From contig OY970069.1 in assembly GCA_963705325.1 (NCBI GenBank), positions 4,199,172 to 4,263,171 of the forward strand: a stretch of DNA of 64,000 bases. The letters run 5' to 3'. A program made the translations under genes and the position numbers. Every line of letters begins with the position of its first letter. Positions within the stretch are counted from its first letter, which is position 1. This document shows positions 1-64,000 of this stretch, one piece after another. Source of the DNA: an uncultured Alphaproteobacteria bacterium (lineage in GTDB: Bacteria; Pseudomonadota; Alphaproteobacteria; ATCC43930; CGMCC-115725). The notes under the pieces are model-generated. The model made no database searches. It saw only the letters and a list, made by a program, of their open reading frames with translations, and was not told where the DNA came from.

Positions 1-758
1 GTGGCGCCGGCTTCGACGGCGATGCCCCGCAGCCCAGCCGCAGCGGCGTTTGCCACGGTCCGTGCCCCAATAGTCGGCCGATCGATCCGATTTTCCTGCT
101 GCGGCTTGGCGAGCTTGACGAGCACCCCGCCCAGACCCTCCCGCCGCAACGCGCCGCAACGCCTGAGCAGGCCATCAGTGCCTTCGATTGCTTCGACCCC
201 GAGCACCAGGCCTTGCTGGACGACGACGGCCTGGCCGACATCCAGCATGCCGATTGCTCGGGCGAGTTCGATGCCGCGTCTGATATCGACCTCGGCATCG
301 GCATCGGGGCGAAGACGGCCAAGCGGCCCTTCCGGGACCGCTGTCGCATCGAGCAATTCATGCGCGCCGAGTAGCCGGAAGCCCTCGATCTCCAATTCCT
401 TCACCACGGCAGAAAGCAACCCGTCATCGCCGAGCATGCGATACCCGACCTTGGCGAAGAATCTGGTGGCTCGCCAATCCGGTCGGATCGCCGACAAGGT
501 GGGACGTCGGATGGCCCCCGCGAGCACCAGATCGGTGACGCCATTGTCGCGCAGCAGGCCGAGCCCCTTCGCGGCCGCGCCCATACGGCACCAGGCATGC
601 GGTACGCCGGCAACGGTGTCCGGATCCGCTTCCCCCTGCAGCGCCAAAACGAAGAAATCGCGGCCACGGGCGCGGCAGGTGTCGATCAGCCGCTGCGGCA
701 GCCCGCCGGCCCCGGCGATGATGCCGAGACGGCCGGTTGCCGCTTCATTATCCGCCAT
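1..758 (-). CDS. lpxI: UDP-2,3-diacylglucosamine pyrophosphatase LpxI (DUF1009), 3-prime end cut by the window edge
   Basis: Not in the ORF track. My own translation of the minus strand from ATG at 758 gives MADNEAATGRLGIIAGAGGLPQRLIDTCRARGRDFFVLALQGEAD...GQAVVVQQGLVLGVEAIEGTDGLL, which is typical LpxI. It overlaps the lpxA stop by 11 nt and holds the usual position after lpxA in alphaproteobacteria. Confidence 0.75.
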   Translation of the reverse strand, partial: MADNEAATGRLGIIAGAGGLPQRLIDTCRARGRDFFVLALQGEADPDTVAGVPHAWCRMGAAAKGLGLLRDNGVTDLVLAGAIRRPTLSAIRPDWRATRFFAKVGYRMLGDDGLLSAVVKELEIEGFRLLGAHELLDATAVPEGPLGRLRPDADAEVDIRRGIELARAIGMLDVGQAVVVQQGLVLGVEAIEGTDGLLRRCGALRREGLGGVLVKLAKPQQENRIDRPTIGARTVANAAAAGLRGIAVEAGA

Positions 759-1554
759 TCGGGCCTTTTGGCTGGCAGATGGCACGGCTCGAATCCGCCC
801 GAATAAACGCGACAATATCGGCAACGGGGCCATTGCCGGCGTATTTTGCGGCGATCTCATCGACGCGCTCGACCAGCGTGCCTTCGTCGGAAAACAGGAA
901 TTGGTAGGCGGTGCGCAGCCCGCTGATATCCTCACGGGTGAAGCCGCTACGCTGCATGCCCACGATATTGATGCCGGAAAGCCGGGCCCGATCGCCCGTC
1001 GCCTGACCGTAGGGAATCACGTCGCGGACCACGGCGGAGAGGCCGCCCACCATCGCATAGCGGCCGATCCGACAGAACTGATGGATAGCGCTGAGGCCAC
1101 CCAGGATCGCATGGTCTTCGATCACCACGTGGCCCGCGAGCGTCGCGTTGTTCGCCATCACCACGCCGTCACCGACCTGGCAGTCGTGAGCGATGTGGAC
1201 GCCGACCATGAACAGCGAGTTGTCGCCGACGCGCGTCACCATCCCCCCGCCGGCTGTACCCGGGTTCATCGTCACATATTCGCGGATCGTGTTATTGCTG
1301 CCGATCTCGAGCGATGACGCTTCGCCGCGGTACTTGAGATCCTGCGGTTCGAAGCCGATCGAGGCAAAAGGAAAGATGCGCGTTCCGGCGCCGATCGTTG
1401 TTCGTCCTTCGACCACGACATGGGCGCGCAAACTGACGCCAGGGCCGAGCACAACATGCTCGCCGACGACGCAATACGGCCCGATCACGACATCGTCAGC
1501 TAGCTGCGCACCCGGCGCGATGATCGCTGTGGGATGGATCTTGGGCATCGTCAT
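748..1554 (-). CDS. lpxA: acyl-ACP--UDP-N-acetylglucosamine O-acyltransferase
   Basis: 268 aa with hexapeptide repeats. N-terminus IHPTAIIAPGAQLADDVVIGPYCVVGEHV is LpxA-like. Sits in the lpxD-fabZ-lpxA context. Confidence 0.95.
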   Translation of the reverse strand: MTMPKIHPTAIIAPGAQLADDVVIGPYCVVGEHVVLGPGVSLRAHVVVEGRTTIGAGTRIFPFASIGFEPQDLKYRGEASSLEIGSNNTIREYVTMNPGTAGGGMVTRVGDNSLFMVGVHIAHDCQVGDGVVMANNATLAGHVVIEDHAILGGLSAIHQFCRIGRYAMVGGLSAVVRDVIPYGQATGDRARLSGINIVGMQRSGFTREDISGLRTAYQFLFSDEGTLVERVDEIAAKYAGNGPVADIVAFIRADSSRAICQPKGPNGG

Positions 1555-1559
1555 TCGAC

Positions 1560-2030
1560 CTAGTGGTCGAGGATCATAGCCGCGAATACGGCTTCCGCGT
1601 GCAGCTGGCCATCGACCTCCGCGCGGCCTTCGAATTTCCAGACATTGCCCCGATTGCGTATCTTCGTAACGTGAATGTGCAGCCTATCTCCCGGAAATAC
1701 CGGGCGCCGGAAGCGGGCATTATCGATGCTCATGAAATAGACCAGCTTGCGCTCCCATTCCGGACCCAGCGTGTGAACGACGAGCACGGCCGCGGTCTGC
1801 GCCATCGCTTCCACGATCAACACACCGGGCATCACGGGGCGTTCGGGGAAATGGCCGCGAAAGTAGTATTCTTCCGGCGAGACCATCTTGATCCCCGTCG
1901 CTCGCTCATTCTTCGCGACGTCGACAACCTTATCGATGAGCAAGAACGGGTCGCGATGAGGAATCATCTGCATGATCCGCTCGCGATCGAGTTCCAACAA
2001 ATCCCCCGCTTCGGAAGCGGATTCAATCAT
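1560..2030 (-). CDS. fabZ: 3-hydroxyacyl-ACP dehydratase FabZ
   Basis: [12 protein letters not shown] and GHFP motifs. Start trimmed to the ATG at 2030, which forms an ATGA overlap with the lpxD stop. Confidence 0.95.
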
Positions 2031-3052
2031 GAGCCGTCTTTCTTGCGAGCGAGGCGTTGCAGGATCGCGATCTGCCGCATCCACGTGGTTAGCGGCACCA
2101 CCGGTATACCGCCGACCGTCGCCCCGGCCTCGACATCGCGAAACACGCCAGAGTTCGCCGCTATGCGAGCGCCGTCGCCGACGTGCACGTGCCCGGTAAG
2201 GCCTGCCTGCCCGCCAATCATCACAAAATCCCCTAAACGGGTACTACCCGCGATACCGACCTGCCCGGCCAGGACGCATCCTCGCCCGACAACGACATTG
2301 TGCCCAATTTGCACCAGATTATCGATCTTAGTGCCCTCGCCGATTACCGTATCGTGCCCCGAGCCGCGGTCAATTGCCGTGTTAGCGCCGATATCGACAT
2401 CGTCGCCTATGACAACACGGCCAAGCTGCGGAACCATGACCGGACCTGACCTATCTGGCGCGAAGCCGAACCCTGGTTGTCCAATCCGCACGCCAGGATG
2501 GAGCACCACTCGTGATCCAATCAAACAATGGCTGATCGTCACATTGGCGCCAATCCGGCAATCGTCGCCGATCTCGACGTTGGATCCAATCGCGCTATTG
2601 GCGCCGATCTGGCAGCGCGCTCCCAATCGCACCCCCGCCTCGATCACGACATTGGCGGCGATTTCACAATCAGCCGGTACATTGGCCGATGGATCGATGA
2701 TCGCCGAGGGCGCGCGCCCCGGAATCACCGGCGGAGTGGGATAAAAGGCTTCCGCGGCTAAGGCAAACGCCTTATAGGGATCGGCCGCGATCAGAAGCGC
2801 CATGCCCGGAGGCGCCCGCGCGGCAAATCGCTCGGCGGCGAATGCCGCACCCGCCCGCGATGCGGCGAAAGCCTCAACATATTTAAGGTTGGCGAGGAAT
2901 GTCACGTCGCTGGGCCCGGCGGTTTCGAGCGGTGCAACGTCCTCAATGGTCCGATCCCCGACAGCCGGATCGGCAAGCTTCGCACCACCGATCGCCGCCA
3001 AAGCCTTGAGCGAGAACGGTCCAGCACGGTCGAAGAAACGAGGGTCAGCCAT
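2027..3052 (-). CDS. lpxD: UDP-3-O-acylglucosamine N-acyltransferase
   Basis: 341 aa with an LpxD N-terminal domain followed by left-handed beta-helix hexapeptide repeats. Confidence 0.95.
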
Positions 3053-3085
3053 ATGCGCGCACGCCCGTAAACGAAGGCGGGAGCG

Positions 3086-3790
3086 CTATTTCTTCTTAGG
3101 CGGCGCGGGCTTTGGCGGCGCCGGTGCCGGCTTCGCCGGGGCTGGCGGAGTCGTCTGATCCGGAGCATTAGCAGCAACGGGAGTGACGAAGGTTACGTCC
3201 AGCGTTGGCATCTGCTCGTCGAGCTTCTGCAAAACCTGATCGGTAACGTCGAATCCCTGATCGAACAGCACCAACTCGCTGCGCTGAAACACGAGGTTGA
3301 CTTTTCGATCCTTGGCAATGTCCGTGATGATCTTGACCATCACCTCCTGGATCTTCTGAAGCGCATCAGCATTCGATCGTTCCAGCGCCTGACGCTTGGC
3401 CTGCACGTCACGGTCGAGTTCGTTGACCTTGGCCTGGAAGTCGCGGCCTTTGGCGGCAAGCTGATCAGCTGACAGGGTCGCCTGTTGACGCTGCAGCTGG
3501 TCGCGCTCCTGGCGCAAGGCCTCTTCTTTATGTGAGATGTCCTTGGCGTATTCGGCTCGCTTCGCCTCGATCTGCTGCCGAACCATCTTGGCTGCCTTCG
3601 AGTTTTGCAGCAGTGCCTGAACGTCCACCACCATGATGGATATAGTCTGCGGCGCCGCTGGCGGGGTGGTTGCCGCAGGTGCGGGCGGAGTGGGCTGAGC
3701 GGGGGCTTGCTGCGCCAGCGCACCACCGACGCTGCAGCAAAGACCGAACAGGCCAACCAGCACGGCGAGCCGAGCACGCATCACGACCAT
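3086..3790 (-). CDS. skp: OmpH/Skp family periplasmic chaperone with Pro/Ala-rich tails
   Basis: Signal peptide and a coiled-coil KAEYAKDI...QRQQATLS core. Lies between bamA and lpxD. The C-terminal tail is PAPAKPAPAPPKPAPPKKK. Confidence 0.8.
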   Translation of the reverse strand: MVVMRARLAVLVGLFGLCCSVGGALAQQAPAQPTPPAPAATTPPAAPQTISIMVVDVQALLQNSKAAKMVRQQIEAKRAEYAKDISHKEEALRQERDQLQRQQATLSADQLAAKGRDFQAKVNELDRDVQAKRQALERSNADALQKIQEVMVKIITDIAKDRKVNLVFQRSELVLFDQGFDVTDQVLQKLDEQMPTLDVTFVTPVAANAPDQTTPPAPAKPAPAPPKPAPPKKK

Positions 3791-3815
3791 TGCAACCTCT
3801 TAAGCAAAAGCGGGA

Positions 3816-6329
3816 TCAAAACTTCGTGCCGAAACTTACTCTGAAGAACTGCGTCTTATCAAAAGACTCCCGCTTGAGCGGTACCCCCAAATCGAGCCGT
3901 ACCGGCCCCACAGGCGAGGCCCAAGATATCCCGATGCCGGTTGACACTCGCAAAGCCGCTGTATCGACAACCTGCGGCTGAACTGCGGTATTTGCCAACG
4001 CAAGCTGAGTAGGGGTCAAGACCAAGTTCTTTTGGTCGTTCGACCACAACGTACCGAAATCGGACCACACGCGGCCGGTAATCCCGAGTTCCTTCGGTAG
4101 GCCGAGCGGCACGCCTAGCTGGACGGACCCGGCAAAGTACTTGTTGCCGCCGAGTGCGTCCTGCGAGGTAAGGTCGCGCGGCCCGATCCCGGCAGGTTCG
4201 AAGCCGCGCAGGTTGTCGCCGCCGACAAAGAAGCGATCCTGCAGCAGCACCTTCTGGCCGCCCCAACCAAAAACGTCGCCTGCCTCGCCGGTGAAGCTCA
4301 ACACCCAGCCGGGAGCGACCGAATAGTAATAGCCGGCGCTGATCTTGCTACGCAGGTACTGCACGCCAAAGCCGACACCCGCGAAATCATTTCCGAGCGA
4401 AGCAAACCACCCGCTCGTCGGATCAATACGGTTGTCGCGCCGGTCATAGAGCAGCACTTGGCCGATTGACGAGGTGTAGTGGGTTCCCTGTTGCAGCAAT
4501 ATGAAGAGCGCGGCGTTCGATTGAACATTCGTGATGTCGTCCGACCGAACCGCATATTTGAGGGTCTGGCGTAGATACTCAGTGAGCTGGTACCCGGCGC
4601 GCAGCGCACCGCCATAAGAAAATTGCTGGTAGGCCGGCTGTACGCCCGAGAAGAATGACGCGGTCGGGCTGGTCTTGACCTCGAAGAGGTCGAAGCCCGC
4701 CGCCACGTTCGAATCGAGGAAATACGGCTCGGTAAAGCTAAGATCGACTTGCTGAGAATGGAACGACACGACGGTTCCGACGCGCAAATCCTGACCGCGA
4801 CCGAGAAAATTGTGCTCGCGCACGGTAATATCGGCGAGCGGACCGTCGGTGGTCGAAAAACCAGCGCCAAGTGACAGTTCGCCGGTCGATTGCTCCTCGA
4901 CCTCGACCGTCACCACGGTCTTGTCCGGCGCGGAGCCTTGCGTGGTATTGGTCTCCACCTTTTTGAAGAAGCCGAGGTTCTTGATGCGGTCCTTGGAGCG
5001 CTGCAGTTTGTTGGCGTTGAACGCATCACCCTCGACGAGCCGCATCTCGCGACGGATCACCTTGTCGAGCGTGCGCACGTTACCGTTGATGTCGATGCGC
5101 TCGACATAAACTTGCGGCCCCTCCTGCACGTTGAAGGTGATGTCGATCGTACGATCGTCACGGTTGCGAGTAATCTGGGGCTTCACCTCGACAAACGCGT
5201 AACCCTTGCTGCCGAGCGCGTCGGTCAACACCGCGATCGTGTGCTCGACCGCCGCGGCGTCGTACCAATCGCCGGACTGAACCGTCAGGAGCGGCATCAC
5301 CGCATCCTTCGGCAGGTCCTTCAGCTTGATGTCGACATCGACTTTGCCGAATTTGTAACGCACGCCCTCATCGACGGTGAACGTTACGATAAATCCATCG
5401 CGCTCGGGGGTCAGCTCGGCCACTGCCGAGACTACCCGGAAATCGGCGTAGCCCTCGCTCAGATAGTATTTGCGCAGCAACTCGCGGTCGTAGGTAATGC
5501 GGTCCGGGTCGTAAGTGTCGGCGTTGGAGAAGAAGCGGTACCAGCGGCTCTCCTTGGTATCGATCACCCCACGCAGCGTTGAATCGCTGAACTCAGTATT
5601 GCCGACGAAGTTGATGCTGCGCACACCCGTTGACGGACCTTCGTTGATCTCGAAGACAAGGTCGACGCGGTTCTCCGATAATTGGATAATCTTCGGCTCC
5701 ACCGTCGCGGCGAAGCGTGCGTGGCGGCGATAGAGGTTCAGGATGCGCTGCACGTCGTTCTGCACACGCGTGCGCGTGTAGACCACACGTGGGCGCAATT
5801 GAATTTCGCTGTTGAGTTCCTTGTCCGACAGCTTCGAATTACCCTCGAAGGCGATCCGGTTGATGATCGGGTTTTCGACCACGCGGACGATCAGCACGCT
5901 TCCCTGACGGTCGAGTTTTACATCCGCGAACAATCCGGTGGCGAACAGCGCCTTTCCCGAGGCATCGACGCGCTCCGGATCAAAAGGGTCGCCGGCTTTC
6001 ACCAGTATGTAGGAGTAAATCGTCTCCGGCTCGATGCGCTGCAAGCCCTCGATCTTGATGTCGGAGATCGTTCCGTAGTTGGGCGCTGACACCGGCCGCG
6101 GCGCCACAGGAGGGGCAGTATGATGAACGATCCGTCTTGGCTGCGGAGGTGGCGGAAGCGGCGCGGGTTGGACCTGCGCGGGCGGTGGTGGCGGCGCGGG
6201 CGGCGGTGTCGGAGCGGGCGGCGCAACCAGCTCTGCGAGCGCCGGTAGGCTTAGGGCGACCGCAACTGCCGCAGCGGCAATCGGGGCCAGCCAATGCTTC
6301 CTTGCCCGCTGAAACTGCAAAACCCCCAC
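3816..6329 (-). CDS. bamA: outer membrane protein assembly factor BamA
   Basis: 837 aa with POTRA repeats and a C-terminal beta-barrel ending in F. A Pro-rich insert follows the signal peptide. Confidence 0.95.
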   Translation of the reverse strand: MGVLQFQRARKHWLAPIAAAAVAVALSLPALAELVAPPAPTPPPAPPPPPAQVQPAPLPPPPQPRRIVHHTAPPVAPRPVSAPNYGTISDIKIEGLQRIEPETIYSYILVKAGDPFDPERVDASGKALFATGLFADVKLDRQGSVLIVRVVENPIINRIAFEGNSKLSDKELNSEIQLRPRVVYTRTRVQNDVQRILNLYRRHARFAATVEPKIIQLSENRVDLVFEINEGPSTGVRSINFVGNTEFSDSTLRGVIDTKESRWYRFFSNADTYDPDRITYDRELLRKYYLSEGYADFRVVSAVAELTPERDGFIVTFTVDEGVRYKFGKVDVDIKLKDLPKDAVMPLLTVQSGDWYDAAAVEHTIAVLTDALGSKGYAFVEVKPQITRNRDDRTIDITFNVQEGPQVYVERIDINGNVRTLDKVIRREMRLVEGDAFNANKLQRSKDRIKNLGFFKKVETNTTQGSAPDKTVVTVEVEEQSTGELSLGAGFSTTDGPLADITVREHNFLGRGQDLRVGTVVSFHSQQVDLSFTEPYFLDSNVAAGFDLFEVKTSPTASFFSGVQPAYQQFSYGGALRAGYQLTEYLRQTLKYAVRSDDITNVQSNAALFILLQQGTHYTSSIGQVLLYDRRDNRIDPTSGWFASLGNDFAGVGFGVQYLRSKISAGYYYSVAPGWVLSFTGEAGDVFGWGGQKVLLQDRFFVGGDNLRGFEPAGIGPRDLTSQDALGGNKYFAGSVQLGVPLGLPKELGITGRVWSDFGTLWSNDQKNLVLTPTQLALANTAVQPQVVDTAALRVSTGIGISWASPVGPVRLDLGVPLKRESFDKTQFFRVSFGTKF

Positions 6330-6387
6330 CCCACTTCGCCTACCTCGCGACCCGTAAAGACATCAGGTCACAAGCCCCTGGTCAACG

Positions 6388-7518
6388 TCACGATCGCCAC
6401 AAGTGAACCAAGTCATTCCAAGTGGCAAACACCATCAGCGTCAAGACCAATGCCATTCCAATACGAAAACCGTACTCTTGAGCTTTCTGACCCAATGGTT
6501 TTCCTCGGATCGCTTCAGCGGCATAGAACAGCAAATGCCCTCCGTCAAGCACCGGGACCGGAAACAGGTTGATGAGTCCCAGATTGATCGACAACATCGC
6601 CATGAACGAAAGCAGAGCGCCGACACCGATTTGCGCGACCTGACCGGAGAGCTGTGCGATACGGAGCGGACCACCCAATTCATCGGCGTTGCGCTTATGG
6701 GTGATCATTTGCCACATCGCGCCGAGCGTTGAAGTCGACAGGTTCCAGGTCTCGCTGAAGGCGTGAAGAACGGCATTCGCCGGGCTGAGACGGGTATATT
6801 TGACACCGCCGCTGCCCTGAACGCCAAGCTGGCCTATTTGCCGTCCGTCGGAATCTTCGATGACCTTCGGTGTCACGTTGAGCGATACTGGCTCGCCCTT
6901 GCGCAACACCACGATCGTCATCGGGTTGCCGCTGTCGACTTCGACAAGCCGCTTGATATCGTCGAACCTAGCGATTGGATTGCCGTCGATCGACGTCACC
7001 ACGTCGCCGACCTGCATACCCGCCTTTTCGGCGGCGCTGTTCGGCAGGATGCGACCGATTTCCGGCGGCATATAGGGCTGGCCATAGGTGGCGAATAGCA
7101 CCGCCATCACCACGATAGCGAAAATGAAATTCGCCAGCGGACCGCCGCTGACGATCGCAGCGCGTTGCCCGAGGGGCTTATAAAAGAACGAGACCGCCCG
7201 CTCCGCCTCGGTCATCTTCTCGACGTCCGCCGTCGGCAGAACTGAGCTGCCATCGCTGTCGCCGAACATCTTGACGTAACCGCCTAGCGGCAGGGCGCTG
7301 ACCTTCCAGCGCGTCCCAGAGCGGTCGTTCCAGCCAAACAGCTCCGGCCCGAAGCCGATTGAGAAAACTTCGACCCGCACCCCGTTGCGCCGCGCGATCA
7401 GGTAATGGCCCAGCTCGTGGACAAAGACGAGAACCGTCAAGACCACAAGGAAGCCAAAGACCATCCATAGGAACTGGGTCAGTCCGCCACTGAGGACTGG
7501 TGCCAGGAGGCTGCTCAT
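6388..7518 (-). CDS. rseP: RIP zinc metalloprotease RseP
   Basis: HELGH motif in TM1, a PDZ domain, and a C-terminal LDGG motif. The position after dxr is conserved. Confidence 0.9.
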   Translation of the reverse strand: MSSLLAPVLSGGLTQFLWMVFGFLVVLTVLVFVHELGHYLIARRNGVRVEVFSIGFGPELFGWNDRSGTRWKVSALPLGGYVKMFGDSDGSSVLPTADVEKMTEAERAVSFFYKPLGQRAAIVSGGPLANFIFAIVVMAVLFATYGQPYMPPEIGRILPNSAAEKAGMQVGDVVTSIDGNPIARFDDIKRLVEVDSGNPMTIVVLRKGEPVSLNVTPKVIEDSDGRQIGQLGVQGSGGVKYTRLSPANAVLHAFSETWNLSTSTLGAMWQMITHKRNADELGGPLRIAQLSGQVAQIGVGALLSFMAMLSINLGLINLFPVPVLDGGHLLFYAAEAIRGKPLGQKAQEYGFRIGMALVLTLMVFATWNDLVHLWRS

Positions 7519-8742
7519 GGGTTGTCCGCCGGCCGATGATTGCGTGCACGGCGCATGGCGTGCTCGGTCGCAATCGCCCGCGCTTCGTGATCTATGTGGT
7601 AGACGTCGTCGAGGCTGCCAAGCTCACCGACAGGCAACGCCTCGAGCGTATCTTCGACAGTTGCGGCGATGTCGAGGAAGCCGATTTGTCCGTCGATAAA
7701 GGCATGCACCGCAGTCTCGTTCGCCGCGTTAAGCACGGTCGGGCTGCCGCCGCCCTGGGTCAGCGCGTCACGCGCCAAACGCAGCGCCGGGAACCGCACC
7801 GGATCGGGGATTTCGAAAGTGAGCCTGCCCACCGCAGCCAGGTCGAGCCGTTGCATCGGCGCCGGGGTGCGTCCGGGCCAACCAAGTACATAGGCGATCG
7901 GGGTGCGCATGTCAGGCGTCCCCAGATGCGCCAGCACCGACCCGTCGTGATAGGTGACGAGCCCGTGGATCACCGATTGCGGGTGGATCACCACGTCGAT
8001 CTGCTCCGACGGCAGCTGGAACAGGTGATGCGCCTCGATAATCTCCAAGCCCTTGTTCATCAACGTCGCCGAGTTCGATTGAAATCTTCGCACCCATGTT
8101 CCATGTGGGGTGCTTGACCGCTTGCTTCACCGTCATGTCGCGCATTTCGTCGATGCTGCGCTCGCGAAACGGGCCGCCGCTGCAGGTCAAGGTGATCTTC
8201 TCGATGTGCTCGACCCGCTTGAAATCGAAACACTGCCAGATCGCGTTGTGCTCGCTATCTACAGGCAGCAGGGTGGCGCCATTGGCGGCAACCTCTTGCA
8301 TGAACAGGCTGCCGGCGCAGACCAGCACCTCCTTGTTGGCAAACGCGACGATGCGCCCCTGTCGCACCGCGGCCAGCGTCGACGCTAGACCGGCAGCCCC
8401 AACGATGCCGGCCATCACCCAATCTGCCGGGCGCTCCGCCGCCTCGACCAGCGCCTCGGGCCCGCATCCCACCTCGATCCCCGACCCCGACAGCGCCTCC
8501 TTCAGCGTGTCGTATTCCGCAGGGTCGGCAACCGCGGCGAACCGCGCGTTCAATTGTCGCGCCTGTTCGGCCAAGGCGGCTGCGTTACGGTTCGCGGTTA
8601 GGGCCTCGACCGTGAACTCATCGCGGTTGCGCAGCAGTAGATCGACCGTACTGCGGCCGATCGAGCCGGTCGAACCGAGCACCGAGACCCGGCGCGGCTG
8701 TGCCGGCGCGCTGTGCGTACGGTTCAATGCCGTCACCGCCAT
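7515..8742 (-). pseudogene. dxr: 1-deoxy-D-xylulose 5-phosphate reductoisomerase, split by an apparent +1 frameshift near 8074-8075
   Basis: The N-terminal ORF 7912..8742 carries VLGSTGSIGRST and runs up to HPTWNMGAKISI. The C-terminal ORF 7515..8093 starts at SATLMNKGLEIIEAHHLF. The two frames differ by 1 nt. Removing one A from atcgAActcg restores KISIDSATLMNKG, giving 408 aa in total. Confidence 0.85.
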
Positions 8743-9546
8743 GTCAGCACGCTGCCGCCGCCAATCCAGGTCAACAATGCCACCGTGGGAATAACCGCCA
8801 ATAGACCGTCGAGCCGGTCAAGCAGGCCACCGTGTCCCGGGATTAGGCTGCTTGCGTCCTTCACGCCGAACCTTCGCTTGGCCACGGACTCGGCAAGATC
8901 GCCGAACTGCTCGACAATCGCAAGTCCTGCGCTCACCAAGACCAACGGCAGAGCCGGGCTCAGACCGAGCGCTCGAGCGGTAACCCAACCGGCGATTGCG
9001 GCGCAGAAAACGCCACCCAGGAGCCCCGCCCAAGTTTTTCCAGGGCTCCAGCGGGGCGCCAGCCGAGGTCCGCCAAGAAGCCGCCCTATCGCATAAGCAC
9101 CGATATCGGTCGCCCACACAATCGCCAGCACCCACACTAAGGTCGCTCTGCCGGCGGTTTCGCTTTGCGCCAGCCATAACAAGATGATGCAGGGCAAAGC
9201 CACCCACAGGGAGCCGGCCGCCACCCATAGGGGCACCGCACCGCGGCGGCGTGTCTCGAGGAGCCAGACCGCCACCGCTCCGCCAAGGGCGAGGACAGCT
9301 CCAACCCAAACACCGACGACGGCCGCTGCCGCCACCGCCAATGCAACCATACCGATCAACCCGGACGCGCCGTCACAAAGGCGAGCCCATTCCCAGGCCA
9401 TAACCACCGCCGCGGCAACGATCAGAATCTTCAGGAATGGACCGCCGAACCATATTGCGGCCAGCGGCAGCGGCGCTAAAACGAGCGCTGAAAGAATGCG
9501 CAGCCGCAGCGACGATCCCGCCTCAGCGAGAGCCAATCGACGCCCC
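8733..9546 (-). CDS. cdsA: phosphatidate cytidylyltransferase
   Basis: Polytopic membrane protein with the C-terminal signature KRRFGVKDASSLIPGHGGLLDRLD. The long ORF to 9842 overlaps uppS, so I place the start at TTG 9546. The start is uncertain. Confidence 0.8.
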
Positions 9547-10257
9547 GTAGCGTCGTTCGCGGCAGCCGAAATCGGCGATCGCTTGCACCAGATCGGCCTC
9601 GCCGAAATCGGGCCACAGTGTCTTGGTGAAAACGAGCTCCGAATAGGCGCACTGCCATAACAGGAAATTGCTGATGCGCTGCTCGCCGCTAGTGCGGATA
9701 AGCAGATCGGGGTCGGGAATTTCAGAGGTGAACAGATGGCGGGAGATGAGGTCCTCATCAATCTCGCTTGTCTGCAACTCCCCGTCGAGCACCTTTGCCG
9801 CCAGCGCCCGGACAGCGGCGACAATCTCTGCGCGGCCGCCATAGGACAGCGCGATCGTCAGGTTCACGCCGCGATTTTCTCGGGTCAGCTCCTCAGCATT
9901 GGCGATCAGCGTGACGATATCGGGCGCCAGCCGCGCGCGGTCGCCGATGACCCGAAGCCGCACCCCGTTGCGGTGCAGTTCGGCGATCTCGCCGCGCAGG
10001 TAGTGTCGCAGCAGCCCCATTAGATCATCGATCTCGGTGAGGGGCCGCTTCCAGTTCTCCGACGAAAACCCGAACAGCGTCAGGTAAGGAATGCCGAGCT
10101 CGCCGGTTGCGCGCACAGTGCGGCGCACCGCCTCTGCCCCCTGGCGATGGCCAGCGATGCGCGGCAGACCGCGGGCCTTCGCCCAGCGGCCGTTGCCGTC
10201 CATAATGATCGCGATATGCCGCGGCAGCGGACGCGGTGAAGCAAGGTGCACGCTCAT
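9523..10257 (-). CDS. uppS: undecaprenyl diphosphate synthase
   Basis: HIAIIMDGNGRWA and the FLLWQ..YSEL motifs. Confidence 0.95.
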   Translation of the reverse strand: MSVHLASPRPLPRHIAIIMDGNGRWAKARGLPRIAGHRQGAEAVRRTVRATGELGIPYLTLFGFSSENWKRPLTEIDDLMGLLRHYLRGEIAELHRNGVRLRVIGDRARLAPDIVTLIANAEELTRENRGVNLTIALSYGGRAEIVAAVRALAAKVLDGELQTSEIDEDLISRHLFTSEIPDPDLLIRTSGEQRISNFLLWQCAYSELVFTKTLWPDFGEADLVQAIADFGCRERRYGASIGSR

Positions 10258-10817
10258 CAGACCTGCAGAATTTCCTTGTCCTTTTGCGCCAGCGTCTCGT
10301 CGACACGCTTGATGTGGTCGTCGGTCAGGTGCTGGATCTCGCGCTCAAGCTTGCGGTGCTCGTCTTGCGAAATTTCGCCGTCCTTTTCCTGTTTGCGCAG
10401 CACCTCGATTCCATCGCGCCGGACATTGCGCACCGACACTCGGGCCGCCTCGGCGTATTTCGCGGCGACCCGGGTTAGCTCGCGGCGCCGCTCTTCGTTG
10501 AGATCGGGTATCGGCACCCGGATCGTCTGACCTTCCGTCTGCGGGTTTAGCCCGAGGCCCGCCTCGCGGATAGCCTTGTCGACGGCTTTGACCATGCCGC
10601 GATCCCACACATTGACCGTGATCATCCGCGGCTCGGGCACGTTGATGTTGGCGAGCTGGTTAAGCGGCATCATATTGCCGTAGGCATTGACCATCACCGG
10701 CTCAAGGAGGCTCACCGAGGCGCGGCCGGTCCTCAACCCGCCGAATTCCTTGCGCAGTGCTTCCAGCGCGCCGTCCATGCGGCGCTGCAGATCTTTCAAT
10801 AACGCTTCGTCTGCCAT
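10257..10817 (-). CDS. frr: ribosome recycling factor
   Basis: 186 aa from the ATG at 10817 ([25 protein letters not shown]...). Lies in the pyrH-frr-uppS context. Confidence 0.95.
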
Positions 10818-10857
10818 GGCCTTGCTTCCCTGTGCCTGCCGGTTCTCCGGCGATCTC

Positions 10858-11583
10858 CTATGCCGCGTCGTCGACGATCGTAAAGCGCCCCTTGCCCTGT
10901 ACGACCTCTGCAAATCCGCCGTTCTCGAAAATCGAGAAAACGAGGATCGGGATACGGTTTTCGCGAGCCAGCGAAACCGCCGCCGCGTCCATCACTTGAA
11001 GGTCTTGTGCAAGCACGTCGTGGTAACTCAGCCGATCGAACCGCTTGGCATTGGCAACGAGATGCGGATCGGCATCGTAGACGCCATCGACCTTGGTTGC
11101 CTTGAGCAAGGCGTCGCAGCCCATCTCGGACGCGCGCAGTGCCGCCGCCGTGTCCGTGGTAAAAAACGGATTTCCGGTGCCCGCGCCGAAGATCACGACT
11201 CGGCCCTTTTCAAGATGCCGCACCGCGCGTCGGCGAATGTATGGCTCACACACCGACTGCATCGAGATCGCCGACTGGACGCGCGTCGGCACTCCGCGCC
11301 GCTCTAGCTCGTTCTGCATCGCTAGCGAATTAATGACGGTGGCGAGCATGCCCATGTAGTCGGCCGACGCCCGCTCCATGCCGACGGCCGCGCCCGAGAC
11401 GCCACGAAAGATGTTGCCGCCGCCGATGACGACGCAAACCTCGACACCGAGCGCATGGACCGACTTGATCTCGTCAGCGATGCGCGCCACCACGAGCGGG
11501 TCGAGGCCGTAATCGCGCTCTCCCATGAGCGCCTCGCCGGATATCTTCAAGAGGACGCGGCGATATTTAAGATCGGCTGCCAT
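10858..11583 (-). CDS. pyrH: UMP kinase
   Basis: [13 protein letters not shown] and GGGNIFRG motifs; 241 aa. Confidence 0.95.
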
Positions 11584-11686
11584 GGCCTCGCTTAATCAAG
11601 CCTTCGCGCCCGTTTCGCGAGCCCGCACAAAATACACCAATCGAGCGATGCCGCACCGGCTTTCGCTGGCGCGGCAAGTCAATCGG

Positions 11687-12610
11687 CTAATGGAGCTGGG
11701 CTGCAACCTCGCCAGCGAAATCAGACGGCGGCCGTTCGATCCCCTCGCCGAGGGCGAAACGGACAAAGGCGGCGATCTTGATCGGGGTCCCCGCATCTTT
11801 GGAGGCCGCCTCGACGACCTTGCCGACCCGGGTCTCGCCATCGATCACGTAGACCTGATCGAGTAGCACCGAATCCTCATAGAATTTGCGCAGGCGGCCC
11901 TCGACCATGCGATCGACGATGTCCGCTGCCTTGCCGCTCTCTAGCGCCTGCTCTCTGAGCACGGCACGCTCGCGATCGAGCGCGGACACCGGGACGGAAG
12001 CCTGGTCAAGATATTGCGGGTTGGCCGCCGCGACATGCATCGCCAACTGGCGGCCTAGCGGCGCGAGCACCTCCTCGCTCGCCGCCGACTCCAGCGCGAC
12101 CAGCACGCCGATCTTGCCGAGACCCGGTGAAACGGCATTGTGGACATACGAGGCGACGTGTCCCTGACCGACCGTCAGCCGCTTCACCCGGCGCAGCACC
12201 ATATTCTCGCCGACCCGCGCAATAAGGTCGGTAAGCTCGCCCTCGACCGTCTTGCCGTTGCCGGCGAACGAAGCCGCCTTCAACGTATCGGCGTCGCGGT
12301 CCTGGGAGACGGCGAGCGCCGCGACCGAACGCACGAAGGCCTGGAACAGCTCGTTGCGCGCGACGAAATCGGTCTCCGAGTTCACCTCGACGACCGCGCC
12401 GGCCTTGGCTGCGGTCGCCACCCCGACCAACCCTTCGGCGGCGACGCGTCCGGCCTTTTTCGCCGCCGCGGCTAGGCCCTTCTTGCGCAGTCCGTCGAAC
12501 GCCGCCTCGATATCGCCCTTGCTTTCTTCGAGCGCGCGCTTGCAATCCATCATTCCCGCGCCGCTCTTCTCGCGTAGTTCCTTGACCAGTGCGGCAGTGA
12601 TTTCCGCCAT
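11687..12610 (-). CDS. tsf: elongation factor Ts
   Basis: [28 protein letters not shown]-terminus; 307 aa. Confidence 0.95.
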
Positions 12611-12637
12611 TGTCTTATCCTCTGGTGCAACGCCGGC

Positions 12638-13501
<864 letters not shown>

Positions 13502-13669
13502 CGTTCGCATCCTTTTCCGGTTCTGCCGCCGCAGGGGTAATCAGCTCTCGCTGACACCGGAGCGAACGCCACCATCGGCGGCGCCGCGACCCTGCGTGTG
13601 GTTTAGAGGCGATTACGTAAGGGCTAAGGGTCGATTTGGCAAGCGCCCAACGACCTACGGCGCTCGCCA

Positions 13670-14875
13670 ATGCCCGTTGCTCGCGGGCTACGGATGCTTA
13701 CTCTAGCCGCGGCGCGCACGCGCAAAAGAGAGGAAGGTCGGCTGGTGGTCGAGCAGCATTGGCCGCGCAGCGGCGCCCTGATTGGCATCCTAGTGTGCCT
13801 CGTTCTCGCGGCGGCCCTCCTCTTCGCTGTACCGGCGCGGGCGGTTATGCAGAACGAGTCGCCGCCGCCCGGAGTTTCGGGCACCCGCGCCAGCCCGCCA
13901 CCGACCGCTCCCGGGTTACCACAGGTACCCGCCTCGCCCCCGCCGGCGGGGATGCCAGCGCCTGCTCGGGCTGACCTCGCACCGCCGCGCATCCTGACCG
14001 GGCACACCGAAATCGTCGCCTCGGTCGCCTTCTCACCCGACGGCCGCCAGCTTGTTTCGGGCAGCTTCGACAAGACCGTGCGACTGTGGGACGTGGCGAG
14101 CGGTACGGTCTTGAACCGCATGGCGCAGCATGTCGGGATCGTCCGCTCAGTCGCCTTTTCGCCGGACGGACGGCTCATCGCCTCGGGCAGTTATGACCAC
14201 ACGATCAAGCTCTGGATCCCGTCGACCGGTGACGTGCGCACGCTAAATGGCCACAGCAACACTGTCGAGTTGGTCGCCTTCTCGCCCGACGGCAAGCTGC
14301 TCGCCTCGGGCAGCTTCGACCGCACGATCAAGCTCTGGGATGTCGCGAGCGGCAGCCCGGTGCGGACGCTGATTGGGCACCTCGACTGGGTCGAGTCGGT
14401 CGCCTTTTCGCCCGATGGCAAGCTGCTCGCATCGGCGTGTAAGGACGGTACGATCGACATCTGGAACCCGTCGGGCGGACCGCCTTACCGCACCCTGCGT
14501 GGCCATACGAGCTACGTCGTCTCGGTTGCTTTCTCGCCGGACGGGTCAATCCTCGCATCGGGTGCGCAAGACAGCACCGCACGCCTGTGGAACCCAGCGA
14601 TCGGGGTGCTGCTACACACGCTTGCCGGGCACGCTGGCGACGTCAATTCAATCGCGTTCTCGCCCGACGGGCGCGTGATCGCCTCGGCCAGCGATGATCA
14701 CACGATCAAGCTGTGGGATGTCGCCTCGGGCCAGCTCCTGCGCACTCACAGCGGCCACACCGATCTTGTCTACTCGGTCGCGTTCTCGCCCGATGGCAGG
14801 ACGCTTGCTTCGGGCAGCTCCGACAAGACGATCCGATTGTGGGACGTCTCCGACCTGACCCAGCCCGGGCGCTAG
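13670..14875 (+). CDS. membrane-anchored WD40 repeat (7-blade beta-propeller) protein
   Basis: Basic N-terminus, one TM (ALIGILVCLVLAAALLFAV), and a Pro-rich linker. These are followed by seven 41-42 aa repeats of the form GH..V.SVAFSPDG..LASGS.D.TIKLWDV. The start could also be the ATG at 13694. Confidence 0.85.
   Translation: MPVARGLRMLTLAAARTRKREEGRLVVEQHWPRSGALIGILVCLVLAAALLFAVPARAVMQNESPPPGVSGTRASPPPTAPGLPQVPASPPPAGMPAPARADLAPPRILTGHTEIVASVAFSPDGRQLVSGSFDKTVRLWDVASGTVLNRMAQHVGIVRSVAFSPDGRLIASGSYDHTIKLWIPSTGDVRTLNGHSNTVELVAFSPDGKLLASGSFDRTIKLWDVASGSPVRTLIGHLDWVESVAFSPDGKLLASACKDGTIDIWNPSGGPPYRTLRGHTSYVVSVAFSPDGSILASGAQDSTARLWNPAIGVLLHTLAGHAGDVNSIAFSPDGRVIASASDDHTIKLWDVASGQLLRTHSGHTDLVYSVAFSPDGRTLASGSSDKTIRLWDVSDLTQPGR
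14000..14872 (+). repeat. tandem coding repeats of 123-126 nt (x7) inside the WD40 gene
   Basis: The gtcgccttctc(a/g)cccgacggc...ctctgggatgtcgcgagcgg blocks recur at 14024, 14150, 14273 and onward with high nucleotide identity. Confidence 0.8.
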
Positions 14876-14893
14876 GCGGATCTGATCGACCCC

Positions 14894-18346
<3,453 letters not shown>

Positions 18347-18463
18347 TTTGGTCTCGAACAGTTGGCCCTTTACCATCGCACCACGGCAACGCGAAATCAG
18401 CATCGGATCGCGAACTTAGCGATTCCGCGAAACGCGGCTTGTCCCGCGCCACCGACGCGCCGA

Positions 18464-19156
18464 CTAGACTGGCGACTCGATGCTCCGCAGCTTACCCCCC
18501 TCGAGCGTCACGATGCGGTCGAGGCGGTTGGCGATCTCAAGATTGTGTGTCGCGATCAGTACCGCGAGCCCGGTAGCGCGGGTGATGTCGATCAAAGTCG
18601 ACATCACCCCATCGGCGGTGGCCAGGTCGAGATTGCCGGTGGGCTCGTCGGCGAGAAGGATTTGCGGCCCGTTGGCGAGCGCGCGGACGATCGCGACGCG
18701 TTGCTGCTCGCCGCCCGACAGACGCGCGGGACGATGATCCATTCGATCGGCAAGCCCAACCCGCTTTAGCAGTTCTCCGGCCTTGTCCCGCGCCTCTCCG
18801 CGTGCAACCCCAGCGATCATCTGTGGGATCATCACGTTCTCCAGCGCGGAAAATTCCGGCAGCAGATGGTGGAATTGATAGACGAACCCGAGCGCCGAGC
18901 GGCGGAGCAGGGTGCGCCTCTGGTCGCTGAGGGCGCCGCATTCCTGCTCGTTGATCCGTATCTCGCCGCCGTCGGGCCGCTCCAGTAGCCCGGCGAGATG
19001 CAGCAGGGTCGATTTCCCGGCGCCGGACGGCCCGAGGAGGGCCACCAGTTCGCCCGCCCGCAAGGTCAGATCGGCGCCGCTGAGTACGGTGAGCTCGATG
19101 GTGCCTTGGCGAAACACTTTTCTCACCCCATCGAGCACCAAGGCCGGCCCGCTCAT
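18464..19156 (-). CDS. lolD: lipoprotein-releasing ABC transporter ATP-binding protein
   Basis: Walker [10 protein letters not shown], signature [11 protein letters not shown], Walker [17 protein letters not shown] overlap with the lolE stop. Confidence 0.9.
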
Positions 19157-20397
19157 TCGTAGCGCAGCCCCTCGACCGGATCGAGCCGCGCCGCGCGCCA
19201 CGAGGGATAGAGCGTCGCCAGAAACGACAGGGCCAGGGCCATGATCACCACAACGGTCACCTCACCGCTGTCGACGTGCGCCGGAATTCGGGTGAAAAAG
19301 TAAATTTCTGCCGAGAACAGATCGATATGCAGCACGCCCTGCAGGAATTGCCGGATCGCTTCGAGGTTCTTGGTGATCACCAGTCCCAGCCCGAACCCGG
19401 TCAGCGTCCCGACCACGCCGATGCTGGCGCCCGACAGCATGAAAATCCGCAAGATCATCCCGCGGGAGGCGCCCATTGTTCTGAGGATCGCGATATCGCG
19501 GCCCTTGTCCTTCACCATCATGATCATGCCTGAGATGATGTTGAACGCCGCGACGATGATAATTAGCGTCAAGATCAGGAACATGACGTTGCGTTCGATC
19601 TCGACGGCGTTGACGATGCTTGAGTTTGCCTTTTGCCAGTCGAGGATACGCACCGGCCGGTTGAGCTTCTGGGCGATGGCGCGCCCGATGGCCGTGGACT
19701 GGTCGGCATTGCGGACGAAGACTTCGAGATAGCTGACCGCGTTCGGCATCTTGAAGAAGAGCTGCGCGGCGTCGAGCGGCATATAGATGAAGCTGTTGTC
19801 GTATTCGAAGAACCCGACATCGAATAACGCCGTGACAGTATAGGTTTTCATCCGCGGCACTGTGCCGAACGCGGTATCGGTGCCCTCCGGCGAAATCAGC
19901 GTGATCTTTCCCCCGACGGCAACCCCGAGCCGCCGCGCCAGCCGGTCGCCGATGGCGATGTTGTCGTCGGCGAAATCGGCCAGCGAGCCTGAGACGATAT
20001 GGTCGGCGATCAGCTTGCGGGCGCGGATGTCGTCGGGACGGATGCCGCGCACCACCGCGCCTGCCGCCGCGCCGCTACCCGTGGCCATCACCTGGCCCTC
20101 GACCAACGGCGTCGCGCTGACCACCCCGGGCACCTCGCGAACCTGGACCGCAGTCGCATCGAAATCGCTCATTGTCGCGCCTGAACCGTAGAAGCCGAGA
20201 TGACCGTTGAGCCCCAGGATCCGGCCGATCAAATCCTCCCGGAACCCGTTCATCACCGACATGACGATGATCAGCGTCGCGACGCCGAGCGCGATGCCGA
20301 GCAGCGAGAAGATCGCAATGACCGAAACGAAACCTTCCTGGCGCCGCGCCCGCAGATAGCGGAACGCGACCATTCGCTCGAAGGTACCGAAGATCAC
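19153..20397 (-). CDS. lolE: lipoprotein-releasing system permease LolC/E family
   Basis: 414 aa with MacB-like FtsX topology, immediately upstream of lolD. Confidence 0.9.
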
Positions 20398-21707
20398 GCC
20401 GTTACGCGCTCGAGCGCCGCGTCAGCCGGCAGGTCTTGCCGATCACCGGTGCGCCGGTTCTTTACTTCGAGCGTGCCGGCGGCAACGCCGCGCGGTCCAA
20501 CGATGAGCTGCCAGGGCAAGCCAATGAGGTCCATGGTCGCGAACTTGGCGCCCGGCGACTCGTCGCGGTCGTCATAGAGTACCTCGATCCCACGATCGCA
20601 CAGCCTAGCGTACAGCTCGTCGGCGGCGGCGACGCAGCGAGCGTCCGCGGCCCGCAGATTGACGAGCCCCACCCGGAAGGGCGCTACCGGCTCAGGCCAG
20701 ATGATCCCGGCATCGTCGTGGTTGGCCTCGATCAGCGCGCCGACCAGTCGCGATACGCCGATCCCGTAGGAACCCATTTCCAACGGTACGGTGCTGCCGT
20801 CCGCGAGGCTGACGACCGCCCCCATCGGCGCCGAATATTTGGTGCCGAAATAGAAGGTCTGGCCGACCTCGATGCCGCGTGCGGTAACCAGCCGGTCGGC
20901 CGGCACCGGGCATTTCGCAGGGTCGTGGATTTCATCGGTGGCGGCGTAAAGCGCCGTCCATTCCCGGAACCCGGGCTCGAGATCGCTGTCGTAATCGACC
21001 GGGTTGGCGAGGATATCGCGGTCGAGCCAGGCCTTGTCACAATACACTTGGCTTTCGCCGGTGTCGGCCAGCACCTGGAACTCATGGCTGAGGTCGCCGC
21101 CGATCGGCCCGGTATCCGCCCGCATCGGGATCGCCTTCAGCCCCATCCGCGCGAACGTGCGGAGATAGGCGAAGAACATATTGTTGTATGCCCGCTTAGC
21201 CCCCGCGGCATCGAGATCGAAGCTGTAAGCGTCCTTCATTAGGAACTCGCGCCCGCGCATCACGCCGAAACGCGGCCGCACCTCGTCGCGAAACTTCCAC
21301 TGGATGTGGTAAAGGTTCTTTGGTACGTCGCGATAACTCTTGATTGCGTCGCGGACGATCGCGGTGATCATCTCCTCGTTGGTCGGGCCGTACAGCATCT
21401 CGCGGTCGTGGCGGTCGCGGATGCGGAGCATCTCCTCGCCGTAATCGTCGTAGCGGTTGCTTTCGCGCCATAGATCGGCCGGCTGTATCGTCGGCATCAA
21501 CACTTCCTGCGCACCAGCGCGATCCTGCTCCTCTCGCACGATCTGCTCGACTTTTTTCAACACGCGAAAGCCGAGTGGCAGCCACGAATAGATGCCGGCG
21601 GAGGATTGGCGGATCATGCCGGCGCGCAGCATCAACCGGTGCGAGACGATTTGCGCCTCGCTTGGGTTTTCGCGGATCACCGGCAGGAAGTATCGAGAAA
21701 GGCGCAT
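20394..21707 (-). CDS. proS: proline--tRNA ligase (short alphaproteobacterial type)
   Basis: [34 protein letters not shown] and class II aaRS motifs; 437 aa from the ATG at 21707. Confidence 0.95.
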
Positions 21708-21820
21708 AGCTGCTGCTTTTGGCTGACGGGCGCGCACTCTAGGCAAGACACCCTGCCCTGTCCATTGAGCGACCTATCGGCGGAATGACGCGGCGAGCGA
21801 TTTCCGCGAAAATTTACGCG

Positions 21821-21886
21821 ATGCTCGAAAGCCTATTCCACCTCAAGGAAAACGGCACCACCGTCCGCACCGAGCTGGTTGCCGGC
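21821..21886 (+). pseudogene. N-terminal remnant (about 22 codons) of an AzgA/NCS2-type purine permease gene
   Basis: ATG at 21821 reads MLESLFHLKENGTTVRTELVAG. This matches the very conserved N-terminus of adenine/guanine/hypoxanthine permeases. Homology then stops, and the frame ends after 43 codons in AT-richer sequence. Confidence 0.45.
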
Positions 21887-22100
21887 GGGCTGCTAGTCCG
21901 TCCCACTTCGTCCTGGCGCTCGTCGTTGATCATAAAATGCACGCTATTTTGACAAGAAATCGCGTGACCATCCGGTAGGTTCTGCGTAAGATGCCAGCAA
22001 AAGCGCGTTGACTGGGCAATAGCCTGGCCCGAGTTCAGGGAGGCTCGGAACCGAACCGGCCGATGGCGGAAATCGCGGCCGGATAAACGAGAACAGTGTT

Positions 22101-22130
22101 GGCAGGGCTTGGCCCTGCCTATTTTTTGTT
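22101..22130 (+). terminator. intrinsic terminator-like hairpin followed by a T-run
   Basis: GGCAGGGC-ttgg-GCCCTGCC followed by TATTTTTTGTT. On the minus strand the A-run precedes the stem, so the element is orientation specific. Confidence 0.6.
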
Positions 22131-22266
22131 CAAATGGTCGCCGTCAACCGCGACAATCGGCAGCGGCTTGAGCTGCCGTCTCGCGGTTGCCTTAACCGGG
22201 CGCATGCTTATCCTGCGCGCCCTTTATCGACAGCGAGATCGCGCCCTCTGGGGCGGGGATGACGAG

Positions 22267-23451
22267 ATGGCGCATAAGAACGGCTGGCATTTTTTCATGA
22301 ATCCCGGGCCGACCAACATCCCGGACCGCATCCTGCGGGCGATGGATCGCGCCACGATGGATTTTACCGGCGCCGAGTTCCGCGCCATCGCCGACGAGTG
22401 CTTCGCCGGTCTGCAGCGCGTGTTCAAAACCACCGCTCCCATCCTGGGTTACGCCTCGACCGGGCACGGGGCCTGGGAAGCCGCGCTAGTCAACTTGTTC
22501 TCGCCCGGCGACAAGGTGCTGATCGTCGAGAGCGGCTATTTCTCGGTCAATTGGGGCCTGCGGGCCGAGGCTTTTGGACTCCTGGTCGAGACGTTGCCCA
22601 ACGACTGGCGCCGCTGTGCCGACCCCGCCAAGCTCGAAGCCCGGTTGCGCGAGGACAAAGGCCACCACATCAAGGCGGTGCTTGCCGTTCATAACGAAAC
22701 CTCGACCGGGGTCGCCCATCCAATCGCGGCGATGCGCAAGGCGATCGACGCGGCAGGGCATCCGGCGCTGTTCTGCGTCGACACGATCTCCTCGCTCGGC
22801 TCGTTCGATTTTCGGATGGATGAGTGGGGGGTAGACGTAACTGTCGTCGGCTCGCAGAAAGGCCTGATGCTGCCGACCGGCATGGCCTTTACCGGGGTCA
22901 GCGCCAAGGCGATGGCGGCGACCGCGGTGGCGAAGCTGCCGCGCGTCTATTGGGATTGGCGCCGTCTTCTCGGCCAGAGCCCGCAGCAAGGCTATTGGAA
23001 CGGCACCGTGCCTGTTCACTTCTTCTACGGGCTGCGCGAGGCACTCAAGCTGCTCGAGGAAGAAGGCCTCGACAATGTGTTCGCCCGCCACCATCGCCTC
23101 GCTGAGGCGACCCGCCGCGCGGTACGCACCTGGCGGCAGAATGATGGGCCTGAGATTTTCGCGACCGATCCAAGCGGGCAATCGGACACCGTCACCGCTA
23201 TCCTGATGCCTGATGGCCATGATGCCGACGCGATGCGACAGATTTGCCTCGACAAGTTCAACGTATCGCTGGGCGGGGGGCTCGGATCTCTGAAAGGCCG
23301 GCTCTTCCGTATTGGCCATCTTGGCGACGTCAACGAAGCGATGGTGCTGGGGGCGCTCGGCGCAATCGAAATCTCCCTGGAACTCGCCGGGGTGCCGCAT
23401 GGCCGCGGCGGCGTCCAGGCGGCGATGGAATATCTGACCTCCGAGGCCTGA
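22267..23451 (+). CDS. class V aminotransferase (serine/alanine--glyoxylate or serine--pyruvate type)
   Basis: 394 aa from the ATG at 22267. [17 protein letters not shown]-terminus, and [10 protein letters not shown] carrying the PLP lysine. Confidence 0.85.
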
Positions 23452-23507
23452 TTGCCGCAGACCGACGACGAGGCTATATACCCGCGCGGTGCGGAAAGGA
23501 TCGAACG

Positions 23508-23735
23508 ATGAAAGAGGGCATCCACCCCGACTACCACGAGATCACCATCCTGATGACCGATGGCAGCTCGTACAAGACGCGCTCGACCTACGGCAAGCCA
23601 GGCGACACGCTGCGCCTCGACATCGATCCGAAATCGCACCCGGCTTGGACGGGCGGCCAGCAGCGCCTGCTCGATACCGGCGGCCAGCTCGCCCGCTTCA
23701 ACAAACGGTTCCAAGGCTTCGGCATCAAGAGCTAG
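23508..23735 (+). CDS. rpmE: 50S ribosomal protein L31
   Basis: [29 protein letters not shown]...; 75 aa. Confidence 0.95.
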
Positions 23736-23777
23736 TTGGGAAGAGCGCCGTCTCGCTGGCGCTCCTCCCAACCGCGC

Positions 23778-24176
23778 TCAGTTGATCGCGATCCGCCGCG
23801 GCAGCGCTTCCTTCGCCTTCTTCAGGGCCAGCGTAAGTACGCCGTCTTCGACGTGCGCGCTGACTTGTTCTTGGTCCAGTTTGTTCGACAGGGTGAATGA
23901 GCGCGCGAAATGCCCGACATTGTACTCGGTGTAGAGCGGTTCCAGCCCATCGTAATTGGCGAAGTTGATCTTCGCCTCGACCCGCAGCACGTCGTCTTCG
24001 ATCTTGACCTCGATATCCTCCTTTCCGACACCGGGAATTTCCATGATGACGGTTAATGCGTCATCGGTCTCGTAGATGTCGGTGTTCGGTAGGAAGTAAC
24101 GCGACGGCACAGTCAATTCTTCCTTGCCGACAACCTCCTTCTTCTCCTGCACTTGCAGCTCTTGCGACCTGGCCAT
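23778..24176 (-). CDS. Hsp20/alpha-crystallin family small heat shock protein
   Basis: 132 aa alpha-crystallin domain (DIYETDDALTVIMEIPGVGKEDIEVKIEDDVLRVEA...). Second hsp20 gene of the operon. Confidence 0.9.
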   Translation of the reverse strand: MARSQELQVQEKKEVVGKEELTVPSRYFLPNTDIYETDDALTVIMEIPGVGKEDIEVKIEDDVLRVEAKINFANYDGLEPLYTEYNVGHFARSFTLSNKLDQEQVSAHVEDGVLTLALKKAKEALPRRIAIN

Positions 24177-24212
24177 CTCAATCCTCCGCGTCCTTATCCT
24201 TCCGCGTCAAGT

Positions 24213-24638
24213 TCAGCCGATTGCGATGGTTTTCGGCTTGTCGCGCTCGGCGCGTGGCAAATAAAGGGCGAGGACCCCATCCCGGCACTCGGCCTTGACG
24301 GCGTCCGCGTCGATTTCAACCGGCACCGTGACGGCTCGGTCGAAATGCCCGGCACGGCGCTCGCGGCGGTGCAGTGCGGCCGCCTCGCCGTAATCGATAG
24401 TCTTACTGCCGCTGAGCCGGATCGTGTTGCCCTTCACCTGCACCTGGATGTCCGCCTTGCGGACGCCAGGGACCTCGGTGATCACCACCACGTCCTCGCC
24501 CCTGCGGAAAACGTTGAGCGGTGGATAGGCCCCGGCCGCGCTGGGGCTACTCCCCAACCAGGAACTAGCCCGGAAGGCATCCAGCGTCTGCTGGAACTGT
24601 TGCAGCGTATCGAACGGGTCGGGAAACAGCATCGCCAT
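24213..24638 (-). CDS. Hsp20/alpha-crystallin family small heat shock protein
   Basis: 141 aa (PPLNVFRRGEDVVVITEVPGVRKADIQVQVKGNTIRLSG...). Confidence 0.9.
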   Translation of the reverse strand: MAMLFPDPFDTLQQFQQTLDAFRASSWLGSSPSAAGAYPPLNVFRRGEDVVVITEVPGVRKADIQVQVKGNTIRLSGSKTIDYGEAAALHRRERRAGHFDRAVTVPVEIDADAVKAECRDGVLALYLPRAERDKPKTIAIG

Positions 24639-24640
24639 GA

Positions 24641-24666
24641 CGAGCCTCCCTCGATCTAGAGGCTCG
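24641..24666 (-). promoter_or_regulatory. perfect 8-bp hairpin sequestering the hsp20 Shine-Dalgarno (thermometer/coupling-type structure)
   Basis: The mRNA reads CGAGCCUC-UAGAUCGAGG-GAGGCUCG-UC-AUG. The 3-prime arm contains part of the GGGAGG SD. The loop begins with the UAG stop of the upstream small ORF. Confidence 0.5.
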
Positions 24667-24850
24667 GAAACACGCGCGGCCAGATCGGCGGCGGCGATAT
24701 CGGCGGAAAGACGATGTCGTCGTCACGTACCTGTCGCATGCTCGGCGACGAGTCAGTCCACTCACCGGCTTCCCGCTGGCGACCGGATTTCCGGTTCCAG
24801 TTCCGGATGGCGATGTTGACGGATTGGTCGGTGTTAGCTTCGACGGTCAT
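24656..24850 (-). CDS. candidate 64-aa small protein, first gene of the hsp20 operon
   Basis: ATG at 24850 is preceded by AAGGGAGAA. Translation is MTVEANTDQSVNIAIRNWNRKSGRQREAGEWTDSSPSMRQVRDDDIVFPPISPPPIWPRVFPSL. Third-position GC is about 80%, like the real genes here. I do not recognise a family. Confidence 0.4.
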   Translation of the reverse strand: MTVEANTDQSVNIAIRNWNRKSGRQREAGEWTDSSPSMRQVRDDDIVFPPISPPPIWPRVFPSL

Positions 24851-24921
24851 TGCCACGTTCTCCCTTGAGCAACATGGAAAGCAATCGATGTCGGACCCGC
24901 TGTGGCGCCCGGCGGCCATCG

Positions 24922-24949
24922 ATTTAGGAAGCGTACGCGGCGGTTCAAG
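24922..24949 (-). promoter_or_regulatory. heat-shock-type promoter motif CTTGAA-N15-CCTAAAT (minus strand)
   Basis: On the minus strand, the -35 CTTGAA is at 24949..24944 and CCTAAAT is at 24928..24922. The hexamers and spacing are identical to the divergent plus-strand motif. Confidence 0.4.
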
Positions 24950-24978
24950 AGGTCCCAGACAACTCGCGCGACCGGATG

Positions 24979-25006
24979 CTTGAAACCGAATTGAAGCTGC
25001 CTAAAT
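24979..25006 (+). promoter_or_regulatory. heat-shock-type promoter motif CTTGAA-N15-CCTAAAT (plus strand)
   Basis: CTTGAA at 24979-24984 and CCTAAAT at 25000-25006. As I recall it, this fits the alphaproteobacterial RpoH-type pattern CTTG-N17-CYTATNT. Confidence 0.4.
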
Positions 25007-25012
25007 TACCTA

Positions 25013-25108
25013 TGTGCGGTCGCCCCTTGGGGGCCGTGCGTTGAGATCGGGGCTGGGCCATGGGGCCAGCCCGACAACCCGTGTCGCTCATTGGAGGATA
25101 TGGTCATG
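25013..25108 (+). promoter_or_regulatory. ROSE-like 5-prime UTR RNA thermometer
   Basis: About 95-nt leader with a strong hairpin GGGCUGGGCC-AUG-GGGCCAGCCC. The 3-prime segment GUCGCUCAUUGGAGGAUAUGGUCAUG closely resembles the conserved ROSE hairpin (UUGCUCCUUGGAGGAUUUGGCUAUG, from memory). Confidence 0.55.
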
Positions 25109-25573
25109 GATCGTTTCGACTTTTCACCTTTGTTCCGTTCGACGATCGGCTTCGATCGCCTCGCCCGTCTGGTCGATAGCGCCACCCGCTTCGACGGCGC
25201 GGCTCCCACCTACCCGCCGTACAACATCGAGTCGACCGGCGAAGACTCCTACCGCCTGACCATGGCGGTGGCTGGCTTCTCGCGCGACGAGATCGACATC
25301 ACGGTGCAGGAGAACTCGCTGGTGATCTCGGGCAAGGCGCAGAAGGAGGATGAAGAGGCGAATGGCCGCTATCTGCATCGCGGCATCGCCCGGCGCGCCT
25401 TCGAGCGACGCTTCAGCCTTGCCGACCACATCAAGGTGAGCGGCGCGAGCATGGTTAACGGCTTGCTGCACGTCGACCTGGTGCGCGAAGTACCGGAAGA
25501 GGCCAAGCCTCGCCAGATCAAGATCGGCGACGTGGCAAAGCAGCCGCAGGTGACGCAGCAAAAGGCCGCGTAA
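25106..25573 (+). CDS. Hsp20 family small heat shock protein (IbpA-like)
   Basis: MDRFDFSPLFRSTIGFDRLARLVDSA...YPPYNIE..., IbpA/HspA-like. Start moved to the third ATG (25106) because GGAGGA at 25093-25098 is the SD. Confidence 0.9.
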   Translation: MDRFDFSPLFRSTIGFDRLARLVDSATRFDGAAPTYPPYNIESTGEDSYRLTMAVAGFSRDEIDITVQENSLVISGKAQKEDEEANGRYLHRGIARRAFERRFSLADHIKVSGASMVNGLLHVDLVREVPEEAKPRQIKIGDVAKQPQVTQQKAA

Positions 25574-25597
25574 CTGATGCGCTCTAGCCGAAATGGA

Positions 25598-25627
25598 AAC
25601 GCCCCCGGGAGACCGGGGGCGTTTTTC
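25598..25627 (+). terminator. intrinsic terminator
   Basis: AACGCCCCCGG-gaga-CCGGGGGCGTT followed by TTTTC. Lies between the convergent hsp20 and corA genes. Confidence 0.75.
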
Positions 25628-25630
25628 ACG

Positions 25631-26617
25631 TCAGAACCACCCCCTAAACTTGAACCACGCGATTGGCAGCACCGCGCTGAGGAAAATCAGGCTGAGCCCG
25701 TAGGGATAGCCCCAAGCCCAGTCGAGCTCCGGCATCATGTGGAAATTCATCCCGTACATGCTGGCCACCAGGGTCGGCGGAACGCCGACGACCGACACGA
25801 TGGTCAGCACCTTGATGATGTTGTTCTGCTCGATGTTGATCAGACCCAATGTCGCATCGAGCGGCAGCTGCACTTTGTTGAGTAGGTGCCCGTCGTAATC
25901 GCTGAGCGAGGCCACGTCGTGGCGCACGGTTTCGAGTTCGACCCTGGTCTCGGCGCTGATCCAGTCCGCGCCGTGGATCGCCACAAAGGGGACGATGCGC
26001 GCTATGCCGAGCAGCGCATCGCGGATTTGCGACGCCAGGTCGCCACCCTGACCGACCCGCCGCAGGGCGTCCCGCAGAGTGGCTTGTTCGCGTGCCGGCC
26101 GTTGGGTGGAGCCGTCGGGGTCAACCCGAAACAGACGATGCGACAACGCATCGAGATCGGCGGCGATTATCTCAAGCACGTCCGCAAGGCGATCGACCAC
26201 CGCCTCCACCAGACCGGCGAACACCGCCGAGCTGCCATCAATTTGATGATGGGGCCGGGCCAATGCCTGTGCAAAGGTCGCGAACGCGACAAGAGGCTTG
26301 AACCGTACCGTCACCAGGAATTGTCGGGTTAGGACAAATCCAACCGGCGCCGTTTCCGGGCGATTGGCATCGCCGCGGTGAACCAGCGGCGCGCTCAGAA
26401 ATAGTGCGCCGTTCTCGACATAGAGGCGGCTAGACGCTTCGATCTCCGACAAATCCTCCAGAGTGGGCACTTGCAGACGGGTCACTCGCTCGACGAATGC
26501 GACTTCCTCGGGGGCAGGATTTATCAGATCGAGCCAGACGATGTCGGGCGGCAGCGCCGAAGACGCGAGGTCGCCCTGGAGTTGTGCGGCGCCCTCGGTC
26601 CGGCAAAGAGCAAGCAT
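25631..26617 (-). CDS. corA: magnesium/cobalt transporter CorA
   Basis: YGMNF motif and two C-terminal TMs; 328 aa. Confidence 0.9.
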   Translation of the reverse strand: MLALCRTEGAAQLQGDLASSALPPDIVWLDLINPAPEEVAFVERVTRLQVPTLEDLSEIEASSRLYVENGALFLSAPLVHRGDANRPETAPVGFVLTRQFLVTVRFKPLVAFATFAQALARPHHQIDGSSAVFAGLVEAVVDRLADVLEIIAADLDALSHRLFRVDPDGSTQRPAREQATLRDALRRVGQGGDLASQIRDALLGIARIVPFVAIHGADWISAETRVELETVRHDVASLSDYDGHLLNKVQLPLDATLGLINIEQNNIIKVLTIVSVVGVPPTLVASMYGMNFHMMPELDWAWGYPYGLSLIFLSAVLPIAWFKFRGWF

Positions 26618-26646
26618 GGTCGTCTCAACCCGCCATCAGCAACAGA

Positions 26647-27258
26647 TCACAATCCGCCCTGCTGTATGACAAACTCGACGATCTCGGCGACACCTTTTCC
26701 ATTTTTGAGGTTGCTGAAGACGAACGGCCGCTCGCCCCGCATCTTTTTAGCGTCCCGGTCCATGATGTCGAGGCTGGCGCCGACCAATGGCGCGAGGTCG
26801 ATCTTGTTGATGACCAGGAGGTCGGAGCGCGTGATACCGGGCCCGCCCTTGCGCGGAATTTTATCTCCGGCGGCGACGTCGATGACATAGATCGTCAGAT
26901 CGGCCAATTCCGGTGAGAACGTCGCTGCGAGATTGTCGCCGCCGGACTCGATCAGAATCACGTCGAGGCGTGGAAACAGCCGATTCAATTCGTCGACCGC
27001 GGCGAGGTTGATCGACGCGTCCTCGCGGATCGCGGTGTGCGGGCAGCCGCCGGTCTCGACCCCGCGGATTCGCTCGGGCGGCAGCGCGCCGCTGCGGGTC
27101 AAAAACTCGGCGTCCTCGCGGGTATAGATGTCGTTGGTGATCGCGACGATCTCGAAGCGGGCGCGCATCCGCTTGCAGAGGTGATCCATCAGCGCGGTCT
27201 TGCCCGAACCGACCGGCCCGCCAATGCCGATGCGCAGCGGCCCCCTATCGGCGCTCAT
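26647..27258 (-). CDS. ureG: urease accessory GTPase UreG
   Basis: 203 aa from the ATG at 27258 ([12 protein letters not shown]-loop). ATGA overlap with the ureF stop. Confidence 0.95.
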
Positions 27259-27941
27259 GCGCGGAACAGCCGTGAATATTGGGTCTCGTGAGCCATCGAG
27301 GCGAGGTCCGCCGCGAAGGTCGCCGCGCCGAAATCCTCGGCCCCGCGCGCCACCGCCGCCTCGACCGCGCCGGCAACCACCGGCTCCAGTGCCGCGAGGA
27401 TGCGCTGCCCGTCGTTTTGCCCGATGACCCCGAGCCTCAGCCCTGCGGACATCAGATTGGCCGCGAAGGCATGCAGATAGCCGGTCAGCGCTTCTCTCAA
27501 CCCGATAGAAGCCTGCGCCGCAGCCGCGCCGAACGCCGCGGCGTAACAAATGGCGTCGTTGTCGGACTTGAAGAGACCGGCTGCCTCGGCCCAAGCCGCC
27601 TCATAGGCGGCGACAAACGCCGCGCCCTGCTGGCTCGCCTCCAAAGCCAATTCCGCAGTTGCCCGATAAGCGCAGCCGCGGCGATTGGCCTCGGCAAGCG
27701 CCGTGTCGTCGCCCGCGGCCGCGGCGCGCCAAACATCACGAACGATGTCTGCGTCGACCCGGCCGCTGCCCTTCGCCAACACCGCCGCTATCCAGCCCTG
27801 CAAGCCCGCCCGGTCATGCACCGCGCCATCGGCCACGGCGGCCTCGAGCCCGTGCGAATAGCTGAAGCCGCCGGTCGGGAAAGCCGGAGAAATCCAGGCA
27901 AGCAGCCGGTAAAGCCCGGCCAATCTCGGCTCAGTGCTCAT
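27255..27941 (-). CDS. ureF: urease accessory protein UreF
   Basis: [27 protein letters not shown]. The start is ambiguous (27941, 27947 or 28016). Confidence 0.85.
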
Positions 27942-28386
27942 GGCCATGCTCGGCCCCGGCATAGGCGCCGGTCTCGGGGTCGAACGGCGCGTTGAGGCGG
28001 ATCGACCGTCCGCCAAGCCCCTCCACCATCTGGGCGATCACATGATCGTCGCGGACGCGCAGTCTGCCTTCCAGTGCCTGCACCGGCAGGTGCCGGTTGC
28101 CCAGATGCCAGGCGAGACGCAGCAGTTCGGCCGGGCCGTCAGCCTCGATTTCCAGCACCCGCTCGGGCGCGGAGCAGACCCGCACATAACCGCCATCGTC
28201 GAGCTCGAGCCCGTCGCCGTCGGCGAGATGCTGCACCCGCGCCAAATCGAGCATGAACGGCGTGCCGCTATCGGCGACCAAGCGAAGCCGCCGCCGGTGC
28301 CGGTCGACAAAGGCCAGGGTGACGCGGTCGATCGCCGCCTCTTCGGGCCAATGCCCGCCCTTATGAGCCGCGATCGCCCGGCGCAT
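27931..28386 (-). CDS. ureE: urease accessory metallochaperone UreE
   Basis: 151 aa with an LGNRH motif and a His-rich tail EHGHEH. Confidence 0.85.
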   Translation of the reverse strand: MRRAIAAHKGGHWPEEAAIDRVTLAFVDRHRRRLRLVADSGTPFMLDLARVQHLADGDGLELDDGGYVRVCSAPERVLEIEADGPAELLRLAWHLGNRHLPVQALEGRLRVRDDHVIAQMVEGLGGRSIRLNAPFDPETGAYAGAEHGHEH

Positions 28387-28499
28387 GCTTTACCTCGCTT
28401 TCATCGCGGAGAGCCGAAGGCGTCGAAGCAATCTCGCGCGAAGGAATCTCCATTGGCTCGAGATTGTTGCGCTGCGCTCGGGATGACGACCATACGCGA

Positions 28500-30208
<1,709 letters not shown>

Positions 30209-30209
<1 letters not shown>

Positions 30210-30514
30210 TAGAGGCTCCCGTTCACACGTCCGTTGAAGCCGAAAACGCGGCGGCCGCCGGCATAGGCGACGAGCCGCACCTCACGGCTCTGCCCCGGCT
30301 CGAACCGGGTCGCGGTACCGGCCGGAATGTCGAGCCGGAAGCCGCGGGTCTTGTCGCGATCAAAGGCGAGCGCGGCGTTGGTCTCGTAGAAATGATAATG
30401 CGATCCGACCTGGATCGGCCGGTCGCCGGTATTGGCGACGGTGACAGTCACGGCGGGCCGGCCAGTATTCAGCTCGATATCGCCGGCGGCGACGAAGATT
30501 TCGCCCGGGATCAT
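30209..30514 (-). CDS. ureB: urease beta subunit
   Basis: MIPGEI...[11 protein letters not shown]; 101 aa. Confidence 0.95.
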
Positions 30515-30813
30515 CGGATCGGCTCGTGCACGGTGACGAGCTTAGTGCCGTCGGGAAAGGTTGCCTCGACCTGGATTTCGTGGATCATCTCCGGCACGCC
30601 CTCCATGACCTGTGCACGCGACAGCACCGTCGCGCCGTCCCGCATTAGATCGGCGACGGTCTTGCCGTCACGCGCGCCTTCGAGCACGTAGTCGGTAATG
30701 AGCGCCACAGCCTCCGGGTAGTTGAGCTTGACCCCGCGCTTGAGGCGCCGTTCGGCGACCATCGCGGCGACCGCGACGATCAACTTGTCCTTCTCACGAG
30801 GGGTCAGGTTCAT
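30511..30813 (-). CDS. ureA: urease gamma subunit
   Basis: [35 protein letters not shown]; 100 aa. Confidence 0.95.
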
Positions 30814-30829
30814 GCCTTTTCCTTAGGCA

Positions 30830-31687
30830 TCAAACGTGCCAAAGCCGGGGCAGACGCGGCGGCAGCCCCATCGCGGCGTGGCGCAGGTGGCAAGCCAGAT
30901 CGGCATACGCACGGCGCAGCGGCAAGGCAGGGCCGAGCCAGCGCGCGACGAGCAGGCCGTTGACCGTGGTCACGCCTGCCGCCAGTACCTCTGCCGCCAA
31001 TTCCGCCTGCACCTCACGCGCGGCATCAACAAAGCCGCGCGCATCGCCTTGCCGCGGCGCCAGGATCAACGTCGCACAAGCCTCTGCCTCGGCGAAACAC
31101 GCCGGATCGGCCATCGTTGCCGCGACATCGTTCTCGACATGCAGCGCGTCGCCCCAGGCGAGCTGGCCGCCGCGAAAAATTTCCCAGGCTTCGTGCAGCA
31201 GCCCAGCGCTGAACCGTTCGCCCATCGCGATGCGGCCGAAGACGACGATGCCGCCACCGAGGAAGCCCGCGCCGTCCGCCAACTCGACCCGCGTGTGGCG
31301 GCGCAGTTTCGCGTCATTGAAGAGGATCGCCTCGGGCGGAACAAATTCGAGCCAGCCGCCGGCCTCGGCCGAAAGGGTCTGGTCGATCTGCGTTATCGCG
31401 CCGCTCGAGCGATAGATCTTCTCCGCGGCCGAGCCGGTGACCTGCGCCGCCGCTCCCTCTCCCACCTTGACCGCGATATCAACGCCGTCGCCGGCCACCA
31501 GGCCACCCGAAGTCGTCACCAACACCGCGACCGGCACATCGCCCGCCTCCGGCGCCGGAAACAGCACGCGCATTGGGTTTCTCTCGTAGAGATGGCTGAG
31601 CCGCGTCGCGCCGTCGCGGACGGCAAAACCGATTTCGGCGACACCCCGAACGCACGCGGGAGCGGAAAGGTCGTCAAGGGGGCTCAA
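30830..31687 (-). CDS. ureD: urease accessory protein UreD
   Basis: 285 aa, placed upstream of ureABC. The TTG start forms a TTGA overlap with the upstream ggt-like stop, so the start is uncertain. Confidence 0.85.
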   Translation of the reverse strand: MSPLDDLSAPACVRGVAEIGFAVRDGATRLSHLYERNPMRVLFPAPEAGDVPVAVLVTTSGGLVAGDGVDIAVKVGEGAAAQVTGSAAEKIYRSSGAITQIDQTLSAEAGGWLEFVPPEAILFNDAKLRRHTRVELADGAGFLGGGIVVFGRIAMGERFSAGLLHEAWEIFRGGQLAWGDALHVENDVAATMADPACFAEAEACATLILAPRQGDARGFVDAAREVQAELAAEVLAAGVTTVNGLLVARWLGPALPLRRAYADLACHLRHAAMGLPPRLPRLWHV

Positions 31688-33264
31688 TACCCGAGCGCCA
31701 TGCCGTCCTTGCGCGGCTCGGAACCGCCGATCAGCACGCCGCGCTCATGATCCATCCAGATCGCCTGGCAGCCCCCGATCGGCACCTCCAGCATCTCGAT
31801 CTTATGGCCCCGCTTCGCCAGATCGGCGCGGACGGCTTCCGGCACGAAATGCTCGGTCTGCAACACACCCTGATAGGCAAAGACACGCGGTCCCTCGGCA
31901 GCCTGCTGGGGGTCCTTCCCGCGGTCGAGCAGGTAGTGCAGGAATGTCGCGTGACCGACCGCTTGATACTGCCCGCCCATGACGCCGAACGGCATCACCG
32001 CGCGCCCGTCCTTGACCAGCATCCCGGGAATGAGTGTGTGGAACGGGCGCTTCCTCGGTGCGATCGAGCTTGGGTGGCCCGGTATTGTGCGAAAGCCGCT
32101 GCCGCGATTGTGCAGGATGACCCCGCTTTCCGGCGCCATGATCCCGGTGCCGAACGCCGAGAACAGCGAGTTGATGAACGACACCGCGTTGCCGTCTCGG
32201 TCGACGGCGCACATGTAAATCGTGTCCCTATGCTCGATCTCGTCCCAGCGTTGCGGCGGCAGTGCCTTGTCGAGCCGAATTTCGCGGCGCGTGCGCTCGG
32301 CATAGTCGTCCGAAAGGAAGCGTTCGACCCCGTTGTCGACGAAATCGGGATCGCCGATGAAATTATCGCGCACGTAATAGGCGGCCTTGGTCGCTTCGGC
32401 GATCAGATGAAGCCGGTCAGCCTCGCTGAACAACTCGCCGCCGAGCGCATAGCCCTCCAGCGTCCGCAGGATCATCAACGCCGTGAGGCCCTGATTGCTC
32501 GGCGGCACTTCGTAGACGTCGTAGCCGCGATAGGACGCATGGATCGGCTCCACCCACTCGGAGCGCTGCGCCGCGAAATCCGCCTCATCGTGGAGCCCGC
32601 CCAATTCCTTGAGCCGGTTGACGATGTCGCGCGCCACCGCGCCCTCGTAGAACGCCTCGCGGCCTTCACGGCCGATGCGGCGCAAGGTCTTGCCCAGCGC
32701 CGGGTTACGCATCGTATCGCCGGCCTTGGGCGCCTTGCCGTCCCGCAGCATGACCTTAGCCGTGTGCGGGTCTAGCAATTTATTGACATTGCGCGCCCAG
32801 TCCTGCGCGACACGCGGGGTGACGACATAGCCGTCCTCGGCCGCCTTGGCTGCCGGTTCCAGCAGCTCGGAGAGCGGCCTCGTCCCGTGCTCGCGGTTCA
32901 ACACGCACCAGGCGTCGATGCAGCCGGGAACGGTCGCCGCGTGCGGGGTTTGCACCGCGATCTCGCGGATTTGCCGCTCGGCGTACCAGTCGACAGCCGC
33001 CGCCGCCGGCGCCCGCCCCGAGCCGCTCAGCGCGATCGGCAAAGCCCCACCCTTCGAATAGAGCACAAAACAATCGCCGCCGATCCCCGTGCTTTCCGGC
33101 TCGACGACGCACTGCATCGCCACCGCGGCGATCGCCGCGTCGGCCGCGTTTCCGCCCGTGCGCAGCACATCGAGCCCCGCGAGGGTCGCGCGTGGCGCCG
33201 AGGTCGCGACCATGCCGCTGGCCGCCATCGCCGCCGAGCGGCCCGGTACATTGAAGTCGCGCAT
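31684..33264 (-). CDS. ggt: gamma-glutamyltransferase family protein
   Basis: 526 aa in the Ntn-hydrolase GGT family (MPFGVMGGQYQ, RPFHTLIPGM). Confidence 0.85.
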   Translation of the reverse strand: MRDFNVPGRSAAMAASGMVATSAPRATLAGLDVLRTGGNAADAAIAAVAMQCVVEPESTGIGGDCFVLYSKGGALPIALSGSGRAPAAAAVDWYAERQIREIAVQTPHAATVPGCIDAWCVLNREHGTRPLSELLEPAAKAAEDGYVVTPRVAQDWARNVNKLLDPHTAKVMLRDGKAPKAGDTMRNPALGKTLRRIGREGREAFYEGAVARDIVNRLKELGGLHDEADFAAQRSEWVEPIHASYRGYDVYEVPPSNQGLTALMILRTLEGYALGGELFSEADRLHLIAEATKAAYYVRDNFIGDPDFVDNGVERFLSDDYAERTRREIRLDKALPPQRWDEIEHRDTIYMCAVDRDGNAVSFINSLFSAFGTGIMAPESGVILHNRGSGFRTIPGHPSSIAPRKRPFHTLIPGMLVKDGRAVMPFGVMGGQYQAVGHATFLHYLLDRGKDPQQAAEGPRVFAYQGVLQTEHFVPEAVRADLAKRGHKIEMLEVPIGGCQAIWMDHERGVLIGGSEPRKDGMALGY

Positions 33265-33382
33265 CTTCCGGTTCGTCTCCCGCTATTCCCGCCGGTGCAA
33301 TCCAGACCGGCAGGCTTCCCGCTTGTCGTTCTCTCATGCACCGTCCTACCTTGCCGGTCAATTCGCGTGACCGAGGACACAA

Positions 33383-34417
33383 ATGGACGGCAGCCTGCAA
33401 TTCCCGGTCGCGACGCCGCCGGCGCCCGGCGAAACCGTGGCGATCGCGCCCGGCGTCTATTGGCTGCGCATGCGCCTGCCCTTCGCGCTCAACCACATCA
33501 ATCTATGGCTGCTCGAAGACGGGCCGGGCTGGACCATCGTCGATTGTGGCTACGCGCTCGACGAGGCCTGCGAAGCCTGGGACCGTATTTTCGCCGAGAC
33601 GCTGGGCGGTCGCCCGGTTCGGCGGGTCATTGTCACCCATTATCACCCCGACCACATCGGCCTTGCGTCCTGGCTGACTGAGCGCTGGGAGGCGCCGCTG
33701 TGGATCAGCGAGAAGGAATGGCTGCACGCGCGGATGCATGCACTCGGCTCCGGCGGCGATGCTTCGGAGACCCTGCGTCGCGATTTCGCGAAGCGCGCCG
33801 GCCTCGATGAGGAGACCAGCCAAGTTTTCGCCGAGCGTCAGGGCTATTATCGCCTCGGCGTCCCGTCAGTGCCGCAGACCTACCGCCGCATCGGCGAGGG
33901 CAGCTCGATCGAGATCGGCGGGCGCGACTGGCGGGTGATCGTCGGCGAGGGGCACGCCCCTGAGCACGCCTGCCTCTACTGCGCCGAGAGCGGCGTGCTG
34001 ATCGCGGGTGACCAAATCCTGCCGCGCATCTCGCCCAATATCAGCGTGCAGACCTATGAGCCCAACGGCGACCCGCTGGCGCGCTACATTCATTCGCTGA
34101 AGAAGCTTCGCGCCGCGCTACCGCCCGACATCCTCGTCCTGCCTTCGCATGATCTGCCGTTCTACGGCGTCCACGAACGGATCGACGAGCTCGCAGCGCA
34201 CCATGAGGCGCGCTGCGACGAGGTGATTACCGCCTGCGCGCGGCCGATGAGCGCGGCCGATCTGATGCCGGTGCTGTTCCGCCGCCAGCTAGACCGCCAT
34301 CAGATGGGGTTCGCGCTCGGCGAGGCGCTCGCGCACCTGCATTATCTCGAAGGGCAAAGCGCCCTCGCCCGCGAAACCGGTAGAGACGGCGTCCATCGCT
34401 TCCTCGCGAACGCCTGA
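33383..34417 (+). CDS. MBL-fold metallo-hydrolase
   Basis: HYHPDH metal-binding motif; 344 aa. Confidence 0.8.
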   Translation: MDGSLQFPVATPPAPGETVAIAPGVYWLRMRLPFALNHINLWLLEDGPGWTIVDCGYALDEACEAWDRIFAETLGGRPVRRVIVTHYHPDHIGLASWLTERWEAPLWISEKEWLHARMHALGSGGDASETLRRDFAKRAGLDEETSQVFAERQGYYRLGVPSVPQTYRRIGEGSSIEIGGRDWRVIVGEGHAPEHACLYCAESGVLIAGDQILPRISPNISVQTYEPNGDPLARYIHSLKKLRAALPPDILVLPSHDLPFYGVHERIDELAAHHEARCDEVITACARPMSAADLMPVLFRRQLDRHQMGFALGEALAHLHYLEGQSALARETGRDGVHRFLANA

Positions 34418-34419
34418 CC

Positions 34420-34890
34420 CTATTTCGGCGCCGCTCGCTGCTTTCCTGCAGCGACGTCGGCGCGAACCCGCTGGCTCGCCATCAGCATTTCCGTGGCGAA
34501 GGCAGCGATTGAGAGGAGCGTGCAACCAATCGCCAGACCGAACGTCACGAGCAGCATCGTCGCCACCGCCAGTCCACCCGTCTCGCCAACGAATAGGGCG
34601 AGCACCGTGGCGCAGGTCGACGCGCCTCCCGCGGCCGCAAGCGCGACAGCGCAATCGAGCGCGCGCGAACGGCGATGCAGGTGATCGAGCTGAAGGTGCA
34701 GGACGGCTGCCTCACCGGCATCGGCGCCGATAAGCGCCTTGGCCGCCGCATCGACCTGATCGGCGACGCGGGCGAACCGCGTCGAGAACACGTTGAGCAA
34801 TGTCGCGATGCCTGAAAGCAGAAACACCGGCGCCAGCGCGACCTGGATGATGTGAACGACCGAGGCGATGGCGTCCGAAGTCGCGGCCAC
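34420..34890 (-). CDS. DUF2721-like membrane protein
   Basis: 156 aa with 3 TM segments. N-terminal HIIQVALAPVFLLSGIATLLNVFSTRFARV resembles DUF2721 (from memory). Confidence 0.5.
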   Translation of the reverse strand: MAATSDAIASVVHIIQVALAPVFLLSGIATLLNVFSTRFARVADQVDAAAKALIGADAGEAAVLHLQLDHLHRRSRALDCAVALAAAGGASTCATVLALFVGETGGLAVATMLLVTFGLAIGCTLLSIAAFATEMLMASQRVRADVAAGKQRAAPK

Positions 34891-34931
34891 GCCGATGCGG
34901 CCCCTCGCTTACGAGGCGCTTGCCGTCAGGA

Positions 34932-35600
34932 TTAGACCGCCGGGGCCTTCAGCACCTTCATATCAGGCGCCTTGTGCAAGGTCGCTTCGGTCTTTTGCTG
35001 CAAGGTGTCGAAATCGACGTCTTCGACCATCTCTCGCACGACGAAACCCCGCGCGGTCACGTCGATCACCGCAAAGTCGGTGTAGATGCGCCGAACGACC
35101 CGAGACGCGGTCAGCGGATAGTGACACTGCTTGCGCAGTCGGGGCGCGCCGTCGCGCGTCATATGCTCGACCAGCACACGGATTTCCCTGGCGCCGACCG
35201 CCAAATCCATCGCCCCGCCAACCCCGGGCGGAAAGGTCGGATCGTCTGTCGTCCAGTTGGCGAGGTCGCCGTTTTCCGCCACCTCGAAGGCTCCGAGCAG
35301 CGCCAGGTCGAGATGCCCGCCGCGGATCATCAGGAACGAGTTGGTGTGGTGGACGTAGCTCCCGCCAGTCAACAGCGTCACCGGCTGCTTGCCGGCGTTG
35401 ACGAGGTCGAGATCGACCTCGTTGGCGCCCGGAGCCGGGCCGACGCCAAGGACTCCATTCTCGCTCTGGAGGACGATCTCGCGCCCCTCGGGCAGCACGT
35501 CGGCAACGAGGGTCGGCAGACCGATGCCAAGGTTGACGTAAACCCCGTCAGCGAGGTCTTGCGCGGCGCGCCAGGCGATCTGTTTGCGGCTGAGCGGCAT
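34932..35600 (-). CDS. scoB: 3-oxoacid CoA-transferase subunit B
   Basis: 222 aa containing the ENG motif with the catalytic Glu (LQSENG). Confidence 0.9.
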   Translation of the reverse strand: MPLSRKQIAWRAAQDLADGVYVNLGIGLPTLVADVLPEGREIVLQSENGVLGVGPAPGANEVDLDLVNAGKQPVTLLTGGSYVHHTNSFLMIRGGHLDLALLGAFEVAENGDLANWTTDDPTFPPGVGGAMDLAVGAREIRVLVEHMTRDGAPRLRKQCHYPLTASRVVRRIYTDFAVIDVTARGFVVREMVEDVDFDTLQQKTEATLHKAPDMKVLKAPAV

Positions 35601-35613
35601 GGCGTTTCTCCTG

Positions 35614-36279
35614 CTAGACCGGCACCACGACCATGCGGTCGATGAAGATGCCTGGGGTGACGATGTGCTCGGGGTCGATCTCCCCCAATTCGCAGAATTG
35701 GCGGATCTGGACGATCGACAACTCGGCGGCCTGGGCCATCGTCGGGTTAAAGTTTCGCGCGGACTTATTGTAAGTGAGGTTGCCCCAGCGGTCGCCGCGA
35801 TCCGCCTTCAACAGCGAGACGTCGCCCCGCAGCGGCTTTTCCAGCACATAGCGGCGACCGTCGATCTCGCGCTCTTCTTTGCCCTCGGCGAGGCGCGTCC
35901 CGACCCCCACCGGAGAGAAGAACCCGCCGAGCCCGGCCGCGGCGCAGCGCATCCGTTCGGAAAGGATACCCTGCGGCACCAGCTCCAGCTCGATCTTGCC
36001 TTCCTTGTACAGCTCCTCGAATACGACCGAGCCGGCGCTGCGGGGGAACGAGCAGATGATCTTCCGGATGCGCCCGGCATCCATGAGGCCCGCGAGCCCG
36101 GTGCGGCCGGTCCCGGCATTGTTATTGACGATGGTGAGGTCCTTCGCCCCCTGCTCCAGGAGGGCGCCGTAGAGGGCCTCGGGCGAGCCAGCGCCGCCAA
36201 ACCCACCCGTCAGCACCAGCGCGCCGTCCTTGATGCCCTCGACCGCCTCGGCGAGGCTGCGAACCCGTTTGTCGATCAT
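35614..36279 (-). CDS. scoA: 3-oxoacid CoA-transferase subunit A
   Basis: 221 aa; GGFGGAGSPEAL glycine loop. Confidence 0.9.
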   Translation of the reverse strand: MIDKRVRSLAEAVEGIKDGALVLTGGFGGAGSPEALYGALLEQGAKDLTIVNNNAGTGRTGLAGLMDAGRIRKIICSFPRSAGSVVFEELYKEGKIELELVPQGILSERMRCAAAGLGGFFSPVGVGTRLAEGKEEREIDGRRYVLEKPLRGDVSLLKADRGDRWGNLTYNKSARNFNPTMAQAAELSIVQIRQFCELGEIDPEHIVTPGIFIDRMVVVPV

Positions 36280-36281
36280 CG

Positions 36282-37217
36282 CTAAAACGCCACGTCGTCG
36301 CCGCCCTTGAGGGCGAGCAATTTGCGGGCCTCATCGGGGGTAGCAATTTCCAGCGACAGGTTTTCGAGAATGGTGCGGATGCGAGTGACCTGGTCGGCAT
36401 TGCCCTGGGCGAGTTGGCCCCGGCCGAGCCACAATGAATCCTCAAGGCCGACGCGCACGTTGCCGCCCATGATCGCGCCCATCGTGACGAACGGCATCTG
36501 GTGGCGCCCGGCGGCGAGGATCGACCAGGCGTAATCGTCGCCGAACAGCTTGTCGGCGATCTTCTTCATGTGGACGAGGTTCTCATGGTCGGCGCCGATG
36601 CCGCCGAGGATGCCGAAGATCGTCTGGATAAAGAGCGGCGGCTTCAACAACCCGCGATCGACGAAATGCGCCAAGTTGTAGAGATGACCGACATCGTAAC
36701 ACTCATGCTCGAACCGTGTGCCGCATTCCTCGCCCAGCCGCTTCAGCACCTTTTCGATGTCGGCAAAGGTGTTGCGGAAGATGAAATCGCGCGTCATCTC
36801 CAGCGCCTTCGGCTCCCAGTCGTATTTCCATTCCTTGTAGCGGTCGAGCATCGGGTATAGCCCGAAATTCATCGACCCCATGTTCATCGAGCACATCTCC
36901 GGCCTGGCGCGCAGCGGTGCCGCCAGCCGCTCCTCGAGCGTCATGCCGTGCCCGCCGCCGGTAGTGATGTTGACGACGGCGTTGGTCGCCTGTTTGATCC
37001 GCGGCAGGAACTGCATGAAAACGTCAGGATCGGGAGTGGGTCGCCCGTCCTTGGGGTCACGCGCGTGCAGATGCAGGATCGCGGCGCCGGCCTCCGCTGC
37101 CGCGATAGCGTCGCGAGCCACCTCGTCGGGGGTGAGCGGCAAATAGGGGCTCATCGTCGGGGTGTGGATCGAGCCGGTCACCGCGCAGGTAATGATGACT
37201 TTGCTTTTCAACGGCAT
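36282..37217 (-). CDS. beta-keto acid cleavage enzyme (BKACE/DUF849, 3-keto-5-aminohexanoate cleavage enzyme family)
   Basis: 311 aa; ITCAVTGSIHTPTMSPYLP...HLHARDP..GRPT is typical BKACE. Confidence 0.85.
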   Translation of the reverse strand: MPLKSKVIITCAVTGSIHTPTMSPYLPLTPDEVARDAIAAAEAGAAILHLHARDPKDGRPTPDPDVFMQFLPRIKQATNAVVNITTGGGHGMTLEERLAAPLRARPEMCSMNMGSMNFGLYPMLDRYKEWKYDWEPKALEMTRDFIFRNTFADIEKVLKRLGEECGTRFEHECYDVGHLYNLAHFVDRGLLKPPLFIQTIFGILGGIGADHENLVHMKKIADKLFGDDYAWSILAAGRHQMPFVTMGAIMGGNVRVGLEDSLWLGRGQLAQGNADQVTRIRTILENLSLEIATPDEARKLLALKGGDDVAF

Positions 37218-37247
37218 AGGCGTCCTCCCAAAATTCTTCGCCGACGG

Positions 37248-38291
37248 TCAGCGCGGCGGTGTCGCCGCGACCCCGCCGCGCAATTCGTGGACGACGACGC
37301 CGAGCCGACGCGGCGGCGGAGCCAACCACAGGGGATGGGTAAGGCTGGTGCCAACGTCGCTTTCGCCAGCCTGCCAGCGCCGCATCAGCGAAGCGGACGA
37401 GAAATCCGCCATCTTTGCCGGAAGATCAGCGCCAGCGCCTTCGTGCACGAGGCGCAGAATTGTCATCGTCGCCTCGCTCGCCTCGGCGAGACATTTTCTG
37501 ATCTCGGGGTCGCGGCGCAAGCCCGCGGGGAGGCGCTCGCCCAGCAGCGCAATCATCCGCCGCAAATCGTGGTTGCGCCGCATCGCGGCGATCTCGCGCG
37601 CTGAGCGGCTGATCCCGCCACGCGGGCCCGGCTGCGGGTCGTAACCATCTATAACAAAGCATAGCGTGTCGGCGGGGCGGGCATCGTCGAGCGGTGCGAC
37701 TGACACCGCACTGCCGCCATAGCGCTGTCCGTCGATGGTAATCGGCGCGAGGCCAGGTAAGGCGGTGCTCGCAAGCACATGCTCAATTCCGAGCACGTGG
37801 CGATCGTTGTCGAATAAGGTTTCGGCGCCGGTGTCGAGATTGGCGGCGCCAAGCACGACGCGCACATTGCCCGAGTTGACCCGCTCGAAGTCGACGACCT
37901 CGTCAATCAACTCGCGCAATTCCTCGGCGGAAATGACGGGCCCTCCATGAGGCACAGCGTTGCCCGCACGGCGCCGCGGCGGAAGCGCGCCCAGGACCAG
38001 ATCACGCAATCTTTGCGGCAGCCCGACCGTGCGGCTTATTGCGGCGCGGCGGCTCAGCTCGCGCCAGAACTGGCGCAGCCGGAACGCGCGCTCATGTGGC
38101 AGATTGCCGGCGATAATAACAGCGTTGACCGCGCCGATAGCGCTGCCCGCGATCCAGTTGGGCCTGATCCCCGAATTTTCGAGTGCCGCGTATGCCCCTG
38201 CCTGGTAGGCGCCGAGCGCGCCGCCATCCGACAGCACCAGCGCGATTTGGTTGAAACGAGCCAAATTCTTCTCGGATCGCGCGCGCGCCAA
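37248..38291 (-). CDS. patatin-like protein with degenerate catalytic motifs
   Basis: The patatin fold is recognisable (IALVLSDGGALGAYQAG...IAGSAIGAVNAVIIAGN...ITIDGQRYGGSAVSVAPL). GGG, GxSxG and DGG are all altered. Confidence 0.75.
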   Translation of the reverse strand: MARARSEKNLARFNQIALVLSDGGALGAYQAGAYAALENSGIRPNWIAGSAIGAVNAVIIAGNLPHERAFRLRQFWRELSRRAAISRTVGLPQRLRDLVLGALPPRRRAGNAVPHGGPVISAEELRELIDEVVDFERVNSGNVRVVLGAANLDTGAETLFDNDRHVLGIEHVLASTALPGLAPITIDGQRYGGSAVSVAPLDDARPADTLCFVIDGYDPQPGPRGGISRSAREIAAMRRNHDLRRMIALLGERLPAGLRRDPEIRKCLAEASEATMTILRLVHEGAGADLPAKMADFSSASLMRRWQAGESDVGTSLTHPLWLAPPPRRLGVVVHELRGGVAATPPR

Positions 38292-38366
38292 AACCCTCTC
38301 CTGCCGTCGCCGACCACATCATGCGAAACGGCAAACCGAGCGTCCAGTGCCGAAAGAACAGGGCGA

Positions 38367-39296
38367 TTAGTTGTTTTTGTCGAAACGCTTAGGCGGAAGG
38401 GATTTGAGGTAGATGGCGATCGCGCGGCGGTCATCATCGGTGAGCCGCGCGGTATTGCGCACGATTTCGGCCATCGACCCGCCGAGAACATCGAAATCCG
38501 GCGTGCCGCCGGTTTCTAGAGCCGTGACGATATCGTCGACGCTCCAGTTGCCGATTCCGGTCTTATCGGGAGTGATATTCGGCGCTCTTTTGCTGGCAAT
38601 GGCATCCTTTGACCCGGCCAACTCGCGGCTCGGATCGGGGACACCGAACCAGGTACGCGGCGTATGGCAGTTCCCGCAATAGCCGACCGTACGGACGAGA
38701 TAGGCGCCGCGCGCGATCATATGATCCTGGGGGACTGGCGGCGGAGACGAACTGGATGCGATTGTCACGCCGACCGCGTCGCGCGCTCGCGCAATCAGAG
38801 CCAGCGAGTTGGCCCTACCCAGGCCTGGCCGCGCCAACGGGGCCAGAGTGTCGAGATAAGCCTTGAGGTCCGCGAGATTAGCATCTGTCAGACGACCGAA
38901 ATAGGGAAATGGGAATGCTGTCACGTACTGCGTGCCATCGGGGGCGATTCCCCAGCGCATCGCCCGCTTGAAATCGGCGAAACTCCAGCCGCCGATGCCG
39001 GTCGCCTTGTCGGGGGTAATGTTCGGCGTAGTGATAATCCCAAACTCGGTGACTAGCGCGCGGCCACCGGCATAAAGCGGGCCGCCATTCTTCCCATCGG
39101 TATGGCAATTGTCGCAACCGGCCGCGGCTGCGAGATAGGCGCCGCGCGAGACCGACGCCGGGTCGGCAACCGCGACAGCGGCCGCCGACACGACAAACGC
39201 GACAGCCAAGAGCAGGGCCCGACGGGAGACGCCCAGCCTAGGAGGGCTCGCTAGGAGGGTCTTTTCAGAGTGAACGTGCTGTGACACCCGCCGCAA
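38367..39296 (-). CDS. dihaem cytochrome c (dehydrogenase cytochrome subunit-like)
   Basis: Two CxxCH sites (CDNCH, CGNCH) and the NITPD..TGIG.WS motif twice. The N-terminus overlaps the upstream gene, so the true start is probably downstream of 39296. Confidence 0.8.
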   Translation of the reverse strand: MRRVSQHVHSEKTLLASPPRLGVSRRALLLAVAFVVSAAAVAVADPASVSRGAYLAAAAGCDNCHTDGKNGGPLYAGGRALVTEFGIITTPNITPDKATGIGGWSFADFKRAMRWGIAPDGTQYVTAFPFPYFGRLTDANLADLKAYLDTLAPLARPGLGRANSLALIARARDAVGVTIASSSSPPPVPQDHMIARGAYLVRTVGYCGNCHTPRTWFGVPDPSRELAGSKDAIASKRAPNITPDKTGIGNWSVDDIVTALETGGTPDFDVLGGSMAEIVRNTARLTDDDRRAIAIYLKSLPPKRFDKNN

Positions 39297-39754
39297 GCGC
39301 CTGGATTCGGAGAGGAGGTGCCCCAGAAATCCCTCGTCATATTACCCGCCGCCGCCTTGATGGCGTCCTTGTCATCACCCTTCAGCACGGCATTGAGTGC
39401 TTCGGCCGCGGTCAAAGCATTCTTGTCCGCCTCGACGAACTTGTCATGATCGGACCAGATCGCCGGCTTCGCAAATGACTTGCCGGGATACGCGTCCAGC
39501 CCGGTTCCCTTCGGAAATAGGTCGGGAATTTTGGCAATCCGAGTTGCCAAATCGGCGCCGGCCGACTGCGCCGCGGCGAGGTCCGCCTTGTCTTCCAGGA
39601 AGGCTCGAATCGTGGCGATGTCCTTGAACTGTGCCTTCATGTGGGCTTGCCGCTCGTCAATGATGCTGGCGTCATCGGAGCGCGCCGCGCCGGCATAGAG
39701 TCCCACCAAGACCACAATCGCGGGAAGAACAATCCATTTGGCCGACTGTTTCAT
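39251..39754 (-). CDS. class II cytochrome c (cytochrome c-prime / c556 family)
   Basis: Signal peptide, helical body and a single C-terminal CGGCH. Confidence 0.8.
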   Translation of the reverse strand: MKQSAKWIVLPAIVVLVGLYAGAARSDDASIIDERQAHMKAQFKDIATIRAFLEDKADLAAAQSAGADLATRIAKIPDLFPKGTGLDAYPGKSFAKPAIWSDHDKFVEADKNALTAAEALNAVLKGDDKDAIKAAAGNMTRDFWGTSSPNPGACGGCHSTFTLKRPS

Positions 39755-39942
39755 GCCTCCCTCTCCCTCCGTTTGGTGAAGGACAGTAGCGGTGTGCCCG
39801 ACGAAAGCAACCGTACTCGAACGCGCTCACGCTCAAGTGAAAATACTCGCTAAACTCGGCTCTCTCGCTTTGTGTTACAGCGCGACTGGGGGACTTTGGA
39901 CATCGCCATGCCTTCGAAGGGCCGGATGAAAAGGAATGTGGC

Positions 39943-41709
39943 GTGACCGCGCCAGCGATCTCGTCGAGCAGCATATGGTCTGAACTTGTCCGGCGTGGGC
40001 CGGCTATCGTGCGCCGACTTCGGCTCGCGAGCGGGCTGATCATGTTCACGTACGTTTTTCTGCATTTTATCAACCACAGCCTCGGGAACATTTCGTTCGA
40101 GGCGATGGAGAGCGGCGCCGTGATTCAGGAGTGGATATGGCGCAGTACCATCGGCACAGTTGCGCTCTACGGTGCGTTCGCGGTCCATTTCTCACTCGCG
40201 TTCTGGGCGCTCTACATCCGCCGCAGTATGCGCATGGGGTGCATCGAGGCGCTCCGACTCGCTCTCGGATTCCTGATCCCCTTACAGCTTTTTCAGCACG
40301 CGCTCGGCTGGCGCCTCGGCTACAGCGCGTTCGACGTCCATTTGCTTTATCGCCACGCTCTCTTCTCCTACTTCACCCTCGACCCGCTTCGGGGGCTTGC
40401 GCAGAGCGCCCTGTTCTGCGTTGCCTGGCTGCACGGGTGCATCGGTCTCTATTTGTGGCTGCGGGTCAAACGGCACTTTCACCGGATAGCGCCGTTTCTG
40501 CTCGTCATCGCCGTCCTGCTGCCGACTGTCGCGGCGCTAGGCGTCTTTCAAGGCGCCCGCCGGGTCGCGGACATGTTCCGCAACGATCCGGCCTTCGCCA
40601 ACAATGTCCGCCAGACGGGAATGCGAAGTCACCCGCAGGACCTCGCCGCGATCCGAGCGATCGAACTGTGGTGTCTAGGCGGATATACCGGCGCGCTCGT
40701 CCTTCTTTTCGCCGCGCGCGGCACCCGCTCGCTTATCGAGCGCCGACGCGGCAGAGTGCGGATTACTTATCCCGACGGGCGCAGTGTGCGCATCCCGAAG
40801 GGGCTGAGCGTGCTCGATGCCAGCCGCCGCGCCGGCATCCCCCATGCTTCGGTCTGCGGCGGCCGGGCACGCTGTACAACCTGCCGAGTGCGCGTGCTGC
40901 TCGGGTCGGAGCACCTGGGACCGCCATCGCCCGAAGAGGCTCGTGTGCTAAGTCCGCTCGGCGCGGATCGCGCGGTGCGGCTCGCGTGTCAACTCAAGCC
41001 AACGACCGATATCAGCGTCTGGCCGCTGCTGCCGCCGGAAATCACCATGCGCGACCAGGACCGCCTCAACTTGGTCGAAACCGGTGCGGAGCGCTTCGTC
41101 GCGATCCTGTTCGTCGATATCCGCTCCTCGACGCAACTGGTCGAAAGCCGTCTGCCCTACGATGTCGTATTCATCCTCAATCGCTTTTTCGAGGCGGTCG
41201 GCAGCGCCATTATCGGAGTTGGCGGCAGGCCCACTCAGTTCATCGGCGACGGCATGATGGCGATTTTCGGCACCGACACTGATGCCGCCGCGGCCTGCCG
41301 ACAGGCGTTGGAAGCAGCTCGCCTGATCGACTGGCACCTGGCCGAGATGAACCGAGCGCTGGCAAACGAGTTGCAGCAGCCGATCGGCTTCGGCATCGGC
41401 ATTCATGCCGGCGAGGTCATCATTGGCACGATGGGCTATCGCGAGCACGCGCAGATGACCGCGATCGGCGAAGCTGTCCACGTCGCCTCGCGGCTGCAAG
41501 AGCTCACCAAGGAATACCGCTGCCAGCTCGTCGTTTCAGACGTCGTTGTGACAACGGCCAGCGTCTCACTCGACGCATGGTCTAGCCATAGCGTTCAGGT
41601 GCGCGGTCTCAGCGCGCCGCTGGTGATCCGGACAATCGACAGCGCGGCGATGCTCGGAGCCTACGATAATCCGGAAAACAACAGCAAATCGCTGCTGACG
41701 GTCACGTGA
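39943..41709 (+). CDS. membrane His-rich 6-TM domain / [2Fe-2S] ferredoxin domain / class III adenylate-guanylate cyclase
   Basis: Six predicted TMs with conserved His (FLHFINHSLG, AVHFSLAFW, LFQHALGW, WLHGCIG). CGGRARCTTCRV...LACQL is a plant-type 2Fe-2S pattern. FVAILFVDIRSST...FIGDGMMAIFG...IHAGEVIIG is the cyclase core. Confidence 0.85.
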   Translation: MTAPAISSSSIWSELVRRGPAIVRRLRLASGLIMFTYVFLHFINHSLGNISFEAMESGAVIQEWIWRSTIGTVALYGAFAVHFSLAFWALYIRRSMRMGCIEALRLALGFLIPLQLFQHALGWRLGYSAFDVHLLYRHALFSYFTLDPLRGLAQSALFCVAWLHGCIGLYLWLRVKRHFHRIAPFLLVIAVLLPTVAALGVFQGARRVADMFRNDPAFANNVRQTGMRSHPQDLAAIRAIELWCLGGYTGALVLLFAARGTRSLIERRRGRVRITYPDGRSVRIPKGLSVLDASRRAGIPHASVCGGRARCTTCRVRVLLGSEHLGPPSPEEARVLSPLGADRAVRLACQLKPTTDISVWPLLPPEITMRDQDRLNLVETGAERFVAILFVDIRSSTQLVESRLPYDVVFILNRFFEAVGSAIIGVGGRPTQFIGDGMMAIFGTDTDAAAACRQALEAARLIDWHLAEMNRALANELQQPIGFGIGIHAGEVIIGTMGYREHAQMTAIGEAVHVASRLQELTKEYRCQLVVSDVVVTTASVSLDAWSSHSVQVRGLSAPLVIRTIDSAAMLGAYDNPENNSKSLLTVT

Positions 41710-42324
41710 TCGGCATGACAATGTGGTTTTTGAAGCCGAGCGGTCGCAGAAGCGGTCGTACCAGGCCTTTAGGTGCGGCAGCCTGGGTCGCTCGATCGGG
41801 TAGTTGAACCAGCGATAGATATGCGTGCCGAGCGCGATCTCGGCCAGCGACAGCGACTGCCCGCCAAGATAGGGCTGGTTCGCGACCGCGTCATCGATGA
41901 TCTCCCAAGCGGTAATGGCGCGGCGCCGCGCCGCTTCGATCGCGGCGGCGTCGCGGGTCTCTGGGGCGGAGCGAATCAGCCCCTGAAGCAACGCGCCCAT
42001 CGGCGCGCCGATGACCGAGAGCTGCCAGTCCATCCAACGCTCGACGTGGGTGCGGGCCGCGAAATCGGCGGGATACAGACTATCGCCGTTCGGGTGCGTA
42101 TTGCACAGATAGCGGCAGATCGTGTTCGATTCCCACATCACCAGGTCGCCTTCGATGACCGTCGGCACCAGCCCGTTGGGGTTCAGCTTCAGATATTCGG
42201 GATCGCGGTTGCCCCCGAACGGGCCGCCGTGATCGACCCGGTCGTATTGGATGTTCAGCTCGGCGCAGGTCCACAGCACCTTTTGCACGTTCGACGATGT
42301 CGTACGGCCCCATATCTTCAGCAT
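41566..42324 (-). CDS. gstB: GstB-like glutathione S-transferase; C-terminus altered by an apparent 1-nt deletion near 41733
   Basis: MLKIWGRTTSSNVQKVLW...NPNGLVPT..WESN. After ..WYDRFCDRSA the frame yields a junk 55-aa tail. The adjacent frame reads FKNHIVMPIT-stop, matching the GstB C-terminus, with its stop at 41702. Confidence 0.8.
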   Translation of the reverse strand: MLKIWGRTTSSNVQKVLWTCAELNIQYDRVDHGGPFGGNRDPEYLKLNPNGLVPTVIEGDLVMWESNTICRYLCNTHPNGDSLYPADFAARTHVERWMDWQLSVIGAPMGALLQGLIRSAPETRDAAAIEAARRRAITAWEIIDDAVANQPYLGGQSLSLAEIALGTHIYRWFNYPIERPRLPHLKAWYDRFCDRSASKTTLSCRSRDRQQRFAVVFRIIVGSEHRRAVDCPDHQRRAETAHLNAMARPCVE

Positions 42325-42435
42325 CTGAGCCTCCGTATTTGCTGGCGGCATGGAGCCTTAGAATCCGGGCGAGCGCAACCGTCCGCTCGGTGTATAGTTC
42401 GCCCATTCGAGATGCCTCTTTTGGGCAGAGCAGTG

Positions 42436-42684
42436 ATGATCCGCCGGTTAGGCCCCGTGACTTTTGCGCTCGTCGCGTTGATGCCGGCGGTCAGCCTTGC
42501 CGACGGCCAGGGTGAGCAGCTCATGAAGAGATGGGCCGGCGCGGATCGCTGTTCGCAGCAGGCGTACCGGGCCTTCCCCGACTACACCGCCGAGTCGCTT
42601 GCCAAGCGCGACCAGGCGTTCCAGCAATGCCTGGCGAACGGCAACCTGCCGCCGCGCGACATCCCGCCGCCCAACAAGCCCTAA
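42436..42684 (+). CDS. small secreted hypothetical protein (82 aa)
   Basis: Signal peptide MIRRLGPVTFALVALMPAVSLA. Only the last 82 codons of the long ORF 41773..42684 are not antisense to the GST. Confidence 0.45.
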   Translation: MIRRLGPVTFALVALMPAVSLADGQGEQLMKRWAGADRCSQQAYRAFPDYTAESLAKRDQAFQQCLANGNLPPRDIPPPNKP

Positions 42685-42690
42685 GCGAAA

Positions 42691-43896
42691 TCAGCGAAGC
42701 TTCGGCAGCTGCAAGAGCTGCCAGACATCGGTCAGCGCGGTGACCAGCGCGTCGATATCCTCGTCGCTGTGCAGCGGCGTCGGGGTTACGCGCAGCCGTT
42801 CGGTGCCGCGAGGCACCGTCGGGTAGTTGATAGGCTGCACATAGACTTGGTGATCGCGCAGTAGCAGGTCGGAGGCCGTCCGGCACATCGCCGCGTCGCC
42901 GACCATTACCGGCACGATATGACTGTCGTTGGCCATGACCGGGATCGATGCCTCCGTCAGGCAACGCTTGACCGTCGCGACGCGCTCCCGCTGCTGGGTC
43001 CGCTCGGCCTGGCTTTCCCTCAGATGCCTCACCGCGGCGAGCGCGCCCGCCGCCAACAGCGGCGGCAGCGACGAGGTGAAGATGAATCCCGGCGCATGGC
43101 CGCGCAAGAAATCGATCATCAGCGACGAGCCGGCGACATAGCCGCCCATCGTGCCGAACGCCTTGGCCAGCGTGCCTTGGATTACCGTCAGGCGGGCAGA
43201 TGCGCCATCGCGCTCGGAAACGCCACCCCCATGATCGCCGTAGAGACCGACGGCGTGCACTTCGTCGAGATAGGTCATCGCGCCATGACGCTCGGCGACA
43301 TCGCAGATGTCGTTGAGCGGCGCGATGTCGCCGTCCATCGAGTAAACCGACTCGAAGCAGACAAGTTTCGGACGCTCGGAGGGTAATCCCGCCAACAGCT
43401 CCTCGAGATGCGCGACGTCGTTGTGCCGGAAGATGACGCGCTCGGCCCGACTATTGCGGATGCCGGCGATCATCGAGGCATGGTTCATCGCGTCGGACAG
43501 CACCACCATGCCCGGCATGCTGCCGGCAAGGGTCGACAGCGCCGCCTCGTTGGCGACAAAGCCGGAGGTGAAGACGAGCGCCGCCTCGCGTCCGTGCAGA
43601 TCGGCGAGCTCACGTTCCAGCAGCACATGGGCGTGGCTGGTGCCGGAGATGTTGCGTGTGCCGCCAGCGCCCGCGCCACTGCGGCGCATCTCGGCCTCCA
43701 TCGCCGCCAGCACCGCCGGGTGCTGCCCCATGCCGAGATAATCGTTCGAACACCACACCGTGACCTCGGCACCCAAGCGGTGATCGTAGGCGCGGGGGAA
43801 CCGGCCGCGGCGCCGCTCCAGATCGGCGAAGACGCGGTAGCGCCCTTCGCTGTGGAGCGCGTCAAGCCGCTCTTTGAAAAAGGTGTCGAAATCCAT
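42691..43896 (-). CDS. hemA: 5-aminolevulinate synthase
   Basis: [28 protein letters not shown]...[14 protein letters not shown]; 401 aa. Confidence 0.95.
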
Positions 43897-43975
43897 CGTC
43901 AGCGGTATCGCGGAAAACGCTTAAGGATATCATATCGCGCGCGCCGCGCCATTGGACGCACTGTCGCGGAGCCAA

Positions 43976-44275
43976 CTACTTTCTCGGCGTGCAGGCAAAA
44001 GTAATGCGGTCCGGCACGGCGAGTGGACAGACGTCGAGCCAGTAGTCGTCGCCAGTGACCCGCTTGGCCACGGTATTGCCAATGCATTCCGCCTGAGCCG
44101 CTTGTTGAACCTGCTGGGGGCTCGTCTTAAGCGGGTTGGCGCAGATCCCCACCCGTTGACGCGGGTCCCTCACGCCTTTCGCCGGGCCGGCCGGCGCCGT
44201 CGAAAAGGGCGTGAATGCATTGCACCCGCAAACCAAGCCAGCGGTCAGTGTGACCAGAAGGCGCAATATTGTCAT
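43976..44275 (-). CDS. hypothetical lipoprotein
   Basis: Lipobox LVCGC and six Cys. 4-nt overlap with the amidase stop. Confidence 0.5.
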   Translation of the reverse strand: MTILRLLVTLTAGLVCGCNAFTPFSTAPAGPAKGVRDPRQRVGICANPLKTSPQQVQQAAQAECIGNTVAKRVTGDDYWLDVCPLAVPDRITFACTPRK

Positions 44276-45558
44276 GCCGCGTCCGCCAGCGCGCGCTCCG
44301 CAAACAGCGCCGCCTCCATCAGTCGTGTATCCTCGCCGATGCGGCCGACAAACTGGATACCGACGGGTAGCCCCTTATCACCGCGCCCCGCAGGCACTGT
44401 GACGCAAGGCACGCCCAGCGCCGTCCACATGCGGTTGAAGATTGGGCTGCCGGTGCTGCCGAGCCCCTCGGGCGCTTCACCCTGCGCCGCCGGCACGATG
44501 ACCGCGGCGCAGTCGCCAAAGAAGCGGTCAAGCCGTGCTCGCGCCGCGGCCACCGTGCCGCGCGCTGCGTCATACTCGCCGGCGCCGATCGCCATCCCAT
44601 AATCGAGCATCTGCGCCAGCACTGGCGAGATCAGAGTGGCGCGCTCGGTCCGCTCCCAGGCCAGCGAGCACGCCATCTCGAAGCGCATGATCTTGTCCTG
44701 CGCCTCAGCAAGCCCGCGATGCTCATCCGGAACCGTGACGTCGTCGACTCGCGCGCCGGCCGCCAGCAATGCTGCTCGCGCCCGATCAAGCGCGGCGATT
44801 GTCGCGGGCGCGGCTTCGTCCCACATCGGCGTGCGGCACAGCCCGAAACGCGGCGGCAGCGGCGCGCTGACCTCGCGCAGATCGCGCCGATCGGTCAAGA
44901 CGCCGATGAAGAATGCTGCGTCCTCGACCCGGCGCGCCATGCAGCCGACGGTATCGAGACTGTCCGCCAGCGCCTTGACGCCGGCGCGCGCCACCAAGCC
45001 AAAGCTCGGCTTGTAGCCGACCACGCCGCAATAGGCCGCCGGCCGGATAATCGAGCCGGCGGTTTGCGTGCCGAAAGCGAGCGGTACCATACCCGCGGCT
45101 ACTGCCGCCGCCGATCCGCTCGACGAGCCGCCGGGCGTATGCGCCGGGTTATGAGGGTTCGCGGTCTTGCCGGGGAAAAACGCGGCGAACTCGGTAGTGA
45201 CGGTCTTGCCGAGCACAACCGCTCCGGCCGCGCGCGCCAGCGCCACGCAGGATGCGTCCGAGGCTGGGCGATGCCTGTTGTAGATTGGCGATCCGTAGCT
45301 TGTCGGCATGTCGACGGTGTCGATCAGGTCCTTGACCGCGATGGGAATACCGTGGAGCGGACCGCCCGAGCCTTCGCGGTCGCGTTGGCGCGCCCCTGCC
45401 AGTGCCTGCTCTCGATCGAAATACTGCCAGGCGCCGACGACCGCCTCCTGCGCCTCGATCATCTCGATCCAGGCGGTGGCGCATTCCTCTGCGGTAAGCC
45501 GCCCCTCCGCGATCTCCCGCGCGGCCTCGCGGACGCTCAACGATGCCGGATCGGGCAT
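44272..45558 (-). CDS. amidase (amidase-signature family)
   Basis: GGSSSGSAAAVAAG signature; 428 aa. Confidence 0.85.
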   Translation of the reverse strand: MPDPASLSVREAAREIAEGRLTAEECATAWIEMIEAQEAVVGAWQYFDREQALAGARQRDREGSGGPLHGIPIAVKDLIDTVDMPTSYGSPIYNRHRPASDASCVALARAAGAVVLGKTVTTEFAAFFPGKTANPHNPAHTPGGSSSGSAAAVAAGMVPLAFGTQTAGSIIRPAAYCGVVGYKPSFGLVARAGVKALADSLDTVGCMARRVEDAAFFIGVLTDRRDLREVSAPLPPRFGLCRTPMWDEAAPATIAALDRARAALLAAGARVDDVTVPDEHRGLAEAQDKIMRFEMACSLAWERTERATLISPVLAQMLDYGMAIGAGEYDAARGTVAAARARLDRFFGDCAAVIVPAAQGEAPEGLGSTGSPIFNRMWTALGVPCVTVPAGRGDKGLPVGIQFVGRIGEDTRLMEAALFAERALADAA

Positions 45559-45668
45559 TTTTCCTCCCCGCGCTCCAACGATCGGGGCAACCTATCCCGG
45601 CCCAATCCATGCGGGAAGAGACATCGAACCCCTTGCGGGAGCACCGGCGGCTGGGCAGTGTGCCGGCG

Positions 45669-45860
45669 ATGTCGGACAACCGGGACGATGACGGCGGCGG
45701 CAGCCGGCGCGGAGCGCTGATCGCGTTGGCGGCGATGGCCTTGATTGTCGTCGCCGGATACTACCTGCTGAACGCGCTGCGCGACGAAGGAAGGCGTGAG
45801 GATTGCCTGATGTCGGGCCGCACCAATTGTGCGCCGCTCGATGTCCCGACGCCCAAATAG
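45669..45860 (+). CDS. small single-TM hypothetical protein (63 aa)
   Basis: MSDNRDDDGGGSRRGALIALAAMALIVVAGYYLLNAL...C..GRTNC. Coding-like GC3. The start is uncertain. Confidence 0.4.
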   Translation: MSDNRDDDGGGSRRGALIALAAMALIVVAGYYLLNALRDEGRREDCLMSGRTNCAPLDVPTPK

Positions 45861-45979
45861 CCCCCGCGCCCGCCGCGCCAATCCGCGCCATACCCATGAC
45901 GAGATCAGGGGCGACATTTCCCCCTAGCATCCTTATATATGCTTGAACGTATCGCTCTGGCTGAGCGCTTGAGAAATTC

Positions 45980-46972
45980 ATGATCGACCCGTTTGGACGG
46001 CACATCTCTTATCTGCGTGTATCGGTCACCGACCGCTGCGACTTCCGCTGCGTCTATTGCATGGCGGAGGAGATGAATTTCCTGCCCAAGCGCGAGCTGC
46101 TGACGCTAGAGGAACTCGATCGCGTGTGCAGCGCCTTTGTCCGCCTCGGCGTCAAGAAGTTGCGCCTGACTGGGGGCGAGCCGCTGGTGCGCCGCGACAT
46201 CATGACCCTGTTCCGCTCGCTGGGCCGGCACTTGAAGTCGGGCGCGCTCGAGGAATTGACCCTGACCACCAACGGTAGCCAACTCGCCCGCTACGCCGGG
46301 GAGCTGCGGGAGTGCGGGGTCGAGCGGGTCAATGTGTCACTCGACACGCTCGATGCGGAAAAATTCGCCGAGATCACGAGACGCGGCCGTCTCGACCAGG
46401 TGCTCGCCGGGCTCGACGCAGCCAAGCGCGCCGGGCTACGGATCAAGATCAACGCCGTCGCGCTGCGCGGCGTCAACGAGGACGAAATCGTCGATCTCGT
46501 CCAATGGTGCGGCGACCAAGGCCACGATCTGGTGCTGATCGAGGTCATGCCGATGGGCGATATCGGCGGCGAGAGCCGGCTCGAGCAGTACCTGCCTCTT
46601 TCCCTAGTGCGCGCGCGGCTGGAGCGGCGCTGGACGCTCGACGAGACCGACTACCGCACCGGCGGCCCGGCCCGCTATGCGACGGTGCGCGAGACCGGGC
46701 GGCGGGTCGGCTTCATCACCCCGCTCACCCATAATTTCTGCGAGAGCTGCAACCGCGTGCGGCTGACCTGCACCGGCACGCTCTATATGTGCCTGGGGCA
46801 GGAGGATGCCGCCGATCTGCGCGCTCCGGTGCGCCAATCGGAAAGCGACGAGCCCTTGGAGCGCGCGATCCACGAAGCCATCGGCCGCAAGCCCAAGGGC
46901 CACGATTTCATCATCGACCGCCGCCACCAGCGGCCGGCCGTCGCCCGCCATATGAGCGTCACCGGCGGGTGA
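45980..46972 (+). CDS. moaA: GTP 3',8-cyclase (molybdenum cofactor biosynthesis A)
   Basis: Radical [11 protein letters not shown] and a C-terminal CxxC..C cluster; 330 aa. Confidence 0.95.
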
Positions 46973-47736
46973 GCATCCCGCGCATCGCCTTCGTTGCGTC
47001 GGATGCCGAGGCGGCGCAACTGGCCCTCACCGAGCTGCGCCGCGAATACGGGACGATCAAACCCGAGGAAGCCGAAGTCATCGTCCCGCTCGGAGGCGAC
47101 GGTTTTATGCTCGAAACGCTGCACCGCTTCTTCGGCAGGAACGTGCCGATCTTCGGCATGCACCGCGGCAGCGTCGGGTTTCTGATGAACCCCTACCGGC
47201 TCGAGAAATTGGGCGAACGGCTCGCGACCGCGCAGCCGGTGACGTTTTACCCGCTCGAAATGACCACCTGGGACGAACAGGGCGCGACTCAGACGGCGAT
47301 CGCCTTCAACGAGGTTTCGCTGCTGCGCGAAACACGCCAGGGCGCCAAGCTCAAGGTCAGCGTCGATGGCGTCGTCCGCCTTGACGAGCTGATGGCCGAC
47401 GGCATCCTCTTATCCACGCCGGTCGGCAGCACCGCGTACAACCTGTCGGCACACGGTCCGATCATCCCACTCGACGCCGAGATTTTGGCGCTGACCCCGA
47501 TCAGCGCGTTCCGGCCGCGGCGCTGGCGCGGCGCGCTCCTGTCGCACCGCGCCAAGGTGCGCATCGACTGCTTGGAAACCGACAAGCGCCCGATCAGCGC
47601 CGTCGCCGATTTCACCGAGGTACGCGACGTCACCGCCGTCGAGATTTACGAAAAACGCGACGTCTCGGTGACGATGCTGTTCGACCGCGAAGCCAACCTT
47701 CAGGAGCGCGTGTTCAAGGAACAGTTCCTGACCTGA
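46969..47736 (+). CDS. nadK: NAD kinase
   Basis: GGDGFML motif and [17 protein letters not shown]. The GTG start forms a GTGA overlap with the moaA stop. Confidence 0.85.
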
Positions 47737-47740
47737 ACCC

Positions 47741-48178
47741 TCAGGCCAAATTCAGTGCTTCGCCGGCGAGATCCTCGGCGCGCTCGACCGCGATCAGCAC
47801 CGCGTAGCCCTTCTTGTCCGGGTCACGGTCTTTTTCCGGCTGCACCAGGCGGCGCCAGACTTCCTCGTAGACCGGGCCCGATTTGTAGATCTTCGCGGTG
47901 CCGTAGAAGCGGGCGATGCCGCCGCGCGGCAGCACGCCTTCCTCACGCAAGGACGGCTTGCGGAAATAGATCGTCAGCTTGCTGCCATCCTTCATCGCCT
48001 CGGCCGAGCTGCCGCTGCCGCGTTCCCATAGCCCGATATGCTCGTCGTCATAAACCATCGTGCCGCCGCGCGGGGTAACTTGCGCGAAGCCGTTGGGCAG
48101 CACCGAACCCAGCAGGCAGACGTTCGCCGGAAACGCAGTGTTGATGTGATCGTGCAGGACTTGCGGAATCTTGGCCAT
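47741..48178 (-). CDS. pyridoxamine 5'-phosphate oxidase family (FMN-binding split barrel) protein
   Basis: 145 aa; general family resemblance only. Confidence 0.6.
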   Translation of the reverse strand: MAKIPQVLHDHINTAFPANVCLLGSVLPNGFAQVTPRGGTMVYDDEHIGLWERGSGSSAEAMKDGSKLTIYFRKPSLREEGVLPRGGIARFYGTAKIYKSGPVYEEVWRRLVQPEKDRDPDKKGYAVLIAVERAEDLAGEALNLA

Positions 48179-48196
48179 TGCTAATCCTCCCTGACT

Positions 48197-49096
48197 TCAA
48201 GCCACCTGATCGAGTGTCGAAGCGACGTCTCGGGTCGTCACGCGGCGTAAATCGCGCACCCTGGTCTCGTCATAGTGTCGGCCGCGATGCATCGTCGCGC
48301 GGTTATCCCAGATGACGAGATCGCCAACCCGCCACTCGTGGCGATAGACGAACTTGCGTTGCGTCGCGTGTTCGATCAGCTCGCGCAGCAACAGGCGTCC
48401 TTCCGGCACCGGCATTCCGACGATTTCCGACGCATGCGCGGCGACATAGAGCACCTTGCGCTTCGAGCCAGAGTGGGTGCGCACGACGCGCTGTGGCACT
48501 GGCGGCAGAACCTGCTTCTCGCCAAACAGCAGCTGGTTGAAGCCGAGCTGGCCGCGCGACCAGGAAATGTCGTGCAACGCGACGAGGTCGGCGATCTCCG
48601 CCCTTTGTTGGTCGCTGAGCGCATCGTAGGCGGCGCGCATGTCGGCGAATTCGGTCTCGCCATTGCCCTTCGGACTCGGCCCCGGGACTTGATGGGCGTA
48701 CAACATCGACAGCGCCGCAGGGATACGGCGGAACGAGCCGTCGGTGTGCCAAAGCCGGTTGCCGAGCTGATCAAAGCGGCGCGGATCCTCGCGCCCGCGC
48801 ACCTGGTTCTCCGCGTCGAGATTGGAGATGTCGGCGATCTCCGGGCGCAGCCGGCGCTTGACATTGGCCGCGCCGCTGCGCGGCAGCTCCAGCTCGCCGA
48901 AATTGCGCGCGAACGCCATTTGGCGGTCGTCGTCGAAGGTCTGTCCGGGAAACACCAGCACCGCGTACCGATTAATCGCCGCGCTGAGCGCCGCCACCGT
49001 CGCGGTGTCGAGGGGTTTGCCGGCATCGACCCCAGACACTTCGCCGACGAACAGCGGGTGCAACTGACGAATTGTGAGCTCCACACTGCCTCTCAT
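48197..49096 (-). CDS. TauD/TfdA family Fe(II)/2-oxoglutarate dioxygenase
   Basis: WHTDGSF (the HxD facial triad) and a C-terminal H; 299 aa. Confidence 0.85.
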   Translation of the reverse strand: MRGSVELTIRQLHPLFVGEVSGVDAGKPLDTATVAALSAAINRYAVLVFPGQTFDDDRQMAFARNFGELELPRSGAANVKRRLRPEIADISNLDAENQVRGREDPRRFDQLGNRLWHTDGSFRRIPAALSMLYAHQVPGPSPKGNGETEFADMRAAYDALSDQQRAEIADLVALHDISWSRGQLGFNQLLFGEKQVLPPVPQRVVRTHSGSKRKVLYVAAHASEIVGMPVPEGRLLLRELIEHATQRKFVYRHEWRVGDLVIWDNRATMHRGRHYDETRVRDLRRVTTRDVASTLDQVA

Positions 49097-49953
49097 ATTT
49101 GGGCCTCGACGAATTCGCGCAGCGCGGCGAACAGCCGCGTCAGATCGTCCTGCAACGCGTCGAAGTGCGGCAGCTTTTCGAGGGTGCGCTGATCCATGTA
49201 GAGCGAGCGATCGACCTCGATCTGTAAACTGTGGCGGCGCTCGTGTGGGCGTCCCTGACGGCGCACCAACTCGACCCCTTTATAGCCGTCGTTGACGTGG
49301 ACCTCGTAACCCATGCCGCGCAGCGTCACCGCGACGAAATCGGTGAATTCCGGCGCGCAGGTCGTGCCATCGCGATCGCCGATAACAAAATCGCCGTGCT
49401 CGCCCTTGCGCCCGTGCTTGCGGCTGCCGGTCGACGGCATCGAGTGGGCGTTGACGTGCCACACCGCGCCAAACTGGCCGTGCAGGCGATCGCATGCCTC
49501 GTCGAGCGTCTGGTGATACGGCGCATGATAGCGCTCGACCCGCGCCAGCACCTCGTCGGGGTGCAACTTGCGGTCGTAAATCGGCATGCCGGCTTGGGCG
49601 TAGCGGCGCACGAGTCCGACTCTGGTCGCCGGCCGCAGCGACAGGTGCCCCGGCCATGCCGTCGACAGCAGGTTCGGGTCAAGGTCGTCCGCGGCGCGGT
49701 TGACGTCGAGATAGCTGCGTGGGAACACAGCCGCGATCATCGTCGCGCCGTGATGGGGCGCACCTTCGAACAACTCGTCGACAAAAGCATCCTCCGCCCG
49801 TCGCAACACCTCCAGCGGGCAGCAAAAGCTGAAATCCTCGGGATAGAGCGTACCGCTATGCGGCGAATCGACGACCAGCGGCAGCGTTTCCCCGCTGGGG
49901 TCGCGGCGCCACAGCACCCCCGGAATTTCATGACCGACCGAAAAACCGTTCAT
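49093..49953 (-). CDS. N-formylglutamate amidohydrolase family protein
   Basis: DSPHSGT and the YLDVNR motifs; 286 aa. 4-nt overlap with the dioxygenase start. Confidence 0.8.
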   Translation of the reverse strand: MNGFSVGHEIPGVLWRRDPSGETLPLVVDSPHSGTLYPEDFSFCCPLEVLRRAEDAFVDELFEGAPHHGATMIAAVFPRSYLDVNRAADDLDPNLLSTAWPGHLSLRPATRVGLVRRYAQAGMPIYDRKLHPDEVLARVERYHAPYHQTLDEACDRLHGQFGAVWHVNAHSMPSTGSRKHGRKGEHGDFVIGDRDGTTCAPEFTDFVAVTLRGMGYEVHVNDGYKGVELVRRQGRPHERRHSLQIEVDRSLYMDQRTLEKLPHFDALQDDLTRLFAALREFVEAQI

Positions 49954-50150
49954 TCACGCGCTCGTTGATTGCGACTTTGTTCCATCGCACAACGCCGCCG
50001 CGCAGGAAAGAGGCTCGTCAGCCGGCGAACCGCCTGGAGCGCGGAGAAAGCGGTGGACATCTCCGGATTTCAGCCGCAAAGCGCTAGTCATGCAATGAGG
50101 TTGCAGCCTATCGTGGCGAGCGCAAAACGTTTTGTCATAAAGGTGGATTT

Positions 50151-51317
50151 TTGGCTTCGTCGGCGATTGGTTACAAGGAAATGGTGACGCGGCTCGTGGG
50201 CTTTGACACGACCAGCCGCAACTCAAATCTGGCGCTCATCGAATTCGTCCGCGACTATCTCGACTCCAACAAGGTCACCAGCGAGCTGGTCTTCGCGGAA
50301 GACCGCAACAAGGCCAACCTCTACGCCACGATCGGCCCGCAGGATCGGGGTGGCATTATGCTGTCCGGTCACACCGACGTCGTGCCGGTCGACGACCAGG
50401 ATTGGCGCAGCGACCCGTTCAAGATTGTCGAACAAGAGGGTCGACTGTACGGCCGCGGTAGCGCCGATATGAAGAGCTTCATCGCTGTCGTGCTGACGTT
50501 GGTGCCGGAGCTGGTGCGACGCAAGCTGCGCACGCCGATCCATTTATCGTTTTCGTATGATGAGGAGGTCGGCTGTATCGGTGTGCGCCGGCTGATCAGC
50601 GTATTGGGGCAGCGGCCGAACCGACCACGCCTTGCCATCGTCGGCGAGCCGACGTCGATGCAGATCGGGGTCGCGCACAAAGGCAAGCACGTCTATCGCT
50701 GCCACGTTCACGGCCACGAGGCACACTCCTCGCAGGTCAATTATGGCGTCAACGCCGTCGAGGCGGCGGCGGAGCTGGTCACTCATCTGAAAGCGATGGC
50801 GCGGCGCAAGCGCGATGAAGGCCCGTTCGACCCCGACTTCGACCCGCCCTATACGTCGATCCACACCGGGCTCATCCACGGCGGCACCGCGCTGAACATC
50901 GTGCCCAAGGATTGCGAGTTCGACTTTGAGTTCCGGCCGCTGCCGGGTGAGGACGTCGACGCGCTTATCGGCGAGCTGCGCGACCTCGCGGCGACGAAGC
51001 TGGTGCCGGAGATGCGCGCGGTGCAGCCGCATACGGGCATCAACATTGACGATGTCTCCGCAGCGCCGGCGCTCAGCACGCCGGTCGATGCCGAAGTGAC
51101 GCAGCTGGTTGCCGCCCTCACCGGTGAAAACGCGACCACCAAGGTGGCGTTCGGCACCGAAGGCGGTCTGTTCTCAGCCGCCGGCATTCCGACTGTGATC
51201 TGCGGTCCAGGTTCCATCGACCAGGCACACAAGCCCGATGAATACGTCGAGCTCGACCAGATCGCCCGCTGCGAGGCTTTTTTGAAGCGCCTGATCGACC
51301 GCGTCTCGCAACGATAG
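50151..51317 (+). CDS. M20 family deacylase (ArgE-like acetylornithine deacetylase)
   Basis: LSGHTDVVPV and GRGSADMK motifs; 388 aa. Confidence 0.8.
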   Translation: MASSAIGYKEMVTRLVGFDTTSRNSNLALIEFVRDYLDSNKVTSELVFAEDRNKANLYATIGPQDRGGIMLSGHTDVVPVDDQDWRSDPFKIVEQEGRLYGRGSADMKSFIAVVLTLVPELVRRKLRTPIHLSFSYDEEVGCIGVRRLISVLGQRPNRPRLAIVGEPTSMQIGVAHKGKHVYRCHVHGHEAHSSQVNYGVNAVEAAAELVTHLKAMARRKRDEGPFDPDFDPPYTSIHTGLIHGGTALNIVPKDCEFDFEFRPLPGEDVDALIGELRDLAATKLVPEMRAVQPHTGINIDDVSAAPALSTPVDAEVTQLVAALTGENATTKVAFGTEGGLFSAAGIPTVICGPGSIDQAHKPDEYVELDQIARCEAFLKRLIDRVSQR

Positions 51318-51370
51318 CAACTGCCGCAGCCTGCGGCCATAATTCCAGGCCTTGCCTCAAGGAAAATCGC

Positions 51371-52330
51371 GTGTCCGATCTGAGATACAATGTTGAGCTG
51401 ATTCCACCGGATATTTCCGCCTATCGTGCCGGCAATACCGGGATCGAATACGTCACCACGTTTATTGCGAGCGAGGCCGGGCCGCATGTCGTGGTGATGG
51501 GCTTGACGCACGGCAACGAGATCTGCGGCGCGATCGCGCTCGATGCCCTGCTGCGCGCAGGTCTCCGGCCGCGTAAAGGAACACTAACGCTCGCGTTCAA
51601 CAACGTCGCGGCGTACTTGGAGTTCGACCCGCGCTACCCGGTCGCCTCGCGCTATGTCGACGAGGACTTCAACCGCCTGTGGTCGCCGGCGACGCTTGAC
51701 GGGCCGCGGCGCTCGTCGGAACTCGCGCGTGCCCGCACCCTGCGGCCGATCGTCGATGCCGCCGACTTCCTGCTCGATCTCCACTCGATGCAAAACGCGA
51801 CGGCGCCATTGATGCTGGCGGGGTTGCTACCGAGATCGCGCGAACTCGCGTACTGTGTCGGCATCCCGGAGCTCATCATGTGCGACGCGGGCCATGCCGC
51901 TGGCCCGCGGATGCGCGATTATGGCGGATTTGGTAATCCCACCTCGGCCAAAACCGCCCTGTTGATCGAAGCCGGCCAGCACTGGGAGAAGCGCGCCGCC
52001 GAGGTCGCAACCGACGTTACGCTGCGCTTTCTCGTCGCGCTCGGCACCGTCAAACGTGACGATGTGGCGATGCTGGGCGGACCCGACTTCTCCGCCGCGC
52101 CCAAACAGCGCGTCATTGAGGTGACCGAGGCGGTGACGATCACGGGCGACCGCTTCGAGTTTGCCGGCCCTTTCACGGGCTTGGAGGTCCTCCATGAAAA
52201 AGGCAGCCTCATTGGCCATGACGGCGACCGCGAGGTCCTCACACCGTATGATAATTGTGTGCTGATCATGCCGTCCCGCCGGTTGGTGCGCGGCCAAACC
52301 GCGGTGCGCCTCGGGCGCTACGTCGATTGA
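51371..52330 (+). CDS. succinylglutamate desuccinylase/aspartoacylase (M14-like) family protein
   Basis: GLTHGNEICG zinc motif; 319 aa. Confidence 0.75.
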   Translation: MSDLRYNVELIPPDISAYRAGNTGIEYVTTFIASEAGPHVVVMGLTHGNEICGAIALDALLRAGLRPRKGTLTLAFNNVAAYLEFDPRYPVASRYVDEDFNRLWSPATLDGPRRSSELARARTLRPIVDAADFLLDLHSMQNATAPLMLAGLLPRSRELAYCVGIPELIMCDAGHAAGPRMRDYGGFGNPTSAKTALLIEAGQHWEKRAAEVATDVTLRFLVALGTVKRDDVAMLGGPDFSAAPKQRVIEVTEAVTITGDRFEFAGPFTGLEVLHEKGSLIGHDGDREVLTPYDNCVLIMPSRRLVRGQTAVRLGRYVD

Positions 52331-52839
52331 GCGCTCTCTCAGCAGTCCCTGCGAAGCGGAGTTTCCCGCCCGTCGTCGGCGCGAATCCGCGTGTGCTCGT
52401 GCTCGGTACCCTGCCTGGGGAAGAATCACTGCGCCGAGTCGAATATTACGCCCACCCGCGCAATCTGTTCTGGCCGATTGTCTTTAGCCTTTTCGGCGAG
52501 TCTCCCGCCTCTGCTTATGCCAACCGACTAGCCTTCGTCAGGGCGCGGCAGATCGCGCTATGGGACGTGTGCGCGATGGCCGAGCGCCGCGCCAGCCTTG
52601 ACTCCGAGATTAAGCGCGAGGTGCCGAACACGCTGCACGACCTGCTAGACGCCAACCCGACCATCGCCGCAGTTGCCTTTAATGGCGGCGGCGCCCGCCG
52701 GCTCTATGATCGCCATTTTCGACGCCGGCCTGACCTTGTCTATCTGCACCTGCCGTCGACGAGCCCAGCTCACGCCAGCCTCGGCTTCGCTGAAAAGCTC
52801 GCGCGCTGGCAGGTGGTGCGCGAAGCGGTCGGGGCTTAG
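52327..52839 (+). CDS. DNA-deoxyinosine glycosylase (UDG family 6-like)
   Basis: PRVLVLGTLPGEESLRRVEYYAHPRNLFW. A TTG start at 52327 is assumed (TTGA overlap); the start is uncertain. Confidence 0.65.
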   Translation: MSALSAVPAKRSFPPVVGANPRVLVLGTLPGEESLRRVEYYAHPRNLFWPIVFSLFGESPASAYANRLAFVRARQIALWDVCAMAERRASLDSEIKREVPNTLHDLLDANPTIAAVAFNGGGARRLYDRHFRRRPDLVYLHLPSTSPAHASLGFAEKLARWQVVREAVGA

Positions 52840-55283
52840 CCGTTCGCGCGCGCCTCGCGCCCCTTGGCAAATTCGGCGAGCGCCGCGTCTAGCCGAGCCA
52901 GCTCATCGCCGAGCCGCTGTACCAGGATACTGCCCTGCTCGCGCAACTCGTCGGCGCCGACCTCACGCAGCGACAGCAGCACCTCACACAGCCGGGTCCC
53001 GCCAAGGTTAGCGGCACAGCTCCTGAGCGCGTGGAGTCCGCGCGCAAACCCGGCGCCGTCCGCCGCAGCGGCGGAGCGCACCAGGCGTTGCATGATTTCC
53101 TTGGCGTCGGCGCGGAAGCTGTCGAGCACCTCGCCGAGAAATTCGTCACTGCCGCCGAGCCCGCGCAGCGCTACAACCGCGCGTGCGTCAACGACCGGCG
53201 CTTCGGCAGCAAAGCGGGGATGGGCGGCGATCGGCGTGACCTGAGTTGCCGCAGCCGCGGCATCGGCCGGATCGAACAGCGGCGGCGGTTCAAGCGCGGC
53301 TCCTTGCGGCGTCGAGATGATCACCGGGCGAGCAGGAACACCCTGCCATAGGGGAAGCGCGTGCAGCGCGTTGGCGAAGAGGTGGTACTCGAGCGGCGCC
53401 GGCAGCACCGCGTCCAACTCATCGTCGGCAATCTCCATCAGCCCCCCAATCTGGGCGCGATCGGCAACGAAGAGCACAAAAGACGGCGGCGCCTCGCCGG
53501 TCACCGCGCGATGAGCAAAGCTCAGCGCCGCCAGCATGTGCTGACGCCCATCGACGATCAGCACGCTGCAGGTCCGTGCGTCACGGCGGTCAACAAAGCC
53601 CAGCGTTTTGTCGAAACCGTCGATCCAGCGCGGGTCGGCATTCCATGCGTTCAAGGGCTCGGCAATCTCGCTGGCGAACTGGCTATCCTCGGTGGCAATC
53701 AGCACCAGACAGCGCCCGAGATCGAGCGAGCTGTCCACAGCCGGCTCGTCCAGCTCAAGCAGCACCGTGACGGTGATTGTGCCACCGGCCCCTGAAACGC
53801 TGCCGGTGGCGATCTCGCCACCCATCAGCTCTACCAGACGCCGAATGACAGCAAGTCCGAATGCGCCGTGGTCACCGCCAGCGCGCGCGCCAGACTGGGC
53901 CGCTAATGGGTCGAACAACGCCTCAATATCGGGAGCGGCGATAGGTTCGCCCTGATCGCGCACCATCAAGGACACCCGCACTCGCTGGTCGTCGCCGCCC
54001 GCGGCGTCAACCGTTACTGCGACGGTACCTTCCCCGCTTACTTCGATCGCGCGCGCGACGAGGTAATCCGTAATCTGAACCAGCTGCTGCGGCCAGCCGC
54101 GCAGCCGGTAGGGCAGCCGCGGATCGATGTGGGTGCGCAACCGTAACCCTTTGGCTGCCGCCTCGAGCCGGCGAGCTGCTAGGGCATTTTGGAGCACGCG
54201 ATGCAAATCGAACGATTCGGTTGTCGGCATGAAGGCGCCTGTTTCGATCGCGGTGAAGTCGAGGATGTTTCCGACCTGTGAGAGCAGCGCCCGCGTCGGC
54301 GCCGCCGCGAGAGGCTCGCCCTCATTCACCTGCACAGCGCCGCGACCGACGATCGCTTCGAGCGGCGCACGCAACGCTTCGCTCACCACCATCATGAAGC
54401 GGGTGCGCGCCGCCTGCGCCGATGCGACGGCCTCGCGAAACTTGGCTACCTCATGCACCATGCGGGCGACGTAGGCCGGCAGCGCGATCATCGCGGCGAT
54501 CATCCCACTCGCCAGTAGTGGCTGGTTTTGCCAATACGCGGTTGTCGCGATAACCACACCAAAACCGGCGAGATTGACAGCGGTCGACGCTGCGAGCGCT
54601 ACGATCCCGCGGCTCAGGCCGATTTGAAACGTCGCCAGCAGATAAAGCGGCATCCACGGCACCGTTACCGCGCCGCCGAAGTGCAAAAACGCGGAAATCA
54701 GCGCGGCATCAAACACCATTCCCAGATATTGCCGCGGTGCCGAGGCGGCGAGATCGGTGAGCGCGAGCAGCAGCAACACCCAACCACCGGCGAGTCCGAG
54801 CGCGGCCATGATCGACGCTGCGGAGAGCGCTTCATCCGGCAGAGCGATTGCCATCGCCATCGCGTAGGCGAGCGCGAGTGCGGCGATGATGACACGCAGT
54901 CCCGCCCGTGCGTGCTCGTCGTCACCGCGATTGTCGCAATTGTCACGGAGCCGCTCCAACCCAAGCAGCGTCGTAGCCAGTGCAACCAACGCCGCAGCGA
55001 GGATCAACAGCGCGGTCAGCGCAATCGCTATCGGAACGCCCGCGATCCGCCCGAAATCGCCAGGCCTCATGATAAACCCCAGCGGCGGCAGGATCGCGGC
55101 GAGGCTAAGCGCGGCAACGGCGTAGCGCGCAGGCCAGGCCGACCTCGCATGGCCGGAACCCGTCCTGGCGGGAGGCGGCGCCGGATCCGGCGTCGTGCTC
55201 GTCGAGCGCGCCATAGCCACTCCTTCTTTGCACGGCATCTTCATGGGGCCACTACCCGGCCGAGCGCGCTTCTGCCACCGCAC
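52836..55283 (-). CDS. membrane sensor-like protein: degenerate HisKA/HATPase, degenerate receiver, intact HPt domain
   Basis: The H-box reads VSEALRAPL, against MSHELRTPL in the neighbouring kinase. The N-box Asn is replaced (YLVARAIEV) and G1 reads DQGEPI. The C-terminal HPt motif GLHALRSCAANLG is intact. The start may be 55244 or 55214. Confidence 0.8.
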   Translation of the reverse strand: MRWQKRARPGSGPMKMPCKEGVAMARSTSTTPDPAPPPARTGSGHARSAWPARYAVAALSLAAILPPLGFIMRPGDFGRIAGVPIAIALTALLILAAALVALATTLLGLERLRDNCDNRGDDEHARAGLRVIIAALALAYAMAMAIALPDEALSAASIMAALGLAGGWVLLLLALTDLAASAPRQYLGMVFDAALISAFLHFGGAVTVPWMPLYLLATFQIGLSRGIVALAASTAVNLAGFGVVIATTAYWQNQPLLASGMIAAMIALPAYVARMVHEVAKFREAVASAQAARTRFMMVVSEALRAPLEAIVGRGAVQVNEGEPLAAAPTRALLSQVGNILDFTAIETGAFMPTTESFDLHRVLQNALAARRLEAAAKGLRLRTHIDPRLPYRLRGWPQQLVQITDYLVARAIEVSGEGTVAVTVDAAGGDDQRVRVSLMVRDQGEPIAAPDIEALFDPLAAQSGARAGGDHGAFGLAVIRRLVELMGGEIATGSVSGAGGTITVTVLLELDEPAVDSSLDLGRCLVLIATEDSQFASEIAEPLNAWNADPRWIDGFDKTLGFVDRRDARTCSVLIVDGRQHMLAALSFAHRAVTGEAPPSFVLFVADRAQIGGLMEIADDELDAVLPAPLEYHLFANALHALPLWQGVPARPVIISTPQGAALEPPPLFDPADAAAAATQVTPIAAHPRFAAEAPVVDARAVVALRGLGGSDEFLGEVLDSFRADAKEIMQRLVRSAAAADGAGFARGLHALRSCAANLGGTRLCEVLLSLREVGADELREQGSILVQRLGDELARLDAALAEFAKGREARANG

Positions 55284-56898
55284 GTTTGACCCCCTCCGAG
55301 CGAGAGGGCGGAAACGCGACCGTCACCGTCGTCCCAACCCCTTTGAGGCTTTGGATCGTCAGCGTTCCCCCGTGCAGCTCGGTTAGCCCAATCGCCAGCG
55401 GCAACCCCAGCCCAGTCCCGGCGTGCTGACGAATCCAGGGACCCGTAACCTGGCCAAAATGCGCCATCGCTAACTCGACTTCGTGCGGATCCATGCCGAT
55501 CCCGCGATCGGTTACGGTGACCGCTACGCCACCGCCTTCGCTCTTCAGCACGACCTCAACCTCGCCGCCCGGGCGGCTAAATTTAATGGCATTGGTCAAG
55601 AGATTGAGGACGATCTGCTTCACCTTGCGCGGATCCCCGCGCAATCTCGGCACCTCGCCCTCGCGGCGGACGACGACGCGTACCTCGGCGGCCCGCGCCT
55701 TGCCCTCGACGAGGTGAATCAAGTCTGCGACCGCCTTCGGCGCATCGATCACCTCTTCGACCAGATCGAGCTTACCGGTCTCCAGCCTGGAGACATCGAG
55801 GATGTCGTTGATGATGCCGAGCAGGTGCTCGGCGCTGCCGAGAATGTCGCGGGCGTAGCCGACGTAGCGCTGCGTCGCGATCGGGCCCAGCATTTCGCCT
55901 GCCATGACCTGCGAGAACCCAATGATCGCGTTCAGCGGCGTGCGCAGCTCGTGGCTCATATTGGCGAGGAATTCGGTCTTGCTCCGATTGGCGATCTCGG
56001 CCTGCTCCTTCACCGCGAATAGGTCGAGCTCGGCGCGCTTGCGCGCGGTGATGTCAATCGAGATGGTGACGACCATCGCATCGTCGCCGTCGCTGCCACG
56101 GTAAACCGCCTTGGTGGTCAGCAAGTCGCAGCGCTTGCCTTCACGGTCGATGATCCGTTCCTCGAAGGAGGCCGGCGCATCGTCGCCTGCAAGCATCCGG
56201 TGATCGAGGTCGTTGAGGCTGCGGGCCAGCGGGTCGTCATGCACCTCCAGCGGCTGCCGGCCGATCAGCCGGCCGGCGCGCATCCCGACAAACTCCGCGA
56301 AACGCTGATTGCAGAATATGTAGCGTCCGTCGCGGTCGGTCGCGCAGACCAGGGCTGGCACCGCGTCCATCACCCGCAGGAGTCGCTCATGCGCCCGGCT
56401 CAAATTTCCCACTTCGCTTGGCGCCGGCAGCGGTACCGGCGGCATTGCCTGGAGTGGCGCGATGACGGGACTCTTCGCCTGTTCGTAGCTATGCAGCCGC
56501 AACAGATTGCCGGCCCGCGCATGGAATTCCCGGTGATCCACGGGGCTGAGAAGGTAGTCCGCCGCGCCCGCGGCGAGCGCCCGGCCGATGCATTCACGCT
56601 CCTCGAAACCAGCGACGACGATCGCCGGCACATCCGAGCAACCTGGGTCGCTGTGCAGCCGAGCGATAAATCCGGCGGCATCGAGTTCCGTCATTTCGCC
56701 CGCGACGATGACCAGATCCGGCCTATCGCGGGCACAGGCTCCGAGCGCCGCGCCGGGATCGGCGAATGCCTGGACAACCACCGTCTCGCCGAGCATCGAC
56801 GCCAGCCGGGCAAGAATTTTAAGATTGGTGGCGCTGTTATCGACAACGACCACCCGCAGAGAAGCCAACGCGCGCCTTTCTCGAGGGCGAACAACCAT
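55252..56898 (-). CDS. cytoplasmic receiver-PAS-histidine kinase
   Basis: N-terminal REC (VVVVDNS...), PAS (VCATDRDGRYIFCNQRF), HisKA (FLANMSHELRTPLNAIIGF), and a full HATPase (NLLTNAIKF, DRGIGM, GTGLGL). Confidence 0.9.
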   Translation of the reverse strand: MVVRPRERRALASLRVVVVDNSATNLKILARLASMLGETVVVQAFADPGAALGACARDRPDLVIVAGEMTELDAAGFIARLHSDPGCSDVPAIVVAGFEERECIGRALAAGAADYLLSPVDHREFHARAGNLLRLHSYEQAKSPVIAPLQAMPPVPLPAPSEVGNLSRAHERLLRVMDAVPALVCATDRDGRYIFCNQRFAEFVGMRAGRLIGRQPLEVHDDPLARSLNDLDHRMLAGDDAPASFEERIIDREGKRCDLLTTKAVYRGSDGDDAMVVTISIDITARKRAELDLFAVKEQAEIANRSKTEFLANMSHELRTPLNAIIGFSQVMAGEMLGPIATQRYVGYARDILGSAEHLLGIINDILDVSRLETGKLDLVEEVIDAPKAVADLIHLVEGKARAAEVRVVVRREGEVPRLRGDPRKVKQIVLNLLTNAIKFSRPGGEVEVVLKSEGGGVAVTVTDRGIGMDPHEVELAMAHFGQVTGPWIRQHAGTGLGLPLAIGLTELHGGTLTIQSLKGVGTTVTVAFPPSRSEGVKRAVAEARSAG

Positions 56899-57044
56899 CC
56901 CAATCTATAGGGGGTTACTCACGCGCAAGTTGGGCTCGGCGAACCGACGTGAAAATAGTTTGATTACAATACCTTGACGTTCGTGAGCGTCAGGATGGCT
57001 AACGTTAGTAGCCGGCATCGCCTCGTAGCGATTCGGAAATCCCC

Positions 57045-57977
57045 CTAAAGGCGATAGAAGGCTGCCGCGTTCTTCCAGAAGAATTTATCGCGATCCTCCG
57101 GAGAGCGATCCGCCAGCATCCGGCTCATCGCCGCCACCAGGGGGCCATATCCGATCTTGAGGCTGGCGACCGGGAAGTTGGTCGCGAACACCGAGCGCTC
57201 GATGCCAAAGATCGCGATCGCGTCGAGTGCAATGCGGCGGTTCTCGTCATAATCCCAGGCTCGATCCTTCAGCCCGAATTCGGATACCTTTACCCAGACA
57301 TTAGGCTCGCGCGCCAACGCCGCCATGCCGCGGCGCCAAGCGGCGAGTCCCTCCTCGCTGCGGTCCCACGGAAAGCCGGTGTGATTGAGGATGATCGAGG
57401 TTTGCGGGAATGCCCGGGCCACTGCCGCCGCTTCCTCAAGATGCCAGAACGGGACCCGCAAATCCCAGGACAACCCGTGTCGTGCGAGCAGCGCGAAGCC
57501 GCGCAGCCACTTGTCGTCCTGCATCGTGCCAGGCGCGCCGGGCGTCATCTTGTCGGGCGAGGCCGCCGTCACCGGCTTAGAGCGGATGCCGCGCACCAGC
57601 GGAAATGCCGCTTGCGCCGCGATTATCTCCTCCGCGTTGGGCGTATCGAACCAGGCGTGCGCGACGATCACGCCCGGCAGGCCGTAGCGATCGTGCAGAG
57701 CGGTGATCCACCGTGTCTCCCCGAGCTGGTCGTCGCGCTCCCACTCGGCCTCGCAATGCACCGTCGTCAAGACGTTGTGCCCGGCGGCGTCGCGCCGGTA
57801 ATCGTCCGGCAGGTAGTCGCGACGGATCGCAGTGTTATCGCCGATGAACGAGGTCGCATGCTGCGACCCCCGGAGGCTGGGGTGCTTGTTCTGGCCAATC
57901 TCCCATAAATGATGGTGCGCGTCGATCAGCGTCACCGCAGCGGGCGAGTCGTTCCAAGCGCCATGGATTGTCTTCAT
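57045..57977 (-). CDS. amidohydrolase 2 family (TIM-barrel metal-dependent hydrolase)
   Basis: IDAHHHLW motif. Start trimmed to the ATG at 57977. Confidence 0.8.
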   Translation of the reverse strand: MKTIHGAWNDSPAAVTLIDAHHHLWEIGQNKHPSLRGSQHATSFIGDNTAIRRDYLPDDYRRDAAGHNVLTTVHCEAEWERDDQLGETRWITALHDRYGLPGVIVAHAWFDTPNAEEIIAAQAAFPLVRGIRSKPVTAASPDKMTPGAPGTMQDDKWLRGFALLARHGLSWDLRVPFWHLEEAAAVARAFPQTSIILNHTGFPWDRSEEGLAAWRRGMAALAREPNVWVKVSEFGLKDRAWDYDENRRIALDAIAIFGIERSVFATNFPVASLKIGYGPLVAAMSRMLADRSPEDRDKFFWKNAAAFYRL

Positions 57978-58033
57978 CGCTGCCGTCGTAGTTCTATTCC
58001 CTTGACAGCGCAACCGCATGGAGGCGCGACTCT

Positions 58034-58555
58034 ATGCATCGCAGACCGAGGACATCGCCGATGAAGATCGCACCGGTCTTTGCGCTGCTGCTGGCGTCGT
58101 TTGCGGCCTACGCCCAAGCGCCGCAAATCACTGCCGCCAACATCACTGAATTCGGCATCTACACGGCCGAACTGGAGCGCGCGGAGTCGGCACCGGGTAC
58201 GGTCGCGGGGACCGATAAAATCGTCACCAAATTGCGGCTCGCCGCACAAACTCGCACCATTCCGGCGGTGAGAGGTGTTTCCTTCGGCTATCGTTTCACC
58301 CTCGTTGGCACTCCCATCGGCGCGATCGCCCCGCTCCACATGGTGACGCTCTTCCCCTCGCCGATGACCAACCCAGCGACTCATCAATCGAGCACGCGCA
58401 GCGAGTCCGATATAGGCCTGAGCATCGGCGCGACGGGCTACGCCGGATACAGCATGGACGACGACTGGGAAGTGCTGCCGGGGACCTGGACGTTTCAGAT
58501 TTGGCACCAGGGGCGTAAGCTCGGAGAGCAGAGCTTTACCGTGCAGAGACAATGA
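58034..58555 (+). CDS. secreted DUF3859-like protein
   Basis: Signal peptide. The family call is from memory only. Confidence 0.5.
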   Translation: MHRRPRTSPMKIAPVFALLLASFAAYAQAPQITAANITEFGIYTAELERAESAPGTVAGTDKIVTKLRLAAQTRTIPAVRGVSFGYRFTLVGTPIGAIAPLHMVTLFPSPMTNPATHQSSTRSESDIGLSIGATGYAGYSMDDDWEVLPGTWTFQIWHQGRKLGEQSFTVQRQ

Positions 58556-59346
58556 GCGCCACCTACGAAACGATCCGCGTCGACGATCAGGGTGGCGGTC
58601 TCACCCTCGTCACCCTCAACCGGCCCGATGTCGCCAACGCGATGAACACGCAGATGGGCCGCGATATCCTGGCGTTTTTCGACAGCGTCAACGCCGACCC
58701 GCTGGCCCATCGCTGCATCGTGCTGACCGGTGCCGGAAACGGAGCGTTCTGCGCTGGCGGCGATCTCAAAGAGCGCCAGGGGATGTCGGACGAGACCTGG
58801 CAGGCCCAGCATCTCCTGTTCGAGCGGATGATCCGCGCCTTTATTGGCTGTCCAGTGCCGGTAATCGGGGCGATCAACGGGGCCGCCTATGCCGGCGGCT
58901 GCGAGCTGGCACTGTGCTGCGATTTCATTTACGCGGCCGAGGCCGCCCGCTTCGCGCTGACCGAGGTGTCGCTCGGCATCATGCCCGGGGCCGGCGGCAC
59001 CCAGAACCTGCCGCGCGCTGTCGGCGAGCGCCGCGCCAAGGAGATCATCCTCACCGGACGGCCCTTCTCGGCCAAGGACGCCTATGACTGGGGCATGGTC
59101 AACCGGCTCTGTGCGCCCGGCAAAGTGCTTGAGGAGACGTTGGAAACCGCTCGCCGCATCGCCGACAACGCCCCCATTTCGGTGCGCCAGGCCAAGCATT
59201 CGATCCATTACGGGCTGCAGGTCGACCTCGCTTCCGGCATGATGCTAGAGATTGAGGCCTACAACCGCATGGTCCCGACCGACGATCGACGCGAGGGCAT
59301 CGCCAGCTTCAATGAGAAGCGCAAACCGGTATTCAAGGGACGCTAA
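58552..59346 (+). CDS. enoyl-CoA hydratase/isomerase family protein
   Basis: Crotonase fold ([19 protein letters not shown]); 264 aa. Confidence 0.9.
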
Positions 59347-59356
59347 GGAGAACGAC

Positions 59357-60721
59357 ATGGACGGCTTAGTGGTATCAAGCGGCGCGAACCTCACCCGCAC
59401 GCTGGCTGAGCGCGCTTGCGCCGTCACTTATGACGCGCTCCCAGAGTCAGTCCGGGAACTCGCGAGGCAATGCGTCCTCGATTATTTCGCCGTCGGGCTC
59501 GCCGGCGCGGATGACGAGCTCGTGCGTATCCTTCTCGACGAGCTCAGCGAGGCCGGCGGAAACCAGCAGGCCGGCGTCATTGGCCACGCGGCGCGGCTGC
59601 CGGTGCTGTCGGCGGCATTGGTCAACGGTGCCATCGCCCATGCGCTCGATTACGACGACGTGCATCTGGCGATGCCCGGCCACCCCTCGGTCGCGATCCT
59701 GCCAGCGCTGTTGGCTCTCGCCGAAGAAAGGAAGGTTTCCGGCAAGCAGGTCATCGCCGCCTTTATCGCCGGCTACGAGACATGCTGCCGGGTCGGCATG
59801 TCGATCCGCCCGGGCCACTATACGCGTGGCTTCCATGCAACCGGCACGGTCGGCGCGTTCGGCGCCGCGGCGGCCTGCGCGTATCTGTTCGGGCTCGACG
59901 CCGAGGCCACCGGCCGCGCGCTCGGCATCGCCGGGACGCAGTCGGCCGGGCTCAAGTCGCAGTTCGGTACGATGTGCAAGCCGTTCCATGCCGGCAAGGC
60001 GGCGCAGAACGGGCTGCTTGCGGCCCGTCTCGCCGCGCGCGGGTTTTCCAGCCGGCCCGACTTGATCGAATGCGAGCAAGGGTTCGCCGCCACCCATGCG
60101 CCCGATTTCTTCCCCGAAAAGGCGCTGGCCGAACCGAAACAGGGTTTCCACATCTATGGGAACCTCTTCAAGTACCACGCCGCCTGCTATATGACCCACG
60201 CGCCGATCGAATGCGGCCGCCAACTGCGCGAACAACTCGGCGCGGCGCCCGCGGACATTGCAGCTATCAATCTGATCCTGCATCAGGCGACTGATCGCGT
60301 GTGCAATATCCCGGCCCCGACCGACGGGCTGCAGGCCAAATTCAGCTTGAGGCAGACCGTTGCAATGGCGCTCGCCGGGGTCGATACCGCAAGTCTTGGT
60401 TCTTACAGCGTCAAGACCGCCACCGATCCGGCGCTGATGGCATTGCGCGAGCGGGTCAATTTCGATTTCCGCGACGATTTTCCCGAAGCGGGCGCCGAAA
60501 TCGAGATTGAGCTGAAAGACGGCCGCAAGGCATCGGCCAAATTCGATGCCGGCATCCCCAACGGCGACATCGCCGCCCAGGGCCGGCGTCTCGCCGAGAA
60601 ATTCGACGCGCTGGCCGCGCCAGTCGTCGGCACCGCCCGGGCGCGCGAATTGCGCGAGGCGATCGCGGGGCTCGACAACCTTGCGGACGCCGGCGTTTTG
60701 GCAAAGCTGGCGGCCAAGTAA
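59357..60721 (+). CDS. MmgE/PrpD family protein
   Basis: 454 aa from the ATG at 59357, with an AAGGAG SD upstream. Typical PrpD-family motifs (DYDD, FHATG, KPFHAGKAAQNG). Confidence 0.9.
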   Translation: MDGLVVSSGANLTRTLAERACAVTYDALPESVRELARQCVLDYFAVGLAGADDELVRILLDELSEAGGNQQAGVIGHAARLPVLSAALVNGAIAHALDYDDVHLAMPGHPSVAILPALLALAEERKVSGKQVIAAFIAGYETCCRVGMSIRPGHYTRGFHATGTVGAFGAAAACAYLFGLDAEATGRALGIAGTQSAGLKSQFGTMCKPFHAGKAAQNGLLAARLAARGFSSRPDLIECEQGFAATHAPDFFPEKALAEPKQGFHIYGNLFKYHAACYMTHAPIECGRQLREQLGAAPADIAAINLILHQATDRVCNIPAPTDGLQAKFSLRQTVAMALAGVDTASLGSYSVKTATDPALMALRERVNFDFRDDFPEAGAEIEIELKDGRKASAKFDAGIPNGDIAAQGRRLAEKFDALAAPVVGTARARELREAIAGLDNLADAGVLAKLAAK

Positions 60722-60789
60722 GATAGCCGATCACCTTCCGTGCCCTACCGGCGAAAGCTGGTGCCGATGGCGGCAAATGGACCCCGGCC

Positions 60790-61013
60790 TTCGCCGGGGT
60801 GGCGCGTGGAGCTGGCGATGCAGATGGGGTTCGCCGCGCGCGATGCGGTCGCCGCGATAGAGCTCGCGCGGAGCGGGATGCCCGGCCCGGCCATTGTCAC
60901 GAGAAGCCGCCTCGACCAAATTCGTCGCCCAGGGCGCCCCGCGTGCCCTGTGGGACACAGTGATGGCGCTCGACGGTGCAAACGACCCTTATTCGGTAGT
61001 TTCCCTATTGTAA
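60790..61013 (+). pseudogene. possible remnant of a second MmgE/PrpD-family gene
   Basis: One frame reads ELAMQMGFAARDAVAAIELARSGMPGP, compared with KPFHAGKAAQNGLLAARLAARGF in the intact neighbour. A second frame reads KFVAQGAPRALWDTVMALDGANDPYSVVSLL-stop, compared with EKFDALAAPVVG...AIAGLDNLADAGVLAKLAAK-stop. Confidence 0.3.
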
Positions 61014-61081
61014 GAAGCGGCTAGGAGTGCTTAGGGTGCAAAACTCTGGGTAGATGCACCCCCGCTGGCAGGAAGACGATC

Positions 61082-61606
61082 ATGATCAAGAGCCGGGCCC
61101 TCGCGACTGTCGCGTTCTCATTCGTCACACTCATTCTGGCGGCCTGTTCATCGCCACCGCCCCCGCCGCCGCCGGCTCCCCCGCCGGCTCCGCCGCCCAT
61201 CACCGGGCCGCAGACAATGTCGGAGCGAACGCTCCTGACGATGGCAACCGATCTGGCCTTTCCGTCAGGAGGCTACACGCTGACCAGAGCGGGCAGAGCT
61301 AAGCTTGATAGCCTGCTTCCAGCCCTGAGCGGTCTTGGGCCGAATGACAAGATCGTTGTCTACGGCTACACCGACGATCGACCAGTGGGTAAGGCGCTGA
61401 AGAAGCGAGGCGTCATCGACAACCTCGACCTGTCGTCACGGCGGGCCGACGCGGTCGTTCGCTACCTGACCTCGAAGGGTGTCAATCCGGGCGTGATCTC
61501 GGCTAAGGGCCGCGGCGAAACGCATCCTGCCGCCCCGAACACCACTCCCGCTGGCCGCGCCCAAAACCGCCGCATCGAGGTGGTCGTCGAGCAGCCCGCC
61601 GGCTAA
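61082..61606 (+). CDS. OmpA-family peptidoglycan-binding lipoprotein
   Basis: Lipobox LILAAC and a PPPPPPPAPPPAPPP linker. OmpA_C motifs are present (GYTDD, NLDLSSRRADAV, NRRIEV). Confidence 0.85.
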   Translation: MIKSRALATVAFSFVTLILAACSSPPPPPPPAPPPAPPPITGPQTMSERTLLTMATDLAFPSGGYTLTRAGRAKLDSLLPALSGLGPNDKIVVYGYTDDRPVGKALKKRGVIDNLDLSSRRADAVVRYLTSKGVNPGVISAKGRGETHPAAPNTTPAGRAQNRRIEVVVEQPAG

Positions 61607-61619
61607 GTTCAGAGCGATT

Positions 61620-61648
61620 GCGGGCGCGGCTTGACCGCCGCGCCCGCC
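61620..61648. terminator. GC-rich hairpin between convergent genes
   Basis: GCGGGCGCGG-cttgaccg-CCGCGCCCGC with no U-run. Confidence 0.4.
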
Positions 61649-61653
61649 TGCTC

Positions 61654-62850
61654 TTAGTAGGAGCGCGGCATTCCCAGCACATGCTGGCCGATATAGGCCA
61701 GGATGAGGTTGGTCGAGATCGGCGCCGTTTGGTAGAGCCGGCACTCGCGCCATTTTCGCTCGATGTCGTACTCGCGCGCATAGGCAAAGCCGCCATGGGT
61801 TTGCATCGTCGCCTCGGCGGCATGCCAAGTCGCTTCGCTAGCGAGCAGCTTCGCCATATTGGCATCAGCCCCGCACTCCCTGCCCGCATCGAATAAAGCA
61901 GCAGCGCGGCGGCAAATCATGTCAGCCGCCTCGAGCTCGGCCCAGGCGCGCGCCAACGGAAACTGCACCCCCTGATTCTGGCCGATCGGCCGATCGAACA
62001 CGACCCTCTCGTTGGCGTATTCGATGCCCTTGTTGAGCAGCCAGCGGCCGTCGCCGATGCATTCTTGCGCCACCAGAATGCGCTCGGCGTTCATTCCGTC
62101 GAGGATGTAGCGGAAGCCTTTGCCTTCCTCGCCGACCAAGCTATCGGCCGGGATTTTCAGATTGTCGAAAAACACCTCGGTGGTGTTGTGATTGATCATC
62201 GCGTCGATCGGACGAATTTCCAGTCCTTTGCCCAGGCACTCGCGCAGATCGATGAGAAACACCGAGAGGCCATCGGTGCGGCGTTTGACCTCATCGACGG
62301 GTGTCGTGCGCGCCAGGAGAAGCATCAGGTCCGAGTGACGTGCGCGCGAAGTCCACACCTTCTGGCCGTTGACGATGTAGCCGGTATTGCCGTCGCGCAC
62401 GGCACGGGTCTTGAGCTTGGTGGTGTCGGACCCGGTCGTCGGCTCGGTGACGCCGAAGGCCTGAAGCCGTAGTTCGCCGGTAGCGATCATCGGCAGGTAC
62501 TTCTTCTTCTGCTCGGCGCTGCCGTGCCGCAACACCGTGCCCATGATGTACATCTGGGCGTGGCCCTGACTGGCGGTGCAGCCGGAGGCGTTAATCTCCT
62601 CGAGGATCACTGCCGCCGCGCGTAGCGGCAGGCCGGAGCCGCCATACTCCTCGGGAATCAGCGAGGCAAGGAACCCGCCGCGGGTCAGTTCCTCGATGAA
62701 CTCGGTCGGATAGGCCTGCTCGTCCTCGAGCTTGCGCCAATAGGCTCCTGGGTAACCCTCGCAAATCTTGCGGATCAACTCGCGCAGCTCGGGATAGTCC
62801 TCGCCAAGGGCAAGCATGACGGGTTCGTCGGATTGGTCGCCATCGCGCAT
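61654..62850 (-). CDS. acyl-CoA dehydrogenase family protein
   Basis: 398 aa from the ATG at 62850 (SD AAGGAGG). ACAD motifs are present, with a typical C-terminus. Confidence 0.9.
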   Translation of the reverse strand: MRDGDQSDEPVMLALGEDYPELRELIRKICEGYPGAYWRKLEDEQAYPTEFIEELTRGGFLASLIPEEYGGSGLPLRAAAVILEEINASGCTASQGHAQMYIMGTVLRHGSAEQKKKYLPMIATGELRLQAFGVTEPTTGSDTTKLKTRAVRDGNTGYIVNGQKVWTSRARHSDLMLLLARTTPVDEVKRRTDGLSVFLIDLRECLGKGLEIRPIDAMINHNTTEVFFDNLKIPADSLVGEEGKGFRYILDGMNAERILVAQECIGDGRWLLNKGIEYANERVVFDRPIGQNQGVQFPLARAWAELEAADMICRRAAALFDAGRECGADANMAKLLASEATWHAAEATMQTHGGFAYAREYDIERKWRECRLYQTAPISTNLILAYIGQHVLGMPRSY

Positions 62851-62933
62851 CGGGACCTCCTTTGCTGGCAGCTGTTGCACATCATCGACATAGGCCGAGC
62901 TGCCGGCAAGCCGCGGCGAGGCTTTAGTCCGTC

Positions 62934-64000
62934 TCAGGGATCGAGTGAGACGACGCCGGAAAGGCCTTTGACGAGCCGCGCGGCCCATTCTCGATTGGCC
63001 AGGGCGGTTGGATGCCCGTCGCCAGGTATGAATAAGTCCTGGCCGGGAAAAGCTGAAGGGTCAAGCTCGGCGTCGATTACGATCAGCCCGGCCGCGCGCA
63101 AGCGCGCTATGATTTCGTCATCCGTGGAGCCAGCATTTTGCGCATAAGCGGGCCCCGGCACGTACAAAAGCGCCGTGGGCACCCCGTACTTCTCGCGCCC
63201 AACCTGCCCGATACGGGTCAGGATCGCGATATACCTGTCAAGCTTTTGTTGCGGCGTGCGCTCGTCGAGTTTCAGTTCGATGATGTCATATAGCGAGGTG
63301 ACCTCGAACAGCAGGCGGAGCGGCAAACTCCACCGATCCGCGCAGGTTCCCGCGAACGTCACCTTTCCATCGGTCACCTCATAGGCGGGGCCACGTAGGG
63401 AGTACCCCCTTACGCAAGCAGCCTGCTCGGCGAGTTCGGGCGATACGACAAACACGAGAGCGCGAAGTTTGGTCAGCACATCGTCATGTAGGCCAGTCTC
63501 CAGGATACGCAGAAAGTGCTGCGCTCCGTACGCGGAAAAGGCGAGATTGACGACATGGAGCCGGCGTCCGATGGCGTCTGCGAATGCCTGCGGTAGCGTC
63601 GCCGAATCCGGCAATCCTGTGCCGAAGACGTTCGACCCGCCGCCGATCGCGATGGTTGGGGCGTCCGTTGCCGACTCGACCTTACGCGTCAGATGCTCGT
63701 CGATCGTATAATCGGTATCGAGGATGACGCGCCCGGTTTTCGCGTCAACCTTGTGATGGTGATAAACTCCGGGGTGCGCCGGTCCCCAGCCAAGCACCGG
63801 ATTGTACACCGAATAACCAGGCGTATTGGTGTCGATCGCGGTGCGGTAATGCTCAACGAAGTAGCCCTCGACCGCAGCCAGCGCCAGCGCCAGCGAGGCG
63901 GCCACAGCGGCGGCGTCGCGAAACCGGCCGCGGGTCATAACCGCCACATAAGCGAGGAAGAAGAATGCGAGAACAAGCCATTGGAAACGCGTCCAATATG
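62934..64000 (-). CDS. membrane-anchored SGNH-like hypothetical protein, probably 5-prime incomplete
   Basis: The frame stays open upstream of 63947 to the window edge (YWTRFQWLVLAFFFLAYVAVMTRG... is a TM segment). There is a weak GDSL-like IGGGSNVFG block. Confidence 0.45.
   Translation of the reverse strand, partial: YWTRFQWLVLAFFFLAYVAVMTRGRFRDAAAVAASLALALAAVEGYFVEHYRTAIDTNTPGYSVYNPVLGWGPAHPGVYHHHKVDAKTGRVILDTDYTIDEHLTRKVESATDAPTIAIGGGSNVFGTGLPDSATLPQAFADAIGRRLHVVNLAFSAYGAQHFLRILETGLHDDVLTKLRALVFVVSPELAEQAACVRGYSLRGPAYEVTDGKVTFAGTCADRWSLPLRLLFEVTSLYDIIELKLDERTPQQKLDRYIAILTRIGQVGREKYGVPTALLYVPGPAYAQNAGSTDDEIIARLRAAGLIVIDAELDPSAFPGQDLFIPGDGHPTALANREWAARLVKGLSGVVSLDP

What the first reader, a model, noticed from the sequence alone, without database searches (positions are those of the whole stretch)
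24641..24915. Small ORF whose stop codon lies inside the hairpin masking the hsp20 ribosome-binding site
From the minus-strand promoter, a ~65-nt leader with a ROSE-like GUUGCUCAAGGGAGAACGUGGCAAUG segment precedes a 64-codon ORF (24850..24656). The ORF has gene-like GC3 and a Pro-rich C-terminus.

Its UAG is the first triplet of the loop of a perfect 8-bp hairpin (CGAGCCUC/GAGGCUCG). The 3-prime arm of that hairpin contains the SD of the downstream hsp20 gene (AUG at 24638).

A terminating ribosome would melt the stem. The arrangement therefore looks like obligatory translational coupling layered on a thermometer. I know of no described family for the peptide.
Basis: inference. Interest (0 to 1): 0.65.

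Follow-up and report, generated by a model that had tools for sequence, protein, structure and literature searches.

The report
Heat-switched small protein gene before hsp20
The small ORF is a real, conserved gene for a roughly 60-residue disordered protein with a fixed C-terminal tail, switched on by an RNA thermometer. It belongs to an undescribed family found in front of chaperone genes (hsp20, htpG) or alone, so it is more than a leader for hsp20.

Summary
On the minus strand, a conserved promoter and a short ROSE-type thermometer place the SD and AUG (24850) of a 64-codon ORF in the thermometer hairpin. Its UAG (24658-24656) sits at the loop edge of an 8-9 bp hairpin. That hairpin buries the SD of hsp20 (AUG 24638).

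The ORF is conserved: in 52 of 55 related loci the ROSE AUG reads in frame (55-70 codons) to an invariant tail, ...SPPPxP[WF]PR[VI]FP[GS]L-COOH. The tail has dN/dS about 0.13. The N-terminal part is almost free (about 0.66), with equal dS, so selection acts on the peptide, not on RNA.

The stop-in-hairpin junction is lineage-specific. The gap from stop to hsp20 varies from 7 to 125 nt, with no shared structure. The same ROSE-sORF cassette precedes htpG in Reyranella, including cultured R. soli. In the window's closest syntenic relatives it stands alone.

No Pfam, NCBIfam, PDB or literature match exists, and AF2 predicts disorder.

Best reading: a thermometer-gated small heat-shock protein that acts in trans through a C-terminal docking motif (partner unknown). 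In this genome it also transmits the thermometer's state to hsp20 by translational coupling. A nascent-peptide arrest role is not excluded.

The parts
24922..24949 (-). Sigma-70-type promoter: -35 CTTGAA (24949-24944), 16-nt spacer, -10 CTAAAT (24927-24922)
   Evidence: Read from the sequence. The same CTTGAA-N16/17-C(T/C)AAAT arrangement lies upstream of the sORF in all relatives inspected. The simple promoter scan did not call it because its -10 rule differs.
24844..24912 (-). Short ROSE-type RNA thermometer with two hairpins. Hairpin 1 is 24911-24892. The thermometer hairpin is 24877-24853 and holds the SD GGGAG with a bulged G opposite it. The AUG follows at 24850.
   Evidence: Rfam ROSE scores 33.7 bits here, below the gathering score of 45. 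Orthologous leaders reach 48.7 and 46.3 bits in L001 and L003. The consensus structure of 25 leaders shows compensatory changes in hairpin 1 and an invariant SD hairpin with a bulged G.
24656..24850 (-). sORF of 64 codons plus UAG: MTVEANTDQSVNIAIRNWNRKSGRQREAGEWTDSSPSMRQVRDDDIVFPPISPPPIWPRVFPSL
   Evidence: GC3 is 0.78. Homologues of 52-86 aa were found in 164 clusters by the indexed search and about 122 clusters by the exhaustive search. The frame is conserved in 52 of 55 loci.
24659..24697 (-). Conserved C-terminal module of the peptide (SPPPIWPRVFPSL). Its invariant core is [WF]PR[VI]FP[GS]L-COOH, preceded family-wide by an acidic patch and a hydrophobic triad.
   Evidence: Position-specific frequencies come from 214 family members. 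dN/dS is about 0.13 for the tail and about 0.66 for the N-terminal part, at equal dS. AF2 pLDDT peaks at 87 here while the rest is disordered. Codon and stop usage are atypical.
24641..24666 (-). Junction hairpin. The 5' arm CGAGCCUC (24666-24659) is the last sORF codons. UAG (24658-24656) sits at the loop edge. The 3' arm GAGGCUCG (24648-24641) contains the hsp20 SD GGAGG (24649-24645).
   Evidence: dG is -16.3 kcal/mol at 37 C and -12.5 at 50 C. z = -2.2. The hairpin appears in the minimum-free-energy and centroid folds of the 306-nt leader. An alternative fold exists. The junction is identical in the 98%-identical relative L074, absent in L075 and not conserved elsewhere.
24213..24638 (-). 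hsp20 gene 1 (141 aa), whose AUG lies 17 nt after the sORF stop
   Evidence: Pfam PF00011, E 6e-19. Orthologues were found in 41 loci. A 151-nt metatranscriptome contig matches 24519-24669 exactly and spans the sORF-hsp20 junction.
23778..24176 (-). hsp20 gene 2 (132 aa), the third cistron
   Evidence: Pfam PF00011, E 4e-19. The same pair follows the sORF in L071, L074 and L075.
25016..25573 (+). Divergent hsp20 gene (the second hsp20 type here) with its own ROSE (25016-25110). It is context, not part of the operon.
   Evidence: Rfam ROSE 34.7 bits. The ROSE-core AUG is at 25106. Pfam PF00011. It is kept next to the sORF in the syntenic loci L042 and L043.

Best explanation
The ORF is the promoter-proximal gene of a heat-shock operon, sORF-hsp20-hsp20. 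A constitutive sigma-70-type promoter makes an mRNA whose short ROSE thermometer hides the sORF's SD at low temperature and releases it on heat shock.

The product is a protein of about 60 residues, intrinsically disordered and acidic. Its only constrained part is a C-terminal module: an acidic patch, a hydrophobic triad, SPPPxP and then [WF]PR[VI]FP[GS]L-COOH. I infer that this module is a short linear docking motif. Through it, the protein would act in trans on a conserved partner of the heat-shock or proteostasis machinery, such as a chaperone (DnaK, HtpG or an sHsp) or a protease or adaptor. The variable N-terminal part would serve as a flexible spacer.

In this particular genome a second, local layer exists. 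The hsp20 SD is locked in a hairpin of about -16 kcal/mol made with the last sORF codons. hsp20 can therefore be translated only when a ribosome finishing the sORF opens it. This passes the thermometer's decision on to hsp20.

Shown here: the gene, its thermometer, frame and tail conservation, protein-level selection, disorder, the variable genomic contexts and the local hairpin.

Inferred: heat induction, trans action, the identity of the partner and the dependence of hsp20 on sORF translation.
For: - Thermometer: the ROSE alignment places the SD and AUG of the sORF where ROSE normally holds an hsp start. Orthologous leaders pass Rfam's threshold. The bulged-G SD hairpin is invariant in 25 leaders, and hairpin 1 shows compensatory changes.
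- Coding: in 52 of 55 loci the ROSE AUG is in frame and open for 55-70 codons despite hypervariable sequence and length. GC3 is gene-like.
- Protein-level selection: the tail has dN/dS 0.13 and the rest 0.66, at equal dS of about 1. Arg codons switch between CGN and AGR. The hairpin that the tail codons can form shows no covariation.
- Family: there are 164 indexed and about 122 exhaustive clusters, nearly all 52-86 aa, with the motif always at the very C-terminus.
- Disorder: the protein is disordered except for the motif.
- Independence from hsp20: the closest syntenic relatives carry the sORF with no downstream gene. Other stand-alone copies exist. A Reyranella clade carries ROSE-sORF-htpG.
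- Local coupling: the hairpin energetics and the 17-nt gap support it. A transcript contig crosses the junction.
Against: - There is no experimental evidence of translation, heat induction or a binding partner. The metatranscriptome support is a single low-depth contig.
- The tail uses rare codons and avoids UGA stops. A purely trans-acting protein does not predict this, and it hints at a role for ribosome dwell time at the ORF end.
- In the window, an alternative fold of the junction is near-isoenergetic.
- The sample of genomic contexts is small and partly biased by how the loci were retrieved.
Confidence: 0.55

Rival explanations
1. Cis-acting nascent-peptide sensor. [quoted passage not shown] It would hold the ribosome at or near the stop codon, in the manner of TnaC, PepNL, SecM or MifM. 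The paused ribosome would keep the downstream SD open or protect the mRNA, so that chaperone synthesis (hsp20, htpG) is gated by something that relieves or enforces the pause.
For: - The conserved part is the last 8-22 residues and always abuts the stop, while the N-terminal part is nearly free to vary.
- The tail is rich in Pro, Trp and Arg, as in known arrest peptides.
- The last codons are enriched in rare codons: TTT 67% against 18.5%, and CTA plus CTT 50% against 11%. Stops are UAG or UAA in 79% against 36%.
- The cassette lies directly 5' of chaperone genes in two architectures.
- In the window, a ribosome paused at the stop would hold the hsp20 SD open.
Against: - Stand-alone copies have a convergent or unrelated gene next to them and so have nothing to regulate. 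They include the window's closest syntenic relatives.
- All three stop codons occur.
- The distance to the next gene varies from 7 to 125 nt, and no conserved SD-masking structure exists in either the hsp20 or the htpG architecture.
- PPP is absent in many members.
Confidence: 0.15
2. Pure coupling adaptor. The sORF would exist only so that a ROSE-gated ribosome reads up to the next gene's start, giving translational coupling or mRNA protection. The peptide itself would have no function.
For: - The window junction hairpin, and the 7-8 nt gaps in L028 and L031 where the stop overlaps the SD.
- htpG in the Reyranella clade has no room for its own promoter in the 28-37 nt gap.
- The N-terminal two-thirds evolve almost neutrally.
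Against: - The C-terminal tail is under strong amino-acid-level purifying selection, and its position is fixed at the stop in 214 members.
- Stand-alone genes exist.
- In most hsp20 loci the gap is about 90-125 nt, and hsp20 has a strong SD of its own.
Confidence: 0.07
3. The conserved element would be an RNA motif, such as a hairpin or anti-SD in the last 27 nt, rather than a peptide. Alternatively, the ORF would be a chance open frame in GC-rich DNA behind a relic ROSE.
For: - The tail codons can form a GGCCN.GGR/YCCNGGCC hairpin.
- Codon usage in the tail is atypical.
- Open frames of about 64 codons are not rare at 64% GC.
Against: - Synonymous sites in the tail diverge as fast as elsewhere: pS is 0.545 against 0.552.
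- Arg alternates between CGN and AGR.
- The hairpin shows no covariation: 243 of 500 shuffles do as well.
- The frame is kept in 52 of 55 loci across many indels.
Confidence: 0.03

Closest known systems
ROSE RNA thermometers in front of rhizobial small heat-shock operons (Rfam RF00435; Narberhaus and co-workers, from my own knowledge; ROSE-controlled sHSPs in rhizobia are mentioned in PMC11784457)
   Same: Both have a sigma-70-type promoter and a structured 5' UTR. In both, the last hairpin pairs the SD with UUGCUC and leaves a bulged G, with the start codon just 3' of it. Both belong to an operon containing hsp20 genes.
   Different: The gene at the ROSE start codon is not an sHsp. It is an uncharacterised disordered protein of about 60 aa. 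The element is short, about 65 nt with two hairpins, and the window copy scores below Rfam's threshold. The same cassette also drives htpG or stands alone.
Short ROSE-like thermometers of Pseudomonas ibpA (PMC3669281), and the layered control of E. coli ibpAB with a second thermometer before ibpB (Gaubig et al. 2011, from my own knowledge)
   Same: Both involve two-hairpin ROSE-like elements. Both show a second layer of translational control at an internal cistron of an sHsp operon.
   Different: Here the second layer is a heat-stable hairpin (-12.5 kcal/mol at 50 C). It needs an upstream ribosome to open it rather than heat, and the first cistron is a small non-sHsp ORF.
Regulatory upstream ORFs with arrest peptides: SecM-secA, MifM-yidC2, TnaC, PepNL (PMC11890864 for termination arrest)
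   Same: Both are small ORFs 5' of a regulated gene, with a conserved C-terminal peptide and a variable N-terminus. In both, the downstream SD can be masked by a structure that a ribosome at the ORF end opens, as in the window.
   Different: No conserved SD-masking structure exists, the spacing varies, and all three stop codons occur. Many copies have no downstream gene. No targeting signal or ligand logic is evident.
Leader peptides and small stress proteins with trans functions: peTrpL of Sinorhizobium (PMC7968998), and heat-induced small proteins such as E. coli YobF (Hemm et al. 2010, from my own knowledge)
   Same: All are very small proteins encoded at the 5' end of operons or induced post-transcriptionally by stress. 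Their function is not limited to cis control.
   Different: There is no sequence relationship. The present family is longer, disordered, and defined by a C-terminal motif and a ROSE leader.
Disordered linker plus conserved C-terminal peptide designs, such as the SSB C-terminal tip, the FtsZ C-terminal peptide and the SspB ClpX-binding tail (from my own knowledge)
   Same: The architecture is the same: a variable disordered spacer, an acidic stretch, and a short conserved hydrophobic or aromatic peptide ending at the free carboxyl terminus.
   Different: This is an analogy of design only. The motif sequence is unrelated, and no partner is known.

Membership tests
ROSE RNA thermometer (RF00435) | Lies in the 5' UTR between a sigma-70-type promoter and the start codon of a heat-shock gene | tested here: met
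   The promoter CTTGAA-N16-CTAAAT and a leader of about 65 nt end at AUG 24850. The arrangement is conserved in relatives. The gene served is the sORF, not an sHsp.
ROSE RNA thermometer (RF00435) | The final hairpin pairs the SD with U(U/C)GCU(C) and leaves a bulged G opposite the SD | tested here: met
   In the window fold, CCAUGUU pairs with AACGUGG and CUC pairs with GAG, with a bulged G. The same pairs are invariant or wobble in 25 leaders.
ROSE RNA thermometer (RF00435) | Covariance-model score at or above Rfam's gathering score of 45 bits | tested here: inconclusive
   The window scores 33.7 bits. Orthologous sORF leaders score 48.7 (L001), 46.3 (L003), 38.9 (L043) and 38.5 (L005). The shortfall comes from about 28 deleted model positions, the middle hairpin.
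ROSE RNA thermometer (RF00435) | Canonical length of 70-120 nt with three or four hairpins | tested here: not met
   There are only two hairpins in about 65 nt. The element is therefore a short ROSE or ROSE-like variant, as described for Pseudomonas ibpA (PMC3669281).
ROSE RNA thermometer (RF00435) | Temperature-dependent opening of the SD hairpin and heat-induced translation | not testable with these tools
   Only predicted energies are available: -10.7 kcal/mol at 37 C and -7.5 at 50 C. These ignore the non-canonical pairs.
Translational coupling through an SD-masking hairpin | The upstream stop lies within a ribosome's reach of the downstream SD and AUG | tested here: met
   The gap is 17 nt, and the SD lies 7-11 nt after the stop.
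Translational coupling through an SD-masking hairpin | The downstream SD is sequestered in a stable structure whose other arm lies inside the upstream ORF | tested here: met
   The stem has 8-9 bp, dG is -16.3 kcal/mol and z = -2.2. It is not conserved in relatives, and an alternative fold exists.
Translational coupling through an SD-masking hairpin | Downstream translation depends on upstream translation | not testable with these tools
   This needs reporter fusions with start, stop and stem mutations.
Ribosome arrest (monitoring) peptides | Conserved C-terminal residues with a variable N-terminal part | tested here: met
   dN/dS is 0.13 for the tail against 0.66 for the rest.
Ribosome arrest (monitoring) peptides | Always placed 5' of a regulated gene, with a conserved structure that the stalled ribosome remodels | tested here: not met
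   Stand-alone copies exist. No conserved junction structure exists.
Ribosome arrest (monitoring) peptides | Stable peptidyl-tRNA or a toeprint at the arrest site | not testable with these tools
   This needs in vitro translation or ribosome profiling. Rare codons and stop-codon bias in the tail are only suggestive.
Hsp20/alpha-crystallin family | Presence of an alpha-crystallin domain (PF00011) | tested here: not met
   The sORF product and 40 relatives have no Pfam or NCBIfam hit. AF2 predicts no fold. The two downstream genes do have the domain.

The most novel reading that the evidence does not exclude
The invariant tail ([WF]PR[VI]FP[GS]L followed by a stop, written in rare codons and mostly RF1-read stops) would be a termination-pausing nascent peptide. 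The ROSE-sORF cassette would then be a ribosome-based monitor that combines temperature (the thermometer) with a second cellular signal (release of the pause). It would set the synthesis of downstream chaperones such as hsp20 and htpG. This would be a SecM/MifM-like monitoring substrate for cytoplasmic proteostasis.
Probability: 0.12. Interest if true: 0.85.

Novelty: new variant of a known kind. Interest (0 to 1): 0.62.

Why it matters
ROSE thermometers are textbook regulators of small heat-shock genes. Here the thermometer serves an unannotated small protein that is conserved across Stellaceae- and Reyranella-like soil Alphaproteobacteria. That protein is linked to two different chaperone genes, hsp20 and htpG.

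If the peptide docks on a chaperone or protease, it would be a new heat-shock cofactor or regulator in bacteria. No HtpG co-chaperone is known in bacteria. If instead it acts from within the ribosome, it would be a new class of monitoring peptide.

Either way, it adds a conserved member to the bacterial small proteome that gene callers name only "hypothetical" or miss. It is testable in a cultured organism, Reyranella soli. The window's own junction also gives a clean natural example of a thermometer whose output is relayed to a second gene by ribosome-dependent hairpin opening.

Tried and rejected
- The single-sequence protein search found only one near-identical hit. The family appeared only through relatives of hsp20 and a profile.
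- I looked for a conserved structure pairing the sORF 3' end with the downstream SD. None was found in the hsp20 loci or the htpG loci.
- I tested whether the tail's conservation is RNA-based. The candidate hairpin shows no covariation, and synonymous divergence is not reduced.
- I looked for a conserved second thermometer at the hsp20 start, with the SD pairing to codons 4-6. It is seen in some loci (WIN, L075, L005, L010) but is inconsistent.
- The PDB profile search gave only a chance WPRIFP match in BexL.
- Pfam and NCBIfam gave nothing.
- Metatranscriptomes yielded only fragmentary contigs.
- The literature searches found no description of a ROSE-controlled small ORF or of this motif. The older rhizobial papers (Münchbach 1999, Nocker 2001) are not held. 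I therefore could not check whether a small ORF in a Bradyrhizobium ROSE operon was ever noted.
- The alignment-based scan of metagenome contigs first failed for lack of conserved columns. When repeated, it was biased to the htpG clade.
Full report
**1. What is in the window**

Read on the minus strand, the region begins with a promoter: -35 CTTGAA at 24949-24944, a 16-nt spacer, and -10 CTAAAT at 24927-24922. A leader of about 65 nt follows. Rfam's ROSE model aligns end to end with it at 24912-24844, scoring 33.7 bits with E 0.005. That is below the gathering score of 45, because the middle part of the model is deleted.

The fold has two hairpins. The first is 24911-24892. The second is 24877-24853, where CCAUGUU pairs with AACGUGG and CUC pairs with GAG. 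This encloses the SD GGGAG and leaves a bulged G opposite it, which is the ROSE signature. The AUG at 24850 sits exactly where ROSE elements carry the start codon of a heat-shock gene.

From that AUG, 64 codons run to UAG at 24658-24656. The ORF list also gives an 87-aa version from ATG 24919. That ATG lies 3 nt after the -10 box and is unlikely to be on the mRNA. GC3 of the ORF is 0.78, like its neighbours at 0.76-0.83.

The last codons (CGAGCCUC, 24666-24659) pair with GAGGCUCG (24648-24641), which contains the SD GGAGG of an hsp20 gene (AUG 24638; Pfam PF00011). The stop codon lies at the edge of the loop. The hairpin is worth -16.3 kcal/mol at 37 C and still -12.5 at 50 C. It stands out moderately from shuffles, with z -2.2 and 6 of 200 folding as well.

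With more flanking sequence, another fold becomes the predicted minimum-free-energy structure. In it, the SD pairs with hsp20 codons 4-6. The SD is masked in both folds, with P(unpaired) 0.08.

A second hsp20 gene follows at 24176-23778. A divergent hsp20 with its own ROSE lies upstream at 25016-25573.

**2. The ORF is a conserved gene**

A single-sequence search found only one near-identical protein. Fetching loci around orthologues of the 141-aa hsp20 (Stellaceae, Reyranella and related MAGs) showed more. About half of them carry, upstream, an ORF that starts at the AUG of a ROSE hairpin and ends in ...WPR[VI]FP[GS]L followed by a stop.

The middle of the peptide is hypervariable in sequence and length. 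Over all loci gathered later, the ROSE AUG is in frame with the tail and free of stops in 52 of 55, at 55-70 codons. Of the exceptions, L024 has homopolymer frameshifts in a nanopore MAG, L002 lacks the ROSE and the 5' part, and L072 simply escaped my ROSE pattern.

A profile search returned 164 clusters of small proteins, all either unnamed or named only "hypothetical protein" and without Pfam domains. An exhaustive HMM search of 1.84 billion representatives gave 123 hits. One was a Pro-rich 1437-aa outlier. Nearly all the rest are 41-86 aa with the match running to their last residue.

In 214 distinct members the median length is 62 aa. The conserved module has four parts:
- an acidic patch at positions -22 to -18;
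- a hydrophobic triad (L/V-F-V);
- S-P-P-P-x-P;
- [WF]-P-R-[VI]-F-P-[GS]-L-COOH, with P, R, F and P invariant.

No member matches Pfam or NCBIfam. The PDB search gave only a chance match. AlphaFold2 with the family alignment predicts no secondary structure. Its confidence rises only over the tail, to pLDDT 87.

**3. Selection acts on the peptide, not on RNA**

I computed Nei-Gojobori estimates on 13 pairs of loci. The N-terminal part gives pooled dS 1.00 and dN 0.66. The last 14 codons give dS 0.97 and dN 0.13.

Synonymous sites in the tail therefore diverge as fast as elsewhere, while amino-acid changes are suppressed five-fold. Arg alternates between CGN and AGR codons. The tail codons can form a small hairpin, but it shows no covariation: 243 of 500 shuffles do as well.

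One feature remains unexplained. The tail is written in rare codons:
- Phe TTT 67% against 18.5% in long ORFs of the same contigs;
- final Leu CTA plus CTT 50% against 11%;
- Arg AGR 26% against 5.6%.

It also ends in UAG or UAA in 79% of 34 non-redundant loci, against 36% in the background. The loci are related, so these p-values are optimistic.

**4. The thermometer belongs to the sORF throughout the family**

All inspected members have the same promoter boxes and a two-hairpin leader. In the alignment of 25 leaders, the SD hairpin with its bulged G is invariant. Hairpin 1 shows compensatory changes at several pairs. The sORF leaders of L001 and L003 pass Rfam's ROSE threshold at 48.7 and 46.3 bits.

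**5. Context shows it is not simply an hsp20 leader**

Three architectures occur.

(A) ROSE-sORF-hsp20-hsp20, as in the window. The gap between the sORF stop and the hsp20 AUG ranges from 7 to 125 nt. Folding each junction reveals no shared pairing between the sORF end and the hsp20 SD. Most long-gap loci have a strong SD of their own. L075, a close relative of the window with a 24-nt gap, masks the SD and AUG with a different hairpin, GGAGGAG paired with CUUUUCC. L074, at 98% identity, has the window's junction unchanged.

(B) ROSE-sORF-htpG, with a 28-37 nt gap, in at least 20 loci. HtpG homology assigns this clade to Reyranella. The cultured Reyranella soli carries it. An Enhydrobacter genome has htpG without the sORF, behind a sigma-32-like promoter. 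The spacer has a conserved sequence but no conserved SD-masking structure.

(C) ROSE-sORF alone, with a convergent or unrelated gene next to it. L042 and L043 share the window's synteny (ureEFG, then the divergent hsp20, then the sORF, then rpmE) but lack the two hsp20 genes. L046, L050 and the contig of P0117 are also of this type.

A gene that persists alone, with its thermometer and its tail intact, must have a function of its own.

**6. Mechanism**

Shown here: a thermometer-type leader gating the sORF start; a translated frame; a peptide tail under purifying selection; disorder; association with heat-shock genes; and, in the window, a stable SD-masking hairpin overlapping the sORF end.

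Inferred: heat induction, by analogy with ROSE; a trans-acting role in which the C-terminal module docks on a conserved partner of the proteostasis machinery; and, for this genome, dependence of hsp20 translation on sORF translation.

The coupling inference rests on two points. At -16 kcal/mol the hairpin should essentially abolish independent initiation. A ribosome with UAG in its A site covers the whole 5' arm and reaches the SD. The design of a disordered spacer, an acidic patch and a hydrophobic or aromatic carboxy-terminal tip recalls the tails of SSB, FtsZ and SspB, which recruit partners. That is an analogy from my own knowledge, not a test.

I put the composite explanation at 0.55. The claim [quoted passage not shown] is about 0.9. 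"Acts in trans" is about 0.5-0.6. "Couples hsp20 here" is about 0.6.

**7. Rivals**

The nascent-peptide arrest rival is attractive for three reasons: the conserved part abuts the stop, it is rich in Pro, Trp and Arg, and it is written in slow codons with mostly RF1 stops. Four findings weaken it. Stand-alone copies exist, all three stops occur, spacing varies, and no conserved remodelled structure is present. I give it 0.15.

A pure coupling adaptor with an irrelevant peptide fails on the tail's dN/dS and on the stand-alone copies (0.07). An RNA element or a chance ORF is largely refuted (0.03).

**8. Transcription evidence is thin**

Only metagenomes and a few metatranscriptomes hold this sequence. 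One 151-nt RNA contig matches 24519-24669 exactly and crosses the sORF-hsp20 junction. Another covers the divergent hsp20 leader. This is compatible with co-transcription but does not prove it.

**9. Comparison and novelty**

The thermometer is a short variant of a known family, ROSE or ROSE-like. Layered translational control in sHsp operons is also known. What I could not find described is a conserved small protein occupying the ROSE-controlled first cistron, its C-terminal motif, or its link to htpG. I looked in Pfam, NCBIfam, PDB, source annotations and the searchable literature. The older rhizobial papers could not be read. A passing earlier mention of a small ORF in a ROSE operon therefore cannot be excluded.

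I class the finding as a new variant of a known kind, of moderate to high interest. It is directly testable in Reyranella soli.

Noticed in passing
window 24656-24682 and the equivalent tails in 34 non-redundant loci: The last eight codons and the stop of the sORF family use strongly atypical codons: TTT, CTA/CTT, AGR, and UAG/UAA instead of UGA. The comparison is with long ORFs on the same contigs. Synonymous divergence is not reduced, and there is no RNA covariation. This remains unexplained and may reflect selection for slow decoding or termination.
   Followed up: partly
L042 1844-2995; L043 1774-2925 (syntenic with window 23500-25600): The closest syntenic relatives have ureEFG, the divergent hsp20, the sORF and rpmE, but no hsp20 pair after the sORF. 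The two hsp20 genes of the window were therefore either gained or lost as a block between the sORF and rpmE.
   Followed up: partly
L076 1284-3369 (Reyranella soli, GCA_007992495.1); L077 1352-3378 (Enhydrobacter sp., CP126889): The cultured R. soli carries ROSE-sORF-htpG. Its gene caller started the sORF inside the ROSE loop (MEDVMMQIG...). The Enhydrobacter genome has htpG without the sORF, behind a CTTG-N17-CTTATAT sigma-32-like promoter. The two regulatory solutions for htpG are thus interchangeable.
   Followed up: partly
window 25016-25110 (+) and 25091-25573 (+): The divergent hsp20 has its own ROSE at 34.7 bits, also below Rfam's threshold. The ROSE core places its start at ATG 25106, not at the TTG 25091 given by the mechanical ORF list.
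   Followed up: partly
L075 745-790; L005 and L011 around 2480-2530; window 24620-24650: In several loci the hsp20 SD, and sometimes the AUG, pairs with U-rich codons 4-6 of hsp20 itself (for example GGAGGAG with CUUUUCC). This could be a second, fourU-like thermometer. The pattern is inconsistent across loci.
   Followed up: partly
window 29769-30056 (+): Rfam 5_ureB_sRNA matches at 104 bits inside the urease gene cluster. This is probably conservation of the ureB coding sequence rather than an sRNA.
   Followed up: no
L024 2176-2389; L002 2009-2386: The L024 sORF is broken by single-base losses in homopolymers of a nanopore MAG, which is probably assembly error. L002 keeps the tail and the downstream hsp20 genes but has no ROSE and no 5' part of the sORF.
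   Followed up: partly
L001 3835-3926 (+): A further canonical ROSE at 55.9 bits lies about 0.9 kb downstream of the end of the first hsp20 match (2923) in L001. Some relatives therefore have several ROSE-controlled units side by side.
   Followed up: no

Follow-up and report, generated by a model that had tools for sequence, protein, structure and literature searches.

A probable CyaC-type redox adenylate cyclase encoded beside a probably independent cytochrome c operon in an alphaproteobacterial genome

We are fairly confident that the 588-residue protein encoded in the stretch of DNA analysed here (64,000 nucleotides, called the window) is a CyaC-type class IIIb adenylate cyclase, with a dihaem-b/[2Fe-2S] chemistry assigned by homology, that the neighbouring cytochrome operon is independent of it, and that the cyclase is a dispensable presence/absence gene. 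The preliminary description of the locus had proposed a redox-type cyclase of an undescribed type, acting together with two cytochromes c. Of this, the redox-type cyclase with its [2Fe-2S] domain and probable haem-b anchor stands, while the novelty of the type and the cytochrome module are not supported.

Results and Discussion

The cyclase gene is located on the plus strand at positions 39943–41709 and has a GTG start that is kept across relatives. ORF analysis, Pfam and hydropathy recover all three parts previously noticed in its 588-aa product, namely a 6-TM domain, a class III cyclase and, between the two, a [2Fe-2S] ferredoxin domain. Divergent from it, on the minus strand, ORF and Pfam analysis likewise finds a class II cytochrome c gene (39251–39754) followed by a dihaem cytochrome c gene (38367–39296), as described earlier. 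The intergenic region between the cyclase and class II genes (39755–39942) is 188 bp long; the divergent arrangement was thus seen correctly, and only the size of the gap, given as 190 bp, has to be corrected.

A homologue search with the cyclase returned 7985 homologues. A scan of GTDB species genomes gave at least 599 family hits, and full-length matches (E-values of 1e-134 to 1e-184) were obtained to 79 genome-encoded members, including those of R. palustris, Bradyrhizobium and Methylorubrum. The architecture is already described, as "cluster 1" of Beltz et al. 2016 (eLife 5:e13098, PMC4821796), which combines a ferredoxin domain with four spaced His and class IIIb chemistry and for which two haems were predicted, and the window protein is not an undescribed type. 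It shares with cluster 1 (example R. palustris Q132R4) the four precisely spaced intramembrane His, the ferredoxin placed between anchor and cyclase, and the alpha/beta-proteobacterial distribution; the homologue in one R. palustris genome (L031) matches with an E-value of 4e-149 and 40% identity, with every ligand conserved. The window protein differs in that it belongs to a separate, mostly metagenomic Stellaceae-like branch, at most 53% identical to members from cultured genomes, and in that it has His513, whereas the sampled R. palustris, Bradyrhizobium and Methylorubrum members are of the Gln/Asn type.

CyaC (SMc01818) of Sinorhizobium meliloti is reported to be an adenylate cyclase that carries a [2Fe-2S] cluster, binds two haem B and is regulated by ubiquinone (Wissig et al. 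2019, Mol Microbiol 112:16, as summarised in PMC10463352; PMC9552081); oxidation by quinone activates it. With the architecture defined in PMC4821796 and CyaC characterised, the earlier remark that no such system had been described biochemically is not supported. The window protein was compared with CyaC by domain order, residue spacing and family ligands. The order of 6TM anchor, [2Fe-2S] ferredoxin and class III cyclase is the same, the second substrate position is Thr in both, the window protein has the His and Cys ligands that do not vary across the family, and the substrate positions are separated by 74 residues in both proteins (K410/T484 in CyaC, Q432/T506 in the window). The genomic contexts are different: cyaC has cycR, a TetR gene, and a LysR gene as neighbours in S. 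meliloti, while the cyclase considered here is flanked by a cytochrome c operon and a GST gene.

We now turn to the individual domains. The ferredoxin domain comprises residues 278–354 (40774–41004, plus strand; Pfam Fer2, PF00111, E = 1e-9). The cluster motif C-x5-C-x2-C ... C, which had been recognised before, corresponds to C305, C311, C314 and C349, and the four Cys are found in 84 of 84 relatives (the family alignment has 84 members, from more than 80 genomes). The plant-type label given to this domain, on the other hand, has to be replaced by adrenodoxin/putidaredoxin type. In profile searches against the PDB and in Foldseek, the best matches are of the adrenodoxin, putidaredoxin, ISC-Fdx and NqrF types (E = 1e-13 to 1e-9), whereas chloroplast ferredoxins appear only with E-values of 0.1 or higher.

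The membrane anchor (residues ca 21–268, positions 40003–40746, plus strand) was delineated on the basis of hydropathy, invariant His residues, an AlphaFold2 model and Foldseek. Hydropathy gives six hydrophobic segments with positive-inside loops, and the model is a helix bundle with a pLDDT of 89.8. Conserved His residues had been noted in at least four helices, and indeed H41 (TM1), H82 (TM2), H119 (TM3) and H164 (TM4) are invariant in all 51 representatives of a diverse sample (31–52% identical to the window protein) and also in the 84 family members. H45 is present in 50 of the 51 diverse relatives and in 84/84 of the family members checked. The anchor probably binds haem b. It is matched by 1982 clusters at 50% identity, and it is found solely alongside Fer2 and cyclase domains.

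In the Foldseek comparison with the PDB, the only matches of the modelled anchor with a TM-score above 0.5 are to subunit C of the quinol:fumarate reductase (QFR) of Wolinella succinogenes (1e7p_C and 2bs3_C; TM-score 0.51–0.54 over ca 225 columns, probability 0.97–0.98), with the D. gigas QFR subunit C coming next. For the matches to the two species taken together the TM-score is ca 0.5 and the probability 0.77–0.98, but the Foldseek E-values are weak, 0.6–1.3. FrdC, a dihaem cytochrome b subunit (W. succinogenes 1E7P/2BS3; D. gigas 5XMJ), is the best and the sole convincing structural match of the anchor. The His pattern would also be the same, the outer pair being carried by helices 1 and 3 and the inner one by helices 2 and 4; in the helix numbering of FrdC we take the corresponding ligand pairs to be I/IV and II/V. 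Judging from membrane depth and from this analogy, the distal haem b, on the periplasmic side, would be ligated by H41 and H119, and the proximal one by H82 and H164. The anchor differs from FrdC in having a sixth helix and in being fused to a signalling output, whereas FrdC docks to FrdAB. Sequence similarity between the two is not detectable, and no sequence-level match of the anchor to FrdC/SdhC was found in the PDB or Pfam; for this type of anchor, BLAST-level resemblance to cytochrome b subunits of fumarate reductase and succinate dehydrogenase is reported by Beltz et al. (PMC4821796).

Next, we consider the two cytochromes. The class II gene encodes a 167-aa precursor with a signal peptide and a C-terminal CGGCH motif (residues 154–158), which matches Cytochrom_C_2 (PF01322, E = 3e-16). 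The protein had been assigned to the c-prime/c556 family, described as classically NO/CO binding. The class II fold is retained here, but the gas-binding reading is disfavoured by Met39, which is invariant in seven homologues (31–61% identity). In the profile alignment to the PDB this residue aligns with Met12 of the low-spin class II c-556 of Rhodopseudomonas palustris (1S05), at a position filled by Phe (1JAF, 1CPQ) or Leu (1E83) in the c-primes, which speaks against an open site for gas binding. Met12 is reported as the axial haem ligand in the 1S05 study. Since some c-primes carry Met at the distal site, Met39 is an indication and not proof. The LMK motif of c-556, which contains Met12, aligns with an xMK that is invariant in the window protein and its relatives, and the four-helix class II fold and the C-terminal CxxCH are common to the two proteins. 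The profile matches are of similar strength (6e-17 for c-prime 1JAF and 1e-16 for c-556 1S05), the score of c-556 being no better, and the class II homologues are labelled 'cytochrome c556' by JGI. Taken together, the sequence comparison is suggestive of a c-556-like (His/Met) electron carrier rather than a gas-binding c-prime.

The 309-aa product of the second gene matches Pfam Cytochrom_C; its CxxCH motifs, two in number, are CDNCH and CGNCH. It aligns with residues 33–297 of the 486-residue FdhC (7w2j_C, E = 1.6e-45), and it is homologous to haem domains I–II of the trihaem cytochromes that serve as subunits of membrane-bound dehydrogenases for fructose, alcohol and glucose. The option of a trihaem subunit of quinone-reducing dehydrogenases of the FdhC/AdhB type was considered and rejected, since the protein has only two CxxCH motifs and a dehydrogenase gene is not adjacent. 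The dihaem gene overlaps the c-556-like gene, and the two therefore probably form one operon.

In this lineage, the cyclase sits between the GST gene and the cytochrome operon as a dispensable presence/absence gene. The variable segment, identified by BLAST and from junction sequences, consists of the cyclase gene together with the region 5′ of it (39826–41709) and is bounded by yTCAC-N6-GTGAA (39826–39841) and TCACGTGA (41702–41709). In a BLAST comparison, a cyclase-less relative (L090) is colinear with the window except for positions 39758–41701, and at another locus (L001) a direct repeat of ca 75 bp is present at both segment ends. Within TCACGTGA, the stop codon of the cyclase overlaps that of the original frame of the GST gene. 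In the window a 1-nt shift near 41737 breaks this frame, and as a result the GST ORF, read as it stands, terminates at 41566. A conserved GAAAGCAA box lies in the intergenic region (39755–39942), as does the palindrome CTCACGCTCAAGTGAA, of which the window has one copy where 0.25 would be expected. Both elements are also found upstream of the c-556-like gene in cyclase-less relatives, which means that they are part of the cytochrome promoter or of the GST terminator region and not a cyclase-specific operator.

It has been suggested for this locus that the distal haem receives electrons, or an NO/CO signal, from the class II and dihaem cytochromes, such that the three genes would constitute one sensing module with cyclic-nucleotide output. 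The divergent arrangement around a shared intergenic region is consistent with this, as is the distal haem being predicted, from hydropathy and the AlphaFold2 model, to lie near the periplasmic face. Furthermore, clade members at 66–80% identity keep the cytochrome and cyclase block even though the outer flanks change, so a local functional link is possible there. However, patatin and GST are kept as faithfully as the cytochromes, and the retention of the block is thus ordinary collinearity. When the co-occurrence of the three genes was followed across genomes, the cytochrome genes largely proved not to be syntenic with the cyclase: it is only in the immediate clade (at least 66% identity) that the cytochromes adjoin the cyclase, and no cytochrome homologue is present within 6 kb at 79 of the 80 scan loci, the exception (L006) being a clade member, or at two additional loci (L086 and L087), giving 81 loci outside the immediate clade. 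A scan for CxxCH in the 4 kb on each side of the cyclase detected no adjoining c-type cytochrome, only a weak and more distant ORF in Bradyrhizobium, and no cytochromes are found near the other His513-type cyclases (L008, L028, L043 and L046). Conversely, three close relatives keep the GST, c556, dihaem and patatin genes but have no cyclase, with ca 87 bp at the cyclase site, and these three loci are nested in three different subgroups. Also the intergenic motifs that remain without the cyclase, and the c-556-like Met39 of the class II cytochrome, speak against the proposal, to which we give very little credence. A tie between the cyclase and the neighbouring cytochrome c genes is not supported by the comparative evidence.

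The active site was also analysed. The catalytic domain (residues ca 385–570, positions 41095–41652, plus strand) was delimited by alignment to Cya2 (PDB 2W01) and by the family columns, and Pfam Guanylate_cyc (PF00211) covers residues 385–535 (E = 8e-15). The alignments to Cya2 and within the family identify the metal ligands as D392 and D436, in line with the two Asp residues proposed previously, and they place H513 (GEAVHVASR) at the transition-state Asn position (...VGAQVNLTYR... in Cya2), an assignment that had been made by eye. Of the transition-state Asn-Arg pair, Arg517 is kept while Asn is replaced by His513, and the second substrate position is occupied by Thr506, as in class IIIb enzymes, where Thr/Ser replaces Asp. 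A point missed in the preliminary description is that the adenine-specifying Lys position is occupied by Gln432; with His513, this makes two departures from the class III consensus among the six canonical residues. Gln is present at this position in 65 of the 84 family members, including those of R. palustris and Bradyrhizobium, which shows that Lys is not family-defining, although CyaC has Lys410. His at the Asn position is found in 10 of the 84 relatives, in all ten cases on a Gln background, and is fixed in several lineages; such a pattern belongs to a functional site under selection and not to decay. The difference at His513 is relative to the family-consensus Asn and not to CyaC's own residue, as the active site of CyaC was compared at Lys410 and Thr484 alone. 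CyaC, which is of the Lys type, is to our knowledge the only characterised member of the family, and no characterised Gln-type member was found in the literature.

With variant residues at both the Lys and the Asn positions, nucleotide specificity and turnover may differ from those of CyaC. The Gln432/His513 site could alter the chemistry, in which case the protein would be a guanylate cyclase or a promiscuous nucleotidyl cyclase, or else a redox protein that keeps the cyclase fold with weak activity or none. Gln432 takes the place of a Lys that, when mutated along with Thr484, leaves CyaC inactive (the published K410A/T484A mutant), and both activity and a preference for ATP are hence assumptions here. 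Rv0386, with Gln at the Lys position, reportedly has guanylate cyclase side activity. In Rv1900c (LipJ) of M. tuberculosis, an active enzyme for which both AC and GC activity have been reported, His stands at the transition-state Asn position (PMC4886424), and Ma1120 is active with Ala at this position (PMC4215837). Rv1900c differs, however, in being a soluble lipase fusion with an unrelated domain context and other substrate-position residues; the NCBIfam match of the window protein to the LipJ model is weak (E = 0.001). Against an altered chemistry, the metal Asp pair, Thr506 and Arg517 are intact, a Glu/Cys-type GC signature is absent, and the majority status of Gln and the confinement of His to a Gln background point to selection. 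We therefore consider this scenario improbable. Similarly unlikely, in our judgement, is that the cyclase of the Stellaceae-like clade has been rewired, with the distal haem reading the periplasmic cytochrome-c pool via the adjacent cytochromes instead of the quinone pool, and/or with the Gln/His pair shifting the product to cGMP or a mixture.

For the preferred reading, that is, a CyaC-type adenylate cyclase next to an independent operon, a mechanism can be proposed in which the chemistry is taken by homology from S. meliloti CyaC and the anatomy from the present analysis. The cyclase would act as a homodimer, each anchor holding a distal haem b near the periplasmic face (H41 and H119) and a proximal one near the cytoplasmic face (H82 and H164). 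The ubiquinone/ubiquinol couple would oxidise or reduce these haems, and electrons would equilibrate between them and the [2Fe-2S] cluster (C305, C311, C314 and C349). The redox state would then be passed on to the cyclase domain (in CyaC, oxidation by quinone activates the enzyme), and the product would most likely be cAMP. The c-556-like and dihaem genes would form a separate operon for periplasmic electron carriers.

The cyclase family links the respiratory chain's redox state directly to second-messenger synthesis, and it is among the few class III cyclases in which a 6-TM anchor has a demonstrated sensory role, a point already made by S. meliloti CyaC. The locus also calls for caution, in that a divergent gene pair is a poor guide to function where the whole neighbourhood is collinear. 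What it adds is a cyclase gene that behaves as a clean presence/absence cassette with a flanking TCACGTGA repeat, and the observation that most sampled members have Gln where the characterised enzyme has Lys, a minority having in addition His for Asn. The Gln-type subfamily dominates the sampled Bradyrhizobium and Rhodopseudomonas genomes.

Architecture and family of the cyclase

The cyclase gene (39943–41709, + strand) encodes 588 residues and begins with GTG; in the alignment of relatives, this start and the purine-rich stretch preceding it are conserved. Pfam assigns residues 278–354 to Fer2 and residues 385–535 to Guanylate_cyc, while the hydropathy profile shows six membrane segments and positively charged cytoplasmic loops. 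ORF calls, Pfam and hydropathy bear out the sequence features that the preliminary description had listed for the cyclase and the adjacent cytochromes. The ferredoxin domain had been called plant-type, which is not the case, as both profile comparison with the PDB and Foldseek match it to the adrenodoxin/putidaredoxin/ISC-Fdx/NqrF kind. In a homology search with the window protein, the closest relatives that bear names are proteins of Stellaceae MAGs. No structured RNA was found in Rfam at the cyclase region at E ≤ 1.

Bacterial cyclases of class IIIb in which a ferredoxin separates the membrane anchor from the catalytic domain were described as "cluster 1" by Beltz et al. 2016 (PMC4821796). 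In this cluster the 6TM anchor is similar to cytochrome b subunits of succinate dehydrogenase and fumarate reductase, and has four precisely spaced intramembrane histidines, with two haems predicted (PMC4821796). For CyaC (SMc01818) of Sinorhizobium meliloti, the summary of Wissig et al. 2019 in Klein et al. 2023 (PMC10463352) gives two haem B in the 6TM domain and a [2Fe-2S] cluster. According to the CyaC passages of that paper, and likewise of PMC9552081, ubiquinone oxidises or reduces the protein and the cyclase activity shifts accordingly, with oxidation by quinones activating it. The statement that no such module had been biochemically described is therefore wrong as far as the cyclase itself is concerned.

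Seeding a homology search with a protein from the Rhizobiaceae brought up no named Sinorhizobium protein. In a scan that took a single genome from each GTDB species, at least 599 relatives were confirmed, of which the best 80 loci were used; S. meliloti is not among these. For the family assignment we therefore rely on the architecture, on homologues in R. palustris and Bradyrhizobium, and on published residue numbers.

Searched exhaustively, the anchor (residues 1–270) by itself yielded 1982 cluster representatives. Among 51 full-length representatives with 31–52% identity to the window protein, there is no exception at H41, H82, H119 or H164; H45 is kept in 50/51, and the four cysteines likewise in 50/51. 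All five histidines and four cysteines are present in 84/84 members from the best 80 of at least 599 loci and from metagenomic loci. No other output domain was found on the anchor among 49 mid-length relatives, which are apparent fragments; only Fer2 and cyclase occur there. By sequence, comparison of the anchor with FrdC/SdhC gave nothing beyond noise in Pfam (E ≤ 10) and no match in the PDB with either a single sequence or a profile. The AlphaFold2 model of the anchor has a pLDDT of 89.8, and a Foldseek search of the PDB with the anchor-only model places the dihaem cytochrome b subunit C of the W. succinogenes quinol:fumarate reductase (QFR) on top (TM-score 0.51–0.54, probability 0.97–0.98), followed by that of the D. 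gigas QFR, with no other match near a TM-score of 0.5. This match comes from the anchor-only model alone; when the ferredoxin is included, ferredoxins swamp the output.

Judging from membrane depth, H41 (TM1) and H119 (TM3) would lie toward the periplasmic face, and H82 (TM2) and H164 (TM4) toward the cytoplasmic one, which would fit the predicted pair of a distal and a proximal haem. From its sequence and predicted fold, the window protein is a probable redox-responsive class IIIb cyclase of the CyaC type, with dihaem-b and [2Fe-2S], and a fairly divergent one of an already known family. Within this family, a Pseudolabrys MAG (L064) has two full-length tandem paralogues back to back (1438–3234 and 3235–5082).

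Active site

When the protein is aligned to Cya2 (PDB 2W01) and to its family, D392 and D436 emerge as the metal residues and Thr506 as the class IIIb residue; Arg517 is also in place. His513 occupies the position of the transition-state Asn, in agreement with the previous by-eye assignment. A further deviation, beyond the one already noticed, is Gln432 at the position of the adenine-specifying Lys. The corresponding residues of CyaC are Lys410 and Thr484, and its double mutant K410A/T484A is inactive; the spacing of 74 residues between the two is the same as that between Gln432 and Thr506.

The signatures at these positions were counted in 84 family members, that is, the best 80 of at least 599 loci plus metagenomic loci, with the window protein included. 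D-Q-D-T-N-R occurs in 54/84, among them the R. palustris, Bradyrhizobium and Methylorubrum members of the sample, D-K-D-T-N-R in 14/84, D-Q-D-T-H-R in 10/84, including the window protein, and D-H-D-T-N-R in 4/84. One more Gln-type sequence (L076) ends before the last three positions and shows D-Q-D only. His at the Asn position is seen in this sample on a Gln background only.

Rv1900c is an active cyclase with His replacing the Asn (PMC4886424), and Ma1120 is functional with Ala at this position (PMC4215837). We read Gln432/His513 as a putative functional variant site, the nucleotide preference of which may differ. The Gln at the Lys position is reminiscent of Rv0386, which presumably has Gln there too; a literature search on Gln in that protein returned nothing useful. 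Upstream of the closest Gln/His-type outgroup cyclase (P0122, locus L086), there are a stand-alone 112-aa Fer2 ferredoxin gene (1237–1575) and a 101-aa gene without a Pfam match (1738–2043), both transcribed in the direction of the cyclase.

The neighbouring cytochromes c

Divergent from the cyclase are two ORFs on the − strand that overlap by 46 bp: a 167-aa class II cytochrome c (39251–39754, Pfam Cytochrom_C_2), separated from the cyclase start by 188 bp, and a 309-aa dihaem cytochrome c (38367–39296, Pfam Cytochrom_C, two CxxCH). The latter can be aligned (E 1.6e-45) with haem domains I–II of the trihaem cytochrome subunits that belong to fructose/alcohol/glucose dehydrogenases of the membrane-bound kind, but lacks their third haem domain.

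The 167-aa protein had been assigned to the c-prime/c556 family, classically NO/CO-binding. In profile comparison with the PDB its score with R. palustris cytochrome c-556 is as good as that with the c-prime cytochromes, and the automatic JGI label of its homologues is "cytochrome c556". M39 in the motif RQxxMK is invariant in seven homologues (31–61% identity) and aligns with Met12 of c-556, whereas true c-primes have Phe or Leu there. We take Met12 to be the axial ligand of c-556, on which a literature search gave nothing useful. If this is the case, the alignment makes a six-coordinate electron carrier more likely than an NO/CO sensor.

This c556-like protein evolves much faster than its neighbours, with pairwise identities of 31–79% compared to 65–93% for patatin/GST in the same set of genomes (L001–L093). 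The copy in the window has a 10-residue insertion (WGTSSPNPGA) directly before the haem-binding CGGCH.

Linkage between cyclase and cytochromes

The preliminary description had suggested that the cyclase and the two cytochromes form one sensing module. In the close relatives (66–80% identity) the three genes do occur together, in a block consisting of patatin, dihaem c, c556, divergent cyclase and GST that persists even when the outer flanks differ; in one of them the intact dihaem gene is lost. Patatin and GST are retained as well as the cytochromes are. Further out, the co-occurrence does not hold. At 79 of the best 80 of at least 599 loci, no homologue of either cytochrome is found within 6 kb, the exception being L006, which belongs to the clade of close relatives. 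A CxxCH scan of 4 kb on each side of the cyclase at these best 80 loci revealed no adjacent c-type cytochrome beyond the clade, and the two closest Gln/His-type outgroups (47–52% identity) are without the two cytochromes.

Using the c556-like protein, we also found relatives without the cyclase (L090, L091/L092 and L093). In these, GST, c556, dihaem c and patatin lie on one strand, with a GST–c556 gap of ca 87 bp. In BLAST, L090 is colinear with the window at 75–77% identity over 10 kb, and 39758–41701 of the window has no counterpart. Judging from patatin and GST identities, the three loci belong to three different subgroups, each of which also has cyclase-bearing loci. It follows that this one junction apparently saw at least three losses of the cyclase, with the cytochromes retained; as many gains would be less parsimonious.

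Since the cytochromes are missing at most of the scanned cyclase loci and are kept in three relatives without the cyclase, the comparative evidence does not support a three-gene module, although a lineage-specific interaction may exist. The cyclase is rather a dispensable cassette next to a probable periplasmic cytochrome c operon that is apparently unrelated to it.

In Bradyrhizobium, a small ORF with one CxxCH recurs ca 1.5 kb downstream of the cyclase, not adjacent to it (L030 9070–9543, L057 8865–9350, L052 9251–9565 and others). Its Pfam matches are sub-threshold only (Dehyd-heme_bind, Cytochrom_C); it may be a genuine small cytochrome c, or else an ORF spuriously called in high-GC DNA.

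Junctions and surrounding genes

Both junctions of the cyclase bear TCACGTGA. The 3′ copy (41702–41709) holds two stops, that of the cyclase and, on the other strand, that of the original GST reading frame; the 5′ copy is part of a palindrome (TCAC...GTGA, 39826–39841). In the relative L001, a direct repeat of ca 75 bp from the GST 3′ end stands on either side of the cyclase (4240–4315 and 6205–6280). Such boundary repeats fit either a gene that was excised repeatedly as the repeats recombined, or target duplication upon insertion.

The palindrome, yTCAC-N6-GTGAA, is conserved in 6/7 clade loci, and was considered as a shared cyclase–cytochrome operator. In the loci without the cyclase it is placed where GST stops and lies upstream of c556; the conserved intergenic GAAAGCAA box, too, is upstream of c556 there, and this option is therefore ruled out. 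Presumably, the palindrome is also unlike the consensus of CRP (TGTGA-N6-TCACA), FNR or Clr.

The GST ORF (41566–42351, − strand) has a 1-nt frameshift near 41737 compared to all relatives, a difference that may be a true mutation or stem from the assembly. The C-terminus homologous to theirs (...GFKNHIVMPIT) is found in a different frame and would have its stop at 41702–41704; as read, the ORF is 45 codons longer and runs antisense into the cyclase 3′ end. The 5-aminolevulinate synthase gene hemA (42691–43896, − strand; TIGR01821, 641 bits, cutoff 339), which encodes the enzyme with which Alphaproteobacteria begin haem synthesis, lies 1 kb away from the genes of the three haem proteins. Since it also adjoins GST in the cyclase-less L090, this proximity is probably plain synteny.

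On the other flank, all on the − strand, are a patatin-like lipase with DUF3734 (37248–38291), a 3,5-dioxohexanoate:acetyl-CoA acetone transferase (36282–37217; NF053538, 554 bits, cutoff 430) and two ORFs (34932–36279) with CoA_trans in the syntenic counterparts of relatives. A PHB depolymerase is added to this flank in relatives, and together these genes suggest a neighbourhood for the catabolism of ketones or polyesters.
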